From Vitrella brassicaformis CCMP3155 (lineage: Eukaryota > Protista > Chromerida), in NCBI GenBank assembly GCA_001179505.1, contig CDMY01000261.1, positions 80,936-144,935 on the forward strand: a stretch of 64,000 bases of DNA, written 5' to 3'. Of the stretch, positions 1 to 64,000 are shown in pieces. A program made the position numbers and the translations under genes. The notes beneath the pieces are model-generated. The model was not told the origin of the DNA. It was given only the letters and a program-made list of their open reading frames with translations, and ran no database searches. The stretch's first letter is position 1, and each line of letters opens with the position of its first letter.

Positions 1-84
1 CACCACCCACCGCACACACACACCGTGACATCCATCCACCCATATCTGTGTGTGTGTGTGTGTGTGTGTCCATGCGTCAATCAG

Positions 85-3000
85 ATCACACCTGTGGCTG
101 TGGGCGAGGGCGGCGCTGATGGCGCATCCTTCGCGCCGCGCAAGGACTTCGCCTTTCTCTTCTACGAAGCCAAGTGAGCCGAACAAGCCACAAGGACAGA
201 CCACACCCAGCAGCAGCGCCTCACACACACACACACACCACACCACTCGCAACCGTGGCTGGCTGGCTGTCGTGTGCATCAGCCCCTTCTGGAGCCCGGT
301 TGAGAATGCGTCAGGTCTGCCGAAGGAGAAGATGGTGCCCGCACCGTGCATTCTGCTGCACGGGGGCACTGACACACGCAACACTGTAAGTGATGTGATC
401 ATGGAGGGAGCCGGGAGAGCGAGAGGAGAGAGAGGGGGGAGGGGAGGGGGTCAGGCTGTCCACACGTGCACCTCTATGCTCCACGTGTGTGTGTGTGTGT
501 GTGTGTTGTTAGGTCCTCGGTGACACGTGGATTCTGTCTCTCGTTGGGCCAAACCCTCTCGACGTGAGTGAAGTGACCCCAAAGCGGCCGTATATATGCC
601 TCGCCTCGTGTTACACGCTCCCATGTCCCTCCCTCCCATTTGTGTGCGCAGTTCTACGACAAGTCGATGCTGCACCGGCCGCCGCTGACGCCGCGACAGC
701 CAGAGGCATCCCCCACTGAGGGCATGCCAGAGCCTGTGGTCGGTGAAGACACACAGAGCACAGCACTCACACAGGTGGACGAGCACAATATTGTTTGTGT
801 GTGTGTGTGCCTGTCTGTCTGTCTTTGCAACCAGGACGACAGTCTGATTCAGCGTACGATCGTTGAGGCGCAGATGAGTGGGGGCAAGAGGCCCGTCGAC
901 TACACCGGATTCGACTGCACACCGAGTATGATGAGCCTGTGGGGACCATCTTCATGTCATGTGTGTCGGTCGTTGGTGTGGTGGATCCGATCCGCATGGC
1001 CTGTGTGTGTGTGCGAGTGGCCGGCAGGTTTGTTGTATTCCCTGACGACGATTCAGCGGTGGTTTCTGGGCGCAGTGGCGCACCTTGTGGATAACGCCAT
1101 CACACACCGTAAGCACGCAGACCAGAGACACACCACACCGCGCCACATCCACATGCTCCCATGTCATTCTCTCGTGTGTGCGTGTGTGTGTGTGCGTGTG
1201 TGTGTGTGTGTGTGTGTCCTCCCTCGCTGGTCAGCCCCCGACCCGCATCGTTCTGAGCGGCTGCTCGAGATCCGTATCGAGCACAAGACTATACCCAACT
1301 CAGGCAAAACGTGTGTCAGCGGCCCAGGCCAACACATACACACACAAGACGTATGTGATGTGGTGTGTGGATGATTGTGTGCGCGTGTCTGTCTGTCTGT
1401 CTGTGAGGGTGTTTAGGGCGCTGCTGGTGTCTGACAACGGCTTTGGCATGGAGGAGTCGACTTTCCATCGGTGGGAAGCAGGAATCACCACACTGACATA
1501 CACACACAGACAGACACGCCAGCCACGGCATCTAGATCTGCCCCTATCTATCTATCTATGTATCAGGTTTCTGCACTACTGGGGCGACCCATCGGACACC
1601 CCTGGCAAGAGCCACCAGTACGGCATGGGCTTCAAGATGGCCTTCGCGCGCATCGCCAGGAACTGCCTCGTCGTCACCAAAGCCAAACACACCATGAGTG
1701 AGTCAGGGAGTGAGGGAGAGAGACAGTGAGTGCCTGCACTGCACACACTATGGCACCGCACCCAGCCGACTACATAACGTTCTTGGTGTGTGCAGGTGTC
1801 GGCTTGCTCAGCCTGGAGCTGCTCGAGGAGGCTGGCGTGCGCAGAGGCATCGGCGCACCGGTATGCAGCCATACGAAGCGCGCCCCACAGCACCGTGTGT
1901 CTTGACACACGTGTGTGTGTATGTGTGTGGGTGGGTGGGTGTGGGTGTGCAGACGCTGAGCTGGAACCGCGCCACCCGCAGCCTGACGAGCGGCCGCGAC
2001 GTCCGTCCGCACCAGAACCTGATTCTGCAGTACGGGCCGTGGCAAGACGCTCGACAGATCAGCGAAATGCTCGAGCAAATCCACGATGAAGGNNNNNNNN
2101 NNNNNNNNNNNNNNNNNNNNNNNNNNNNNNNNNNNNNNNNNNNNNNNNNNNNNNNNNNNNNNNNNNNNNNNNNNNNNNNNNNNNNNNNNNNNNNNNNNNN
2201 NNNNNNNNNNNNNNNNNNNNNNNNNNNNNNNNNNNNNNNNNNNNNNNNNNNNNNNNNNNNNNNNNNNNNNNNNNNNNNNNNNNNNNNNNNNNNNNNNNNN
2301 NNNNNNNNNNNNNNNNNNNNNNNNNNNNNNNNNNNNNNNNNNNNNNNNNNNNNNNNNNNNNNNNNNNNNNNNNNNNNNNNNNNNNNNNNNNNGGCGTACT
2401 GGGCGAACGCATCACTCCCTCACTGACTCTTTCACCGTTCAGGCACCATTATGATGTTCTATGACACCCGGCCCTGGACCGACCTCGACCACCTCTACGA
2501 AGCCGACGCCTGCCTCCGCATCCCACACAACGCCAAGACGCACAAGGCTCACACCATGCACCAGACGACACCCACCCCACAACCACCACCACCAGCACCA
2601 GCAGCGGAAGGGAGGGAGCAGAATGGCGACCATGAGGGCAGCAAGGAGCCGCCGTTGAAGCGCGTCAAGGACGATTCGGCGACCATGATGGACGTCGATG
2701 TGGCTGCGAGTGGGGGCGGGGGCGCGCCTGAGGCCACGAGTGTGTTGGACGTGTGTGAGAGGTTCCCCTTCTGGAGTGACGCTCGTGGGTCGCCCGACTA
2801 CTGCATGGCCACCTACCTCTTCTGGCTCTACCTCACGCCGCCCGACCAGACACCCAAAGTGGTCAGTCAGTGTGGGTCGGCAAATGGATGGATGGATGGA
2901 TGGATGGGCGGGTGTGTCTGAATCCTTGTGGTGTTCAGGCGTTGTATGTGCAGGGCACCCGGCTGACCGACCCCCGGGTGGAGCAGCAGCTGCTCAAGGT

Positions 3001-4013
3001 GGAGGACTCAGACATGCCGGATGCCGCACCATCACCCGCCCCTGTCCCTGCCTCTGCACCTACCCCTGCACCGCCGCAAAGCGAAGCCCCACCACCAGCG
3101 CCAGCACAAGGACCAACAGCACCAGCCCCGCCCCCCGCAGCAGCAGCTGCTGCTGCAGAACCAGCCTCCACACCAGCCAGCGAGGCACCGCAGCCGGCTC
3201 CAGCAGCAGCAGCAGCAGCAGCAGGTCCCCCCGACATGGAGGCCTACGTGAATGAGTGGATCCGAGCCGCCAGCACCGACAGCTCCCAGCCCTTCCATCC
3301 ATACGTCACCAAAGGTGGTGGTCTATGCGCCACCATCGTGCAGGACATGCTCTGTCTCATCGCCTTCCTGCCCCCCTCACCCGCACCACTGGCCACAATC
3401 ACCCTCCAACAGCTGGACTCCTTCGTTGCATCGGAGCACCTCAAGGATGCCAGGAGGGAGACAAGAGCCACGTGGAGCGACGAGTCGATCGAGGAGTTCA
3501 AAGGCTGCATCATCCGCTCCAGGCCTGACGAGGTCGAGGGGAAGGAGGAGCAGGGTGCTGCTGATGGCGCAAGCGTCCAAGCAGCAGCAGCCGCATCCGC
3601 AGCAGCAGCAGCGGCGCCACCCTCACCCTCCTCTCCAGCACCAGCCCGCCCCTCTGGTGACACGATGGACATTGACAGGCAGGAGACGACGGACGAGCCT
3701 CTCCCGCCGCCACCACCACAGCAGCACCAGCCACAGCAGCAGCAGCAGCCATCACCACCCCCTCCATCGCTTCCAGCACCGACCGCCGACCAGCCGCCGA
3801 CCACCTTGGTGGACGTGCTGACCCACCGGCTGCACTGTGCAGTGGAGCTCAACTACCTCTTCACGCCCAGCGACCAGGCGGAGGGCGGCTGGGGGATGCT
3901 GGGCTTCATCAACAAGCCGCCCAACCACACAATGAGAGCCACCCAAGACCGGCTGTGTGTGAGTGAGGCAGGTAGGTCATTCGGACAGAAAGACACTGAG
4001 GTGTGGGTGTGCA

Positions 4014-4046
<33 letters not shown>

Positions 4047-5194
4047 ATCTGTCTGTGTGGTAGGCGTGTTGCTGTACCACAAGAAGCGGCTGATCCGTCG
4101 GCTTGAGGGCCCCTTCCCGGCCGACCCCGCACTCCTCTCGCCCAAGCCTCAGCCCGCCGTGTGGCGCAAGGTGGTGGACGGCTCTGAGACGGTGGACCGG
4201 CGCTATGTGCACGTGGGTGTTGACGACCCTGCGGCCATTGACTTTGGGCTGACGGCGGTCATCCGTAAGCAGCTTGGCTGAAGGGGGGGGGGGGAGGGAT
4301 TGATGGCGGGAGAGAGAGGTGTCAAACGGATGGATGGATGTGTGTGTGTGTGTGTGTGTACAGAGGTGCCTGATTGGATGCTGGCTACGGTGACGAAGCA
4401 GGAGTTCATCTACGAGAACAACCTCGTCTGGCGCACCTTCAACCACAAACGTACTACACACACGACGGACGCAAACTGACCTGACCTCAACTGGCAGCCA
4501 GCCAACAGATACACACACACACGCACGATCTTTTGCACCCCCTGTCTCCTTTTCTTTCTTCTTCAGTCCGGAAGCTGCTGCAGAGCTACCTGCGTGTGGC
4601 GGCCGATGAGGACCTCCTGCAGCAGTGGAAGGCCAAACGGTAGACACACACACACACACAGATGGATGGCGTGAGTCTATCCACTTGCTGTGCTGTGGTG
4701 TGGTGCGGTGTGGTGTGTCCATCTGGGTGACGTGCAGGCAAGCCGACTTCGACGCCAGCGGCCCCATCTGCCGCCGGCAGCCGTCCCCACCCTGCAACCG
4801 CAGTCCGCCCTCAGAGGCGCGATATGCCCCGATGCTGATCCATCCGCGGAGGTCACTCTGGCCGGAGAAGAAACGCCCAGCACCAGCCAGCAGCAACAAC
4901 GGCAGCAGCGTCGAGGGCGACAACAATGCGGCCCCTCCCTCCTCAGACAGACCCGCACAGGCGCCATCTGCAGCACCCGCAGCTGCAGCGACAGCAGGGG
5001 AGAGTGCGCCAGGTCCGCATCAGCAGCCACAGCCCGCCCCGCAGGTGGCGAGAGGGGTGTCGATGAGGGAACTGCTCGAGAGGGTGAGGCGGGTCAACGA
5101 TGCGGTGGGGGCGACCAATCCCAATCCCAGTCCAAACCACCCCAATCCCTCGATGACGGTGAGGGAATGGCTGACGAGGATGGAGGAAGAGTGA
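85..5194 (+). CDS. MORC: Kelch-repeat + MORC-family GHKL ATPase/S5 protein (apicomplexan-type MORC), multi-exon, 5'-partial, interrupted by an assembly gap
   Basis: Spliced exons give a Kelch-like LLHGGTDTRNT|VLGDTWILSL, then GHKL motifs WFLGAVAHLVDNA, VSDNGFGME and HQYGMGFKMAFARIARNCLVVTK, then S5-fold motifs YCMATYLFWLYL, GWGMLGF, GVLLYHKKRLIRRLE and VTKQEFIY. Exons are bounded by GT-AG introns; stop at 5192-5194. Confidence 0.85.
2093..2392. other. Assembly gap (300 N) inside the MORC gene
   Basis: Run of n directly visible. Confidence 1.
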
Positions 5195-5774
5195 CGGATG
5201 GCTGACCTGACTCGATCGCCGGGTGGTGGGTGAGGTCAGGTGACGTGTGTGGGTGCCAGTGGGGCGAGGGGAGCCGAGGGGAGCCGACGGTAGTGAATGA
5301 ATGGAATGTATTGGTGGATGCGATGCGATCGGCGCAGCCGGGTCAGTCAGTCCCACGGGTCGATGGGCTGTGTGTACTGTACGACGGACGGACGGTAGGT
5401 GCAATGCAATGGGAGAGAGTGGTTAGTCGGTCGCTACGAATCGATGGGACTTTTGCCTAGTACTCACGTGTGTGTGTTTGGCACAGACAGACAGACAGAC
5501 TGGACGACCGAAGTCATGCTCGCTCACTCGTGTGCTTAAGGATAATTCAGTCAGATTTAATCCCTACGGAGAATCCAATCCTCACAAACAAAGAAACACA
5601 ACACGCCCGTGGCCAGGCCACATAGACACAGAAAGCCGCCTGCCTCAAGTCAATCAAGGAACCAACCACCCAGCAACCAACCACACAGACAGAGACGTGC
5701 AGTGCACACGGACGGCTACACGCATCGGATGCATCGACAGGCATGCCATGCAGAGCGCTGCGCTGCACGTCATC

Positions 5775-7665
5775 TCATGTCATGTCCCCCATATCCCCCA
5801 TACACACGTACTTGAGCTCCTGGTAGTCCTCCATGCCATACGAGGACCCCTGCACACACACACAAACACACAGAGGGGAGAACTGTACTGTGTCCATCCA
5901 TCCCTCCATCCCTCCTGGCTTATGCGGCTCAGCTGCTTACCTCCCGCCCGATCCCCGACTCCTTGATGCCTGTCAGTCAGTCAGGACACGCGCAACGCAC
6001 AGACGCAACGGTTGCAACAGGCAAATGGGTCCATTACAACAGGGCGGGGCAACGTGTGTACCTCCGAAGGGCGCTTCAACCGTCGAGAGTATGCCCGTGT
6101 TGACGGCCACCATCCCGTACTCGAGCCTCTCCGCCACACGCCACACACGAGTCACGTCACGAGTGAAGAAATAACCCGCCAAACCCACCGGTACCTGCAC
6201 ACACACACACACACATACACACACACACACACACATACATACAGAAACACACTGACAGCAGTGTCTGTCTTGTGGAGTTAGTTGGTGGCTGACGTTGTTG
6301 GCCTGTTGGATGACATCTTGCTCGTCCTCGAAGGCAAAGAGAGCAGCCAAGGGGCCGAAGATCTCCTCCTGCTGCAGATCTGCAGGTGCACTCAGATCCC
6401 TGGAGGCACAGACCGAACGACACACTTGATGAGCCAATCAATGGTATGAACGAGTGGAGGGAGATTCACCCACCCACCTGCAGTCGAGCACCGAGGGCTC
6501 GACGAACGTGCCTTTTGCGAGGCGTGGGTCGTCGAGAGTTGGTGGCTGGCGGGAGGAGCCTCCACACAGCACCTTGGCACCTGAGACGTGAGTGACAACA
6601 AGGCAAGGCCGTCTCCCTCCCTCTCTCTCTCTCTCTCTCTGTCTGTGTGTGTATGTGTGTGTGTGTGCGTGTGCTACCCTTGCTGATGGCGTCTTGCCGC
6701 AGCCTGATGACCTTATCCACCCCTTGTTGGTTGATCATCGGCCCCACACTCACGCCCTCATCCAAACCATGACCCATCTGACCCCCACACACACACACCT
6801 CCATAGACGTCTAACCAGGGGGAAGCATCTCCTCCCTCGCACACACAAGGCAGGCAGGCAGGCTGACCTTGAGCTGGTTGACAGCCTCTGTGAGCCGCTG
6901 TGCAAACGGCTCGAAGACCGCTTTGTGGACGAAGAACCTGTTGGCGCAGACGCACGTCTGCCCGCCGCCGCGGAACTTGCACGCCACAGCCGACGCAACT
7001 GCGGTACACACACACCCACCCTCAACAGGGCACTCCATTCCCTTCACCCACACCTGACCTGCATTGTCGAGATCTGCGTCTTCGAACACAATGAAGGGCG
7101 CGTTGCCTGCAGTGCACACCATGCCCCGCCCCACACACAGCACAGTGGCCAGACTGACGTTGACGGATGGATGCGGGCAGCACGGCCACGGCCAGACACA
7201 CCTCACCTCCCAGCTCGAGGGAGATCTTCTTGACGGTGCTGGCAGCCTGCTGCATCAGCAGCTTGCCCACCGCCGTGGAGCCAGTGAAGGATATCTTGCG
7301 CACCTACCCACAGGCAGGACAGGGAACAGACGGACCTAGACGTGACGTGCAGGTGTGTGTGTCCGTTGATGTATCCGATGCCTGTGACGCAGGCACCTAC
7401 CCTACCTTCTGACTGGTGCACAGCTCCTCTCCCACCCTGGGTGTCTGATCATGCCCGCAGGGCACCATGTTGATCACACCACTGGCGTCAACACACACAC
7501 ACACACACACACACACAGGCGCCATGGCATGTGTGTGCAGTGTGCCGTGTGCCTGTGTCCGTACCGTGGTATCCCGGCCTGCTCAGCGAGCTTCGCCAAG
7601 GCCAGCGCTGAGTAGGGCGTCAGCTCGGGTGGCTTGCACACCACAGTGCACCTGCGGTGGAGGAC

Positions 7666-7696
<31 letters not shown>

Positions 7697-8914
7697 GCAT
7701 CCCCCGGGGACTGCAGCAGCTAGGCTGGGTCGCTTACCCTGCAGCAAGAGCTGCTGCCACTTTTCTCGTTATCATGGCAGAGGGAAAGTTCTGACAACAC
7801 ACACAAGAGACAGCATGGCCCACACGAAGGCACTGCACTGGTTGGCCAGTGGGCCGACGTCACCCACCCACCCAAGGAGTGATGATGCCGCACACGCCGA
7901 CAGGATGCTTCAGGACCACGATGCGCCGATCGGCCTGGGGAGCAGGGATCACATGGCCTGAGCGAGACAACAACGAAGCGGTGGATGGACACAGTGGGCG
8001 GCGCAGGTGTGTGTCTCGTTTGTTTGCTGTCTGGGCTGACTGACTGACCGTAGGCCCTTCTCGCCTCCTCTGCAAACCACTCGATGTAGTTGGCGGCGTA
8101 GGTGATCTCACCCCTGCAGGACCCGTAAACAGGTATACACACACACATACACACACACACACACACACGGGTTTCCTTTGCTACGGACGGCAGGGGGGGA
8201 GGCAGCCTTGCTTACACGGCCTCCTTGATGGGTTTGCCGTTCTCGAGTGTCATGAGCCTGGCCAGCTCGTCCTTGCGGCCCATCATTAGCTCATACCACT
8301 TGTAGAGGAGTGCTCCTCGATGCTTAGGAGTGGTATCGCGCCAGTGCTTGAAGGCCGCCTCGGCCGCACTTACGGCGTCGGCTGTGTCCTCCCGGCCCAT
8401 CGATGCCACACTCCCCAACACCTCACCAGTGGCAGGATCTGAATGAAGAACGAATGAAGCAACCAAGCCATGCACACAGGTGTGATCGATCGTCTTCCTA
8501 CCCTTGACGTCGAACGTTTTGCCGCTGCGCGCCGCTCGCCACTCGCCATTGATATACCCCAACTGAATGAACCAGACAGGCAGGCAGGCAGACATGCACT
8601 GTCACGCTTTGCACTGCAGTGGCAGATTTCCACACATATGATCCCACCTGAAGATCTCCAGGCTCAAAAGATGGGCCCGCTGCTTCGTTGGCCATTGTAG
8701 CAACGCCCCGAGCCCCTCCAAGCCGCTGCACGTGCCGCAATGAGTACACAACACGGGGACCACTCGACGCCGTTGTGTACAGGCGGCGGAACGGTTTGAG
8801 AGATGGACGGTGAAAAAACGCTGCGGCGAGTGTGGTGACAAAAGAGAGCGGTGCAGCTGGTGACTTGGCGGGATGAGCGATGGATAGAGAACGGGAAAGG
8901 GTGAGTGCACTCAT
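5775..8914 (-). CDS. ALDH5A1: Succinate-semialdehyde dehydrogenase (ALDH5/GabD family) with probable mitochondrial presequence, multi-exon
   Basis: Exons encode [103 protein letters not shown] (catalytic Cys), [30 protein letters not shown]. The N-terminus is Ser/Arg/Ala-rich and acid-poor. Confidence 0.95.
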
Positions 8915-9168
8915 GGGAACATCCTATTTCCGGCTGATCTCCGTCGAAATCGAATCAGCAGTGTAGATGGGTGGCCGTAGAGCCTTCCAGCAGCTCCCGC
9001 ACGCTCGAAACCTCCCTCACATTTGCGAGCTAAAGGATGTGCGTCTGCGAGCTTAGCGGACACTCTCTCTTCGCTCTGTTCTTCCACGCGGCGACTCTAG
9101 TTCAAGTGTCGCTCTCAAGGCTCTGGATCTTTAAGCTTTTGTAAGGTCAGGGCGTCGCAGCGTCCGTC

Positions 9169-10183
9169 ATGCTGCTGCTGGCGATGAAGGGCACAGCTGC
9201 CGTCCTCTCCTTTGCGTATGTCATGTGCTCTCCTGCAGTCGGCCAGAAGGTGGGTCGCCTTTATGAGGATGCACAGCACTGCAGTGTGTCATCCATCGGT
9301 TGATGTAAGTATCTTCCTATCTTACTGGCGACTTGTTTGTCTGTCTGCAGGTGAGCATTTCCTATCCCCCGGCGCGTGAGCACTCCGCCCGGTTGTTGAG
9401 AGGCGTGCGAGCGCTCCAAGTCAGCCGAGCGGACAACAACCCTTGCAAACCCTATGAGGGGACAGGCTGTGAGTACCCCGAGATCTGCCGCGCCTCCCAA
9501 GAGAATGGAGAGCCCTGGGTTCTGTGGTGCGAAAACCCAGAAGGTTTGCAATGAGTGCACTCACAAAGAAATCAAACCGCCACCAATCTGATGCTCTGTT
9601 GTGCCGTTGCTTGTCGTGTGTGGTCTGCTGGGCTGGCTTGCCCGCAATCAGATGGTACCCGTCGGGAGCCGGAGGGCCAGGCCAACGACGGTGCTCTGGG
9701 CAGCTTCGTCTCGCCCTGCCACCCCTACAGGGACAGCGGATGCGTCTATCCTGAGGTACCTACCGACATACACCCACCCCAACCCAAACACAGGGACTGC
9801 ACTGTCTGTCACACATGTCATGTTGGCAGGTGTGTCAGGCCAGCCAGGGATATCAGGAAGGCTGGAGGGTAGTCTGCGAGAACCCAAGTGAGCCCAAACC
9901 ACCAAAACAATCCCCTGGGTCGGATGCATGCCCATTTGTTGGGTGTGGTGATCGCTTGCAGCCGATGGCACGGTTCGCGACCCGACTGAGCCTGGAGGCG
10001 GTGGTGGTGGTGGCAACACGACAGAAGAAGACCCCGCGTATTCCACGAGTAACCCGTGTGAGCCCTGGGAGGAGTCTGGGTGTTTTGGCGAGGAGATGTG
10101 CATGGCTGAGAAGCACTGGGACAGCAGCCAGAGCTTCGAGTCAGTGCCCTGGGTCATCTGGTGCGAAACCGAGTGTAAGTCAA

Positions 10184-10216
<33 letters not shown>

Positions 10217-10886
10217 TCGACCATCTATCTATTCATGGGTCTGTCTGAATCTCTCTCTGTGTGTGCCAGCTGGCGAGAAGCGCTACATCACGCCCCACAT
10301 TGACCCTCCCAGCTCTCCGGAGGCATCAGTGGCGGTCACGCCACCGATAGATCCTATCGACCCGCAGGAAGCCGACCCTGCCCCCGCCCCTCCAACAGCA
10401 TCAGCGTCAGCAGGATCGTCAGCGACGCCAGACGACGCCCCCGCGACACAGGCAGACCTCCCGGCCATCTCTTCCGGCACCGCAGACGACCCCACCGCCC
10501 TCACTGAGGGCTCTGGGTCGTCTGCGGCGACGTCCGCCCCGCCGGTGACCGACACGGAGGAGGAAGAGGAGCCCGTTGAGGAGGAAGTCAGTGAGTCGAC
10601 CGCCCCGCCGCTGGAGGAAGACCCGGACCTGCTGGGCAAGATCACGTCGGGCTCGGATGAGGGGACCGACACGGAGACCGACACGGAGGCTGGGGAGGGT
10701 GAAAGTGACGGCGAGGGGGAGGGGGAGGCAGCGAGCGATGGAGGCGAGAGTGGCGGCGAGAGCAGCACTGAAGATGGGAGTCAGTCCTCAGAGGCGGAGG
10801 GTGCTGACGGGGCTGTTGCTGGCGCGCCAGGTGCCGGAAGCAGCTCCTACACACCAGCGGGCGGGGGCATCCTGCCTGCACCCTAG
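9169..10886 (+). CDS. Secreted protein: signal peptide, three ~40-50-aa 4-Cys/Trp modules, acidic Ser/Thr/Pro/Glu-rich tail
   Basis: MLLLAMKGTAAVLSFAYVMCSPAVG signal; spliced repeats PCKPYEGTGCEYPEICRAS..WVLWCENP, PCHPYRDSGCVYPEVCQAS..WRVVCENP and PCEPWEESGCFGEEMCMAE..WVIWCETE. The frame is consistent across the introns. Confidence 0.75.
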
Positions 10887-11743
10887 ACAGGCAGGCAGGC
10901 AGACGTGAACTCATACATGAAGGCAGTTCTGTGCGGTTGGCTCGTCGCTGTGTGTGTGTGTGTGTGAGTGTGTGTGTGCATGTGTGTGTGCATGTGTGTG
11001 TGAAGGAGCGATGGATGGGCTGGCTGTTTTGTCAATGCATAGACGGTAGCTGGCAATGCAAGCAAGGCATGTGAATACGTACATGTGACATGTACGTGCG
11101 TGCGTGCATGTCCCTCCTCTCTCCACCCACCCACCCTCCGTGTTTTTCCTTCGTGTGCGGCCCAGCACATACACGAATACACGACAGTGTATGTAATGTG
11201 GTGCCCACACAGAGACGTACGTACGGAATTTTGTTTCATGCATGCATCATGACGGTCTTAAGAGATGGCTGCCATTGGCTGGCTGGTGGCTGGCGGCTGG
11301 GCGTGGGGTTTTAGACGGGTTTGTGTGCGGTGGGTGGGTGGGGCGGTACGTGTATGTGTGTGAATATGGGTGTGGTAGAGTGTTAGTCGTGGGTGGTACG
11401 GTGGTGCGGTACGGTGTGCGGTGTGGTGTTTTATAACATTTTTGTCGACGTGTCGGGTTCGCTAGTCATGCGCACGCTTGCCGGCCGGCGTGATTGTTAG
11501 TGATTGATGAAGCAAGCCGTTTTTGAGGGATTGATCAGATCAGATAGATCTGATCAGCAGCTAGGCGCCTTATTCCACGCATGCCATGCATTTGGTCATT
11601 TTGACTCCCAAACAGACAAACACAGACACGGACAAACCGACGAACTGGCATGCACTTTTTGATGAATTCCCTGCTGATGGGATTGCAGCCTTTAATTGCC
11701 GATTGCTCTGCCACCATACTGCATTAAGAGTGAGGCTGCCAAA

Positions 11744-11778
11744 GGGTTCGGGTGCAGGGTTCGGGTTGGGGGGTTTGG
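11744..11778. promoter_or_regulatory. Telomere-like G-rich motif (GGGTTC/GGGTGCA units), G-quadruplex-compatible, upstream of family copy 1
   Basis: gggttcgggtgcagggttcgggttggggggtttgg. Its reverse complement matches 53409-53425 over 17 nt exactly. Confidence 0.4.
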
Positions 11779-12097
11779 CCGGCTGGCGGCGCGAGGGGAT
11801 TTTCCGCCAGTCGGGCAGCGTTCGTCTCACCTGCGTCTGGTCGTGGCGCAGTGGCCCGCTCCCCGCCGCCGTCGAGTCCGACCTTCAAGTTGACGGCTAG
11901 TTTGTGCTGCACTGAGTCACTCCCTCCCCGTACGTGAGCGAAGCACTGAGTGACACAAGGCAGCCGGCGACGGTGTGCGTGAAGCAACTATCCCGATTGC
12001 AAAGATGCGGCAAACCGTTGGGGGCCTCGGACTGGAGTGACTGTCTCAGCCTCTGTCTGGCTGTACCATTGCAGGTTTGAGCTGAGTTTGAGCGACG

Positions 12098-14178
12098 ATG
12101 GCCCAGCGTGAGTATCGGAGGGAGTCTGAGCGGCGACAGGGGCAGGAGAGCGTCAGGCTCCGAATGCCGATTGAGGAACAGGGCCGACAGGTGGCCCACC
12201 AGCTGCAGCTTCAACAGCCTGAGGGTGGCCGGCAGGGGCAGGCCGAGTTGCCTGCTCGCGTGCCAACACGGGAGACGGCAGACTATGGGGCCAGGTACGT
12301 GCCCGACCAGACGGTGGACGCCGCCCCGTTCCTCGACGGACCGGCTGCAGGAGGGCTCCCCGTCTCCGTCAACCGCCGCACGGAGTATCAGGGCACAAAC
12401 CAACGCAATGGCGCCGACCTGTTCTCCGAATACACCCAAGTAGACCAAGTCACCAAACACCTACGAGTGAATGGATGTCGCCATTCGTCGCTCTCTTTGT
12501 GTCTATCGGTCGGTCGTCAGGTGCGCGGCGCAGTGGGCTATGCGCGGCTGACAGGACGAGACGGGGACGTCAGAGGGGGCTATGGAGACGGTCACATGAC
12601 GGGCCACCCATACCAGTACACGGCCAGCTACCGTTATGAGGTGAGTCTTCCCTCCTTGTATGCACTCACCCATACACATCCATTGCTCTCTCTGCTCCCT
12701 CTCACCTTTCAGCCCGCAGCCTACGACGCCTATGAATTCGCCTACCCATATTTGCGTCCGGAGGAGCCCCAGCGTCCGGCCGGATACCCCAGCCAGATGA
12801 GCAGGGAGGCGCAGCAGTATGGCAGCGGCCGCCTCACGTCGACTGGACAGAACGACGCCTACGGTGGTGCTCCTCTCAGCACTCGGCCACACCGATATGA
12901 TGGGCGGCTTCCCTCATACTCGCAGCACCAGACCAACCACGGCCTCAGCTGGGACGGAGTGGGCGGCCAGCCGGACTACTCCTCGCGTCGAGCCTACCGC
13001 GTTCCAAGCAACATCAGCAAAGTCAGCAAGTCATCGGTCGTGTCCCGAGGCACCCAGTGCAGCATCGTGACCACACAGACGGCAGTCGGGCCCCGGAACA
13101 AGACGCGTGGTGCGTCGCGACACCACCACCACCACCAGCAGGTGAAGGAGATGGCCAGTTTGGTGGGCCGCTACGCGCCGCCACCGGACACCCACAACAC
13201 CCACAATGGTCAGGACAACGGATCAGGTGGCGGTTTGTTCGGCGGGATGTTCTCCGGCTTGGGCTCCCTCCTGGGTGGGGGCCGGGCCGCTAGAGGTGAG
13301 GAGGGGTGTGGTGAGATGAGAAACACATGGCCCTTCTCTGTCACTATCTTGTACATCGTCGACACGTCTGTCCGTCTGTCTGTCTGTCTCTCTGTCTCTC
13401 TGTCTGTCTGTGTCAGCGGTGCGAGAGGAGACACGAGAGTCCCCACCGGGCCACCGCACCAATCGCCGACACGTCGATGACGACCGCTACGCCTATGGTG
13501 CCCAGGTGAGTCTCACCAACACAGTGGTCACGTACATACGCCATCCGTTGGTCATGCTGTGTCTGTTTGTCCTTCTGTCAGGGTGAGTCGTACGAGTCCC
13601 GCTACCACCGAGAACCCAAGATGGACAGGCAGCAGGCTATTGAGGCCTACGCGAGGGAGCTGGACAATTGGAAGGGCTTCTGGGAGATGGAGCTGCAGGA
13701 GCGCTCGGAGATCCAAGAGCGGCTCCGCCGACAACTCGAGGAGCAGGCGGCGGAGCGGGAGAAGAAAATGGAGCGCTTCCACCGACAACAGAAGGAGAAA
13801 ATGGAGCGTGAGTGGCGTGAAGTGGAGGCCAAGAAGGACGAAATGCGCCGCAAAGAACAGGAGCTCGAGGAGAAAAAGAAGCAACTCGACCAGCAGCTGC
13901 AGCAGCTGCAACACCAGATGCAGCAGCTGCAATGCCAGCAGCGGCAGCGTTTCAAGAGCGACAACGAGACGGCAGACAACCAGCAGCCTTCGAGCGCCTC
14001 TGACACCGTCCCCCCGACCCCAACTGGAGCAGTGCAGGAGGCATCCAGAGTGGCTGAAGGAGACGCCACTGGCGAGCGACAGCGGGCCCGCCAGATGCTG
14101 CAGGAGCTCGAGAGCAATCCCCACTTCAAGAACCCCACTGTGCCATCCGCCAGTGGTGGGCGCCCACACGAGGTGTAG
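12098..14178 (+). CDS. Hypothetical protein, family copy 1: Q/R-rich N-terminus, Y/G/Q/P/S low-complexity centre, C-terminal coiled coil
   Basis: Five exons (introns about 12440-12520, 12641-12712, 13296-13416, 13506-13581) splice in frame into RELDNWKGFWEMELQERSEIQERLRRQLEEQ...HEV*. Two paralogues occur in this window. Confidence 0.7.
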
Positions 14179-15080
14179 GCTGGCCCGTATGCACGGCCGC
14201 TCGTTGCAACAGACAGTCTGAGAGTGAGAAGAAGTGTGTGTTCATGAGCCAATGAAATGAATGGCCGGCTGGCCGTCTGAGTGACTTGCCCGTTGTGTTT
14301 GTTTGGACGGTTATGGATGCATAGAGCGCTCGGACAAGTCTATGCCTTGAAGCATTGCAGACGGCCCTCTCACTGCATGGCGCGTCCCCCCCCTTCTAAC
14401 ACACACGCACGGCATTGCAATTCAGCATTGATTCGATCACCGCCCCGCTCTTCGCCCTTCACTACAAGCGCTACATGGCCAGAACACTGACCCAGCATGG
14501 ACAGGGACCGTTCGAACGGAGTGAATGGGTGGGTGGGTGGGTGACTACTGCCTCACACACGCGGGATTGAATCCATGTACTGTACCCTGATCCTCAAGGA
14601 CTGTGATCCACTTGACATCCTCGGGACTCTGATCTTCGCCTCGCTGCTGACGCGCGACCAGCCCATGGGCCCGGCCGACCGCACCTCGACCAGCACCCAA
14701 CGCCAAGACAGACTAGACGGGCACAGGCTCTCTTCGCGTACGCCGAGACTAATCTACCTTCCTTCCTTCCTTCCTCTCACTGAGTGTGCCTGTGTGCCGC
14801 TGGCCTCCGTGCCGATTGTCTAGCCTCGTGCCTATTTCGATCAAGGAGTGTCGTGCGCTTCGAACATTTCAAAGGAAGCACACGCAGGTATATCAAGGAG
14901 TTGCAGTGCGCGCAGGTAAGCCCGCAGACGCCCCCAGGTGTGCATGCACGATCCACTCGTGTTGGCCGCATGCACAGCTGGGGGCGCAGCTCTCACGGCG
15001 CAAAGGCCTGTTGGTGTTGGCCGCAAAACCAAAAGCCTGCTTTCTCCCATCAACCAAAGCCCCCGTTGTGTGCCGTGACG

Positions 15081-15634
15081 ATGGCCTTCCTGAGACTCCC
15101 GCTGTTCGTTGTCGCAGTGGCGCTCGCCGCGGGGCTGGGCGGCAGCCCCGTCTGCGGCAAGCACATCCGCACCGAGGGCAGCCAGCTCACAGGTGGGCAG
15201 GCACGCATGCAGCACCAACGAGGCTGGTGCATTGCAATGTCACAGTGCACTCGTTGATGCCGTTGCATGCGCCCGTGAATGATGCATTCAGAGGTGACCG
15301 TCAAGGGATGCAAGGACGACGCCGAGTGCCCCAAGCACCCTTTCGAGACGGACAAGTGCTACAAGGAGGTCAACTCCTTCGGGAAAGTTTCCGCCGAGGG
15401 CCGCTGCAAGGTGCGAATTCAATTGTTTGAATTACAGTATTGAGGCAATTGAATCGTCAACCCGCATGCGCATTGACCGTCGCTTTGTGCCATGCGTGCA
15501 TGGCAGGAGGTGACTATGGCGACTACTGTGACACGTTTTTCGGGCACGGGTGTGGCTCGGGGCTGGTGTGCCTCCCGGTGGACTACCTCGAGCCCCTGTA
15601 CAAGCTGAGGAAGCTCACCCGCACCTGCGTCTAA
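15081..15634 (+). CDS. Small secreted cysteine-rich protein (~120 aa)
   Basis: Signal MAFLRLPLFVVAVALAAGLGG; exon 2 KGCKDDAECPKHPFETDKCYKEVNSFGKVSAEGRCK; exon 3 GDYCDTFFGHGCGSGLVCLPVDYLEPLYKLRKLTRTCV*. The canonical junction of exons 2 and 3 is out of phase, so the model is uncertain. Confidence 0.55.
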
Positions 15635-16102
15635 CATCACTGCGGCCAGCGAACGAATTAGAAAACCGCCATTTTGTTTTCCTTTTCTTTTGGCGGGGTG
15701 CTGAGTTGGGTGGAAGACACGAGTGAGCTGCATGCAGTCTGTCTGTCTGTCTGAATGTCTGTCTGTCTGTCTGTCTCGTCACGTGGGGGATGTGTGTGTG
15801 TGCGCAGGGGGGATGGGGGGGATGAGCAGAGAGAGTAGCGAGGGCCGACAGGCACACCGATTGACAGAGAGAACGATGTCATGCAGTAATGATGTGACAG
15901 GCGGGTCACAGCCGCGACACTTGCGGTCGATCATCAGCAGTTGGTATCAATGACATTATACAGACACACACGAGAAGTCAGGCTCCCCCACCCCGAGGAA
16001 TCGACAGACACAGTCGTTAAAGCCCTCACAACCCCCGTATATCAAATCGTTCGCACGTCCCCATCCCTCGCCTTCACATATGAGATATGTCGCCGCCTTT
16101 TT

Positions 16103-17217
16103 TCAACAGCACCAGGCACAGGGGCATCTACCGACATGAGCTGAGCTGCCCGCCTCACTGCCTCTCCCCGCCGAAGGCCACAATATCCTCCAGGCCGTCT
16201 TCTCTGCCCACGTCAAACACCCACCCATTGCTTTGTACCTCTCCCCACACACGGCACAGCTCCGGCCCCGCAGCCACGCCTCCACGCTCACAACCGTCAG
16301 CCACGTGGCGAACCAGAGGGTCAAGCTGCACTTGCCCGTGTGCCCTGTGACGGGGCACACACAGGCACTCTCGATGACACGAATGGCCGCCTCCTTCTGC
16401 GAATGATCCACTAAAAGACGTCCGATTTCCCACACAGGGGCAGTGACAGCTGGGCTGACGGCGGGGCCCAGGATGCCAATATATGGCAGATCCGGTAGAC
16501 GGATAGGAGATTCATCGCCGTCTCGACGGACACACACGGCCGCTGTCTGCATGATTTGCAGCGTCCACCGTGAGCTGTTGCCGACGCGCTGTCATCTCGC
16601 CAGCTGCGGCCCGGAGAAGAACGCTGGCGAAGTCAGCAAGATTGACGCTGTTGTTCTCCTTGAGCTGCGCCTGGCACTAGTGTCAGGAGGGTGAGTGGCC
16701 GTGACGCCTTGTGATGCCCTTCAGGTCCACCACCAGAACCCTCAGGATATCCTGACGCACACACACAGAGACAGACAGACAGACAGACACGCTCCGAATC
16801 ACACTCTATTGGGGTAAGCCAATCGTCGGCAAGGAGGCTTGGCACGGAGTGCAGTGAGTTGGGTGACAGGACGGCCGTAATCTTGCCCTCGAAGCCCTTA
16901 TATACTGGCCGTTTCACGAGCCCAGCCACCCACACAACGCTGCCCACAGTCAAAGGCACAGGCCTGAACACACAACGGCAGCAAGTACACACACGGCTGG
17001 CCCCTCTCTCGCCCTCCCTCTTTCAGCCACCTACCTGTCTTGGCCCGTCAGATGTGCGGTCTGCTTGGGCATTGCAGTGATCTCAACGTCGCGTATCCGT
17101 ATGGACGCCCTCACCGCCTCCGCCTCGACATCCCTGTACACACACACACGCATACACACGCGCACAGACGGACGTGCTGTGTTTGCGGATGAGCAAGCCA
17201 GTGCGGTGCCCGCTCAT
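16103..17217 (-). pseudogene. Spliced hypothetical gene, probably decaying (GxVVxVxGL..RP..xG-type motif plus a possible RING-CH-like half)
   Basis: Exons MSGHRTGLLIRKHST|DVEAEAVRASIRIRDVEITAMPKQTAHLTGQDR|PVPLTVGSVVWVAGLVKRPVYKGFEGKITAVL splice in frame. Downstream, protein-like segments lie in different frames with stops (e.g. IESACVC..H..KC..W..RSCAVCGERY). Confidence 0.35.
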
Positions 17218-17322
17218 CACAGGATCTATATGATCTGCACTCGGAGGAGTGAACTCATCTTCGCTGCGGAGGAAAGATGTTCTCACTGTTGAATGGGTTC
17301 GGGTTTCAGGGTACAAACCCTG
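17215..17322. repeat. Diverged copy of the first ~14 codons of TIM10 plus part of its bidirectional promoter (source 55937-56057)
   Basis: Direct alignment: catcacaggatctat..tgcactcggaggag..catcttcgct..gcggaggaaagatg..ttctcactgtt..cgggtttcagggtacaaaccctg occurs at both loci. Confidence 0.9.
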
Positions 17323-17355
17323 AAACTTCTAAGATTGAGCGGAGTTTCAGCGATG

Positions 17356-19482
17356 ATGGCCCAGCGTGAGCATCAGAGGGCGGGTGAGCGACGACAGAGG
17401 CAGGAGAGCGTCCTGCGGCAGGGAGAGTCACGGACCCGGCTGCGAGTGTCAATTGAGGAACAGGTCCGACAGGTGGCCCACCAGCTGCAGCTTCAACAGC
17501 CTGAGGGTGGCCGGCAGGGGCAGGCCGAGTTGCCTGCTCGCGTGCCAACACGCGAGACGGCAGACTATGGCGCCAGGTTCGTGCCCGACCAGACGGTGGA
17601 CGCCGCCCCGTTCCTCGACGGACCGGCTGCAGGAGGGCTCCCCGTCTCCGTCAACCGCCGCACGGAGTATCAGGGCACAAACCAACGCAATGGCGCCGAC
17701 TTGTTCTCCAAATACACTCAAGTAGACCAAGTCATCAAACACCTACGAGTGGATGGATGTCGCCATTCGTCGCTCTTTTTGTGTGTATCGGTCGGTCGTC
17801 AGGTGCGCGGCGCAGTGGGCTATGGGCGGCTGACAGGACGAGACGACGATGTCAGAGGGGGCTATGGAGACGGTCACATGACGGGCCACCCATACCAGTA
17901 TACACGGCCACCGACCGTTATGAGGTGAGTGTTCACTCCTTGTATGCAGTCACCCATATAGATCTATTGCTCTCTCTGCTCCCTCTCACCTTTCAGTCCG
18001 CAGCCTACGACGCTTATGAATTCGCCTACCCGTATTTGCGTCCGGAGGAGCCCCAGCGTCCGGCCGGATACCCCAGCCAGATGAGCAGGGAGGCGCAGCA
18101 GTATGGCAGCGGCCGCCTCACGTCGACTGGACAGAACGACGCCTACGGTGGTGCTCCTCTCAGCACTCGGCCACACCGATATGATGGGCGGCTTCCCTCA
18201 TACTCGCAGCACCAGACCAACCACGGCCTCAGCTGGGACGGAGTGGGCGGCCAGCCGGACTACTCCTCGCGTCGAGCCTACCGCGCTCCAAGCAACATCA
18301 GCAAAGTCAGCAAGTCATCGGTCGTGTCCCGAGGCACCCAGTGCAGCATCATGACCACTCAGACGGCACTCGGACCCCAAAACACGACGCGTGGTGCGTC
18401 ACGACACTACCAGCAGCAGCAGCAGCAGCAGAGGCCCATCGACCACGCCGGCCTGGAGGTGGAGGCGACGGCCAGTTCGGTGGGCCGCTACGCGCCGCCA
18501 CCGGACACCCACAACACCCACAATGGTCAGGACAACGGATCAGGTGGCGGTTTCTTCGGCGGGATGTTCTCGGGCTTGGGCTTCTTCCTGGGTGGGGGCC
18601 GGGCCGCTGGAGGTGAGGAGGGGTGTGGTGAGATGAGACACACATAGCCCTTCTCTGTCATTCACTGGCACATCATCGACATGTCTGTCCGTCTGTCTGT
18701 CTGTCTGTCTGTGTCAGCGGTGCGAGAGGAGACGCGCGCGTCTCGTGGCGGTGCGGATCGCCGCTCCAATCGCCGACACATCGATGACGACCGCTACGCC
18801 TATGGTGCTCAGGTGAGTCTCACCAACACAGTGGTCACATACATACGCCATCCGCTGGTCATGCTGTGTCTGTCTGTCCTTCTGTCAGGGTGGGTCGTAC
18901 GAGTCCCGCTACCACCGAGAACCCAAGATGGACAGGCAGCAGGCTATTGAGGCCTACGCGAGGGAGCTGGACAATTGGAAGGGCTTCTGGGAGATGGAGC
19001 TGCAGGAACGCTCGGAGATCCAAGAGCGGCTCCGCCGACAACTCGAGGAGCGGGCGGCGGAGCGGGAGAAGAAAATGGAGCGCTTCCACCGACAAGAGCA
19101 GGAGAAAATGGAGCGTGAGTGGCGTGAAGTGGAGGCCAAGAAGGACGAAATGCGCCGCAAAGAACAGGAGCTCGAGGAGAAAAAGGAGCAACTCGACCAG
19201 CAGCTGCAGCAGCTGCAACACCAGATGCAGCAGCGGCAGCGTCTCAACAGCGACAACGAGACGGCAGACAACCAGCAGCAGACGAGCACCTCTGACACCG
19301 TCCCCCCGACCCCAACTGGAGCAGTGCAGGCGGCATCCAAAGTGGCTGAAGGAGACGCCACTGGCGAGCGACAGCGGACCCGCCAGATGCTGCAGGAGCT
19401 CGAGAACAGTCCGCATTTCTGCAACTTTCCCCCGGCGCCCGGGCAGTCGCCTGCTGAGCGACGCCGAAGTGTGCAGCAGTGA
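17356..19482 (+). pseudogene. Family copy 2, carrying a +2 frameshift at the end of exon 2 (candidate pseudogene)
   Basis: Near-identical to copy 1 over most of its length. cagtatacacggccaccgaccgttatgag (29 nt) replaces cagtacacggccagctaccgttatgag (27 nt), and both available acceptors then lead to an early stop. Confidence 0.6.
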
Positions 19483-19762
19483 CAGCCTTATGGTGTCAAG
19501 CAAAGGGAAGAGATGCATGGCTGTGTGTAGTGGTTGAGTGTTTGGTTGGCCGGCTAGTTGTTGAGTGCCTTGTCATTGGACGCTTGGATGGTCGGTCGTG
19601 AGCAGATAGAAAAATGAGACATATCTATGCCATATATGAAGCGTTGGCTTGATGTCCTCCGTGCACTCAGCACAGGTCCACATATGCACACACTGATGCA
19701 TGCCATGCATTGGTCGTCCGTCGAACTGTGGGCTCATCGGTCTGTCACATGCACTGGCACCC

Positions 19763-21433
19763 TCAGATGTCGTCTCTGGCGTCGATGAGGTCTGCGGGAT
19801 CGGCGCCCGCGTTGAGTGCGGCGATGGCCTTGTCAGCGCGATGGACGCGGGATGGCCGCGACACGACGACATTGAGATGGCCGTATCCGCCCGTCGCCAC
19901 GTCAGAGATGGACGACACGACAGGCATGTCAGTCAGCAAGGTGATCAGACTTCCAGCCTGCCAACGAGCTCTGCATCCAGAGACACACACAGAGAGATGA
20001 ATGGTTGCCGGATGGTCTGTCTGCACATCCCTACCTGCCCGGTGTGATTTCCCGCGACATGAGGTTCTTGCACACCATTGTCGTGCCCAGCGATTTCATC
20101 AGCTCCTTGGCGAAAGGGCGCGACCACAGCGTTCGAAGCCTGCGTGCACACACATCCACAGGTGCATGCCATGCGTGGATGCATACACTCGGTGCTGACT
20201 GACCTGGCCATTGCCTGCTGTGCAGTGCGGCCGCCGGCGAGCACTTGACCATTGAGGGCGGCGACTTTGGTGCCAAGAGCGACGAAGTACTTGACCTTTC
20301 ATTCACAAATCCAGGGACGAAGTCATTTGGCTGAGCATTCTGCGTGTGTTACCGATGCCATGGCCGAGTTGACACACATTCTCTGTGCGATGAAGGTGGG
20401 CTTCTGCAGACACGCGATGGCGTTCTTCGGCTTGACGCCTGCACACACACTCACAGACAGACAAGTGTATGTGGGAGGGAGGGAGACATGGATGGATGCG
20501 GGGAGTGAGACATGTGCATGTGCCTACCGAAGGGAATCAGTGCGTGAGCCATTCCCGTGGCTGTGAGCGCGGCGGGCAGCAGTGTCAGCGTAAACGGCTT
20601 CAAGAATGCCTTCGCGAGAGTCTCCTGCATGCGACAACACACAAAAGAATGAGACACATCCATGTGTGTCGCTCTCTATCTTTGTTTCCAGGCTTTTCAC
20701 TCACCACCGGCAAGTGCTCTGCGGCGAGGCTGGGCAGCAAGTGGTTGCCGCCGCTCGTCTGCATGAACCGCGCCTCCTCCTTGTCCTGCTTCTCGAGAGC
20801 CCTCATGAAGTCATCGATCACTTTGGCCTCATCGACTGACGTCGCATCGGCGCCAGTCGGCACTTCCGGCACCTGCATGCCAACGGGAGGGAAGGACGCA
20901 CCAGTTGACCCGCTGGGCGCGTAGCCGATCGGCAGGCCAGTGTTGGTGTTGATCTGCTGCACCTCCCGTGACACGTCTGGCGTCTTGTCGAGGTCCTCCT
21001 CTTCATTGTCCACGTTGTCCGATGCGGCCTCGAGATCGGCGGCGGGAGATGGTGGCTGCGGGACTGGCGGCTCGGGAGACACCGACACACTCGCGGGGAT
21101 GGGAAAAGTGCCTGAGTGAAGGACAAACAAACATTGAGACACACAAAACGAAGACCAACATCGGCAGTCATGTGAGTGACTGTCTTACCTGTCTTGGGTT
21201 CGCCCTTCTTCTGAATGGGCTCTTTCGTGTGCATTGTCGATTTCTGTGGCACCATCACCTCCGCGTCGCCCATTCTCTCCCAATTCACCACAGATCCGCT
21301 CCGGTCGACAGCGCCCGACACATTGGGGACGCCATGTGAGTGCGCTGGCGGGGTCTTTGCGGAGGGACGCGCCGACCGCACGACAGGTGATGAACAGCAC
21401 GAGCAGAAGCTCAAGGGTAGAGGTGAGAGACAT
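19763..21433 (-). CDS. Hypothetical secreted protein (~430 aa) with acidic/Pro-rich middle
   Basis: Signal MSLTSTLELLLVLFITCRAVGA. About six GT-AG exons splice in frame (GTFPIPAS...LPV|ETLAKAFLKPF..|GVKPKNAIACLQKP..|VKYFVALGTK..|LRTLWSRPFAKELM..|ARWQAGSL..DARDDI*). Confidence 0.6.
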
Positions 21434-21499
21434 GTGTGCTTCCGTGTTGTGTGGTGTGGTGTGGTTGGTTGGTTGTTTGCTTTGTGTCGATCAGTCAGT

Positions 21500-24400
21500 C
21501 AGTCAACCAGCCAGCCGACGTTAGCAGGCACGGATTGCAATTGATTGTACCGATATCACACGTACATACACGTCCTTCAAAACATGCCAAGCAACACAAC
21601 AGCTACATAGCAGACTGATTTCTTTGTCATTGACTGCAACGCACACGTGCATGCACAAGAAGGCAGCCAGGCGAACAAGACAACAAGACTCACAAGCAGG
21701 TAGGCAAGATGCAAGAACAACGTGCGCACACTCACATCGTCATGTGGTCAATCATCGTCCATCACCATCAGTCACTCAAGGAACGAAAGACTGAATCACT
21801 CACTGAGCCATCCGCCCCTCCCTCTCCCTCCATGGCCACCCCCTCTCCATCCATCCATACATCATTGATCCATGATGCATCCGTGTCGGTCAGTCATAGT
21901 GTACATCGCCTCAAGACAAGTCTGTTGTCCGGGAGCCAGCGACCAGCGCATCAACAGGCCAACCACTCCACCCCATCGCCACCCGCCCCAATCTTTCCTC
22001 TCGTCCCCTTTGTTTGCGCCCAAAAGACCGAACAACGAGACCATCACACCACACCACGTACACCGATAGATGGACGGAAGCAAACAAACGAACCAACGGT
22101 ACAGATACATCCAGATAGATATGGATATGGATACGTACACGGCCTGGCCCCCTATAGATGACCTTCCATCCACTCGCCTGCCAGCCAGCTTTCAATTGGA
22201 ATGCCGACTTGACCTGCGGGGATGGATGGATGGATGGTGCATAGATAGATGTACGTGTGTGTGTGGACATGCGCATGGATGGTGGAATGGATTGGAATGC
22301 GGGAGGGAGTGGGGACACGACGACGACGCGCACAGATGCTCACAGACACACACACACACACACAGCCCAGCCACTTCCTCTCTCTCTCTCTCTGCATGCA
22401 ACAGGCACGACCGACCGATCGAGCGGTAACAGAGTTGGCGACCGACAGAGTGTTGGAGACAGAGGGTGACTAAGGCAGGTAGGTACGCAGTAGGTACGTA
22501 CGTAAGTCATTGTCTGAGGGTGGGCGGGTGAGACAGAGGGCACAGCACAGCCATCCATATATGCGCGAAGTGGGAAAGCGTGGACTGGAGGGACGAGTGT
22601 GGGCGTGTGTGTAGATGGGATGGGATGACCATGTCATGTGTCGAGGGGAAAAATGGAAAGACTCTGCGAGCGAGCGACTGAGAACTAAGACAGCTCTGTG
22701 AGCAAGCTCATGCTTTACGCAAGGAATAGAGAGACGGAAAAGATACATATGTGACCCCTCCCCCCTCCCCTTCCCTCAGCTCCACCTCAGAGCCCTACCT
22801 CCACCCTCCCCTCCCTCCCCAGAGACAGACAGACAAATGCCACCATTCCAGATCCTCCCTCCTCCTTCCTTTATTGCCACCACAGATAGAGACCAAAACC
22901 GCCGACGCGCCACGCGTCAATCCAGCGAGCCACCCACCCACCAACCACCACACCAGACCACACCAGGCCAGGCCAGGCCAGAACAGAAGAGAACAGACAG
23001 TAGAGAGACGAGGGAGGGGAGAGGGAGGATGGGACGGAGGGAGAGACCAAACAGCAGACGCCGCCCGCACACGACACACATGACGCACACACCTGTGCTT
23101 CATCTATGCGGTATGAGCTGATCCAGCAACCTGGACATCCATGCCATGGATGGGCGTGCGCACATGTGTCATGACGCGGCCGCGCGCGACAGACAGACAG
23201 GAGAAAAATGGAGGGCAGTGAGATAGATAGAGGGTGGGTACAGCGAAGCGAAGCGAGTCAAGTGGAGTGTAGAAGCGGGAGGGAGACAAATCAAGGCGAA
23301 GGCCAGGCCAGGTAAGGCAGATGAAGTTTGAGGTGGATGGATGGATGGATCGTATGTAAGCAAGGATCACCCACGGCACGGCACGGCACGCTATAGATAA
23401 ATACATGACATGTATATGTATGTGTATATGTGTACATGCATGTGTGTACGAACGAATGCACTCACTCCCACCCCATCAGACACAGACAGACGAGAGACAG
23501 ACAGAGAAACACCCGACGTGAATGAAAGTGGAAGAGTGTGTGGTAAAGACTTGAAGTCGAAGAAGTGGTAATCTCTGCCCCTCCCCATCCATCCGCCAGA
23601 CAGAGAGCTCCCCCAGATCAGACCGTCAGTCCAGATTAGTCAAGTGTCCCCGTGCGATAAGTTAGCTGAGCTGCTCCCCGCCATTCCTTCAAAACCTTCA
23701 CAGCCTCACAGCCCACCACACCGACCAGCCCCCTTCCGTCACGCAGCATTAGACCTTCCTTCATTCGTATGTGCACCTACATCGCCACTCATTGCTGCCA
23801 CTGCTCTGTGGAACATGCATGCCCATCCTCTGCAGGAGGCAGCACCTGCTCTATATCAAGACGAGATGCATCCTCAAGCAGCAGACAGACACGCGCGCAC
23901 CAGCAGCCGCGACCAGCAACGTCGAGGGCGCATCCAGACCGATTCGTGCACGCGTCGTTGAAAGCAGTATCCCTCGCAGAAGAGATATAGAGACAGCCAG
24001 CCCTCCAAAACTGCCGACATGCTCGCTGCTCCCTCCCAGCTACGTAGCACAAAACCTGACTGAGCCAAACACACACACACATGCATACAAGACAGCACAC
24101 GACACGACAAGACACGACACGACAAGGCACCACACGACACGCAGGAAGAGATGGATGATGCTTGAGAGCGAGATGATAAGAGTCGACTGAGCGGGAGAGC
24201 GCAGAGGAGAGCAGAGCAGCACCAGAGCACGGGCATTTACGGGAGGACACACTCAGCGACCGACAACCTCTCATTCCGACACACAAAGACGCGCATCGAC
24301 ATCAGTTCTTCTTCTTCCTTCCAGCGGCCCTTTGAAAGCCAGCCAGCGTTAAGACACACACGAAGACCACCATTACACGACCGGCCAAGGCACACACGCC

Positions 24401-27400
24401 CCCCTCCCTCTCTCCCTCCCTCCGTCCCTCCCAGACAGTGGTACAAATACTTGAGTATGCACCCACCACCACGCACTCGGGGGCGTGGCCCATGATTCAC
24501 TCACCATGCACACAATGAGGGAGGAAGACTCCACGTCTTGTCAGTCAGGGGAACGGGGTGGCCGCTAGAGAACCGACAACATCGTGTGTGAGAGCCACAG
24601 AGTCTCACAACCACGGAGTCAGTCAGACAAGTAAGTAGCCAGCCGGAAAATTGATGCAGCACCTCACACCACACACCACACACAAGACACAACACCACAC
24701 GCAGGGCAGCCAGGCGACCACACACATCCATCCACACCTCACACACATACAGACGGTGCCTGCCTTCAAAACTGCCAGTGCTCCCCCCCGCAGAACACAC
24801 CGCAACCACACACTGCACCACTTATTCATGCCATGCCTTCGCTTTCACGCACTCAGTCGACCATTCGCAACGTTGTCTGCTTCGCATCGTGTGCCGTGTG
24901 TGTGTAACGCCGCTCCCGCCCCTCCACAGCCGAAAAATAAGTGCGTCCAGGTAGCTAGCTGTGGAAGAGCGAGCAGGTGCCAATCAGTCAGTCAGTCAGA
25001 CGGTGGGGCACGCCGGCGGCGACAAAACTGCAGGCCGCACACAGAGTGGGCGGCCGCAGAGGGGCAAGAGACATGGCAGTGAGAGCGAGAAAAAAAAAGC
25101 GTCGACACGCAGACACCTGTTAGGCATGGTGTGCACACACGAGACAGGATGCACCCTGTGGTCCAGGACGGCTGGGACCTCATTCACCCAACTTCCGCCC
25201 TCTCTCTCTCTCTGTGGCGCGTTGTGTGGCCTGGCTTGAAAGCTCAGCCGTCCATCGAGGGGGCCACACATGTCAAGAAACACCGATCGGCCCAAATGCA
25301 CACAGCAACACACTAGCCAGTCAGCTGCCCACCAGGTGTACTTGATGGACGACGAGCGGCTCATCTCATCTCTCTTCGTCACCTGAGCGGACTGCCAGGG
25401 CGTCAGACCAGCACTCGTAGTGAGTGGCCTAGCGCACCGCTCATACGACGAACAGGAGACAAAGCGCAGCCACCACCACAGGATGCATGGCATGGTGAAT
25501 GTATGGGATCCCAACCAGCCCAGTGCCCCATGCATGTGGTGAATTGCGGTGCGGTGCAGTGTGGTGCGGTGTTGCAGACTCACTCGGACACACTGACTGG
25601 GCTGCAGGCAGGCAGGCAGGCAGCCAGGGATATACAAAGGCTATCTTTACACACAACATAGTACTCTTACTTACTTAGATACTTACGTACTTACCACTCA
25701 CTCACTCAGTAGTCAGTCACACTCAGTGCCCTCCGTGACTCCCTCTCTCGTGTCGGTTAAATCTATCTTTCTCTTGTCCCTCCCTCCCTCCCTCCCTCTC
25801 TCTGCGGGCTCTCAGGTCTTCTCAAGTGCGCGGCCTGCCTACCGGTTTACACCAACACGTACGCACATCGGTGAGCGGGTCAGTCAGTGACTGGGTGAGG
25901 TGAGGTGACATGGCGGCGGCTCGGGTCGGCTCGCCGCTGTTTGAAAAAAGCGCTACACGCATCCATTCGTTCCTTTCCTCAGTCCATAACGCTGTCTGTC
26001 TTGCTGTCTGTCTCTCTCTCTGCGTTGCCGCCACAAATAAGAGTGAGTGAGTCATACATAAGCCAGTTAGTTCGTCATCAAGGTTAAAAAGAAAGAGGCG
26101 CGTGAGGCGATGAATGGGAGTGTGCGCACCAGTGAGTAAGTCAGTCAGTCTCTGATCGGTTGGTGCACTGTGCAATCAGTCAGTTTGTCGTGAATCGGTC
26201 GGTCGGTCGGTCTGCCAGCCAAAATTGCCCCAGACGCACGCACGAACACACTCACACGAACGAACGCACACACAACACAGCCGTCTCTCTGCTGAGCACA
26301 CCACGCACTCATCATCCACACACGCGCGCACTCCCCACCATCTCAGCTCGTTCGTCAAGTCAGCACCAAAACTGCTTGTACGTGTGTGCCTGCCTGGGTG
26401 TGTGTGTATCTGGCTGTGTCAACGTGCAGCCGCGCTTGCCTCGACAAGAAAATTGGACGACAGAGAGCACAGCCGGCCGGACCAAGCCAAGCCAGGCCAG
26501 GCGGGAGAAAAGGGGCGGTCATGAGACGAACGGACAAAGCAGTCAGACAGTCAGTCAGTCAGTCCAACCTTCCAGCGAGGCAGCCCCTTCCAGCCAGGCA
26601 GTCATCAAGCAAGGAGGGCACACAGGGCCACCCACCCGGCACCGGGGCTTCTGCCGGCGCTTCATGCATTTATTCACGCGTCACGTACGCTAGGCATGTA
26701 TGTATGTATGGTACACACACACACATGGATTCAACCTGTCAGCACCAAGCAGCCAGCAAGCCAGGGAGGGTAGCAGACTTAGTGGGCGGGCGACCAAGCC
26801 ACACTCACACACACGATCAGTCAGTCGGTCAGTCAGCGACGCTGTGCTCTCTCTCTTTCTCTCTTTCTCTCTCTCTCTCTCTCTTTCTCTCTCTACTAGC
26901 GTAACAGAGACCGTACAGAGGCCTCCCAGCAAGAAATAACTTGTCGGGCCATGTCAGCTGATCCATGTATGGTATAGAATCGAGTAGGTAGACAGGACAT
27001 GACGTGACGAATGTATGTATGCCGCCGCCGAGTGAGTCCTCAGTGAGCAGGCACAGCATAGCATAGCATAGCAGCCAGCCAGACAGCCAGTAGTGAGCAC
27101 CACCCAGGGATGTCAACAAAAGGGCCGGGTGGAATCGGCCAACGCTCTGTTGTTCATCGATCGCGGTGGAGTCGGCACCGAAAACATCCCGTTGGTCGGC
27201 CCAGCCGCATCCATCCATGTGTGTGCAAGCAAGTACGTACGTGTCCGGCAGACCAAAGGCAAAAAGACACACACACATACACAGACAGACAGACATGAGA
27301 GCGGTCAGGCAGACAGAGATAAAGCCTAAAACGATGGACCCCCGGACGGTCCACGCACCTGTGTATGACAGGCGGCGCAGTCATGCATATGTATGCATAT

Positions 27401-29767
27401 GCATGGCATGGATGGCATCCATGTAATGTGCGCATGTACCCACGTACGTATTCCCAGCCGCATCAAGGGACACCCACACACATACAGACACACATACACA
27501 CACACCGAGACAGGCAGGCAGGCCATGCAGTGGCATGAAATGGCGTGGCGTGTTCGGGAGGGTGGGGAGGGAAGGGAAAACTAGGCAAGCCAAGCAGACT
27601 AGAGGACGGGACACCGAGCCACCCACCCCGCCAGCCGCGCACACAAACATACAACAGCATACAACCGACAACCGACAACAATCAAGTAATAACGACCAAA
27701 AAGTCCGAAGGAAGACTCACCTCACTCGACTGCACCGGATAGGCAGACAGGCAGGCAGGCCTCTTGCCGTGCATGTGCATCAGTCACGCGCCATGTGCCC
27801 CCACGCCCTCCCTGCCCCTCCCCTCCCCTGCCGTTCCTCCTCCCAGGCAACACCGTATTCGAGAGAGTGAGTACTCATCATTCTTCTGTCATTGATATCA
27901 TGGGTGGGTAGATGGCCGGATGGACCGATTAATTAGCACGGTAGGTATGCAACGCATCATTCACAGCAGAGGGAGGGAGGGAGGGAGAGGCGGCCATCGA
28001 AGGAGTGAGCTTGGCTCAAAGGGGAAGAATCGACAGGGCGGGGAGAGGAGAGATGGGGGAAAAGAGCGCGGGCACGACAGCACAGCACAGCACAGAGGGC
28101 TCTCTTTGTTTGTCTCAGTGGAACGAACGAATCGAATTAGCACCACCTGCCTCTGCCTGCCTGGCAGACTGACTGACTGGCTCAACCGCGCGTAGAAGAA
28201 TACGTACGTTGGTACGTATGGCAGTATGGGAGGGAGGGAGTCACTCACTTCGGACAAACAGATGCACAAGCAAGAAAGCAACAACAAGCGACAACAGGCA
28301 ACAGACACCCATTCATCAACACGACAGCAAGAGATGCCAACACGGATACACTCATTACAGACATATCGACACACACGGCATGAGACGAGACGAGACAGAC
28401 ACACTTGACAAAATGCGACGGCGAGGAAGGAAAAGTGAGTACGCGACAACCAGGAAAGGCAGTGAGTTAAGTGGTGAATGGGTGGATGACGACTCGGGAA
28501 AACAGGCAGGCTTGCATCGTGCCGTCATCAAGCGAGCGAAAGAGGTGTGCCATGATGGATGGCTCATGGGTGGCAAAACTGCAGCAGCCGGGCGCATACC
28601 TATCTAAGCACGCACTCATCGATCATCCTCTTCATGCCTCCTGCATGCCATCCTCTGTCACATCCACGGCAAAACACTGAGTAAAGGAAAAATGGTAAAG
28701 GAGCGGGCCGCGTGGTGCTCACTCTCGCTCTCCCTCTCGTCTCTGGTGCTCGTGTGCATGTCTGATTCGTATACGCAAGTCCGCCCAATCCATCCATCCA
28801 CACTGTGTGCTCACGTCAGCCGGCACCCTCCCCTGTCTGCGCGCCGGCCCATCCCAATCTGTGGGAGGCGGCACACAGCCAAGGAGGGAGGCGCACACGC
28901 CTATAGGCAGGCAGTCAGGCAGTCAGGCATCTAGGTAGGCAACGGACAAAAATAATAACGGTGCGCCCCATGTCATGCCGTGCCATGCAATGAAATGTAG
29001 TGTAATGCAATGAAATGCAAAGCAATGGTGTCGGACATTAGTTGAACCCTCGACAACAATCAAAGACAGCCAGTCTGGGTGAGTGAGTGAGTGAGAGAGT
29101 GATATGGCGCGTCGGCCTGCCATCGACATGGTGTCTGTGCTGTGGTGGTGCGTCGGGTTCGCCCACTCCAGTAGCGGAGGAGCAGCGCACCACCGCAGCA
29201 CAGCAAGGCAGTACTTACGGCTGGTCGGTCAGTCACTGTGCTTCGCCCACCCACCCCCTGTATGTGTGTAAGTATCCAATCCATCCATCCATCCATCCAC
29301 CCAGTCAGCCAATCAGGCAGGCAGGCAGGCAGGAAGGGAAGGATGCATCAACAAATGAAGAAAAGACGTCGGCGTCTGTGTGTCTCTGTGAGTGTCTGTG
29401 TGAGTGTGTGTGTGGATGTGTGTGGATGCGTGTGGGTGCAGGCAGGTACAGGACAGATCGGAGGGCACAGCGAAGAGTCAGTGAGCATTAGCAGGCACTC
29501 ACGCACACACACACACACACTTACAAGCAGCCTGAGAGGAAGACAGTAAGCAGAAACAAGTTTCGTTCGTTCGTCCGAGTCAGTCAGTCAGTCAGTCCGT
29601 CAGTCGAGCCAAATATGACGCCAAAAAGCTCATTCGAGAGGGACACCCAGGCGACAGACAGAGAGATCGAGACAGAGGGCGGATATACAAGTGGACAGGT
29701 GGTGCAGAGAGGGACAGAGCTTATGAAGGTCTCCACAGCGATACGATAGAGCGATATAAACACACAC

Positions 29768-29802
<35 letters not shown>

Positions 29803-30900
29803 CAGGCAGAGAGTTCTCTTTCCTTCCCGTTCGTTCCTTGCTGATTCATCCATCCGTCCATCCGTCAATCGGGTCGACACTAGGCAGCCAGACACACACA
29901 CGAGAGGCCACAGACAGAGGCGAGCCAGCCAGCCAGCCTGCCTGCCATCTTTGCTTTCTCTCTTTCTTCCTCCCGGTAGCTATGTTACAGCTCACCACAC
30001 GTACGTCACTCACTCAACGATCGACCAACCCACTACGCACACGCTCACGGCCACGCGCACGACGACACGACATGACACATCCAGGCTCAGCGCAACGGCA
30101 GACACATCGGCGGCACTGACCAAGGACGGTCGCACGTATGCAGGTGTATGTGTATGTATGTATGCATGTCTGTGTCCCTGTTTCCTCTTTCCTGTGTCTC
30201 TAGTGAGACGGCCAGCAGCATTGAAACGGCCATACCATGACCATCACCGTCACCAGCAGGCAGACAGGCAGAATAGCTGAGGTGAGATGAGGGGAGATGA
30301 GATGAGATGAGATGGCTGCCCGACGGAAGATAACCGCGACCACACATCCCTCTCTCCGCAAACAAGACGTATTCATTCAGTCATGCAGGCAGCCACCCCT
30401 CCCCCATTCAGTCAGTCAGGCAGTCAGTCCCAGTGAGTGAACGAGTCGAATCGACTCTCCTGCATCGGTCGAATCCGATCTGCATCCGTCCGTCCGTCCC
30501 TCTTCTACGGGCGGCAGGCATCGTGTAGATGGCTGGATGAATGGATGGATAGATGGATAGATGGATGGGCATGCTCTCATCATCCAACAGGCCACAAAGA
30601 GCATTATAACAGCCAGCCAGGCAGCCAGGCAGACAGACGGACAGACATCAGCCAGTGGAGCGGAGGAGTGGAGGGAAAACAGGACATAGGCAGGCAGGCA
30701 GTCAGTCAGGCAGTCAGGGAAACGGCATGGAAAATTCCCGGATAACATCACTACAATCAATCATTCAACCAGACAGACACTCAGACGAGACGACACAGGT
30801 GCAGACCCTCCTCCCCTCCCTCCCTCCCTCCCTCCGCCCTCTCACACACACCACTCAGTCAGTCCTAACGCACCACAAAGTGAATGCAATGCTACCATCC
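21500..30900. other. ~9.4-kb microsatellite-rich region with no credible coding exon
   Basis: ORFs here are translations of (CA)n, (CAGT)n, (CAGA)n, (CATC)n and (CT)n tracts. I could not build a spliced in-frame chain. Confidence 0.6.
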
Positions 30901-30943
30901 CATCTGGCCCGGCCCCCTCCATCCGTCCACCGATCCATCTGCC

Positions 30944-33900
30944 TCATGCGCCCCCTCGGCCCACGGGCAGTTGGCTCCTGCGAGACGACGACACCTCCCC
31001 AAACGAAGAAAACCAGCTCCGGAGGGACATCCGCAGCCGGGGCGCGCTATTAGCCCCGGCCGCCTGCCCATCCTCGCCACACGCGCCACTCTCCCGCTCA
31101 GTGTCGCGGCGCTCTATCGGCTCGTCACACTCGGGGATGCTCGGCAGCACCGTCAGTGCCTGTGAGCGGCACCGCGCCCCTCGTGTACCGCCCTTGGCCC
31201 GCCTCCCGCCACCATAGCTGCGCGGCAGCACCGACGGCCGCGTGTTGGTGTAGTGGTAGGTGGAGTAGAGGACAGCGGCATGGCGAGCTTCAGCCGCCGA
31301 CTGGAGGTCCGGCAGCGAGGAGCGACGGTGGGTGTGGGGCTGCATGAGAGGGTGGAAAGTGGTGCTGGTGGTCCGGGCGCCGGGAGGGGGGAACGACTGG
31401 TTGACAGACGGCAGCGACCGCGACCGCTGCACGGGCATGGTGGGCGCGTGCTGCTGCTGCTGCGGTTGTGTGTCAGTGTGGTGGTCGTCGAATGCCTCAT
31501 CCTCCTCTGGCGTCCACCAGGGGTCGATGTCGTCATCATTGCCGGAGCTCAGGGGGTCGCTCGATGGCGTGTGGGGCGACTCGTCGCCCTCATTGTCACA
31601 GAGGCCGTCATCGTCGGGAAGGCATGACAGGCCGCTGCCGTAGAGATGAGGACTGTCGCTCATCGACCGCCAAAGGACCCGGGCCCCCTCTGCCGCCTCG
31701 CCGTCATCCTCTGGTCCGTCGGGCGACACGCCGAGGGGCTCCAGCGGGACAGCTGGGGTGGTGCCGTCACTCCTCACGTTGTCTGTCTGAGGAGCGGCCT
31801 CCCGCTCCCCTTTCTCCCTCTCCTGCCTCTCCGGTAGACTGTTGCCGTCGGCGGTGTTCTGCTGTGGCCTCATCCACGCCTCCAGGAACTGGGCCATGCC
31901 CCTCACCTCACCCTCCTGGCCGCCCTGCTCCTGCCCCAGCCGGCGCTGCGAGAGCTTGAGGCTGAGCAGACTGGTGGGCGGCTTCTCCGGCAACGAATGA
32001 CACATAGGAAAGGTTGCGCTGGTCGACGCCTCGTCCAGCCCGAGGGCGAGGGGAGGGAGGGCGAAGGAGCCGCACGCCGCCAGGCCCTGTGGGGGCATCT
32101 CCGCCTTGGCCACAGGGTAGGACGCCGGCTGTGCGAGGCAGCCGCGCGAGAGTGCGGCGAAGATGGTGCGGGGTGGGAATGGCGGCGAGTCGTCGCTGGA
32201 CGTGGAGCACGACTCGGCGCACGACAGTGGCGACGGGGTGGCGACCATCCGGCACATGGATGGGGGCGAGGCCGGGATGGGCTCCGTTAAAACCTTGAGT
32301 GTCTTGCGCAGCTGCTTCTGCCCATCCGCCACGGCACGGCGACCCTCGGGCGACAGCAACCCACTCCGCAGAGTGTCCTGAAATGCACATACATACACAT
32401 TGCACACGTGATCGATGCACCGCACCCAACCAAGTGTGTGGTCTGACTCGCCGGTCACTCACTCACTCACCTCGAGGGCCTCGATGTTCTGCCTGAGTTG
32501 TGTTTGCGAGTGGCATGCAATCGGGATGTTGAGGAAAAAAGGAATCGCACCTTCCACGAGGTAGCGTTCCTGCAGCGCCCTGTCCTTCTCCTCCACCATA
32601 CTCACCCCCACTCCCATCCCCACACCACTGATGCCCTGAGCGATATCCAAAACTTCAGCAGTGACCGACGCCACCAGCACCTCCAGCGCGGCACCCACAG
32701 GCCCCTCACACAGCCGGCCGCCCGGCGGCGACAATGGCTCCTCGTCACTGCCATTGGTAATGCTAGACAGGGCGGCTCGCGAGAGCGGAGAAACGGCGGG
32801 GCATGTGGGGGCTGGTGGGGAAAACGAAGCGGACGGGAAGGATGTGGCGAGTGAGGATGGGGTGGAGGCAGACGTGGAGAAGGACGACGGGGAAGGGCAA
32901 GCCGTCAGCGATGGCGACGCCTTGGGGTTGAGCGACGGCCCCACCGAGTCGGGGGACGACGCGTGCACCGTCCGCTGGGACAGGGGCGAGTCCGGCCACA
33001 ACATCTGACACACATATGACACACACGTCAACAGCACGTAATGGGGATCAGTTGTGTGTGAGTGTGTGTGTCCCTGGCCCACTCATTCCCTGCCTCTCGG
33101 CTCACCAGTTTGGAGCATGTGGAATCGACGGGCGACTCCATGGCACATGCGCATGACGGCCCACAGAGGCACTGGCCGACACACCGGCCGCAGCACCCGC
33201 TCTGTGGCCGCAGATACACCTTGAGCAAAAGAACCAGGCACGCCAGCTTCAGCTTTCGCGGAATCTGATTGAACCATCAAGCAAAGCAATCCATCAACAC
33301 GAGCCGTATGAATGAATGCATGGCTCATACGTCAGATGCCGCTCCGTCCCATTGCCACTAACTGACCTGTTTACGCCTCTCTTGCTCGAGGTGCGCATGT
33401 ACGGTCACGAGTTTGGCCAGCCCTGGGCCCGTGAGGAGCCTCTGCACGTCCTCTAGGCAGCCCTTGGCTCCCACACACAGACTCGACAACAGCGACATGA
33501 TCGTCGCATGATACGAATACGCCTGGACAGGACAGGACAGGACAGGACAGGCAAGGCACACAACACAGACAGGACAGGACAGGCAGAGGAGAGAGGCAAC
33601 GCAACACGTCCGTCGAGGCCATGCCGGCAGTGAGACACACATGCATTTGCACATGTCCGCTCATGTGAGCGCGTGAGACATGTGTCTGTGCACCCACCAG
33701 GTCGAGATGTCTTGCGTCCAGCTGGCTCCACCAGTCAGCGTCCCCCAGCGACTCGAGCAGCTCCCCCCTGGCAGGCATGAGCGCCTCCAAGACGGCCTTG
33801 TTAAAATGCCGACATCCCCTGGCGCGATGCCCAGCAGCAGGGGAGCCACTCGTCATGGACCGGAGGTGCCGCAACAGCTTCGTGCGCCCTTTGAGGGACG

Positions 33901-33985
33901 ACCGCACCAGCTCCCCCACCACCTCATCCGCCTGATCCGCCCGGGCCTCATCAGGGACCCTCTCAGCGCTCAGTGAGCTCCTCAT
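30944..33985 (-). CDS. Hypothetical protein: helical N-terminus, Cys cluster, long Ser/Pro-rich disordered tail
   Basis: In-frame splicing MRSSLSAERV..RHLDL|AYSYHAT..ERRKQ|IPRKLKLACLVLLLKVYLRPQSGCCGRCVGQCLCGPSCACAMESPVDSTCSKL|MLWPDSP..EALE|DTLRSGLL..GRGGA* joins four separate ORF-track entries. The start codon is uncertain. Confidence 0.6.
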
Positions 33986-34209
33986 GGCGGGGGTGGCGAT
34001 GTGCTCCGAGTGCGGGAAGCGCCACTCGCCGTGAGGCTGCCGCCTTCCCCTCGACGGGTGCGGCAGAGTCCGGAAGATGTGGATCTAAGCAACGCCCTCC
34101 CTGTGGCATAGACGTCGTCGGAGGAGTCGGGAGCGGGCCTGTCGCTGTCGAAAATCCGTGCGAGCTCAAGAGGCTCGTGCGAGCTTGCAGAAGAGAAGAA
34201 AGGAACGAG

Positions 34210-34979
34210 ATGGCTGGACCTACAACAACCACTGCCGCGCTGTGCTGCGCGATTGTCGTTGCCTCTGCGGGCCACGCCATGGACAGCTCCTCATTCGTGA
34301 GCCCCTTTGCGAGAGTCACGGCGCTGAAGACGTCATCCAGGCAAGCAACCAATGGAGGAGGCCCTCACTCACCTCTTCTGCCATTCATCGGTTGAGATCT
34401 TATATATGCGCATTGTTAACAGGCCCATTATTCGGCATCGGGGCACCTCGCTTGAGATGCAGTTTGGCTTTGGCAGCAAGGAGAACGAGGAGCAGAAGCA
34501 GAAGCGATTTGAGATGCAGCAGGTGATCACACACATACCAAGCCAACCCACCACACGGTGCTGCAATCAACCGCTGGTGACTCCCTTGCTCACAGGAGAT
34601 CCTTCGTAAGCGTCGCGAAGGCGATCCCCTGAAGAGCAAGTACAAGCCCAAGGAAGCCGCCGAGGGCATGCCGGGCAAATCGGAAGGAGGTGAGTCGGCC
34701 CGCGTGTGGCCTGCAAGAAACGGTCGGCCCACTCATCGTTGGTCTGACCGTCTGGCTGTGTGTGTGTGTGTGTGTGTTGTTACGGCTGCAGGATCTGTCA
34801 ACTACCAGATCGGCACGTCCTTCAAGTCGCAGCCGGGTGGGGAGGACGACGGTTGGGTGCTCGTCAAGGGCAAGTGGCGCTACTACCCACAAAACGTCAA
34901 GGAAGGCGGGGGGGAGAGCGGGGCTGCCCAAGGCAAGAAAGAGGAGAAGAAGAAGACGGGGCCTTTCGGCCTCTGGTGA
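34210..34979 (+). CDS. Small Lys/Glu/Gly-rich protein with bipartite (signal + transit) plastid-type presequence
   Basis: MAGPTTTTAALCCAIVVASAGHA signal, then Ser/Thr/Arg-rich SSSFVSPFARVTALKTSSR..RHRGTSLEM, then mature QFGFGSKENEEQKQKRFEMQQEILRKRR..GWVLVKGKWRYYP..KKKTGPFGLW*. The first intron is best modelled as GC-AG (34341-34422). Confidence 0.6.
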
Positions 34980-35835
34980 GGGAGGGATGATTTGCGCCGC
35001 AGAGTCAGTAAGTCAGTGAGTCAGTCAGTCAGTCAGTCTTGAGAGAGATCAGCGAAGGTGAGTCAGGTCAGGCCATCATCTGCCCACATAACGCTAATTA
35101 GAGACAGAGAGTGGGGAGTGGGGAGTGCGGAGCAGGGGCCAGTCTGTTGGCCACCCGCCTCCTAGGGCGTGTGGATGGATGGATGGATGGATGGATGGAC
35201 GGATGGATGGTAGTACTGACTAGGAGGGTTTTTTCCGTTGTCATCTGTCTGCCTGCAGCCGTGCAGCCATCTGGTTTTCCGACCGCGCCACTCAATTTTC
35301 GTGCCGTGTGTTGTGTGCTGTGCCCGTGATGTCATCACCCGCCAGTGTTTATGGTTACTACACCGGTCTCCTGCACGGTGGACGGATTTTTTCGGTCGGC
35401 AGGACTGCATATGGGTGCACTGCCGACTTCCTCTGCTCGTGCGTACGTGCCGTGAGTGAAAGAATGGCTTCACACATATCAGCATCCCCACGCTGTCACG
35501 CACGCCTCTATGTAAGGAATGCAGAGACACCAACACCAACACGTGCATGAAGTTGCGGCTGGCATGGGTAGCACGCAGCACAGGGAAGCTACACACGCAG
35601 ACACGTACAGACAGACAGACAGACAGACAGACGGACAGACTCATAAAAAAAACGATAGGTAACAGAAATGCGCACGTACGACTCCTCCCTCCACGGATAT
35701 CCACATATCAACAAGGCATGTACCTATCTACACGCATCGCAGAGCACCACAGCAAGAGACCACCTCAAACAAGACAGACACCAGCACACATATGGATCAA
35801 GCACATATATTATTCACGGGCCGCCTTCCTTTTGG

Positions 35836-36840
35836 TCACTTCCTCTTGCGAATCATCTGCTCGGCGCCCCAATCGAGGCCCTCAAACAGCCCATCACCGG
35901 TGCGGGCACACGCAGCCTGCATGGCATTCATCCACACACAGCAGCCGAGCCATCAGTGACATGCGCACGTGTCTCGCCGTGTTTGCTCTGCCTCTCCGCA
36001 TGTGGTGCGTGTGCGCGGTATGTGTACCTGGATGAACCAGGGGCGTCTGGTGATGGTGTTGAGTGCCAGGCGGTCGGCCAGCTGGGCGGCAGACAGGGCG
36101 CCAGGCAAGTCCTGCTTGTTGGCGTACACCAGCAGAGCCGCGTCGGCCAACTCCTGCACAACAAGCCAGGCCAGACAAGGTGGCAACGAACAAGACGTGC
36201 CAGCTGTGGGATCAGCGGCTGGCTCACCGGCTCCCTGAGGGTGCTGTGGAGCTCCTCGGCTGACTCGTCCAGACGCTCCGCTGCATAAGGAACGACAACA
36301 AAGAGAATGATGCTTGCCTCAAAGTCGGCTGGAATGTGTGTGTGGGGGATTTCTGTGTGGGGATTGCTTCGTACCGTCAGAGCTGTCGACCACCCAGATG
36401 ATCAGATCGATGTTGGGGTAGTAATAACGCCACAGCTGAAAAATGAGCACACACACACGGACGGGCGCCAACTCGGGCTGCTAGGTGTCTCCGCCCCTTC
36501 CGCCCTCCTGTCTTCCCTTCCCGTAGGCACCTGTCGTATCTTGTGCTGTCCGCCGATATCCCACACAGTGAAGTTGAGGTTGCGATATTCCACCGTCTCG
36601 ACATTGAACCCGATCGTGGGCACAGTAGTGACCACTTCGCCGAGGCGGATTTTATACAGCAGCGTCGTCTTCCCAGCGGCATCGAGGCCTACCATGACGG
36701 CACGGCAGGGCTTCTGGCTGCTCACCAAGGACAACAGCTGAATGGACACATACACACACACACACACATACGCCGGCAGGCAGAAGATATCAAAACATAT
36801 GAGAGGTGGGGGATGGTACTTCGGAAACGAAGAGACCCAT
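35836..36840 (-). CDS. ARF: ARF/ARL-family small GTPase (divergent)
   Basis: MGLFVSE|[58 protein letters not shown]|LWRYYY..WVVDSSD|..[17 protein letters not shown]|[16 protein letters not shown]. All G-boxes and the N-terminal Gly2 are present. Confidence 0.92.
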
Positions 36841-37176
36841 GGTTGACGGCTGAGGAAGACGGAACAGGTACCTCGGGCAAGAAGCGGGGGAACAGGCACC
36901 GAGGGACAGAGTCTATCCGCAAGTATAGCACCCCAGATGCCAACAGATGATCAGCCACAGGGCGATTGAAGCGGAGAACAGGACAAACACGAAAGGTGTG
37001 GGGCAGCTGCCGATGCGTAGACAGTCTGAGCTCCATCTCCGTCAAATTGCGTGGCTCCTACACTTTCTGACGTCACGCCAGTCTTGCGAGCTCGTCTGAG
37101 TCTGCGGGCCCCCACCCACCCCCAACTGGAGGCAATTGACTTGAGGAAGCACGTGCCATACACACAATATGCGAGG

Positions 37177-38598
37177 ATGACAGGGCAACCTTTCAAGCCG
37201 CCAGCGGTGCGGCCGCAGCTTACCACCCCCCTATTGCCAAACATCCGCGAGAGGAGGCGCAGGCAGGATGAAAGGAAACACCGCCTGGCCATCGAGAGGG
37301 CGGCGCAGGTGGGGAAAGACATTCTTGTGTACGACATGCACTTATCCATGCCTTGCACTGCAGGCTACGATGGCAGAGGAGGATTTGGCAAGCTCTGAAG
37401 GTTCCTCCTCTCCCCCAGTCGCCATATGTGCGCCAGCCACCCACCCCCAATTCCCTTCGATTCACCAGCACAGGACGCCAAACAGCCGCCGTCTCTACGC
37501 GACAGAAAGAATGCCAGCGGTAGACAGAAGTGACTACTTGTCGTCGCATTCATGCCCGACACTCACTTCTGTTTTCTTTCTTTCCCTTCCGGTCCATTCA
37601 GGGACATCATCACACTCGTGGCTACAGCACAATGACGTCCACACACATGGTACCCTTCGGGTACAGCAACCACCGCGACATGGTCACCCGCTCAACCGAC
37701 AATGACGGCAGCATATGTCTGCTGCCATCGCCGGAGCAGCTGGGGGACTTCATGAATGAGCAGCTGAGGGACCTGAGACAAGAATTGACGAACCTCCTGC
37801 ACGCCAAGAAGACACTGGTCGGGTCACTGGTCGAACCATCCCACTTTCCATATTCTTCTCTGCCATCTGAGTCACGTCGTTTCTGTGTGCGATGCGATGC
37901 GATGCGATGCGATGCAGACGCGTCGCGTGCGTTTCCTGCAGGACCGTTTGGATGCGGTGAGCAGTGCGCGTGACGACGAGTCTCAATCGGGTCGGCACTA
38001 CCTGAGGGCACTCCAGCAGGAGATCCGGACACGGGAACGACTTGAGGAGGAGGTTGAAGAGCTGAGGCTGCACGCCAAGCAGCAGCAGAGGAATGTGGAA
38101 GCTCAGAGGGGCAAGTGGCTGCGCGAGTTTGGCAGCTCAGGGGCGTTTCTGACGGCCAAGGGCGGCCAGGCTCACTATGAAGCACTGCAGGTATCCATGA
38201 GGGTCGACAGGGCAAGGAGTGCAAATATCAACGCCCCTGACGGCGGCATTGCGTGCAGGCTGAGGTGCGGTCACTGCGTGCGCAGCTGCAGAAGTTCCGC
38301 ACCGATACGGAGAAGGAGGAGACCCTTGCCCGCCTGGAGCATGACAACCACGTGCAGGCTTCGATGATACGGAAGCTGCAGGAGGCCCTCGGCGAGGCGC
38401 AGGCAGCCGTTAAGATCCTACAGACGAAGGTCAGTCAGGTGTCGTGCAGCCTGACAATACACCGAATTTTCAATGGCGTTGCGTGTACCGCTTTACCAGC
38501 TGCAGAGATCGTACCAACAGGCAGAGCTTGTGGAAGGGGTGGCAGAAGAGACACACAGACAGACGCTGCCTGCCGAGAGTGACCCAAGAGACACATGA
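37177..38598 (+). CDS. Hypothetical coiled-coil protein
   Basis: About six exons splice in frame, with heptad-like segments NEQLRDLRQELTNLLHAKKTL, ALQQEIRTRERLEEEVEELRL and AEVRSLRAQLQKFR..IRKLQEALGEAQAAVKILQ. Confidence 0.6.
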
Positions 38599-39277
38599 GC
38601 TGGCGGAGAGTGCGCTGATTGGTTGAAGAGAGATTCATGTGCGTACGTTCCCATTGTGGTGTCTTCTCCTTGCTGACGTCGAGTGGGTGTGCGGCGAGTG
38701 TATGTGCGTGTTGATATGCACAAGTCCGTGTGTGTACCTATGTACGTGTGGACAGGACGGGCAAGCCGGCCTTCTCTGATTGACTGTCTGTCTGTTGATC
38801 TGCCCTCTACTGAATGATATGCATGCCATGTGTACACATCCGGTAGGCCGCATCCGTTCGACCATCCATTCAGAAGCTCGGGTCCCAAGTCCAGTAGCGA
38901 GAAATGCATTCAGAGGGCATAGCATACAAGGATTGGCGTGTGGGGTGGGGGGTGGGGTGGAGTGGATTCCATTGGATAGATAGACAGGCAGACCAACCGC
39001 AGCGAATGGTAAGAGCCGATACATTGATACATCATGAGACAGACAGACAGACAGACAGACAGAGAGACAGAGAGACACACAGATCGGCCTATGTGCTGCC
39101 CTGCACGCTCTGACAAATCACTGGATGGAGAAAAAGATGGCAGGCAGGCAGGCAGGCAGGCAGCCTCTCCCCTCTCTCTCTCCCTCTTCCCGATGTACGC
39201 ATCTCATCACCCACTCGCTGTGCACCAACCCAGCCGCCCCCCCACCATCCCACCCACATATATCTCCCTGATCGCAA

Positions 39278-40536
39278 TCAGATCTCCCACACCGGCTTGT
39301 TGGCGTCAGTGGTTTTCTTGGCCTTCTTCTTCTGCACAACACGACGCACAGCACCTCGGTACAGTGTGTTGCCATGTGTGTGCCATCTGTGTGTGCGTAC
39401 GTTTCTGTCGAGGTATTTGTGTATGTGTGTCTTGATGGCGTTGGTCTTGGCCACGTCCAAAGGCGTCAGGCGCTCGTTGTCCTCCATGTCAGCAAATACC
39501 TGCTTGTCGGGAAAGTCAGACAGCAAACACTTCACCTACGCACCATAGACACCAGAGAGGGAGATCCAGAGACACGTGATCATCCCGCCAGCCTTCCTCT
39601 CCTCCTGTGTGTGACCGCGTCCTCTGCGCCACTTCGCGCCGCCAGGTGTAGGGGAGTCAACCTGCACGCAGCCACAGTGATTGCGCGCGTCCATATGTCT
39701 ACGATGTGTCATGTCTCCTCACTTACAGTGCGATTGTCGGTTTGTTGATGTCGGCCCCATGGTCCACCAGCCACTTGATGGCGCGGGGATGGTTGCCGAC
39801 GCACGCAAAGTGCAGTGCCGTGCGGCCCAACTTGGTCTCAGCATTCACGTCAACACCTAACAAGAATTATATGAAGCCACGTCTCAGCCCATCATCAGCC
39901 AGCCGACCGACCGACCAGCGCTGAGTGCGAGTTGAATGATGTCGACCTCCCCTTGCCAGGCGCCATGGTGCAGCAACGTCTGAGTGGAGAGACAGACGCA
40001 CACATGACGGAACGCCCGTGTCCGCGCCGAAGCGCGCACGCACCATCTCGCTCTCTGGGTCTTTGACGGAGAAATCCACGTCAAAAGCCTGCAATGCCCT
40101 GCGTTGCAGAACGGTAGGAAAAGAAGACAGTAATCGATCAGAGGGCCCAACATGGAGGAGAGAGGAGATTTCACACACCGGATCTTCTCAAAATCTGGCT
40201 TCTCCTTCGTGATCTCCTGCATCAACTGCACCCATCCATCCATGCGCCAGCACAGACAGAGGCGCACACACGTACACACGCAAGATTCCCCAGCCCCCAT
40301 GAATGAATGAATGCTTTCTATACCTGCCTAGTACCTACCTTCATCTGGAAGCGTCTTGCGAGTGTGACGGACTGTCTGGCCTCCGACGAACGCTTCCCCC
40401 CCATCGGACTCTGGGCCTCCTTGATCAACTCCTCCGCCTCATGATCGATCTCGTCGTCATGACCCTCATCCCCACCCTTGCTCAGACGTACACCTCGCAA
40501 CTCCTCAGCGATGAGCGACACATCTGCTGCTGCCAT
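39278..40536 (-). CDS. Ankyrin-repeat protein
   Basis: Exons encode TLLHHGAWQGEVDIIQLAL, GRTALHFACVGNHPRAIKWLVDHGADIN, LTPLHLAARSG and RLTPLDVA. The last exon is uncertain. Confidence 0.8.
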
Positions 40537-41527
40537 CCTCCCGACACTCAGCCTGCATGCCAAGACAGACATCGGTGGGAAAGACAGTCACTGACAGTCA
40601 CTAACATGGGGCCGTCAAGAAAGCGCGAAGGGCCTGCGTTTCCTCTCACCTATGCGATCAACGGGGGAAGTTGATATTCCTCCTCTCCTCTCTCTCTTTT
40701 CTTGGCTTCTTCTGCGAGCTAAGCTAGGGGGCCCCCAAATGGCGAGAATCGTCGCGACTTTCTGTCTCTGTCTTTCACTCCCTTTTCTTGTTCGTTTCTC
40801 TGCGTTCGCTCAGCCTGCTATTTCTTTCTGCGTTTTCCACTCTGCAGCCACCCTGCCGCCAAAGGCCTCAGCGCCAGGGATAAAGAAAGAGGCAGTCATC
40901 CGACCTTGGGCGACGGCCACGTGAGCCTGATGGAGCCCGCGATGCCCGAATGGAGGCGCGCGCCACCCGGCCTCAAGAGTGTCACGGTGCGCCAGCTGTA
41001 GCCAGCTGCTTTCGTCGGGCAAAGTTTCTCTGCGGACGCCTTAAAGGGTTGGAGGAAGGCATTGAGGTACTCACGCACACGCCATCGCTCCGTCGTGAGT
41101 GGCGTTTCAGGTCAAACACTCCGCCAGTGTGGTGAGCACTGTACTTAAACTCGCACAGTGTGAAGTTGTAGAGGGCAGAGAAGATACACCGTGGTCTGGT
41201 GCTCTCCTCTTCTCTCTTGCCCTCTCTGCGGTTCTGCACGGCCAGCCATGTCAGTGCCGATTAGTGTCACAGGTCGCCTCCCTCCCCCTTGTCCCCGGCC
41301 GCCGCCGCCAATCGATATCGACGCCGACATCCACGTGGAAAAACACAAGACCGGTACGCAGGAGGGAGGGAGAGACGCCATTCAACAATCGGACGCGTGC
41401 AGATTCAACTTGCACGGACATGCCGCAGCGCCCGTGGGAAGGGCAGGAGAGCCAGGTGAGTAAGTGTCACACACACACACACACGCACACACAGAGAGAG
41501 AGAGAGAGAGAGACAGGAGTACGGCGT

Positions 41528-42060
41528 ACGCTCCTCACCTGGGATGGGCGTCTGTTCCAGATGACCTCCACGTGGGAGGTTGAGCGGCGCCTGGCAGCCG
41601 TCTGTATTGAACTGGGGAGTTCCCGAGGGGTGGAGAGAGAAGTCATACAATTGGACAGGAGGCAGGTCGGGGAGAGGGAGGAGCGGCGTGACCCCTGGAT
41701 GAGGAAATCGTATCTGGAGGACAAGCGGGTGCTCCCATCACAGCAGCAGCGCGCCCGTGGACAGGGCAGGGCCGGCAGGCAGGCAACTCGACAGACAACG
41801 GCCGACCGTCATGGCCGCTTTGACGATGACCTGTGTTCTGTGGAGAGCGAGGTGAGTGAGTGGGGCTCGTATGTCGATGCACGCTCCTCACCTGCGATGG
41901 GCGTCTGTTCTTCGTCCATTCAGATGAGGTCCAGGTGAGAGGTTGAGCAGCTGGCGCCAGCGGTCCGTGTTCCTGTTGCTGGAGCCTGCAGAAGAGGTGT
42001 AATTGGAAAGCAGGCAGATTGGCGAGAGCTGGATGCGAGAGCTGAAACAGGGAATTCCTT
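41528..42060 (-). repeat. Two diverged copies (about 41528-41720 and 41881-42060) of an exon-like segment, each ending in a minus-strand donor
   Basis: Shared cgctcctcacctg(g/c)gatgggcgtctgttc and alignable upstream sequence (minus-strand LPDLPPVQLYDF vs LANLPAFQLHLF). The second copy has frameshifting indels. Confidence 0.55.
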
Positions 42061-42127
42061 CCTTGTACGCGGGAGCAAACACAACAGGCGGAAACAGCGG
42101 CTGAGAGCAGATAGGAAGAGCAGCAGC

Positions 42128-44263
42128 ATGTCGGAGACCCCAGCAGAGCCCACCCTTCCCTCCGCCACTCTGATCCTTGATAAATGCGAGGTGGAGCTGT
42201 CGCACGAGCTGGGGAATGGCACGGGGCGACGGTGCGTGGCGGCGTGCTCAACGGCCACTACCTGGCGTTCAAGATATGCGTCCAGACGGCCGACATGTCC
42301 AAGGTGGCGCACCATTGAGAGGGAGACGAGGCTGGAGGCAGGGCGGCTGCAGCACCTGCAGCCGGAGAAGCGGCAGCGGAGTATGCCCGGCTTGTTTGTC
42401 GACATCTATGCCTATGGCACGGCGCACTTCCGCGAGGCCGGCTCCATTGAGCCGCACGAGTGCGTCTACACACCCTGGCCAGCCTCCTCTCGAGGAAGGG
42501 GAGAGCCCACCCACCCACACAGCCCCCTCACCAGAAGGCCCTCGGCATCGCCAGCAAGATGCTCGAGACACTCGAGATAATGCGGCTGGCCGTGCGCGCC
42601 CACCGGGTGGCGATTCGTGAGGCAAGCCTGTTGTGTGGGGACCACTGCCTATTCAATGTCTTCATCAAGCGGTCCGCCATCAACGGTGGTGAGCAACCGG
42701 GAGGGAGGGGTCCACTAGGACAATGGGAATGTGACTCAGTGCACCTACTTGCTGTGTCCTCACGCATTCATTCAGACTCGTCGCTGCCCGAGCTGAGCGC
42801 GGCATCGGCCGGTCCCGACTCAACCACCAACCAGGAGCCGCCCCTCGTCCGCTTCATCGACCTTGCCAACGCCGTCGACCTGCCCGCCCCCACACCAGAC
42901 GCCCCCGATCACCATCCGGGCGCATTCGTGCCGACCAAGGCATCGCAGCAGCAGGCCGAGCAGCAGGAGCCCGCCACGTACACGGCCTACCACGGGGCAC
43001 CGGAGCAGTCATATCTGCTCTTTTGCCGCTCTTCGGGAGAGGCGGAGGCGCTGATTGACTCCTCACGGGACGCACGCAACGCTGGCCACGAGGCGAAGGC
43101 CGAGGAGATGATAGATGAGGCATGCCGGGCAAAATGATGCGGTGGGGTGGTGCTGCGTACGAGAAGTGGGTGAAGACCGGTGAGTTGTGGCCTGCCGCGG
43201 AGCAGATGGAGGGCGAGATGAAGAGGGGCGGCGTGCTGAAGGGCCAGTGGCATGGCAAGGGCCACGACGCGGAAAAGGTGCTGCTGAGCGAGGAGACTGT
43301 CAGCTTCAACTTCGGCATCACCATGCACAACCTGCTGAGTCCGCCGATGCCGCAGCTTTGTCCCTGCGTGAGTCCGCCTGCCCCATCCCCGTCGCTTCCG
43401 TCGACGGCCGCGTCGCTTCGCTCCCGTCTGCTGCCGAGCTGCCGTTGGTCTTCCCGCCCCCGTCACCACAGCCCGAAGCCAGTGATGCATGTAAGCAGCT
43501 GCCTGCATCTGTAGGCAACACTACAGGAGAGGGGCTGCAACAAATGGGGGAGGGAGAGGGGGAGAAAGAGGATTCTCAGAGGCCGGTGGTCCCCCGGACG
43601 AGCAGGCAACCCCCACCACTCGCACCAGCGCCAGCCGTAGGAGCAGCAGGAGTGGTGGAGGGCACACCGCCGTCGATTGGCGGCCGAGAGCAGGCGGCAG
43701 AGAGCGTTCATCGGCTGGAGGGGGAGAGGCCGCCACCATACGCGTGGCACATGTCAGGGAGGAGACAAGGTGCCCGGCTGCTGCGAGTGCATCCGTCCAG
43801 GTACTAAGGACACTCAATACATGGATGCGCCTTATGTGTATTGTTATGCTTGTGTCAGAAGACGTTGGAGGACATTTGTGGCCCCGTCCGAGCGCAACAC
43901 AATGCCCCACGTCTTGTGTCACCGTATTGGCTGCCCCCCGGCGCTCTGCCAACTCAACATTCGCCCCCGCCCCCACCGCCTCCACCACCCCCGCCACCCG
44001 CACCGCTCCCACCGCCTCTGCATCCGTACAGGGCTGGCCACGCCATCCTGGTGCGCGCGGCGGCGCCCACGACAAGAGTGAAGAAGGGGTGGCGATTGAA
44101 CTATGTCACGGAGGAATATGAGTGGTGGTGGCCGAGTCGCAAGGAGCGAGGTGTGTGGGAGGTGAGGTCTGCGCGCCAGGACCTCCAGATGAGGGCATGG
44201 ACGCTCCTGACAACCCTGGTGGGCAGAAGTCCGCAGTCAGTCGCTGGAGAGATCCCTGTTTAG
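42128..44263 (+). pseudogene. Divergent protein kinase gene with at least four frameshifts
   Basis: Subdomain-like motifs lie in alternating frames: ELGNG/GATV..YLAFK (I-II), CGDHCLFNVFI (VIb), VRFIDLAN (VII), YTAYHGAPEQ (VIII), SFNFGITMHNLL (IX). Shifts occur near 42222, 42312, 42460 and 43130. Confidence 0.6.
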
Positions 44264-44436
44264 GAGGGATGCGTTGCGCCACCTGCTGCGTGGCCCTATT
44301 AGTAAATGACAAGATGATGTGCCGACCCGAGGAAATTCATGCAGGGAGGGAGGGAGGGGTGATGGCTGACGGACGTGTACGGGTGCGACTCGACGGCGTG
44401 ACCAGCAGGCGGCCGGCAGCGAGCGACAAATCTGCA

Positions 44437-44575
44437 ATGCGCCTGCTGTACGGCCTCATCAACGCAGGCGCCCTCTACCTGGCCTTCGACGTCTCGACCG
44501 CACTCCCCAACGGCAAGACCGTCGACATCATGACCCTCGGCATGGTCACCATCAAGGTCACCATGTGCACCCAGA
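44437..44575 (+). other. Orphan exon-like fragment (RLLYGLINAGALYLAFDVSTALPNGKTVDIMTLGMVTIKVTMCTQ)
   Basis: Strong C-ending codon bias followed by a GT donor. It could not be joined to a gene. Confidence 0.25.
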
Positions 44576-45053
44576 GGTGGACTGTGGTGTGGTATGTGCA
44601 GATTCTGAACGCGTTGGTTGCTGGTGGTGCGAAGGTCGTTGGTTTGACACACCACACGCAAGGCAGAGACAGCATCGATCCGGTGTTCGTGTTGGGTGGT
44701 GGCGAGTGGTGGAGGGGACACCGCCGTCGATTGACAGAGACAGCAGGCGGCATATCGCTGCGTGCATTTTATATTTCTGAGTCTCATTTTTCATCATGGA
44801 TATCTGCTTATGTGTGAATGAATGTGCGCGGACATGAAGCGTCAGCCAATTTATGTGAAGGTGCTTGACGTCAGTCGACAACAATCACTCACTCGCTCAC
44901 TCACTCACTCACGCCCATCCATCCATCCATCCGTCGTCTGTCCATTTATCTGTCTGTCTGTGGTATGCACACACTCACTCTTTGTCTTGTTCTGTTGCAA
45001 TCACGCACACGACAGGCAGCATGATGCTCAACACAGGATCGACCATAGAGTGA

Positions 45054-46113
45054 TCAGGGCAGGAACACGAGATCACCATCGCCTAGAAGAGAGTCACACA
45101 CAGACACACACCACACGTCTCGCATGTGCGTATTCATCCACACTGTCCGACACAGTACCGTCGTTGTTGTGTCGGCGGTTCCGGCGGGGCTTTTGTGGGC
45201 TCGCCTCTCGCTTGGCGACCTGACACACATGAAACACCATCAAATGCAGACGGACATTCACGAGTGACATTGATGCGTGTGCACCTTGGCTCTTTTCTTT
45301 GGTTTGGGTTTGGTCTCCTCTTCCTCCTCAGAGATGTGTGCCTCGAGTGACGCATGCTCACTCTCGTCAACCTGAGAGACACACACACGTATTCACACAC
45401 ACAGGAAGGTATTCAATGCTTCTCTGCCGCACTGACCTCTCCCAGCTCGGCGTAGTTGGTGGTTTGGCCAATCATGCGACAAGCACGAGTCGGGCGGCGA
45501 GCGGCGACGGCGTCAGTCTGCTTGCGCTGCAGCCACACACAACACATGAATGTACTTATGTGTGTCATGTAAGTAAAGGGAGAGTGGTTTGTCTTGGCGC
45601 TGACTGTTGTCTTGGTGTTGTTGTCCTTGTTGTCCTTGTTGTCCTTGTCGGCCTTGTCGTTGGCTGATTCGTTCTCCTGGCTGTCGATCATCGGGTCTCG
45701 CTCCTGCATCGTCTGCGCCTGATGCAACCCACGCAGAGCCGTCCAACCGCCATCGTCCGGCACCCACACTGACAAGAGTGGGACACAAAATGAGAGAGTG
45801 TCAGTCAGTTTGCCGTTTGTGTCTCTCTCTGTCTTTGCTGACTCTTGACTTTGAGTGTCTTGCTGATGCGGATGTGTGTCAGCTTCCACTTGGTGGCCAG
45901 TGCAGTGGTCTGCTTCCTCCTGGACGACTTGCGCCGCACCAGCCTCGCGAGGTTCTCCTCCTTGACTTGGTGCCGAGCCTGAAACGATGATGTTTGTGTT
46001 TGCTTGTCTGCCTCCCCTCTGTGTGTGTGCTGGCTGTGAGTGAGTGCGTGAGTACATACCTGTGTGAGTAGCGGGTCTTCCTCCCACGGGACGGCACTGG
46101 CAGTGACTGACAT
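45054..46113 (-). CDS. Small basic/acidic nuclear-type protein with a BCL7-like N-terminal motif
   Basis: About seven exons splice in frame: MSVTAS..LLTQ|ARHQ..ATKWKLTHIRISKTLKVKM|WVPDDGG..|RKQTDAVAARRPTRACRMIGQTTNYAELGE|VDESE..KPKPKKRAK|VAKREASPQKPRRNRR..|DGDLVFLP*. Contains NLS-like basic clusters. Confidence 0.55.
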
Positions 46114-46731
46114 GATATCGGTCAGTGTGTCGAATGCGTGGTTTCGGTTGACTTTGCAGCTTGCGTGCATACATGCGTACGTACGTATTCATCGTGTGCG
46201 TGCATCACCATGCGTGATTTCGAATCGTCTCATCATGGGGATACTCCCCGTCCCGTGAACGCCTGGCTCGATTGTTCATGAGAGGGGAGGGAAGTGTCCC
46301 AGCTGCCGGATGGGCCGCTGAGTGTTGTCTGGGTGGCTATGGTGGTGCATTGCGTGGACCTGTGACCTTGAAGACACGAGATCGACTAGACGACAAACAC
46401 ACGCACGTGCTGCTCATTTATCCAAGCGGGCCATTCAGCACGCACAGCAAAAGTGGCCACACACACACACACACACACGCATGTCAGTCAAGCTCGTTCA
46501 CTCACTCGGCAGTCTTGTTGATAAACAGCATCCATCCATCCATCAACTGGTTGGTCACCCCGCGCCCAGAGTTAACCAGAGATGTGTGAATCAAAGGACG
46601 AGCAACACACACATGCACACACAGAGATACCCTGACTGATTAAGCAGCTCAGCCTGGCTGAGAAAGGAAGCCTCTCCTCCCATCTGCCCACGAGAGAGAG
46701 ATGGATGACCCGGCCACCCACAGTCTGTCAG

Positions 46732-49700
46732 CTAGTAGAAGACCTCGGGAGCCATCCAGTGGATGAGGTTAAGCACCCCAAAGAAAATGAGCCCCCCGAA
46801 GGCCGTGCACAGCCTTGGCGTCACGCCGTAGAGCGAGATGCCGTTGATGCAGGCAACCATGTAGAGGGGCTGGGTGCCAAACAGCATCGGCCGGCTCACG
46901 TTGAAATGCACCAGCACACGAGAGAAGAGCAACGAGTAGAGCCAGTAGATGACCCCCACCCCGCAGTAGAGGAAGAATGACAGCGGAATCAAAACTGTCG
47001 ACTGCACCAGGATCGCCCAGAAGGGTATCATGTCGTACTGCGGAGCCAGCAGCGACTCCTGCACAAACAGCACCCGCGACACCAGCTCGTCGACCCACCC
47101 TCTCTCCCCCACACCCACAGCCGGCCCCCTATCCACACCCACCATCTCCCACTCCCCCACAGGACCAAAAAAATCCTCAGATATCCCTGTCGTTGGGCCG
47201 TCAGCCGACATACCGATCAGGTAGCCGTGCAGCAGGATGCCAGCGACCAGGAAGGTCATGTAGCTGACCAGCAGGAACAGCACGCCCCAGAAGGGCATGT
47301 GGCTCCACAATGACGGCCGCCTCACCAGCCCAAGCGCTCTGTGCAAGGGCAGGGGACGCTCCTCATAGGCTGCGTGAGTGAGGGGCCGGGGGAAGTGCCC
47401 GATGCCGCTGCTGATGCGCTGGGTGTTGGTCGACCGGTATGCTGTGTGGCGGTGAGGGGCCTCCTGCTGGTGTGCAGGGAGGGGGAAGGGCCACATGCGT
47501 GTGGACAGCCGGGGGGCGGCGCTGGCGCTTGTCTTGCCGAACGGCCAGATCCGGCCCTGCTGGTCGATGATGAAAGTCGAGTAGCACGACGCGCTCACGT
47601 GGGCCGCACGGATGCCCTGCAATACATACATCACGTCACACCGACAGACAAAATGAGCGCCAGATCCATGTGCAGTGAGTGCACCCATTCGCCAATCCAG
47701 CCACCCACGCACGCACCTGTCTGGAGAGCGCGGTGTTCTGTGAGAACCGGTCGACGCCCTCGGGTATCTTGAACCCCATGCCGTAGGCGTTGTTCCGGCC
47801 CTGGTTGACGGCTTCTGCACCTATGCCGTCGTCGAGCTGGTGTGCCGACACCACCCCCAGTTGGCCCTCAGTGTTGCGCCCCCACACGAGCACCCGACCG
47901 TCGCGCGTCTGGATGACGGCGTGTGAGTGGCCGGTGTGGTGCGTCACCTCCTGCCGCATCAGCAGGTGGAAGGCAAAGGACGGAAGGGACCACGCAGGCG
48001 AGCAGCTGATGCGCTCGACCTCCACGTGACCCAATCTGCACACAGGACACACACACACACACACACACATACCCATTTCACTCCATTTGTGTGTGTGTTA
48101 CCCACCTGTTAGGCATTCTGAGGCTACATGGCGCCCAGGACAGTTGCCCGCTGCTCGTGAGAGCCGCATGTGGTATCGTCCGCCGGAAGTGCCACCCGAA
48201 CATGTAGGCGTGGCCGGCATCATCTACGGCGAAGAAGCCCCTGGGCGCCCTCGCACTCACGTCCACCACCCGCACGCCACTGAGTGCCGTCACCTCACAC
48301 GCCTGGACGATCGGCAGCGTGGCCCAGTGAGGCCCGGGAATGAAGGACGGCGCCTCCCGACTACTGGCGAAGGGCGTGGTGGGCGGCAGGAGGACCTCCC
48401 TCTCGGGCCTGAGCAGCGCGCCGGGCTTCATGGGCGTGGGTTTATGGCCGAGGCTCTCCTGGATGAATGAGCTCATGCCGTGGAACAGGAGGGCCTCCTG
48501 CTGCACTCGAGTACTGAGCATCGCCCGGGGCACCAGCAGCCACGACGCATCGGGGAACAGGCAGGCGCGCCCATCCGTCGACCGGGCGATGTGTGCCACA
48601 CTCCCAGCCGCTATCTGGGCCACGCCGGCCTCGAGGCCGCAGACGGCCACCTGGTACCCGGCCATAACGGCCATCCCCAATTCGTCGGTGTGGAAGGGGT
48701 TGGCCACCATCAGCACCCCGCCCCTGGCCGTGCGCAGGACCAGTGTGTGCCACGGGTTGCAAGCGAACTCAGCCTGCACGATCCGCACCACCTCCACATC
48801 GCCATCGTCGACCCACTCGTCCGCGGCCGCCGGTGCTGCCGCTGCTGCTGCTGATGCTGCTGATGCTGCCGGGCGCGGTATCAACGGGTCAGAGGGGCGT
48901 GACTCAATCGGGTCACTCTCCTCCTCTCGTGCCTTGGTCGTAAACAGGGTCCATGAGCGCTGGGGGGTCCGGTGCGGTGTCGGTGTGGGCGGGGGGCCTG
49001 GGGAGGTCTGGGGTGGGATGGGAGCGACAGGGGATGGAGGGTGGCTGTCAGTGACCACGGGGACGTCAGGCCTGAGGTAATGCAGCGCCCGTCTGGGGTT
49101 GAGCAGCCGGTCCGGCCGCAGGAGGAAGAAGAAGTCCCTCAGCTGCTTCGACACCCACACGCACCCGTCGGTCGTCACCAGCGCCACATACTCGGCGGAG
49201 TTCATGCCGATGCTCATCGACAGACTCGCTATCGCCGGCCGGTCGATGGGGCGGGGGATGGACAATGGCACGCTGTTTGAACGTGCGGCTGGTTTGAACA
49301 GCGTCAGTCGCCGTGGGGGCGGGGGCGGCTGCAGCAGGGCGGAGGGAGGGGTGAGGGGGAGGATGTTGGATGGGCGCAGGGGGATGTCCACGCGAGTGGG
49401 GCCGCCCCCAGTACAGGCATAGAGGGACCCTCTGCGCAGGATCAGTGTGACGCCGCCGACGTTCTTGACGAGCACGACGGGATCGGCTCGGCCTCGCCTC
49501 GCATGAACAGCCGATCTCTTGGGGGACGCGTCGCCGCCCCTGAGCGGGCTGTCGGAGAGAGCGGTACCCATCCTCTCGCGATAGCACTCACGGACCTCCA
49601 TGAAGTGCAGCAGACGCAGCCCCTCGCCCGTCTCCTTTGTGGCGGGCGACACGGGTTCCTCGGCCTCATCTCCACCGGCATCCACCGTAGGGGGGCGTCT

Positions 49701-51783
49701 CCTGCAGCATCTCGGAAAGTGGCGCCTTGAGGTTGGCCGTGTTGCTTCGGGGGACTCGTCATCAGGCAAAGGGGGAGGAGATCCGGAGGAAGCAGCGGCG
49801 TGCTGCTGCTGCTGCTGCTGGTGGTCATGGTGGTCTGGTGCTTGTGCCGCCGACGACTCCCCTCCGACGTGTGCAACGGCAGCAAGGGAGGTTGAAGGCG
49901 ACAGCACGTCAGGCGACGACAAGACAGAAAGCTGCGGCTCGCTGGTCAGCACGCCAGCTCCACCCTCCACCACACCCAGCCTGGGCCCTCGCGGTTCATC
50001 CCCCGATGAGTGACCCTGGCACTCGCCCTGCCTCCATGGCGCACACCGCCTCATCTCCGCCCGGGCGGCCTCACCCAGCCGCTGCCTCGCCAGCCCCTCA
50101 ACCTCTATTGGGGCATGGAGCAACTTCTTCCAGTAGTGGGCAGTCTCGGTCAGGCTCAAGAGGTCGGGGACCACGTCGAGGAATGACGCGATCTTGATCA
50201 GGAGGCTGGAGGGCAGCTCAGACAGCTGAGCTGACGTGAGCCCCTCGCTCCTGAGTGGCCGGAGGGTCGGTGTGGGCGCGGGGGTGGGCTGGGAGGCCGC
50301 AGCCCGGCGCCTGGTGCAAGCGGGCCGGGTGAGTTTGCGGCCTGTGCACCGGAGGTGGTCTGGGAAAGGGTGGAGAGCGAAGATCTGCCGCATGTCATTC
50401 CACAGGGAACGAAGCGACCGCTGCACAAGGAAAAAGCACATGAGACCAAAGAAAGGAGACAGTCGTTGCTGTCTGTCGCTTCGACCCCTCTCGTGGATGT
50501 GAGAACGTGTGGATCGGATCACTGACCTTGGCCATGACAACGCATCCCAGCCCCAAGACACTCCTGACGATCCACCCGACTGGCGAGTTCATGACGATGA
50601 TCAGCCAGAATGACACGGCCCGCGCCATGAGCACCCACCACATGCCATCGACCTCCACTCCATCCCGCCCGTCGAAGAGTCTGCTCCAGACGTCGCTGCT
50701 GTCGCTGCTGCCCCCGTGCGCCGCCTGGTCGGTCATCATGATGAGGTCGCGGACCACTCCCCAGCCCTCCGAGCACACTATCCACGAGACCACCGTCATG
50801 AGCACCCATGGGAAGCTCACTGGCGCCAGCAGCAGGAAGGCCGACACCAGCAGCAGCTGCCCCAGCGGCCATGACGACATGGCCTCCTCCCTCAGGCTCG
50901 TAATGGCGTGCAGGATCGAGTCCATCCGCTGCTCGGTGCGGCCCAGACGGGCAGAGACGTCCTCTATGAAGCTGTCGATGAGCTGTAGAAGAGGGGACGG
51001 TCGGGCGGGTGAGGGTGAGGGTGAGGGTGAGGGGGAGGGTGAGGGTGAGGGGGGGACAGTGGCCTTTGGGCGGGGAGGGATCGGTCGTGAGTAGAGAGAG
51101 GCGAGAAGGTCGGTCGTGTTCTGGTGGATCTCCGTCGCCAGCGTCGAGTTCATCCAAAAGGCCGACTGAAAGAAGAGCCACACACACACACAGACACACG
51201 CCTCCGTGCACCAGGAAGAGGACGGTGTTTCTGTGTTTGTGTTCCCGCCACCGTGCTGTGCCGTGCTTACCCTGAGAGATAGCGCGAAGGCGGCCTTGAC
51301 ATAGAGAGTGAACGTCCTCCTCCTCAGTGACGGGTCATCCGCCCCACGCCCCGCCCGCCACTGCTCCATCAAGCTGCCCGCCTTGGTCAGCAGCAAGTCA
51401 CCCGCCTCATACGTATAACACGACACAAACTCGTCGAAGAGCACCGCCAGGTCGATGGACTGCTGCGGCGTGGGTGCCTTCCATGGGTCCTCGCTGAGGT
51501 CTCGCAGGTCCTTCATGAGGGTGTATGCCCGGTTGATGACGCCGAGCAGCCTGCCTGCCCCTGGAGCTCCCTCGCGCCGGTCCTTGATGACCTGCCACCG
51601 CAGACTGCCCTCGCGGCCAACGCTGCCGTCCTGGGCGTCGCACGAGGGCGACAGCACCGACACGAAGGTGAGGAGTGAAGATGACAGGAGCGCTGAGGCC
51701 ACGTAGAGCAAGCAAACCGCCGCCACGCCGGCCAAACAGGCGCGGACCAAAACGCATAAGCGCCGGGAAAAAGCCATCGCCAT
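46732..51783 (-). CDS. ~1556-aa multi-pass membrane protein: N-terminal TM region + F-box + RCC1-like propeller + C-terminal TM bundle
   Basis: Five exons (51783-51271, 51165-50527, 50420-48106, 48035-47717, 47616-46732) total 4671 nt in frame. F-box LSELPSSLLIKIASFLDVVPDLLSLTETAHYW; RCC1-like HSHAVIQTRDGRVLVWGRNTEGQLG, IAAGSVAHIARSTDGRA and VSASCYSTFIIDQQGRIWPFG. Hydrophobic helices occur at both ends. Confidence 0.7.
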
Positions 51784-51963
51784 CGAACCAAAATCCGCAA
51801 ACTACTCAAACCGTCACATAGTTGTGTCCTTGCCAACTGTGCAAGCTAAGAGCTGCGAGCTCACAAAGGGAGAGAAGGCGCGGGAACGTGGCAGTAGAGC
51901 ACGTGCGCATCCCAGAAACCGACGGGAGGAAGTCAAAACACACTTGACAACAATTGATTGGCA

Positions 51964-53350
51964 ATGAGGAAAACGGTGAAAGCGGCACGAACAGATCCGG
52001 CCTCTGCGGACGAAGATAGAGCCGAGCTGCACTCCATACCCTTCGAGCAGCTCAGGTAGGTGGAGAGATGACCATGTGTATTTCAGCTCGTCGACGATGG
52101 ATGGTTTTGCTGTCCTGTCAGGCGGCTTCAGAAGGATGGTTTCGTCGCTCACACGCCGCGCACAAGGACACACGCTGCAGAGGCGGCTACGTCTGACGGC
52201 CCGCCGACGGGCAAGAAGATAGGTTCGAAGAAGAGGAAAAAGTGAGCGCACACACTGGGAGGAGATCTGGTTCGTGTCATCCATCGCCGACACGGCTCGT
52301 ATGTTTGTCTGGTGTTGCCATGTCGTGTGTATTTCAGGCCTCTCGAGGTGTCATCGAAGACCCCTGTCGCCCCGCCTCCGACGAGCGAAGCGCCGCTGCG
52401 AAAGAAGCGGCCGGTATGCTGACGCTGACGTGACACATCTTGAGAGTGACAGACACACAGACATGGTTTGGCGCCTGCCCTGCCTGTCAGGTGGCGCGAG
52501 ACCCACGGTTCAGCGATTTGTCGGGCCCGCTCAACATGGACCGCTTCCGCGCCTCCTACAGCTTCCTGGACGACATTCGGGAGCGTGAGAAGGATGTGCT
52601 GCAGCAGACCATCAAGCAGCAGAGTTGGGGGGGCAAGAAGAGGAGGAAGGCGGCGCCCAAGCTGTCCGACAGGGAGGTCCAAGAGGCGCAGAATGTGCTC
52701 AAGAGCATGGTAAGCAGAGCCCGATGCGCCACCCACTCTCTGTCTGACTGCGGTCGGTCGTGGTGTTCTTGGGTCACACACATGAGCAGAGGCAGCAGGA
52801 TTCTCTTCGTCAGCGGAGGGGCGAGCTGATAGACATGAAGAGGGAGCTCAAGCAGCAGGAGAAGAAAAACATCGTCGAAACCGGCAAGAAGCCCTTCTTC
52901 TACAGTGAAGGTCAGTCCAGCCGAGCAATCACTCCACCGTCCATCTGGCTGTTGTGCTGTGCTGTGCCGCATCCATCCATCCATCCATCCATCCATCGAT
53001 GCAGGCAAGGTGAAGCAGCTGCTCATGAAGAAGAAATACGAGGAGCTCAAGAAACAGGTGGGTGGGTGGATGCAGACATGCAGATCAGATGCACAGACAG
53101 ACCAGCGACTGAGTCGGTTCCATCCATTTCTTTGCCTCCCGTCCATCCATCCCCTCCTCAGGGGAAGGTTGACGCGTTTGTCAAGAAGAAGAGGAAACGC
53201 CAGGCAGCAAAGGTCAGTCAGCCACGCCAGCAGGCTGGCAGCCCTTGCGCCTTGTGGCATGGTTCTATCCTTTTCCTTTGTTTGTCTGTGCAGGACCGCA
53301 AGTTGCTGCCGAACCAGAGGCCGAGAGAGGCTTCTCTCGATGATGCATGA
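51964..53350 (+). CDS. RRP36: rRNA biogenesis protein RRP36
   Basis: Spliced ELHSIPFEQLR|RLQKD..KKRK|PLEVSSK..|VARDPRFSDLSG..FRASYSFLDDIRERE..|..ELKQQEKK..GKKPFFY|..KKYEELK|GKVDAFVKKKRKR|DRKLLP; these motifs are typical of RRP36/DUF947. Confidence 0.85.
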
Positions 53351-53405
53351 TGCAGGAAGCGATGACGGTGACGTATGCACGCGTGAAAAGACCGTCGGCT
53401 CGTTA

Positions 53406-53591
53406 CCAAACCCGAACCCTGCACCTGAAACGCTTTGATTCAGATCTGACCTCCGCTAATTCATCCACACAAGCAGCGAGCGCAGCCCCCCATCCTGGCT
53501 GAAAAGTGAAGGCACCACCACCACCACCCGCCGCAGTCAGTGGGCAACAGGGTTCAGGGTAGGCCAAACCCGAACCCTGAATTGAAACCCT
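53406..53591. promoter_or_regulatory. Two telomere-like motifs between RRP36 and DIM1 (16-nt direct repeat ccaaacccgaaccctg; the second forms an imperfect palindrome)
   Basis: ccaaacccgaaccctg at 53406-53421 and 53564-53579; cagggttcagggt-aggccaa-acccgaaccctg is an inverted pair. Confidence 0.45.
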
Positions 53592-53669
53592 TTTCTGACC
53601 TCTCAACGAACGCAGCTCTCCATCCTGGCTCCTGCTTGTCGTTGCATTAATCCATTTCGTTCATCAGTC

Positions 53670-55199
<1,530 letters not shown>

Positions 55200-55532
55200 C
55201 GCGCGGAGCCAACAAGTAAACCAACAGAGCGGCCGCGTGTGTGTCGTGTGGTGTGGGGGTGCATAAGAGATCAGGGATAGTTACCGATGCAGACATGAGT
55301 CACACAATGACATCAAGGAGTGTCGCATTCATTCGAGCTTCACTTGACACGCAGGAGGGAGAAAGCGAGCGTGTATCGTCAGTCAACTCTACAGCTCTAC
55401 ATACAGACGTTGACAGACTACAGTATGTACCGTTGATCGACAGTCGACACACCTGTCTGTCAACACTCATACGCCAGATGGATGCAACAACAGATGACTG
55501 ACTGTCCGCCTGGCCGGCCTGTGCGTGTGACG

Positions 55533-55978
55533 TCATGATGGCGTGGCCCCTGGCTGCTGCATCTGAGCCTTCTGCATCTGCTCCTGCAGCTTCTCGCCCA
55601 CCATCTTGTGCACGTCAAAGTACTGCGTGCAAGACACACAATTACACAGGCACAGACAGGTTCACTCTGTTTGTTTCCCTGTGCAGTGTTTTGTGAGGGC
55701 TGGCAGACCTTTGAGACGCATCTATCGACACAGCTCATCTCGCCCATGGCCAGTATGCCCTCCCGCACGTTGGGGATGCACTTGGACCAACACACATTCT
55801 GCATCCTGCACAGGCAAACCACAGACAGCAACCAAAGCACCGACGCCGCTCACTCACTGCCCTGCTCCTCTCCTTGCCAGGTCGGTGATCACCTGCTGAA
55901 CAAGTCGGCGAGTCCCTGCATCTCTGTGACGGCGACCATCACAGGATCTATCTGTTCTGCATTCGGAGGAGCGTTCAT
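55533..55978 (-). CDS. TIM10: Mitochondrial intermembrane-space chaperone Tim10
   Basis: Three exons give MNAPPNAEQIDPVMVAVTEMQGLADLFSR|MQNVCWSKCIPNVREGILAMGEMSCVDRCVSK|YFDVHKMVGEKLQ..*, with a twin CX3C motif and the GE..C.DRCV.KY signature. Confidence 0.92.
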
Positions 55979-56133
55979 CTTCGCTTGCGGAGGAAAGATG
56001 CAAAGATTCTCACTGTTTGAAGAATGTAGGGTTTCGGGTTTCAGGGTACAAACCCTGGGGTGGGGGTGCCCCCAACCAAGCTTGCAACAAAAACTGCAGA
56101 TTTCAAGTTGAGCTGAGTTTCAGCCCCGCGACG
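55979..56133. promoter_or_regulatory. 155-bp divergent spacer (inferred bidirectional promoter) between TIM10 and family copy 3
   Basis: Head-to-head ATGs at 55978 and 56134. Contains gggtttcgggtttcagggtacaaaccctg. Confidence 0.55.
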
Positions 56134-58229
56134 ATGGCCCAGCGTGAGCATCAAAGGGCGCCTGAGCGGCGACAGAGGCAGGAGAGCGTCCTGCGGCAGG
56201 GAGAGTCACGGCCCCAGCTGCAATGGCCGATAGAGGAGCAGAGGCGACAGGTGGCCGAGCAGCTGCAGCTGCAACGGGGTGGCCGGCAGGGAAGGGCCGA
56301 GCTGCCCGCTCGTGTGGCGACACGGGAGATGGAAGACTATGGGCCCAGGTACGTGCCCGACGAGACGGTGGACGCCGCCGCGTTCCTCGACGGAACGATT
56401 GCAGGAGGGCTCCCCGCCTCCGTCCGTCGCACGCAGTATCAGGGCAGCAACCAACGCAATGGCGCTGACCTGTTCTCCGAATACACTCAAGTAGGCCAAG
56501 TCATCAAACACCTACGAATGGATGGATGTCGCCATTCATCGCTCTCTTTGTGTGTATCGGTCGGTCATCAGGTGCGCGGCGGAGTGGGCTATGGGCGTCT
56601 GACAGGACGAGACGACGATGTCAGAGGGGGCTATGGAGACGGTCACATGACGGGCCACCCGTACCAGTACACGGCCAGCTACCGTTATGAGGTGAGTGTT
56701 CACTCCTCATATGCAGTCACCCATACAGATCTATTGCTCTCTCTGCTCCCTCGCACCTTTCAATCCGCAGCCTACGACGCTTATGAATTCGCCTACCCGT
56801 ATTTGCGTCCGGAGGAGCCCCAGCGTCCGAGAGGATGTCCCAGCCAGATGAGCAGGGAGGGGCAGCAGTACGGCAGCGGCCGCCTCACGTGGACTGGGCA
56901 GGACGACGCCTACGGTGGTGCCCCTCCCAGCACTCGGCCACACCGATGCGATGGGCGGCTTCCCCAGTACTCGCAGCACCAGACCAACCACGGCCTCAGC
57001 AGGGACGAAGTGGGCGCCCAGCCGGAGAGCCACTATGCCTCTCGTCTCGCCTATCCCGCTCCCAACATCAGCAGCTTTGTCAGGAAGAGACCGGTGGTGT
57101 CCCGAGGCATCCAGTGCAGCATTATGACCACACAGACGCCACTCGGGCCCCAAAGGACACGTGGTGCCTCGCGACACCACCAGCAGCACCAGCAGCAGGT
57201 GGAGGCGATGACCAGTTCGGTGGGCCGCCATCCGCCGCCACCGGACAGCAACGACACCTACAATCGCCAGAACAGCGGATCAGGTGGTTTGTTCGGCGGC
57301 ATGTTCTTGGGCTTGGGATCGTTGCTGGGTGGGGGCCGGGCCTCTGGAGGTGAAGAGGGGTGTGGTGGGATGAGGCACACATGGCCCTTCTCTATCGCTC
57401 ACCGGCACATCGTCGACACGCCTGTCTGCTTGTCTGTCTGTCTGTCTGTCTGTCTGTGTCAGCGGTGCGAGAGGAGACACAAGAGCTCCCACTGAATCGC
57501 CGCACTAATCGCCGACACATTGATGACGACCGCTACGCCTATGGCGCCCAGTGGGTCTCACCGTCACATTCAGCCACATACTTCGGTCGTCTTCAGCAGG
57601 GTCCCGCATTTTGTGTCTGTCTGTTCTTTCGTCAGGGTGGGTCGTACGAGTCACGCTATTACCAGCAAGAACCCCTAATCGACAGGCGGCAGGAGGTTGA
57701 GGCCTACGCGAGGGAGCTGGACAATTGGAAGGGCTTCTGGGAGATGGAGCTGCAGGAGCGCTCGGAGATCCAGGAACGGCTCCGCCAACAACACGAGGAG
57801 CGGGCGACGGAGCGGGAGAAGAGAATGGAGCGCCTCCACCGACAACAGCAGCAGACAATGGAGCGTGAGTGGCGCGAAGTAGAGGCCAAGAAGGACCAAA
57901 TGCGCCGCAAAGAACAGGAGCTCGAGGAGAAACAGAAGCAGATCGGCCAGCAGCTGCAACACCAGATGCAGCAGCTGCAATGCCAGCAGCAGCAGCGTCT
58001 CAACAGCGACAACGAGACGGCAGACAACCAGCAGCCTTCGAGCGCCTCTGACACCGTCCCCCCGACCCCAACTGGAGCAGTGCAGGAGGCACCCAGAGTG
58101 GCTGAAGGAGACGCCAGTGGCGAGCGACAGCGGGCCCGCCAGATGCTGCAGAAGCTCGAGAGCAAGCTCCACTTCAAGAACCCCGCTGTGCCATCCGCCC
58201 CCGGTGGTGGGCGCCCACACGAGGTGTAG
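56134..58229 (+). CDS. Family copy 3 (low-complexity + coiled coil); two splice sites altered but read-through stays in frame
   Basis: Homologous to copies 1 and 2 and ends ..GGGRPHEV*. The intron-2 acceptor reads tttcaa (56761-56763) and the intron-4 donor reads cagtgggt (57549-57556). Confidence 0.65.
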
Positions 58230-58726
58230 GCTCGCCCCTGTGCACGGCCGCTCCAACAGTCTGAGAGTGAGAAGCAGTGTGTGTTCATGAGCCAAACCAC
58301 ATGATTGGCCGGCTGGCCGTCTGAATGCCTTGGCCGTTGTGTTTGTTTGGACGGTTATGGACACATAGAGCGCTCGGACAATTACATAAGTCTATGCCTT
58401 CTGGGAAGCATTGCAAACGGCACTCTCATGCAATGCATGGCGCGTACCCCTCTCTCGGCACACACGTGCACGCACGGCATTGCAATTCGGCATTGATTCA
58501 ATCACCGCCCCGCCCCGCTCCTCGCCCTAAGCGTCTGATTGGAAGGAAGGGTCAAGTTTGGGTTTACCAGGGAGGCGAAGCCGAGAAACGATGAGGGTGC
58601 ATTGACGGCGAGGAAGATCCTGAGTCCACATCTTCAGTGATTCCCAGTTTCTGCGATGAGTTAACTGATGGTGAAGTTGCTGCCGCCCTGAGGTCGGGTG
58701 TCAGAGGAGGGTGGAGTGCGTGAGTG

Positions 58727-61700
58727 ATGTCGTTGACGGTCCTCAGCGTGGCTGAGAAGCCCTCAGTGGCCAAGGAGATCACCAAACACCTAGCGTCAGG
58801 ACAGATCAACACCGTGAGCTATGGACAGTGAAGTGAAAAGCCCACTCATTGCAATCATGGTGCGTGTGCATTGTCGGTTGGGTGCAGTTGAACAGCCAGA
58901 GCAGGTATAATCCCGTGAGTGAGTTCCAGTCGTTCATTCCCCTCGACAACCGCAGCTGCAGGATGGTCGTCACGTCTGTCAGAGGGTCAGCCAGCCAACG
59001 GACCGACCGACATGTGCCGTCGGTCCTTGCCCTCCTTGCCCTTGTTGTGATGCTTGATGCAGTCACGTGATGGAGATCGACTTCCCCGAGCAGTATCGAG
59101 ACTGGCAGAGCGTCGACCCGAGCACTCTGTACGATGGTAGCAGATGCACCATCACATATGACATCAGACGCGTGTGCGTCTGGCCGCGGCGCAGTGTGTG
59201 TGTGTGTGTGTGCGTGCAGCGGCGATAGAGAAGCGTGTGGCCAAGGACAACGCGGGCATCGCCAGGAACCTGCAGGTGCAGGCGAGGCGGTGCTCGCACC
59301 TCATCCTGTGGCTCGACTGCGACAGGGAGGGGGAGAACATCAGTTTTGAGGTGCGTCCAGAAATGCTCTTGTGTGCGGCCTGCCTGCAGCTATCATGCAA
59401 TCAACGGATGGATGGATGGATGGATGGATAAGGGCAGGTGGTCAAGATCTGCACCGATGCCAATCCTCGGCTGACCATCCGGCGCGCGCAGTTCTCGGCC
59501 GTCACGCGTGAGCGAGACCGACTTGGGGTGTGGGTATTTATTATTTCGGTGCTGTGGTCCCCCCGTGTGGTCAGACACCGACATCCACCGTGCGATGCGC
59601 AACCTCGTCGATCCGAACCAGAATGTGGCCGATGCCGTCGACACACGACAGGAGATCGACCTGCGCATCGGTGAGTGAGTGGTCGGGTTGGTCGAGCAGA
59701 CAGACAGACAGACAGACAGGCAGGCAGACAGACACAGGTGGACTGGACCAGGTGCGTCGTTCACCCGTTTCCTGACGATGCGCATCCAGCGCAAGTTCGA
59801 CGGCTTCAACGCACACGTCGTCAGGTGCGTTTGGATGATGGAGTGCGGGGCTGACTGAATGGGATGGATGGATGGATGGATGGACGCACTGCATGTGTGT
59901 GTGCGTGGGGTGTCAGCTATGGGCCGTGTCAGTTCCCCACCCTGGGCTTCATTGTGGAGCGGTGGGACACCATTGAGAGCTTCGTCCCCGAGAACTTCTG
60001 GGCCATCAAAGTCGTCATCAAAAAGTGCCGGAGAGAGAGGGAGAGAGGCAGGAGCAGACACACTCCGCCTGCATTTGTGTGTGTGTGTGTGTTTGTGTGT
60101 GCAGGCGTGACACGAGCCGCAACAACCAGCTGGTGCCAGTGGACTTCAGCTGGGACAGAAACAGGCTCTTCGACAAGTGAGCGAGCGAGATGTCCGTCTG
60201 TGTGGCGAATAGAGTGGGCCAATCCCTTTGTGCGTGGGTCTGTGTGTGCGGCCCGTGCACAGGCCCACTGTCGAGCTGCTGCATGAGATGTGCGTAGAGG
60301 AGGGGCGGGCCACCGTTGTCAACGTAAGCGACAACAATGGTGCTTCATTGCATCGCACCAGGGTGTGTGTGTGTGTGTGGTCTGTCAGGTGACCCACAGC
60401 CCCGCCACCAAGTACAAGCCGCTGCCGTTGAGTGAGTGCCCACAAACGAAACTCAACACCCCAGGCGCCATCAGTGCACACACGCTCTCACTTCAGGCAC
60501 TGTGGACATGACCAAGTTCGTCTCGCGGCGGTTCCGCATCTCGTCGCACAGGCACTACACTGCACTGCACCGCATCCAATGCACTGCACTCTAATCCCTG
60601 TGTGGTGTGGTGTGGTGTTGTGGTGTGTGCAGGTGCATGTCGATAGCTGAGGCCTTGTACAACCGTGGGCTGCTGAGCTACCCCCGCACAGAGACAAACA
60701 AGTTCCCACCCACAATGGACCTGCCGGCACTGGTGAGCGAGAAAGGGCCAGCCAGCCTGTGTGTGGGTGGCATCGACTTTGCGTGTGTATCTATTTGCCG
60801 TCTGTCTGTCTGTGTGCAGGTGGCAGGGCACACCGGTCACTCTCAATGGGGCCAGTATGCGCAGCACCTCGGCAATGGTGTGTAGACAAGCACGTGGATG
60901 ACGAGCCTTCCCTCATCCCGTGCTGCGTGCATCGATCGCACCGATCAGGTGGCTTCTCTGCGCCCCGAGGTGGCAATCGTGACGACCAGGCCCACCCTCC
61001 CATCCACCCCGTCAAGTGCGCCGAGAGGAACGAAATGCAAAACAACGATGAGTGGAGGGTGAGCAGACAGACAGACAGGCAGACAGGCAGACAGACGGAA
61101 GTAGCGCAAGGCCACCATCAAGAACCTCTCATGTCGACTGATTCATCCAACGTCAATCAACGTCAGATATACGAGTTTGTGGTCCGTCACTTCTTGGCCT
61201 GCTGCAGGTGGGCGGGTAGGTGGACACCCGTCGGGGCATTTCTTTCGTGTGATCGTGTTGTTTGTTTGCTCAGTGAGGATGCCCGAGGCGCCAAGACCGT
61301 CGTGGAGATCCAGCTCGGAGGTGCGCTCCCTGCGCCCCCTGCAGACACAGACACGCACACACACACGCTCCTGCCTCATCCATTCCTTGTGTGTTTGCCG
61401 TGCGGGCGTGTAGGTGAGGGATTTCACGCCAACGGGCTGATAGTCCACGAGAAGAACTACCTAGACATCTACACATACGACACCTGGTGGGCGGCCCGTC
61501 ATGTCAGCCACACCACACACAGCACACCACTCACTCACACACACACACACACCTTGCACAAAGCTCTGCTGCGTCGGGTGCCTCGCCTTAGGACGGGCAC
61601 TCAGCTGCCGCCCTTTGAGGCCAACGAGCAGTGCACCCCAACCTCCATCGACCTCACCGTACGCCGCCGCCGCCACCACCACCACCACCGCCCCCATTTT

Positions 61701-63427
61701 GTTCATTCAGGAGGGTCAGACACAGCCGCCGCCCCTTCTCAGCGAAGCCGACCTCATCGAGAAGATGGACCGGGTCAGCTCAGCTTCAACCAAAGGCGAG
61801 TGTGGCTCTTGATTGATGGATGGGCGGGGCGGTTGTGTGTGTCTGTGCGGGCAGCACGGGATCGGCACCGACGCGACGATGCACGAGCACATCAAGACGG
61901 TGCAGGACCGGCAGTACGCCCAGCAGGACGCGCAGGGCGCCTTCAGGCCCACCGACCTGGGCGTCGGGCTCGTCAAGGGCCTGCAGGTCTACGCCAACCA
62001 AGGCATCGACCTGTCAAAGGTGAATGAATGAGCAGAGTGGATCGATGGCTGGCTGGCTGGCTGGCTGGGCGTGTGTGTGCGTGTGGTCAGCCCGACGTCC
62101 GTGCGATGATGGAGCGAGAGATGAACGACATCGCAAGCGGCACCAAACAGAAGGTCAGCTCCACACCCACACCCACACCACCGCCGCGAGCACCCCACCC
62201 GTCCGTATCCGTGTCGCTGCTCTCCGTGTTACCGCACCACCCCCCCTCCTGAAGGCTGTGGTGCTAGCCGACCTGGTCGCCCGGATGCGTCAGATCTTCA
62301 CCACCGTCACCTCCAACGCACAGCAGCTCGACAATGCCCTCTCCCAGTTCTTCCGCCCCCTGGGTGCTGCACTCATGGACCAGCTGCAGCAGCAACAGGG
62401 TGGTGCCGGTGGCGGCCCACAGGTAGGGCGGGGCCGAGGGAGGGGGGCTGGTGCTGCAGGTGGCGCTGTGCCGGGCCGCCACGTGCAGCCGTCCTTCTCG
62501 CAGTGCGGCCTGTGTCAGGGCATGATGGACCTCCAGGTAGGCAGGGAGGCAGGGAGACAAGAGGGCACTGCTCACACACGAGCCGACACGCGGGAATATA
62601 TGCCTGTGTGTCGCAGACGGTGTTGGCTGGTGATGCTGTTGGCAACAATGGTGGGGCGGCGGGAGGAACCAGGGGCGGTGGTGGTGGTCGCGGCAAGGCT
62701 GCTGCCAAGGGGCGAGGGGGGAGGGGCAGGGGCAGGTCAGCCGACATTCTTCAGCACCCGACATTATGGTGATGGATGCGTGTGTGCCTCTGTGTGTATT
62801 TTGGTTCAGGGGCGGTCGTGGTCGTGGCCGTGGTGGGGCGGCGGGGGGCGGAGGTACACATACATGCACTCACACACACATGAATCAGACCACACATGGC
62901 CGGCGATGGTGAGGTTCTCCCTCTGTCTGTCTGTCTGTCAGTCTATCGCAGGAGGGACGATCGCTACTTGGTGTGCACCAACTACAGCAACAACTGCCCC
63001 ACCGTGCTGCAGCTGCCATCCAGAGGCCAGCTCACGGCACACAATCAGAGATGCCCCATCTGCCACTTCCAGGTCTGGTTACTGAGGGGGTCGGCCGGTC
63101 GGTCTCACGATCAACGTCTCCCTCTCTCTGTGTGTCGGTAGGCGTTGAGTGTGAGGAACGAGGAGACGGGCAGGTCGCACCACATCTGCCCGCACTGCTT
63201 CCGCAACCCACCGGTAGGCAGACAGACAGACAGACAGACAGGCGCACACCCCACAGTAGCTTGCCTTTGCCCCATCATTGTGGTCAGATGGACTATGCTA
63301 CGGCTGATTTCGGCAATGTGTCTGGCGACTTCCGCTGCTTCAAATGCACACACCCCGTCAGTGACCCAAACTTGTTGAACCGCCATCCATCCATCCATCG
63401 GCACACGCATCATCGCACCCTCTCTCT

Positions 63428-63459
<32 letters not shown>

Positions 63460-63633
63460 ATGTCTCAGAACTGTTCCCTGTCGACGGCCAGCCAGGGCTT
63501 CAGGGGCGGCTTCAACAACAACCTGCCACAGCCTGCTGCTGGTGCTGCTGGTGGACGGGGGGCTCCACAACAGCAGCAGCAGCAGCAGCAGCAGCAAGGA
63601 GTGAGAGGAAGAGGGCGTGGGAGGGGGGGATAG
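58727..63633 (+). CDS. TOP3A: DNA topoisomerase III alpha with C-terminal Zn ribbons and RG/RGG-rich linkers
   Basis: [16 protein letters not shown] (TOPRIM), [62 protein letters not shown], active-site [31 protein letters not shown]; about 20 GT-AG introns. Confidence 0.93.
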
Positions 63634-64000
63634 CCCAGCTCACTGATGTTGTTTGACACGTACATGTGTGTGTCGCGGGCGTGGCGTGGGTGGGGTGGCG
63701 TATATGTGTGAATGTGCGAGTGTGTGTATATATATATGTTCTACAACCCTTCTCGTCCTCAATTTCTCGTCCTCCACTCCATCATCTTCACTTCCCTCCA
63801 GAGCGGTTTCACGGAATGTCCAAAAAGAGCCACGCAGGAACCCCAAGCTTAAGGAAATTCGAAGCGTGCGACGTGCGCCTGTTCTTCTCTCTTCTTCTTC
63901 CGAATCATCCATGTTTCCGAGAGGCGAGGGCGCGAGAATCACTCAATCGGCTGGAGATGAAGCAATGTCTTCGAGAGGAGACTCAGTGCCGGCTGCTCAG

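Follow-up and report, generated by a model that had tools for sequence, protein, structure and literature searches.

The window analysed here, a 64,000-nt stretch of the Vitrella brassicaformis CCMP3155 genome, carries on its minus strand five exons that seem to constitute one gene for a large membrane protein of this Vitrella-type single-celled alga (Table 1). Joined, the exons (513 + 639 + 2315 + 319 + 885 nt) amount to exactly 4671 nt, i.e., 1556 codons plus the stop codon, with zero internal stops, and all four introns are of the GT..AG type with pyrimidine-rich acceptors of the (T/G)(T/G)GCAG type. We infer the splice joins from sequence logic alone; for intron 1, splicing is predicted from the splice sites and the lower GC content (0.57; in-frame GC3 of 0.66). 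The sequence-only reading had merged three open reading frames via GT-AG introns into a single 4671-nt frame, and its exon/intron model was reproduced exactly, including the phase-0 junction at intron 2, which is present in the sequence as claimed. Since the upstream neighbor of exon 1 is a divergent RRP36-like gene, a further 5' exon is unlikely and the ATG at position 51783 is plausible as the true start.

Table 1. Gene model and predicted protein features in window coordinates
Feature	Position	Strand	Details
Exon 1	51271..51783	-	171 codons, ATG at 51783; GC3 0.81
Hydrophobic segment, exon 1	51646-51765	-	exon aa 7-46, RR before it
Intron 1	51166..51270	-	105 nt, GTAAGC..TTTCAG, in frame, (GT)n run inside
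Exon 2	50527..51165	-	213 codons
(PS)n hinge, exon 2	~50995-51058	-	
Hydrophobic stretch, exon 2	50752-50883	-	exon aa 95-138
Hydrophobic stretch, exon 2	50530-50646	-	exon aa 174-212
Intron 2 (key junction)	50421..50526	-	106 nt, phase 0, AAG/GTCAGT..GTGCAG/CGG; GC 0.52
Exon 3	48106..50420	-	771 codons + 2 nt
Basic juxtamembrane stretch	50301..50420	-	10 K/R vs 2 D/E in 40 aa, net +8
F-box-like motif	50106..50231	-	L-S-E-L-P to Y-W-K-K-L-L, exon 3 aa 64-105
Linker, F-box to propeller	49491..50048	-	low-complexity, Q-run, P/S/A-rich; GC3 dips to 0.57-0.67
Blade-like segment B1	49386..49484	-	alignment A1; propeller profile matches; AF2 four short strands (low confidence)
Blade-like segment B2	49137..49238	-	alignment, propeller profile matches, low-confidence AF2 model
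Blade-like segment B3	48672..48800	-	alignment, propeller profile matches, low-confidence AF2 model
Blade-like segment B4	48543..48653	-	A-A-G-S-x-A-H motif; weak RCC1_2 and RLD Pfam; alignment, propeller profile matches
Blade-like segment B5	48177..48308	-	alignment, propeller profile matches, low-confidence AF2 model
Intron 3	48036..48105	-	70 nt, phase 2, (GT)n run
Exon 4	47717..48035	-	319 nt; contains B6
Canonical RCC1 blade B6	47843-47977	-	Pfam + PDB matches
Intron 4	47617..47716	-	100 nt, phase 0
Exon 5	46732..47616	-	294 codons + TAG
Blade B7	47521-47616	-	alignment of blade-like segments
Hydrophobic stretch, exon 5	47203-47301	-	exon aa 106-138
Hydrophobic stretch, exon 5	46903-47031	-	exon aa 196-238
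Hydrophobic stretch, exon 5	46750-46818	-	exon aa 267-289

In exon 3, a basic juxtamembrane stretch precedes the F-box, and a low-complexity linker, probably disordered, leads on to blades 1 to 5 with their P/A-rich inserts. The F-box-like motif that had been proposed between the hydrophobic bundles is really there, with a Pfam score that is borderline and depends on the context: the match (exon 3 aa 66-102) to PF12937, for which the cut-off is 24.3 bits, reaches 20.2 bits in the whole open reading frame, 23.7 bits (E = 4e-5) in a 167-aa piece, and 24.6 bits in a six-frame scan of the genome, while PF00646 gives 10.2 bits against a cut-off of 20.5. A 76-aa piece retrieved three PDB matches, all of them F-box domains (FBXW7, FBXO4) aligned in register, and the alignment keeps L-P, S-F-L, D-L-L, and Y-W, so that the landmarks of the three-helix F-box are present. 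GC3 across the motif is 0.83 to 0.87. As in F-box receptors, a protein interaction domain, here the RCC1-like blades, lies C-terminal to it, and SKP1 loci were found in the same genome.

The claim of several RCC1-like blades with long insertions is borne out most clearly by B6, the only canonical RCC1 blade, with 26.7 to 27.4 bits for RCC1_2 (cut-off of 22), 23.1 to 23.7 bits for RCC1 (cut-off of 21.7), and PDB matches to RPGR, UVR8, RCC1, and HERC2 (E values down to 1.6e-11). The other six of the seven blades are divergent, recognizable only through a generic propeller motif, and set apart by long low-complexity inserts. A profile of these six built without B6 found beta-propellers in 26 of 31 PDB matches, among them an RCC1-repeat protein (2.6e-4), RPGR (1.5e-3), RCC1, HERC1, and HERC2. 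The whole-domain RLD profile PF25390, for which the cut-off is 150 bits, reached about 30, and the AF2 single-sequence fold of exon 3 (pLDDT of 37) was too poor to use. Because the seven blades are spread across exons 3, 4, and 5, these exons need each other. Dozens of RCC1-like genes occur in many contexts elsewhere in the V. brassicaformis genome.

Hydrophobic stretches flank the F-box/propeller module on both sides, and with several segments compatible with membrane insertion, the product is predicted to be a polytopic membrane protein. Kyte-Doolittle maxima are 2.0 to 2.4 and the summed biological-scale values of six core segments range from -1.9 to +2.5, both scales being heuristics for membrane segments of 19 or more residues. 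Behind its N-terminal hydrophobic segment, exon 1 encodes the start of a helical domain that is probably luminal; in exon 2, a pair of N-x-S/T sequons and the (PS)n hinge are joined by two long hydrophobic stretches. The second of these is broken by an N-S-P turn into two helices in the low-confidence AF2 single-sequence fold of exon 2 (pLDDT of 51), which was too poor to use. In exon 5, blade B7 is followed by a basic stretch and further hydrophobic stretches. The layout suggested by the sequence-only reading holds for the N-terminal segment, the (PS)n hinge, and the bundles on both sides, and its about four C-terminal helices become three or four. A cytosolic F-box/propeller, which it had also expected, is favored by the positive-inside rule: the net charge is +8 in the 40 aa past the last N-terminal hydrophobic stretch and +3 in the 30 aa ahead of the first C-terminal one, and the remaining loops carry -5 and -8. 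The number of passes ahead of the F-box is ambiguous, with hydrophobic stretches of 36 to 40 residues, and three or five passes would place the F-box in the lumen.

To our knowledge, nearly all F-box receptors are soluble, and the few that are bound to membranes rely on either a lipid tail or one helix. The succession of an F-box and an RCC1-like propeller as the substrate-binding domain is shared with human FBXO24 and yeast Saf1; those proteins are soluble and lack TM segments, whereas the Vitrella protein has hydrophobic bundles on both sides. Kinship to FBXO24 or Saf1 beyond the domain types was not found by exhaustive phmmer of exon 3 or by word searches of exons 1-2, 3, and 5. In concept, the protein resembles HRD1 and Doa10/MARCH6, polytopic ERAD ligases with a RING domain and direct E3 activity, in that a multi-pass protein would present a cytosolic ubiquitin ligase module at the membrane; those ligases have their own RING, whereas here the predicted F-box would bring in a separate cullin-RING core, and there is no homology. 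The human FBXW7-beta isoform likewise combines membrane anchoring with an F-box and a substrate-binding beta-propeller within a single SCF receptor, its parts being a unique transmembrane domain, the F-box, and a WD40 propeller (PMC10111352). It differs in its one N-terminal TM helix, its WD40 rather than RCC1-type propeller, and the lack of a luminal domain and a C-terminal TM bundle, and its sequence relationship to the Vitrella protein is limited to the F-box motif. Arabidopsis CFB (AT3G44326), a functional F-box protein, binds ASK1 and is anchored in the membrane at its C terminus by a predicted transmembrane helix that is required for membrane localization and function (PMC5853388). This plant family differs as well, CFB being a 363-aa protein with a single C-terminal TM helix and no recognizable substrate-binding domain, and no similarity of the CFB group to the Vitrella protein was found. 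The novelty claimed initially was therefore overstated, because membrane-anchored F-box proteins and the F-box/RCC1 combination are already known; what is unusual is the layout of two-sided TM bundles with an RCC1-type propeller, of which no description was found in the literature.

All homology searches were run exon by exon, and neither a paralogue in the same genome nor a relative among 1.84 billion representative proteins was recovered; the searches covered whatever Chromera velia, colpodellid, squirmid, and dinoflagellate proteins the public collections contain. A missing self-match carries no information, as these collections may not include records of this genome. Word searches of exons 3 and 5 in the protein collections returned no homologue, and exons 1-2, searched as one continuous open frame, returned a single match (P0002), a kinase that aligns with the PS run only at 3% coverage and was rejected. 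Exhaustive phmmer of exon 3 likewise gave a single match and no homologue: P0001 is a metagenomic repeat protein in which one motif of 23 to 27 residues was matched many times, its E value being inflated by the repeats. ESM Atlas look-ups yielded no relative, and exact look-ups of the products of alternative open reading frames yielded no match. By these searches the protein is a lineage-specific orphan, and conservation can therefore neither confirm the model nor show that the gene is functional.

Overall, the combination of features suggests a polytopic membrane protein, lineage-specific and about 1556 residues long, that may serve as a membrane-held SCF receptor, an explanation whose chances we regard as evenly balanced. 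An N-terminal signal or signal-anchor would direct the helical domain and its (PS)n hinge to the luminal or extracellular side, and three further membrane passes would bring the chain back to the cytosol. There, the basic juxtamembrane stretch would lead into the F-box, from which the disordered linker would extend to an RCC1-like beta-propeller with seven very divergent blades; three or four membrane helices, forming another bundle, would end the protein. The F-box would dock SKP1-CUL1-RBX1, and the propeller, anchored at both ends flat on the membrane in which the protein presumably resides, would bind substrates at that membrane, with the TM bundles or luminal domain possibly assisting, so that the bound substrates could be ubiquitinated. 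A more specific version, in which clients in the membrane or the lumen are recognized by the two TM bundles and the luminal domain while the F-box/propeller loop recruits SKP1-CUL1 on the cytosolic face, is tentative and on balance rather doubtful; if true, it would represent a cullin-based counterpart of the HRD1/Doa10-type RING quality control ligases that arose independently in a chromerid alga. The additional suggestion of a role in complex-plastid traffic found no support, since the residue past the likely signal cleavage region is Q and not F and the searches yielded no plastid-related relative. A membrane-held receptor of this kind would mean that a membrane can have cullin-RING ligases built firmly into it, like the RING ligases of ER quality control, and would provide a natural example for studying how two-sided membrane clamping limits substrate choice. 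The value of the example is limited, as this orphan comes from a single, hard-to-manipulate alga and its function is wholly deduced.

The same domains could also serve a protein that binds SKP1 outside a cullin ligase and acts as a regulator of membrane traffic or organelle contacts rather than as a degradation receptor. There is precedent in yeast, where the membrane-associated F-box protein Rcy1 partners with Skp1 without Cul1 in membrane recycling and Skp1 is also part of the RAVE complex. We consider such a role unlikely, as nothing specific speaks for it; SCF and non-SCF use are indistinguishable from sequence. A small probability likewise falls to a degenerate, nonfunctional F-box-like motif within a fast-evolving, lineage-specific membrane protein, whose propeller would then be a binding platform or a GEF-like module. 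Scores at or under the Pfam threshold (20.2 to 24.6 bits), the extreme divergence with no homologues found, and the abundance of RCC1-like genes in many contexts are compatible with degeneration; the preserved hydrophobic core with its L-P and W landmarks, the exclusive PDB matches to F-boxes, and the high GC3 of the motif argue against it.

The composition of the locus bears on whether it holds one gene or two. GC3 is 0.78 to 0.85 in all five exons in the frames of the spliced model, and the GC content of the four introns is 0.49 to 0.57; along the gene, GC3 peaks over the F-box, blades, and TM stretches and dips over the low-complexity linkers. Two separate mRNAs would specify a membrane protein from exons 1-2, terminating at the stop at 50395, and an F-box/RCC1-like protein from the ATG at 50393, the latter with a C-terminal membrane anchor. 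The first open reading frame indeed stays open for 43 codons beyond the proposed intron 2 donor, and the ATG, nine codons into exon 3 and about 55 residues ahead of the F-box, fits the typical layout of F-box proteins. However, GC3 drops from 0.86 directly upstream to 0.49 (21/43 codons) in this read-through, which has a probability of 8e-7 if the codons were coding at 0.82, and the extension of the second open reading frame upstream into intron 2 reaches 0.57; the fall inside the 106-nt intron is thus evidence against two genes. Moreover, the stop and the restart overlap, leaving no space for a terminator, promoter, or UTRs, and the donor and acceptor of intron 2 match those of the other three introns in quality. 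A single gene is therefore much more likely from the sequence, and the two-gene alternative appears quite improbable. That the locus is a decaying or spurious open frame with relic domains is very improbable: its orphan status and extensive low complexity would fit, but 1556 stop-free codons over five exons with correct intron phases and a GC3 bias that is strong and uniform in all structured parts contradict it.

Within exon 5, a 155-nt intron with its GTATGT donor at 47213 and its AG at 47059 was rejected because it shifts the frame off the high-GC3, TM-encoding one, and one more in-frame intron, with its end at 47059 and a length of 84 or 102 nt, may be present.

Computed joins of the five exons of the minus-strand model (51783-46732) reproduced, at the same length, the single frame through GT-AG introns that the sequence-only reading had claimed, i.e., 4671 nt (1556 codons plus TAG) with no internal stop. 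All four introns (105, 106, 70, and 100 nt) run from GT to AG, with the acceptors TTTCAG, GTGCAG, GTGCAG, and TTGCAG, and the observation of gene structure and layout is confirmed at the sequence level. The domain, topology, and homology analyses took the exons one by one. Microsatellites of the (GT)n/(CA)n type lie within introns 1 and 3 (window 51181-51200 and 48041-48070); runs of this kind are frequent throughout the window and account for the "THTHTH" and "CVCVCV" pseudo-ORFs among the listed open frames.

Features of the F-box/RCC1-like gene and its upstream neighbor (window positions)
Feature	Positions	Strand	Basis or count
Open frames in ORF list	50395-51783, 48078-50561, 47636-48076, 46732-47820	-	n=4
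Exon 1	51783-51271	-	sequence reading and computed joins
Exon 2	51165-50527	-	sequence reading and computed joins
Exon 3	50420-48106	-	sequence reading and computed joins
Exon 4	48035-47717	-	sequence reading and computed joins
Exon 5	47616-46732	-	sequence reading and computed joins
RRP36-like rRNA-biogenesis gene	52440-53350, start approximate	+	PF06102, E 2.4e-15; at least 2 exons

The GC3 in the model's frame is 0.78 to 0.85 in each of the five exons; GC is 0.49 to 0.57 in the introns, 0.55 in the flanks, and 0.54 to 0.66 in the window. Beside the key junction, intron 2 (50526-50421), GC3 amounts to 0.86 over the 44 codons that close exon 2 and to 0.77 over the 44 that open exon 3. Over the intron, it is 0.49 where ORF1, the upstream open frame, reads through and 0.57 where ORF2, the downstream frame carrying the F-box, is extended upstream (binomial P versus a GC3 of 0.82, 8e-7 and 8e-5, respectively), so the coding signal ends at the donor and returns at the acceptor. 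A model of two genes, namely, an upstream membrane protein ending at 50395 and a separate F-box/RCC1-like protein from ATG 50393, does not predict a GC3 loss limited to intron 2, whereas the one-gene model does.

ATG 51783 is plausible as the true start because the RRP36-like neighbor diverges from a common 5' region, and since both genes are transcribed divergently, the approximately 650 bases between them (51784-52439) probably contain a shared bidirectional promoter. At the other end of the gene, exon 5 may contain an additional in-frame intron of 84 or 102 nt ending at 47059. A GC3 dip (0.60 to 0.67) at 47059-47213 corresponds to an acidic loop between C-terminal membrane helices; a strong donor (GTATGT) and an acceptor (TGTGCAG) lie in it, 155 nt apart and out of frame. 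A 155-nt intron from this best-looking donor (47213) was rejected because the frameshift leaves the high-GC3 frame; the region may represent an alternative or cryptic splice site.

Residues 66 to 102 of exon 3 match the Pfam F-box-like profile PF12937 at threshold, since the scores straddle the curated cut-off of 24.3 bits: 23.7 bits (E = 4e-5) for a 167-residue piece, 20.2 for the whole ORF, and 24.6 when the alga's own assembly (72.7 Mb, 1064 contigs) was scanned in six frames, where the locus ranked 13th of 18. As an independent line of evidence, a 76-residue F-box piece, compared with all PDB sequences at E values up to 10, gave only three matches, the F-box of FBXW7 and two FBXO4 entries, all in register over the motif and with L-P, S-F-L, D-L-L, and Y-W in common. 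The F-box is probably genuine. SKP1 loci are present in the genome.

Exon 4 encodes a canonical RCC1 repeat that exceeds the cut-offs of both Pfam RCC1_2 and RCC1 and matches RPGR, UVR8, RCC1, BLIP-II, and HERC2 in the PDB (E down to 1.6e-11). The remainder of the propeller is very divergent, with only weak RLD and RCC1_2 matches in exon 3 (E = 0.04 to 0.1). The whole-domain RCC1-like profile reached about 30 bits versus a cut-off of 150, and an AlphaFold single-sequence model of exon 3 was unusable (pLDDT 37), with short strands at the predicted blades. Six more segments, five in exon 3 and one at the start of exon 5, were picked by eye for the succession that marks a blade, from alternating hydrophobic strands through (T/D)xxG and hydrophobic residues to G or W, and a profile of their alignment A1, which leaves out the canonical blade, was searched against the PDB. 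Beta-propellers made up 26 of the 31 matches, including designed propellers, an RCC1-repeat protein (2.6e-4), RPGR (1.5e-3), RCC1, HERC1, and HERC2, which indicates that the divergent segments bear the signature of propeller blades, RCC1 proteins being among the matches; the other five were four SecE entries and one glycosidase. Together with the canonical repeat, the blade-like segments number seven, as expected for an RCC1-type fold. Their distribution over exons 3, 4, and 5 and the RCC1 pattern between blades (GQL.., followed by P..V and I..), which by eye crosses both the exon 3/4 and the exon 4/5 junctions, tie these exons together. The P/A-rich inserts that separate the blades are long, at about 50, 110, and 80 residues, and GC3 in exon 3 peaks (0.8 to 0.97) at the F-box and the blade-like segments and dips (0.5 to 0.67) at low-complexity linkers. 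The alga has a strongly expanded set of RCC1-type propellers, which occur in many contexts; the RCC1-like domain profile gave well over 100 exon-level matches in its genome.

By hydropathy, exon 1 encodes one N-terminal stretch (residues 7 to 46, preceded by R-R), exon 2 a pair of approximately 38 residues each, and exon 5 three or four. Each of the 38-residue stretches may form one helix or two; in a low-confidence model of exon 2, the first is a single helix and the second is interrupted at an N-S-P turn, which would give four passes ahead of the F-box (three if a signal is cleaved off), with a predicted cytosolic F-box under both. Three or five passes ahead of the F-box would not give this location. 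A hint that is independent of the pass count comes from the flanking charges, i.e., 10 K/R and 2 D/E in the 40 residues following the last N-terminal stretch and a net charge of +3 in the 30 residues preceding the first C-terminal stretch (other loops, -5 and -8), from which the positive-inside rule predicts that the F-box/propeller loop between these stretches faces the cytosol. None of the three N-x-S/T sequons falls within this loop, a placement weakly in keeping with such a topology. Leaders of complex plastids typically have a phenylalanine after signal cleavage; the residue following the likely cleavage region is not phenylalanine, and the suggested role in complex-plastid traffic finds no support.

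Receptors that pair an F-box with an RCC1-like domain are known (FBXO24 and Saf1). Membrane-anchored F-box proteins are also already known: in FBXW7-beta, a unique transmembrane domain precedes the F-box and WD40 propeller (PMC10111352), and Arabidopsis CFB binds ASK1 via its F-box and requires a predicted C-terminal transmembrane helix for membrane localization and function (PMC5853388). Toxoplasma FBXO1 is membrane-associated without a transmembrane segment (PMC6685633). The membrane-embedded SCF receptor proposed earlier is, apart from the plastid role, partly supported, in that the layout fits a membrane-resident receptor with a predicted cytosolic F-box/propeller loop. New in this putative receptor would be transmembrane bundles on both sides plus an RCC1-type propeller; a literature text search, a weak test of absence, returned no described F-box protein with bundles on both sides and none combining transmembrane helices with RCC1.

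As far as seen in the collections searched (its own genome as DNA; near relatives such as Chromera and the colpodellids through any proteins in the collections), the protein appears to be a lineage-specific orphan, and the lack of a self-match carries no weight, since the collections may omit records of this genome. No paralogue was found in the own genome, word searches with exon 3, exon 5, and exons 1-2 found no relatives, and the ESM Atlas gave nothing usable. An exhaustive scan of 1.84 billion representative proteins with exon 3 yielded a single match, P0001, an acidic repeat protein of 926 aa encoded on one JGI metagenome contig (L007). It matches exon 3 residues 433 to 459 (window 49044-49124) over one motif of 23 to 27 residues, which spans L-L-R-P-D-R-L-L to H-Y-L-R-P-D-V-P-V-V-T-D-S, the matching unit being repeated about 13 times in P0001. 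This lone short motif is counted many times over through the repeats, and the match is regarded as chance inflated by repeats or as a common short linear motif. The exon 5 blade region weakly matched a locus on another contig (L003, G000:C294:59366-59698, plus strand; E = 0.004, 25% identity), about 4.6 kb from an F-box-like match on the opposite strand (G000:C294:64261-64380, minus); the pair probably represents an unrelated RCC1-like gene adjoining an F-box gene.
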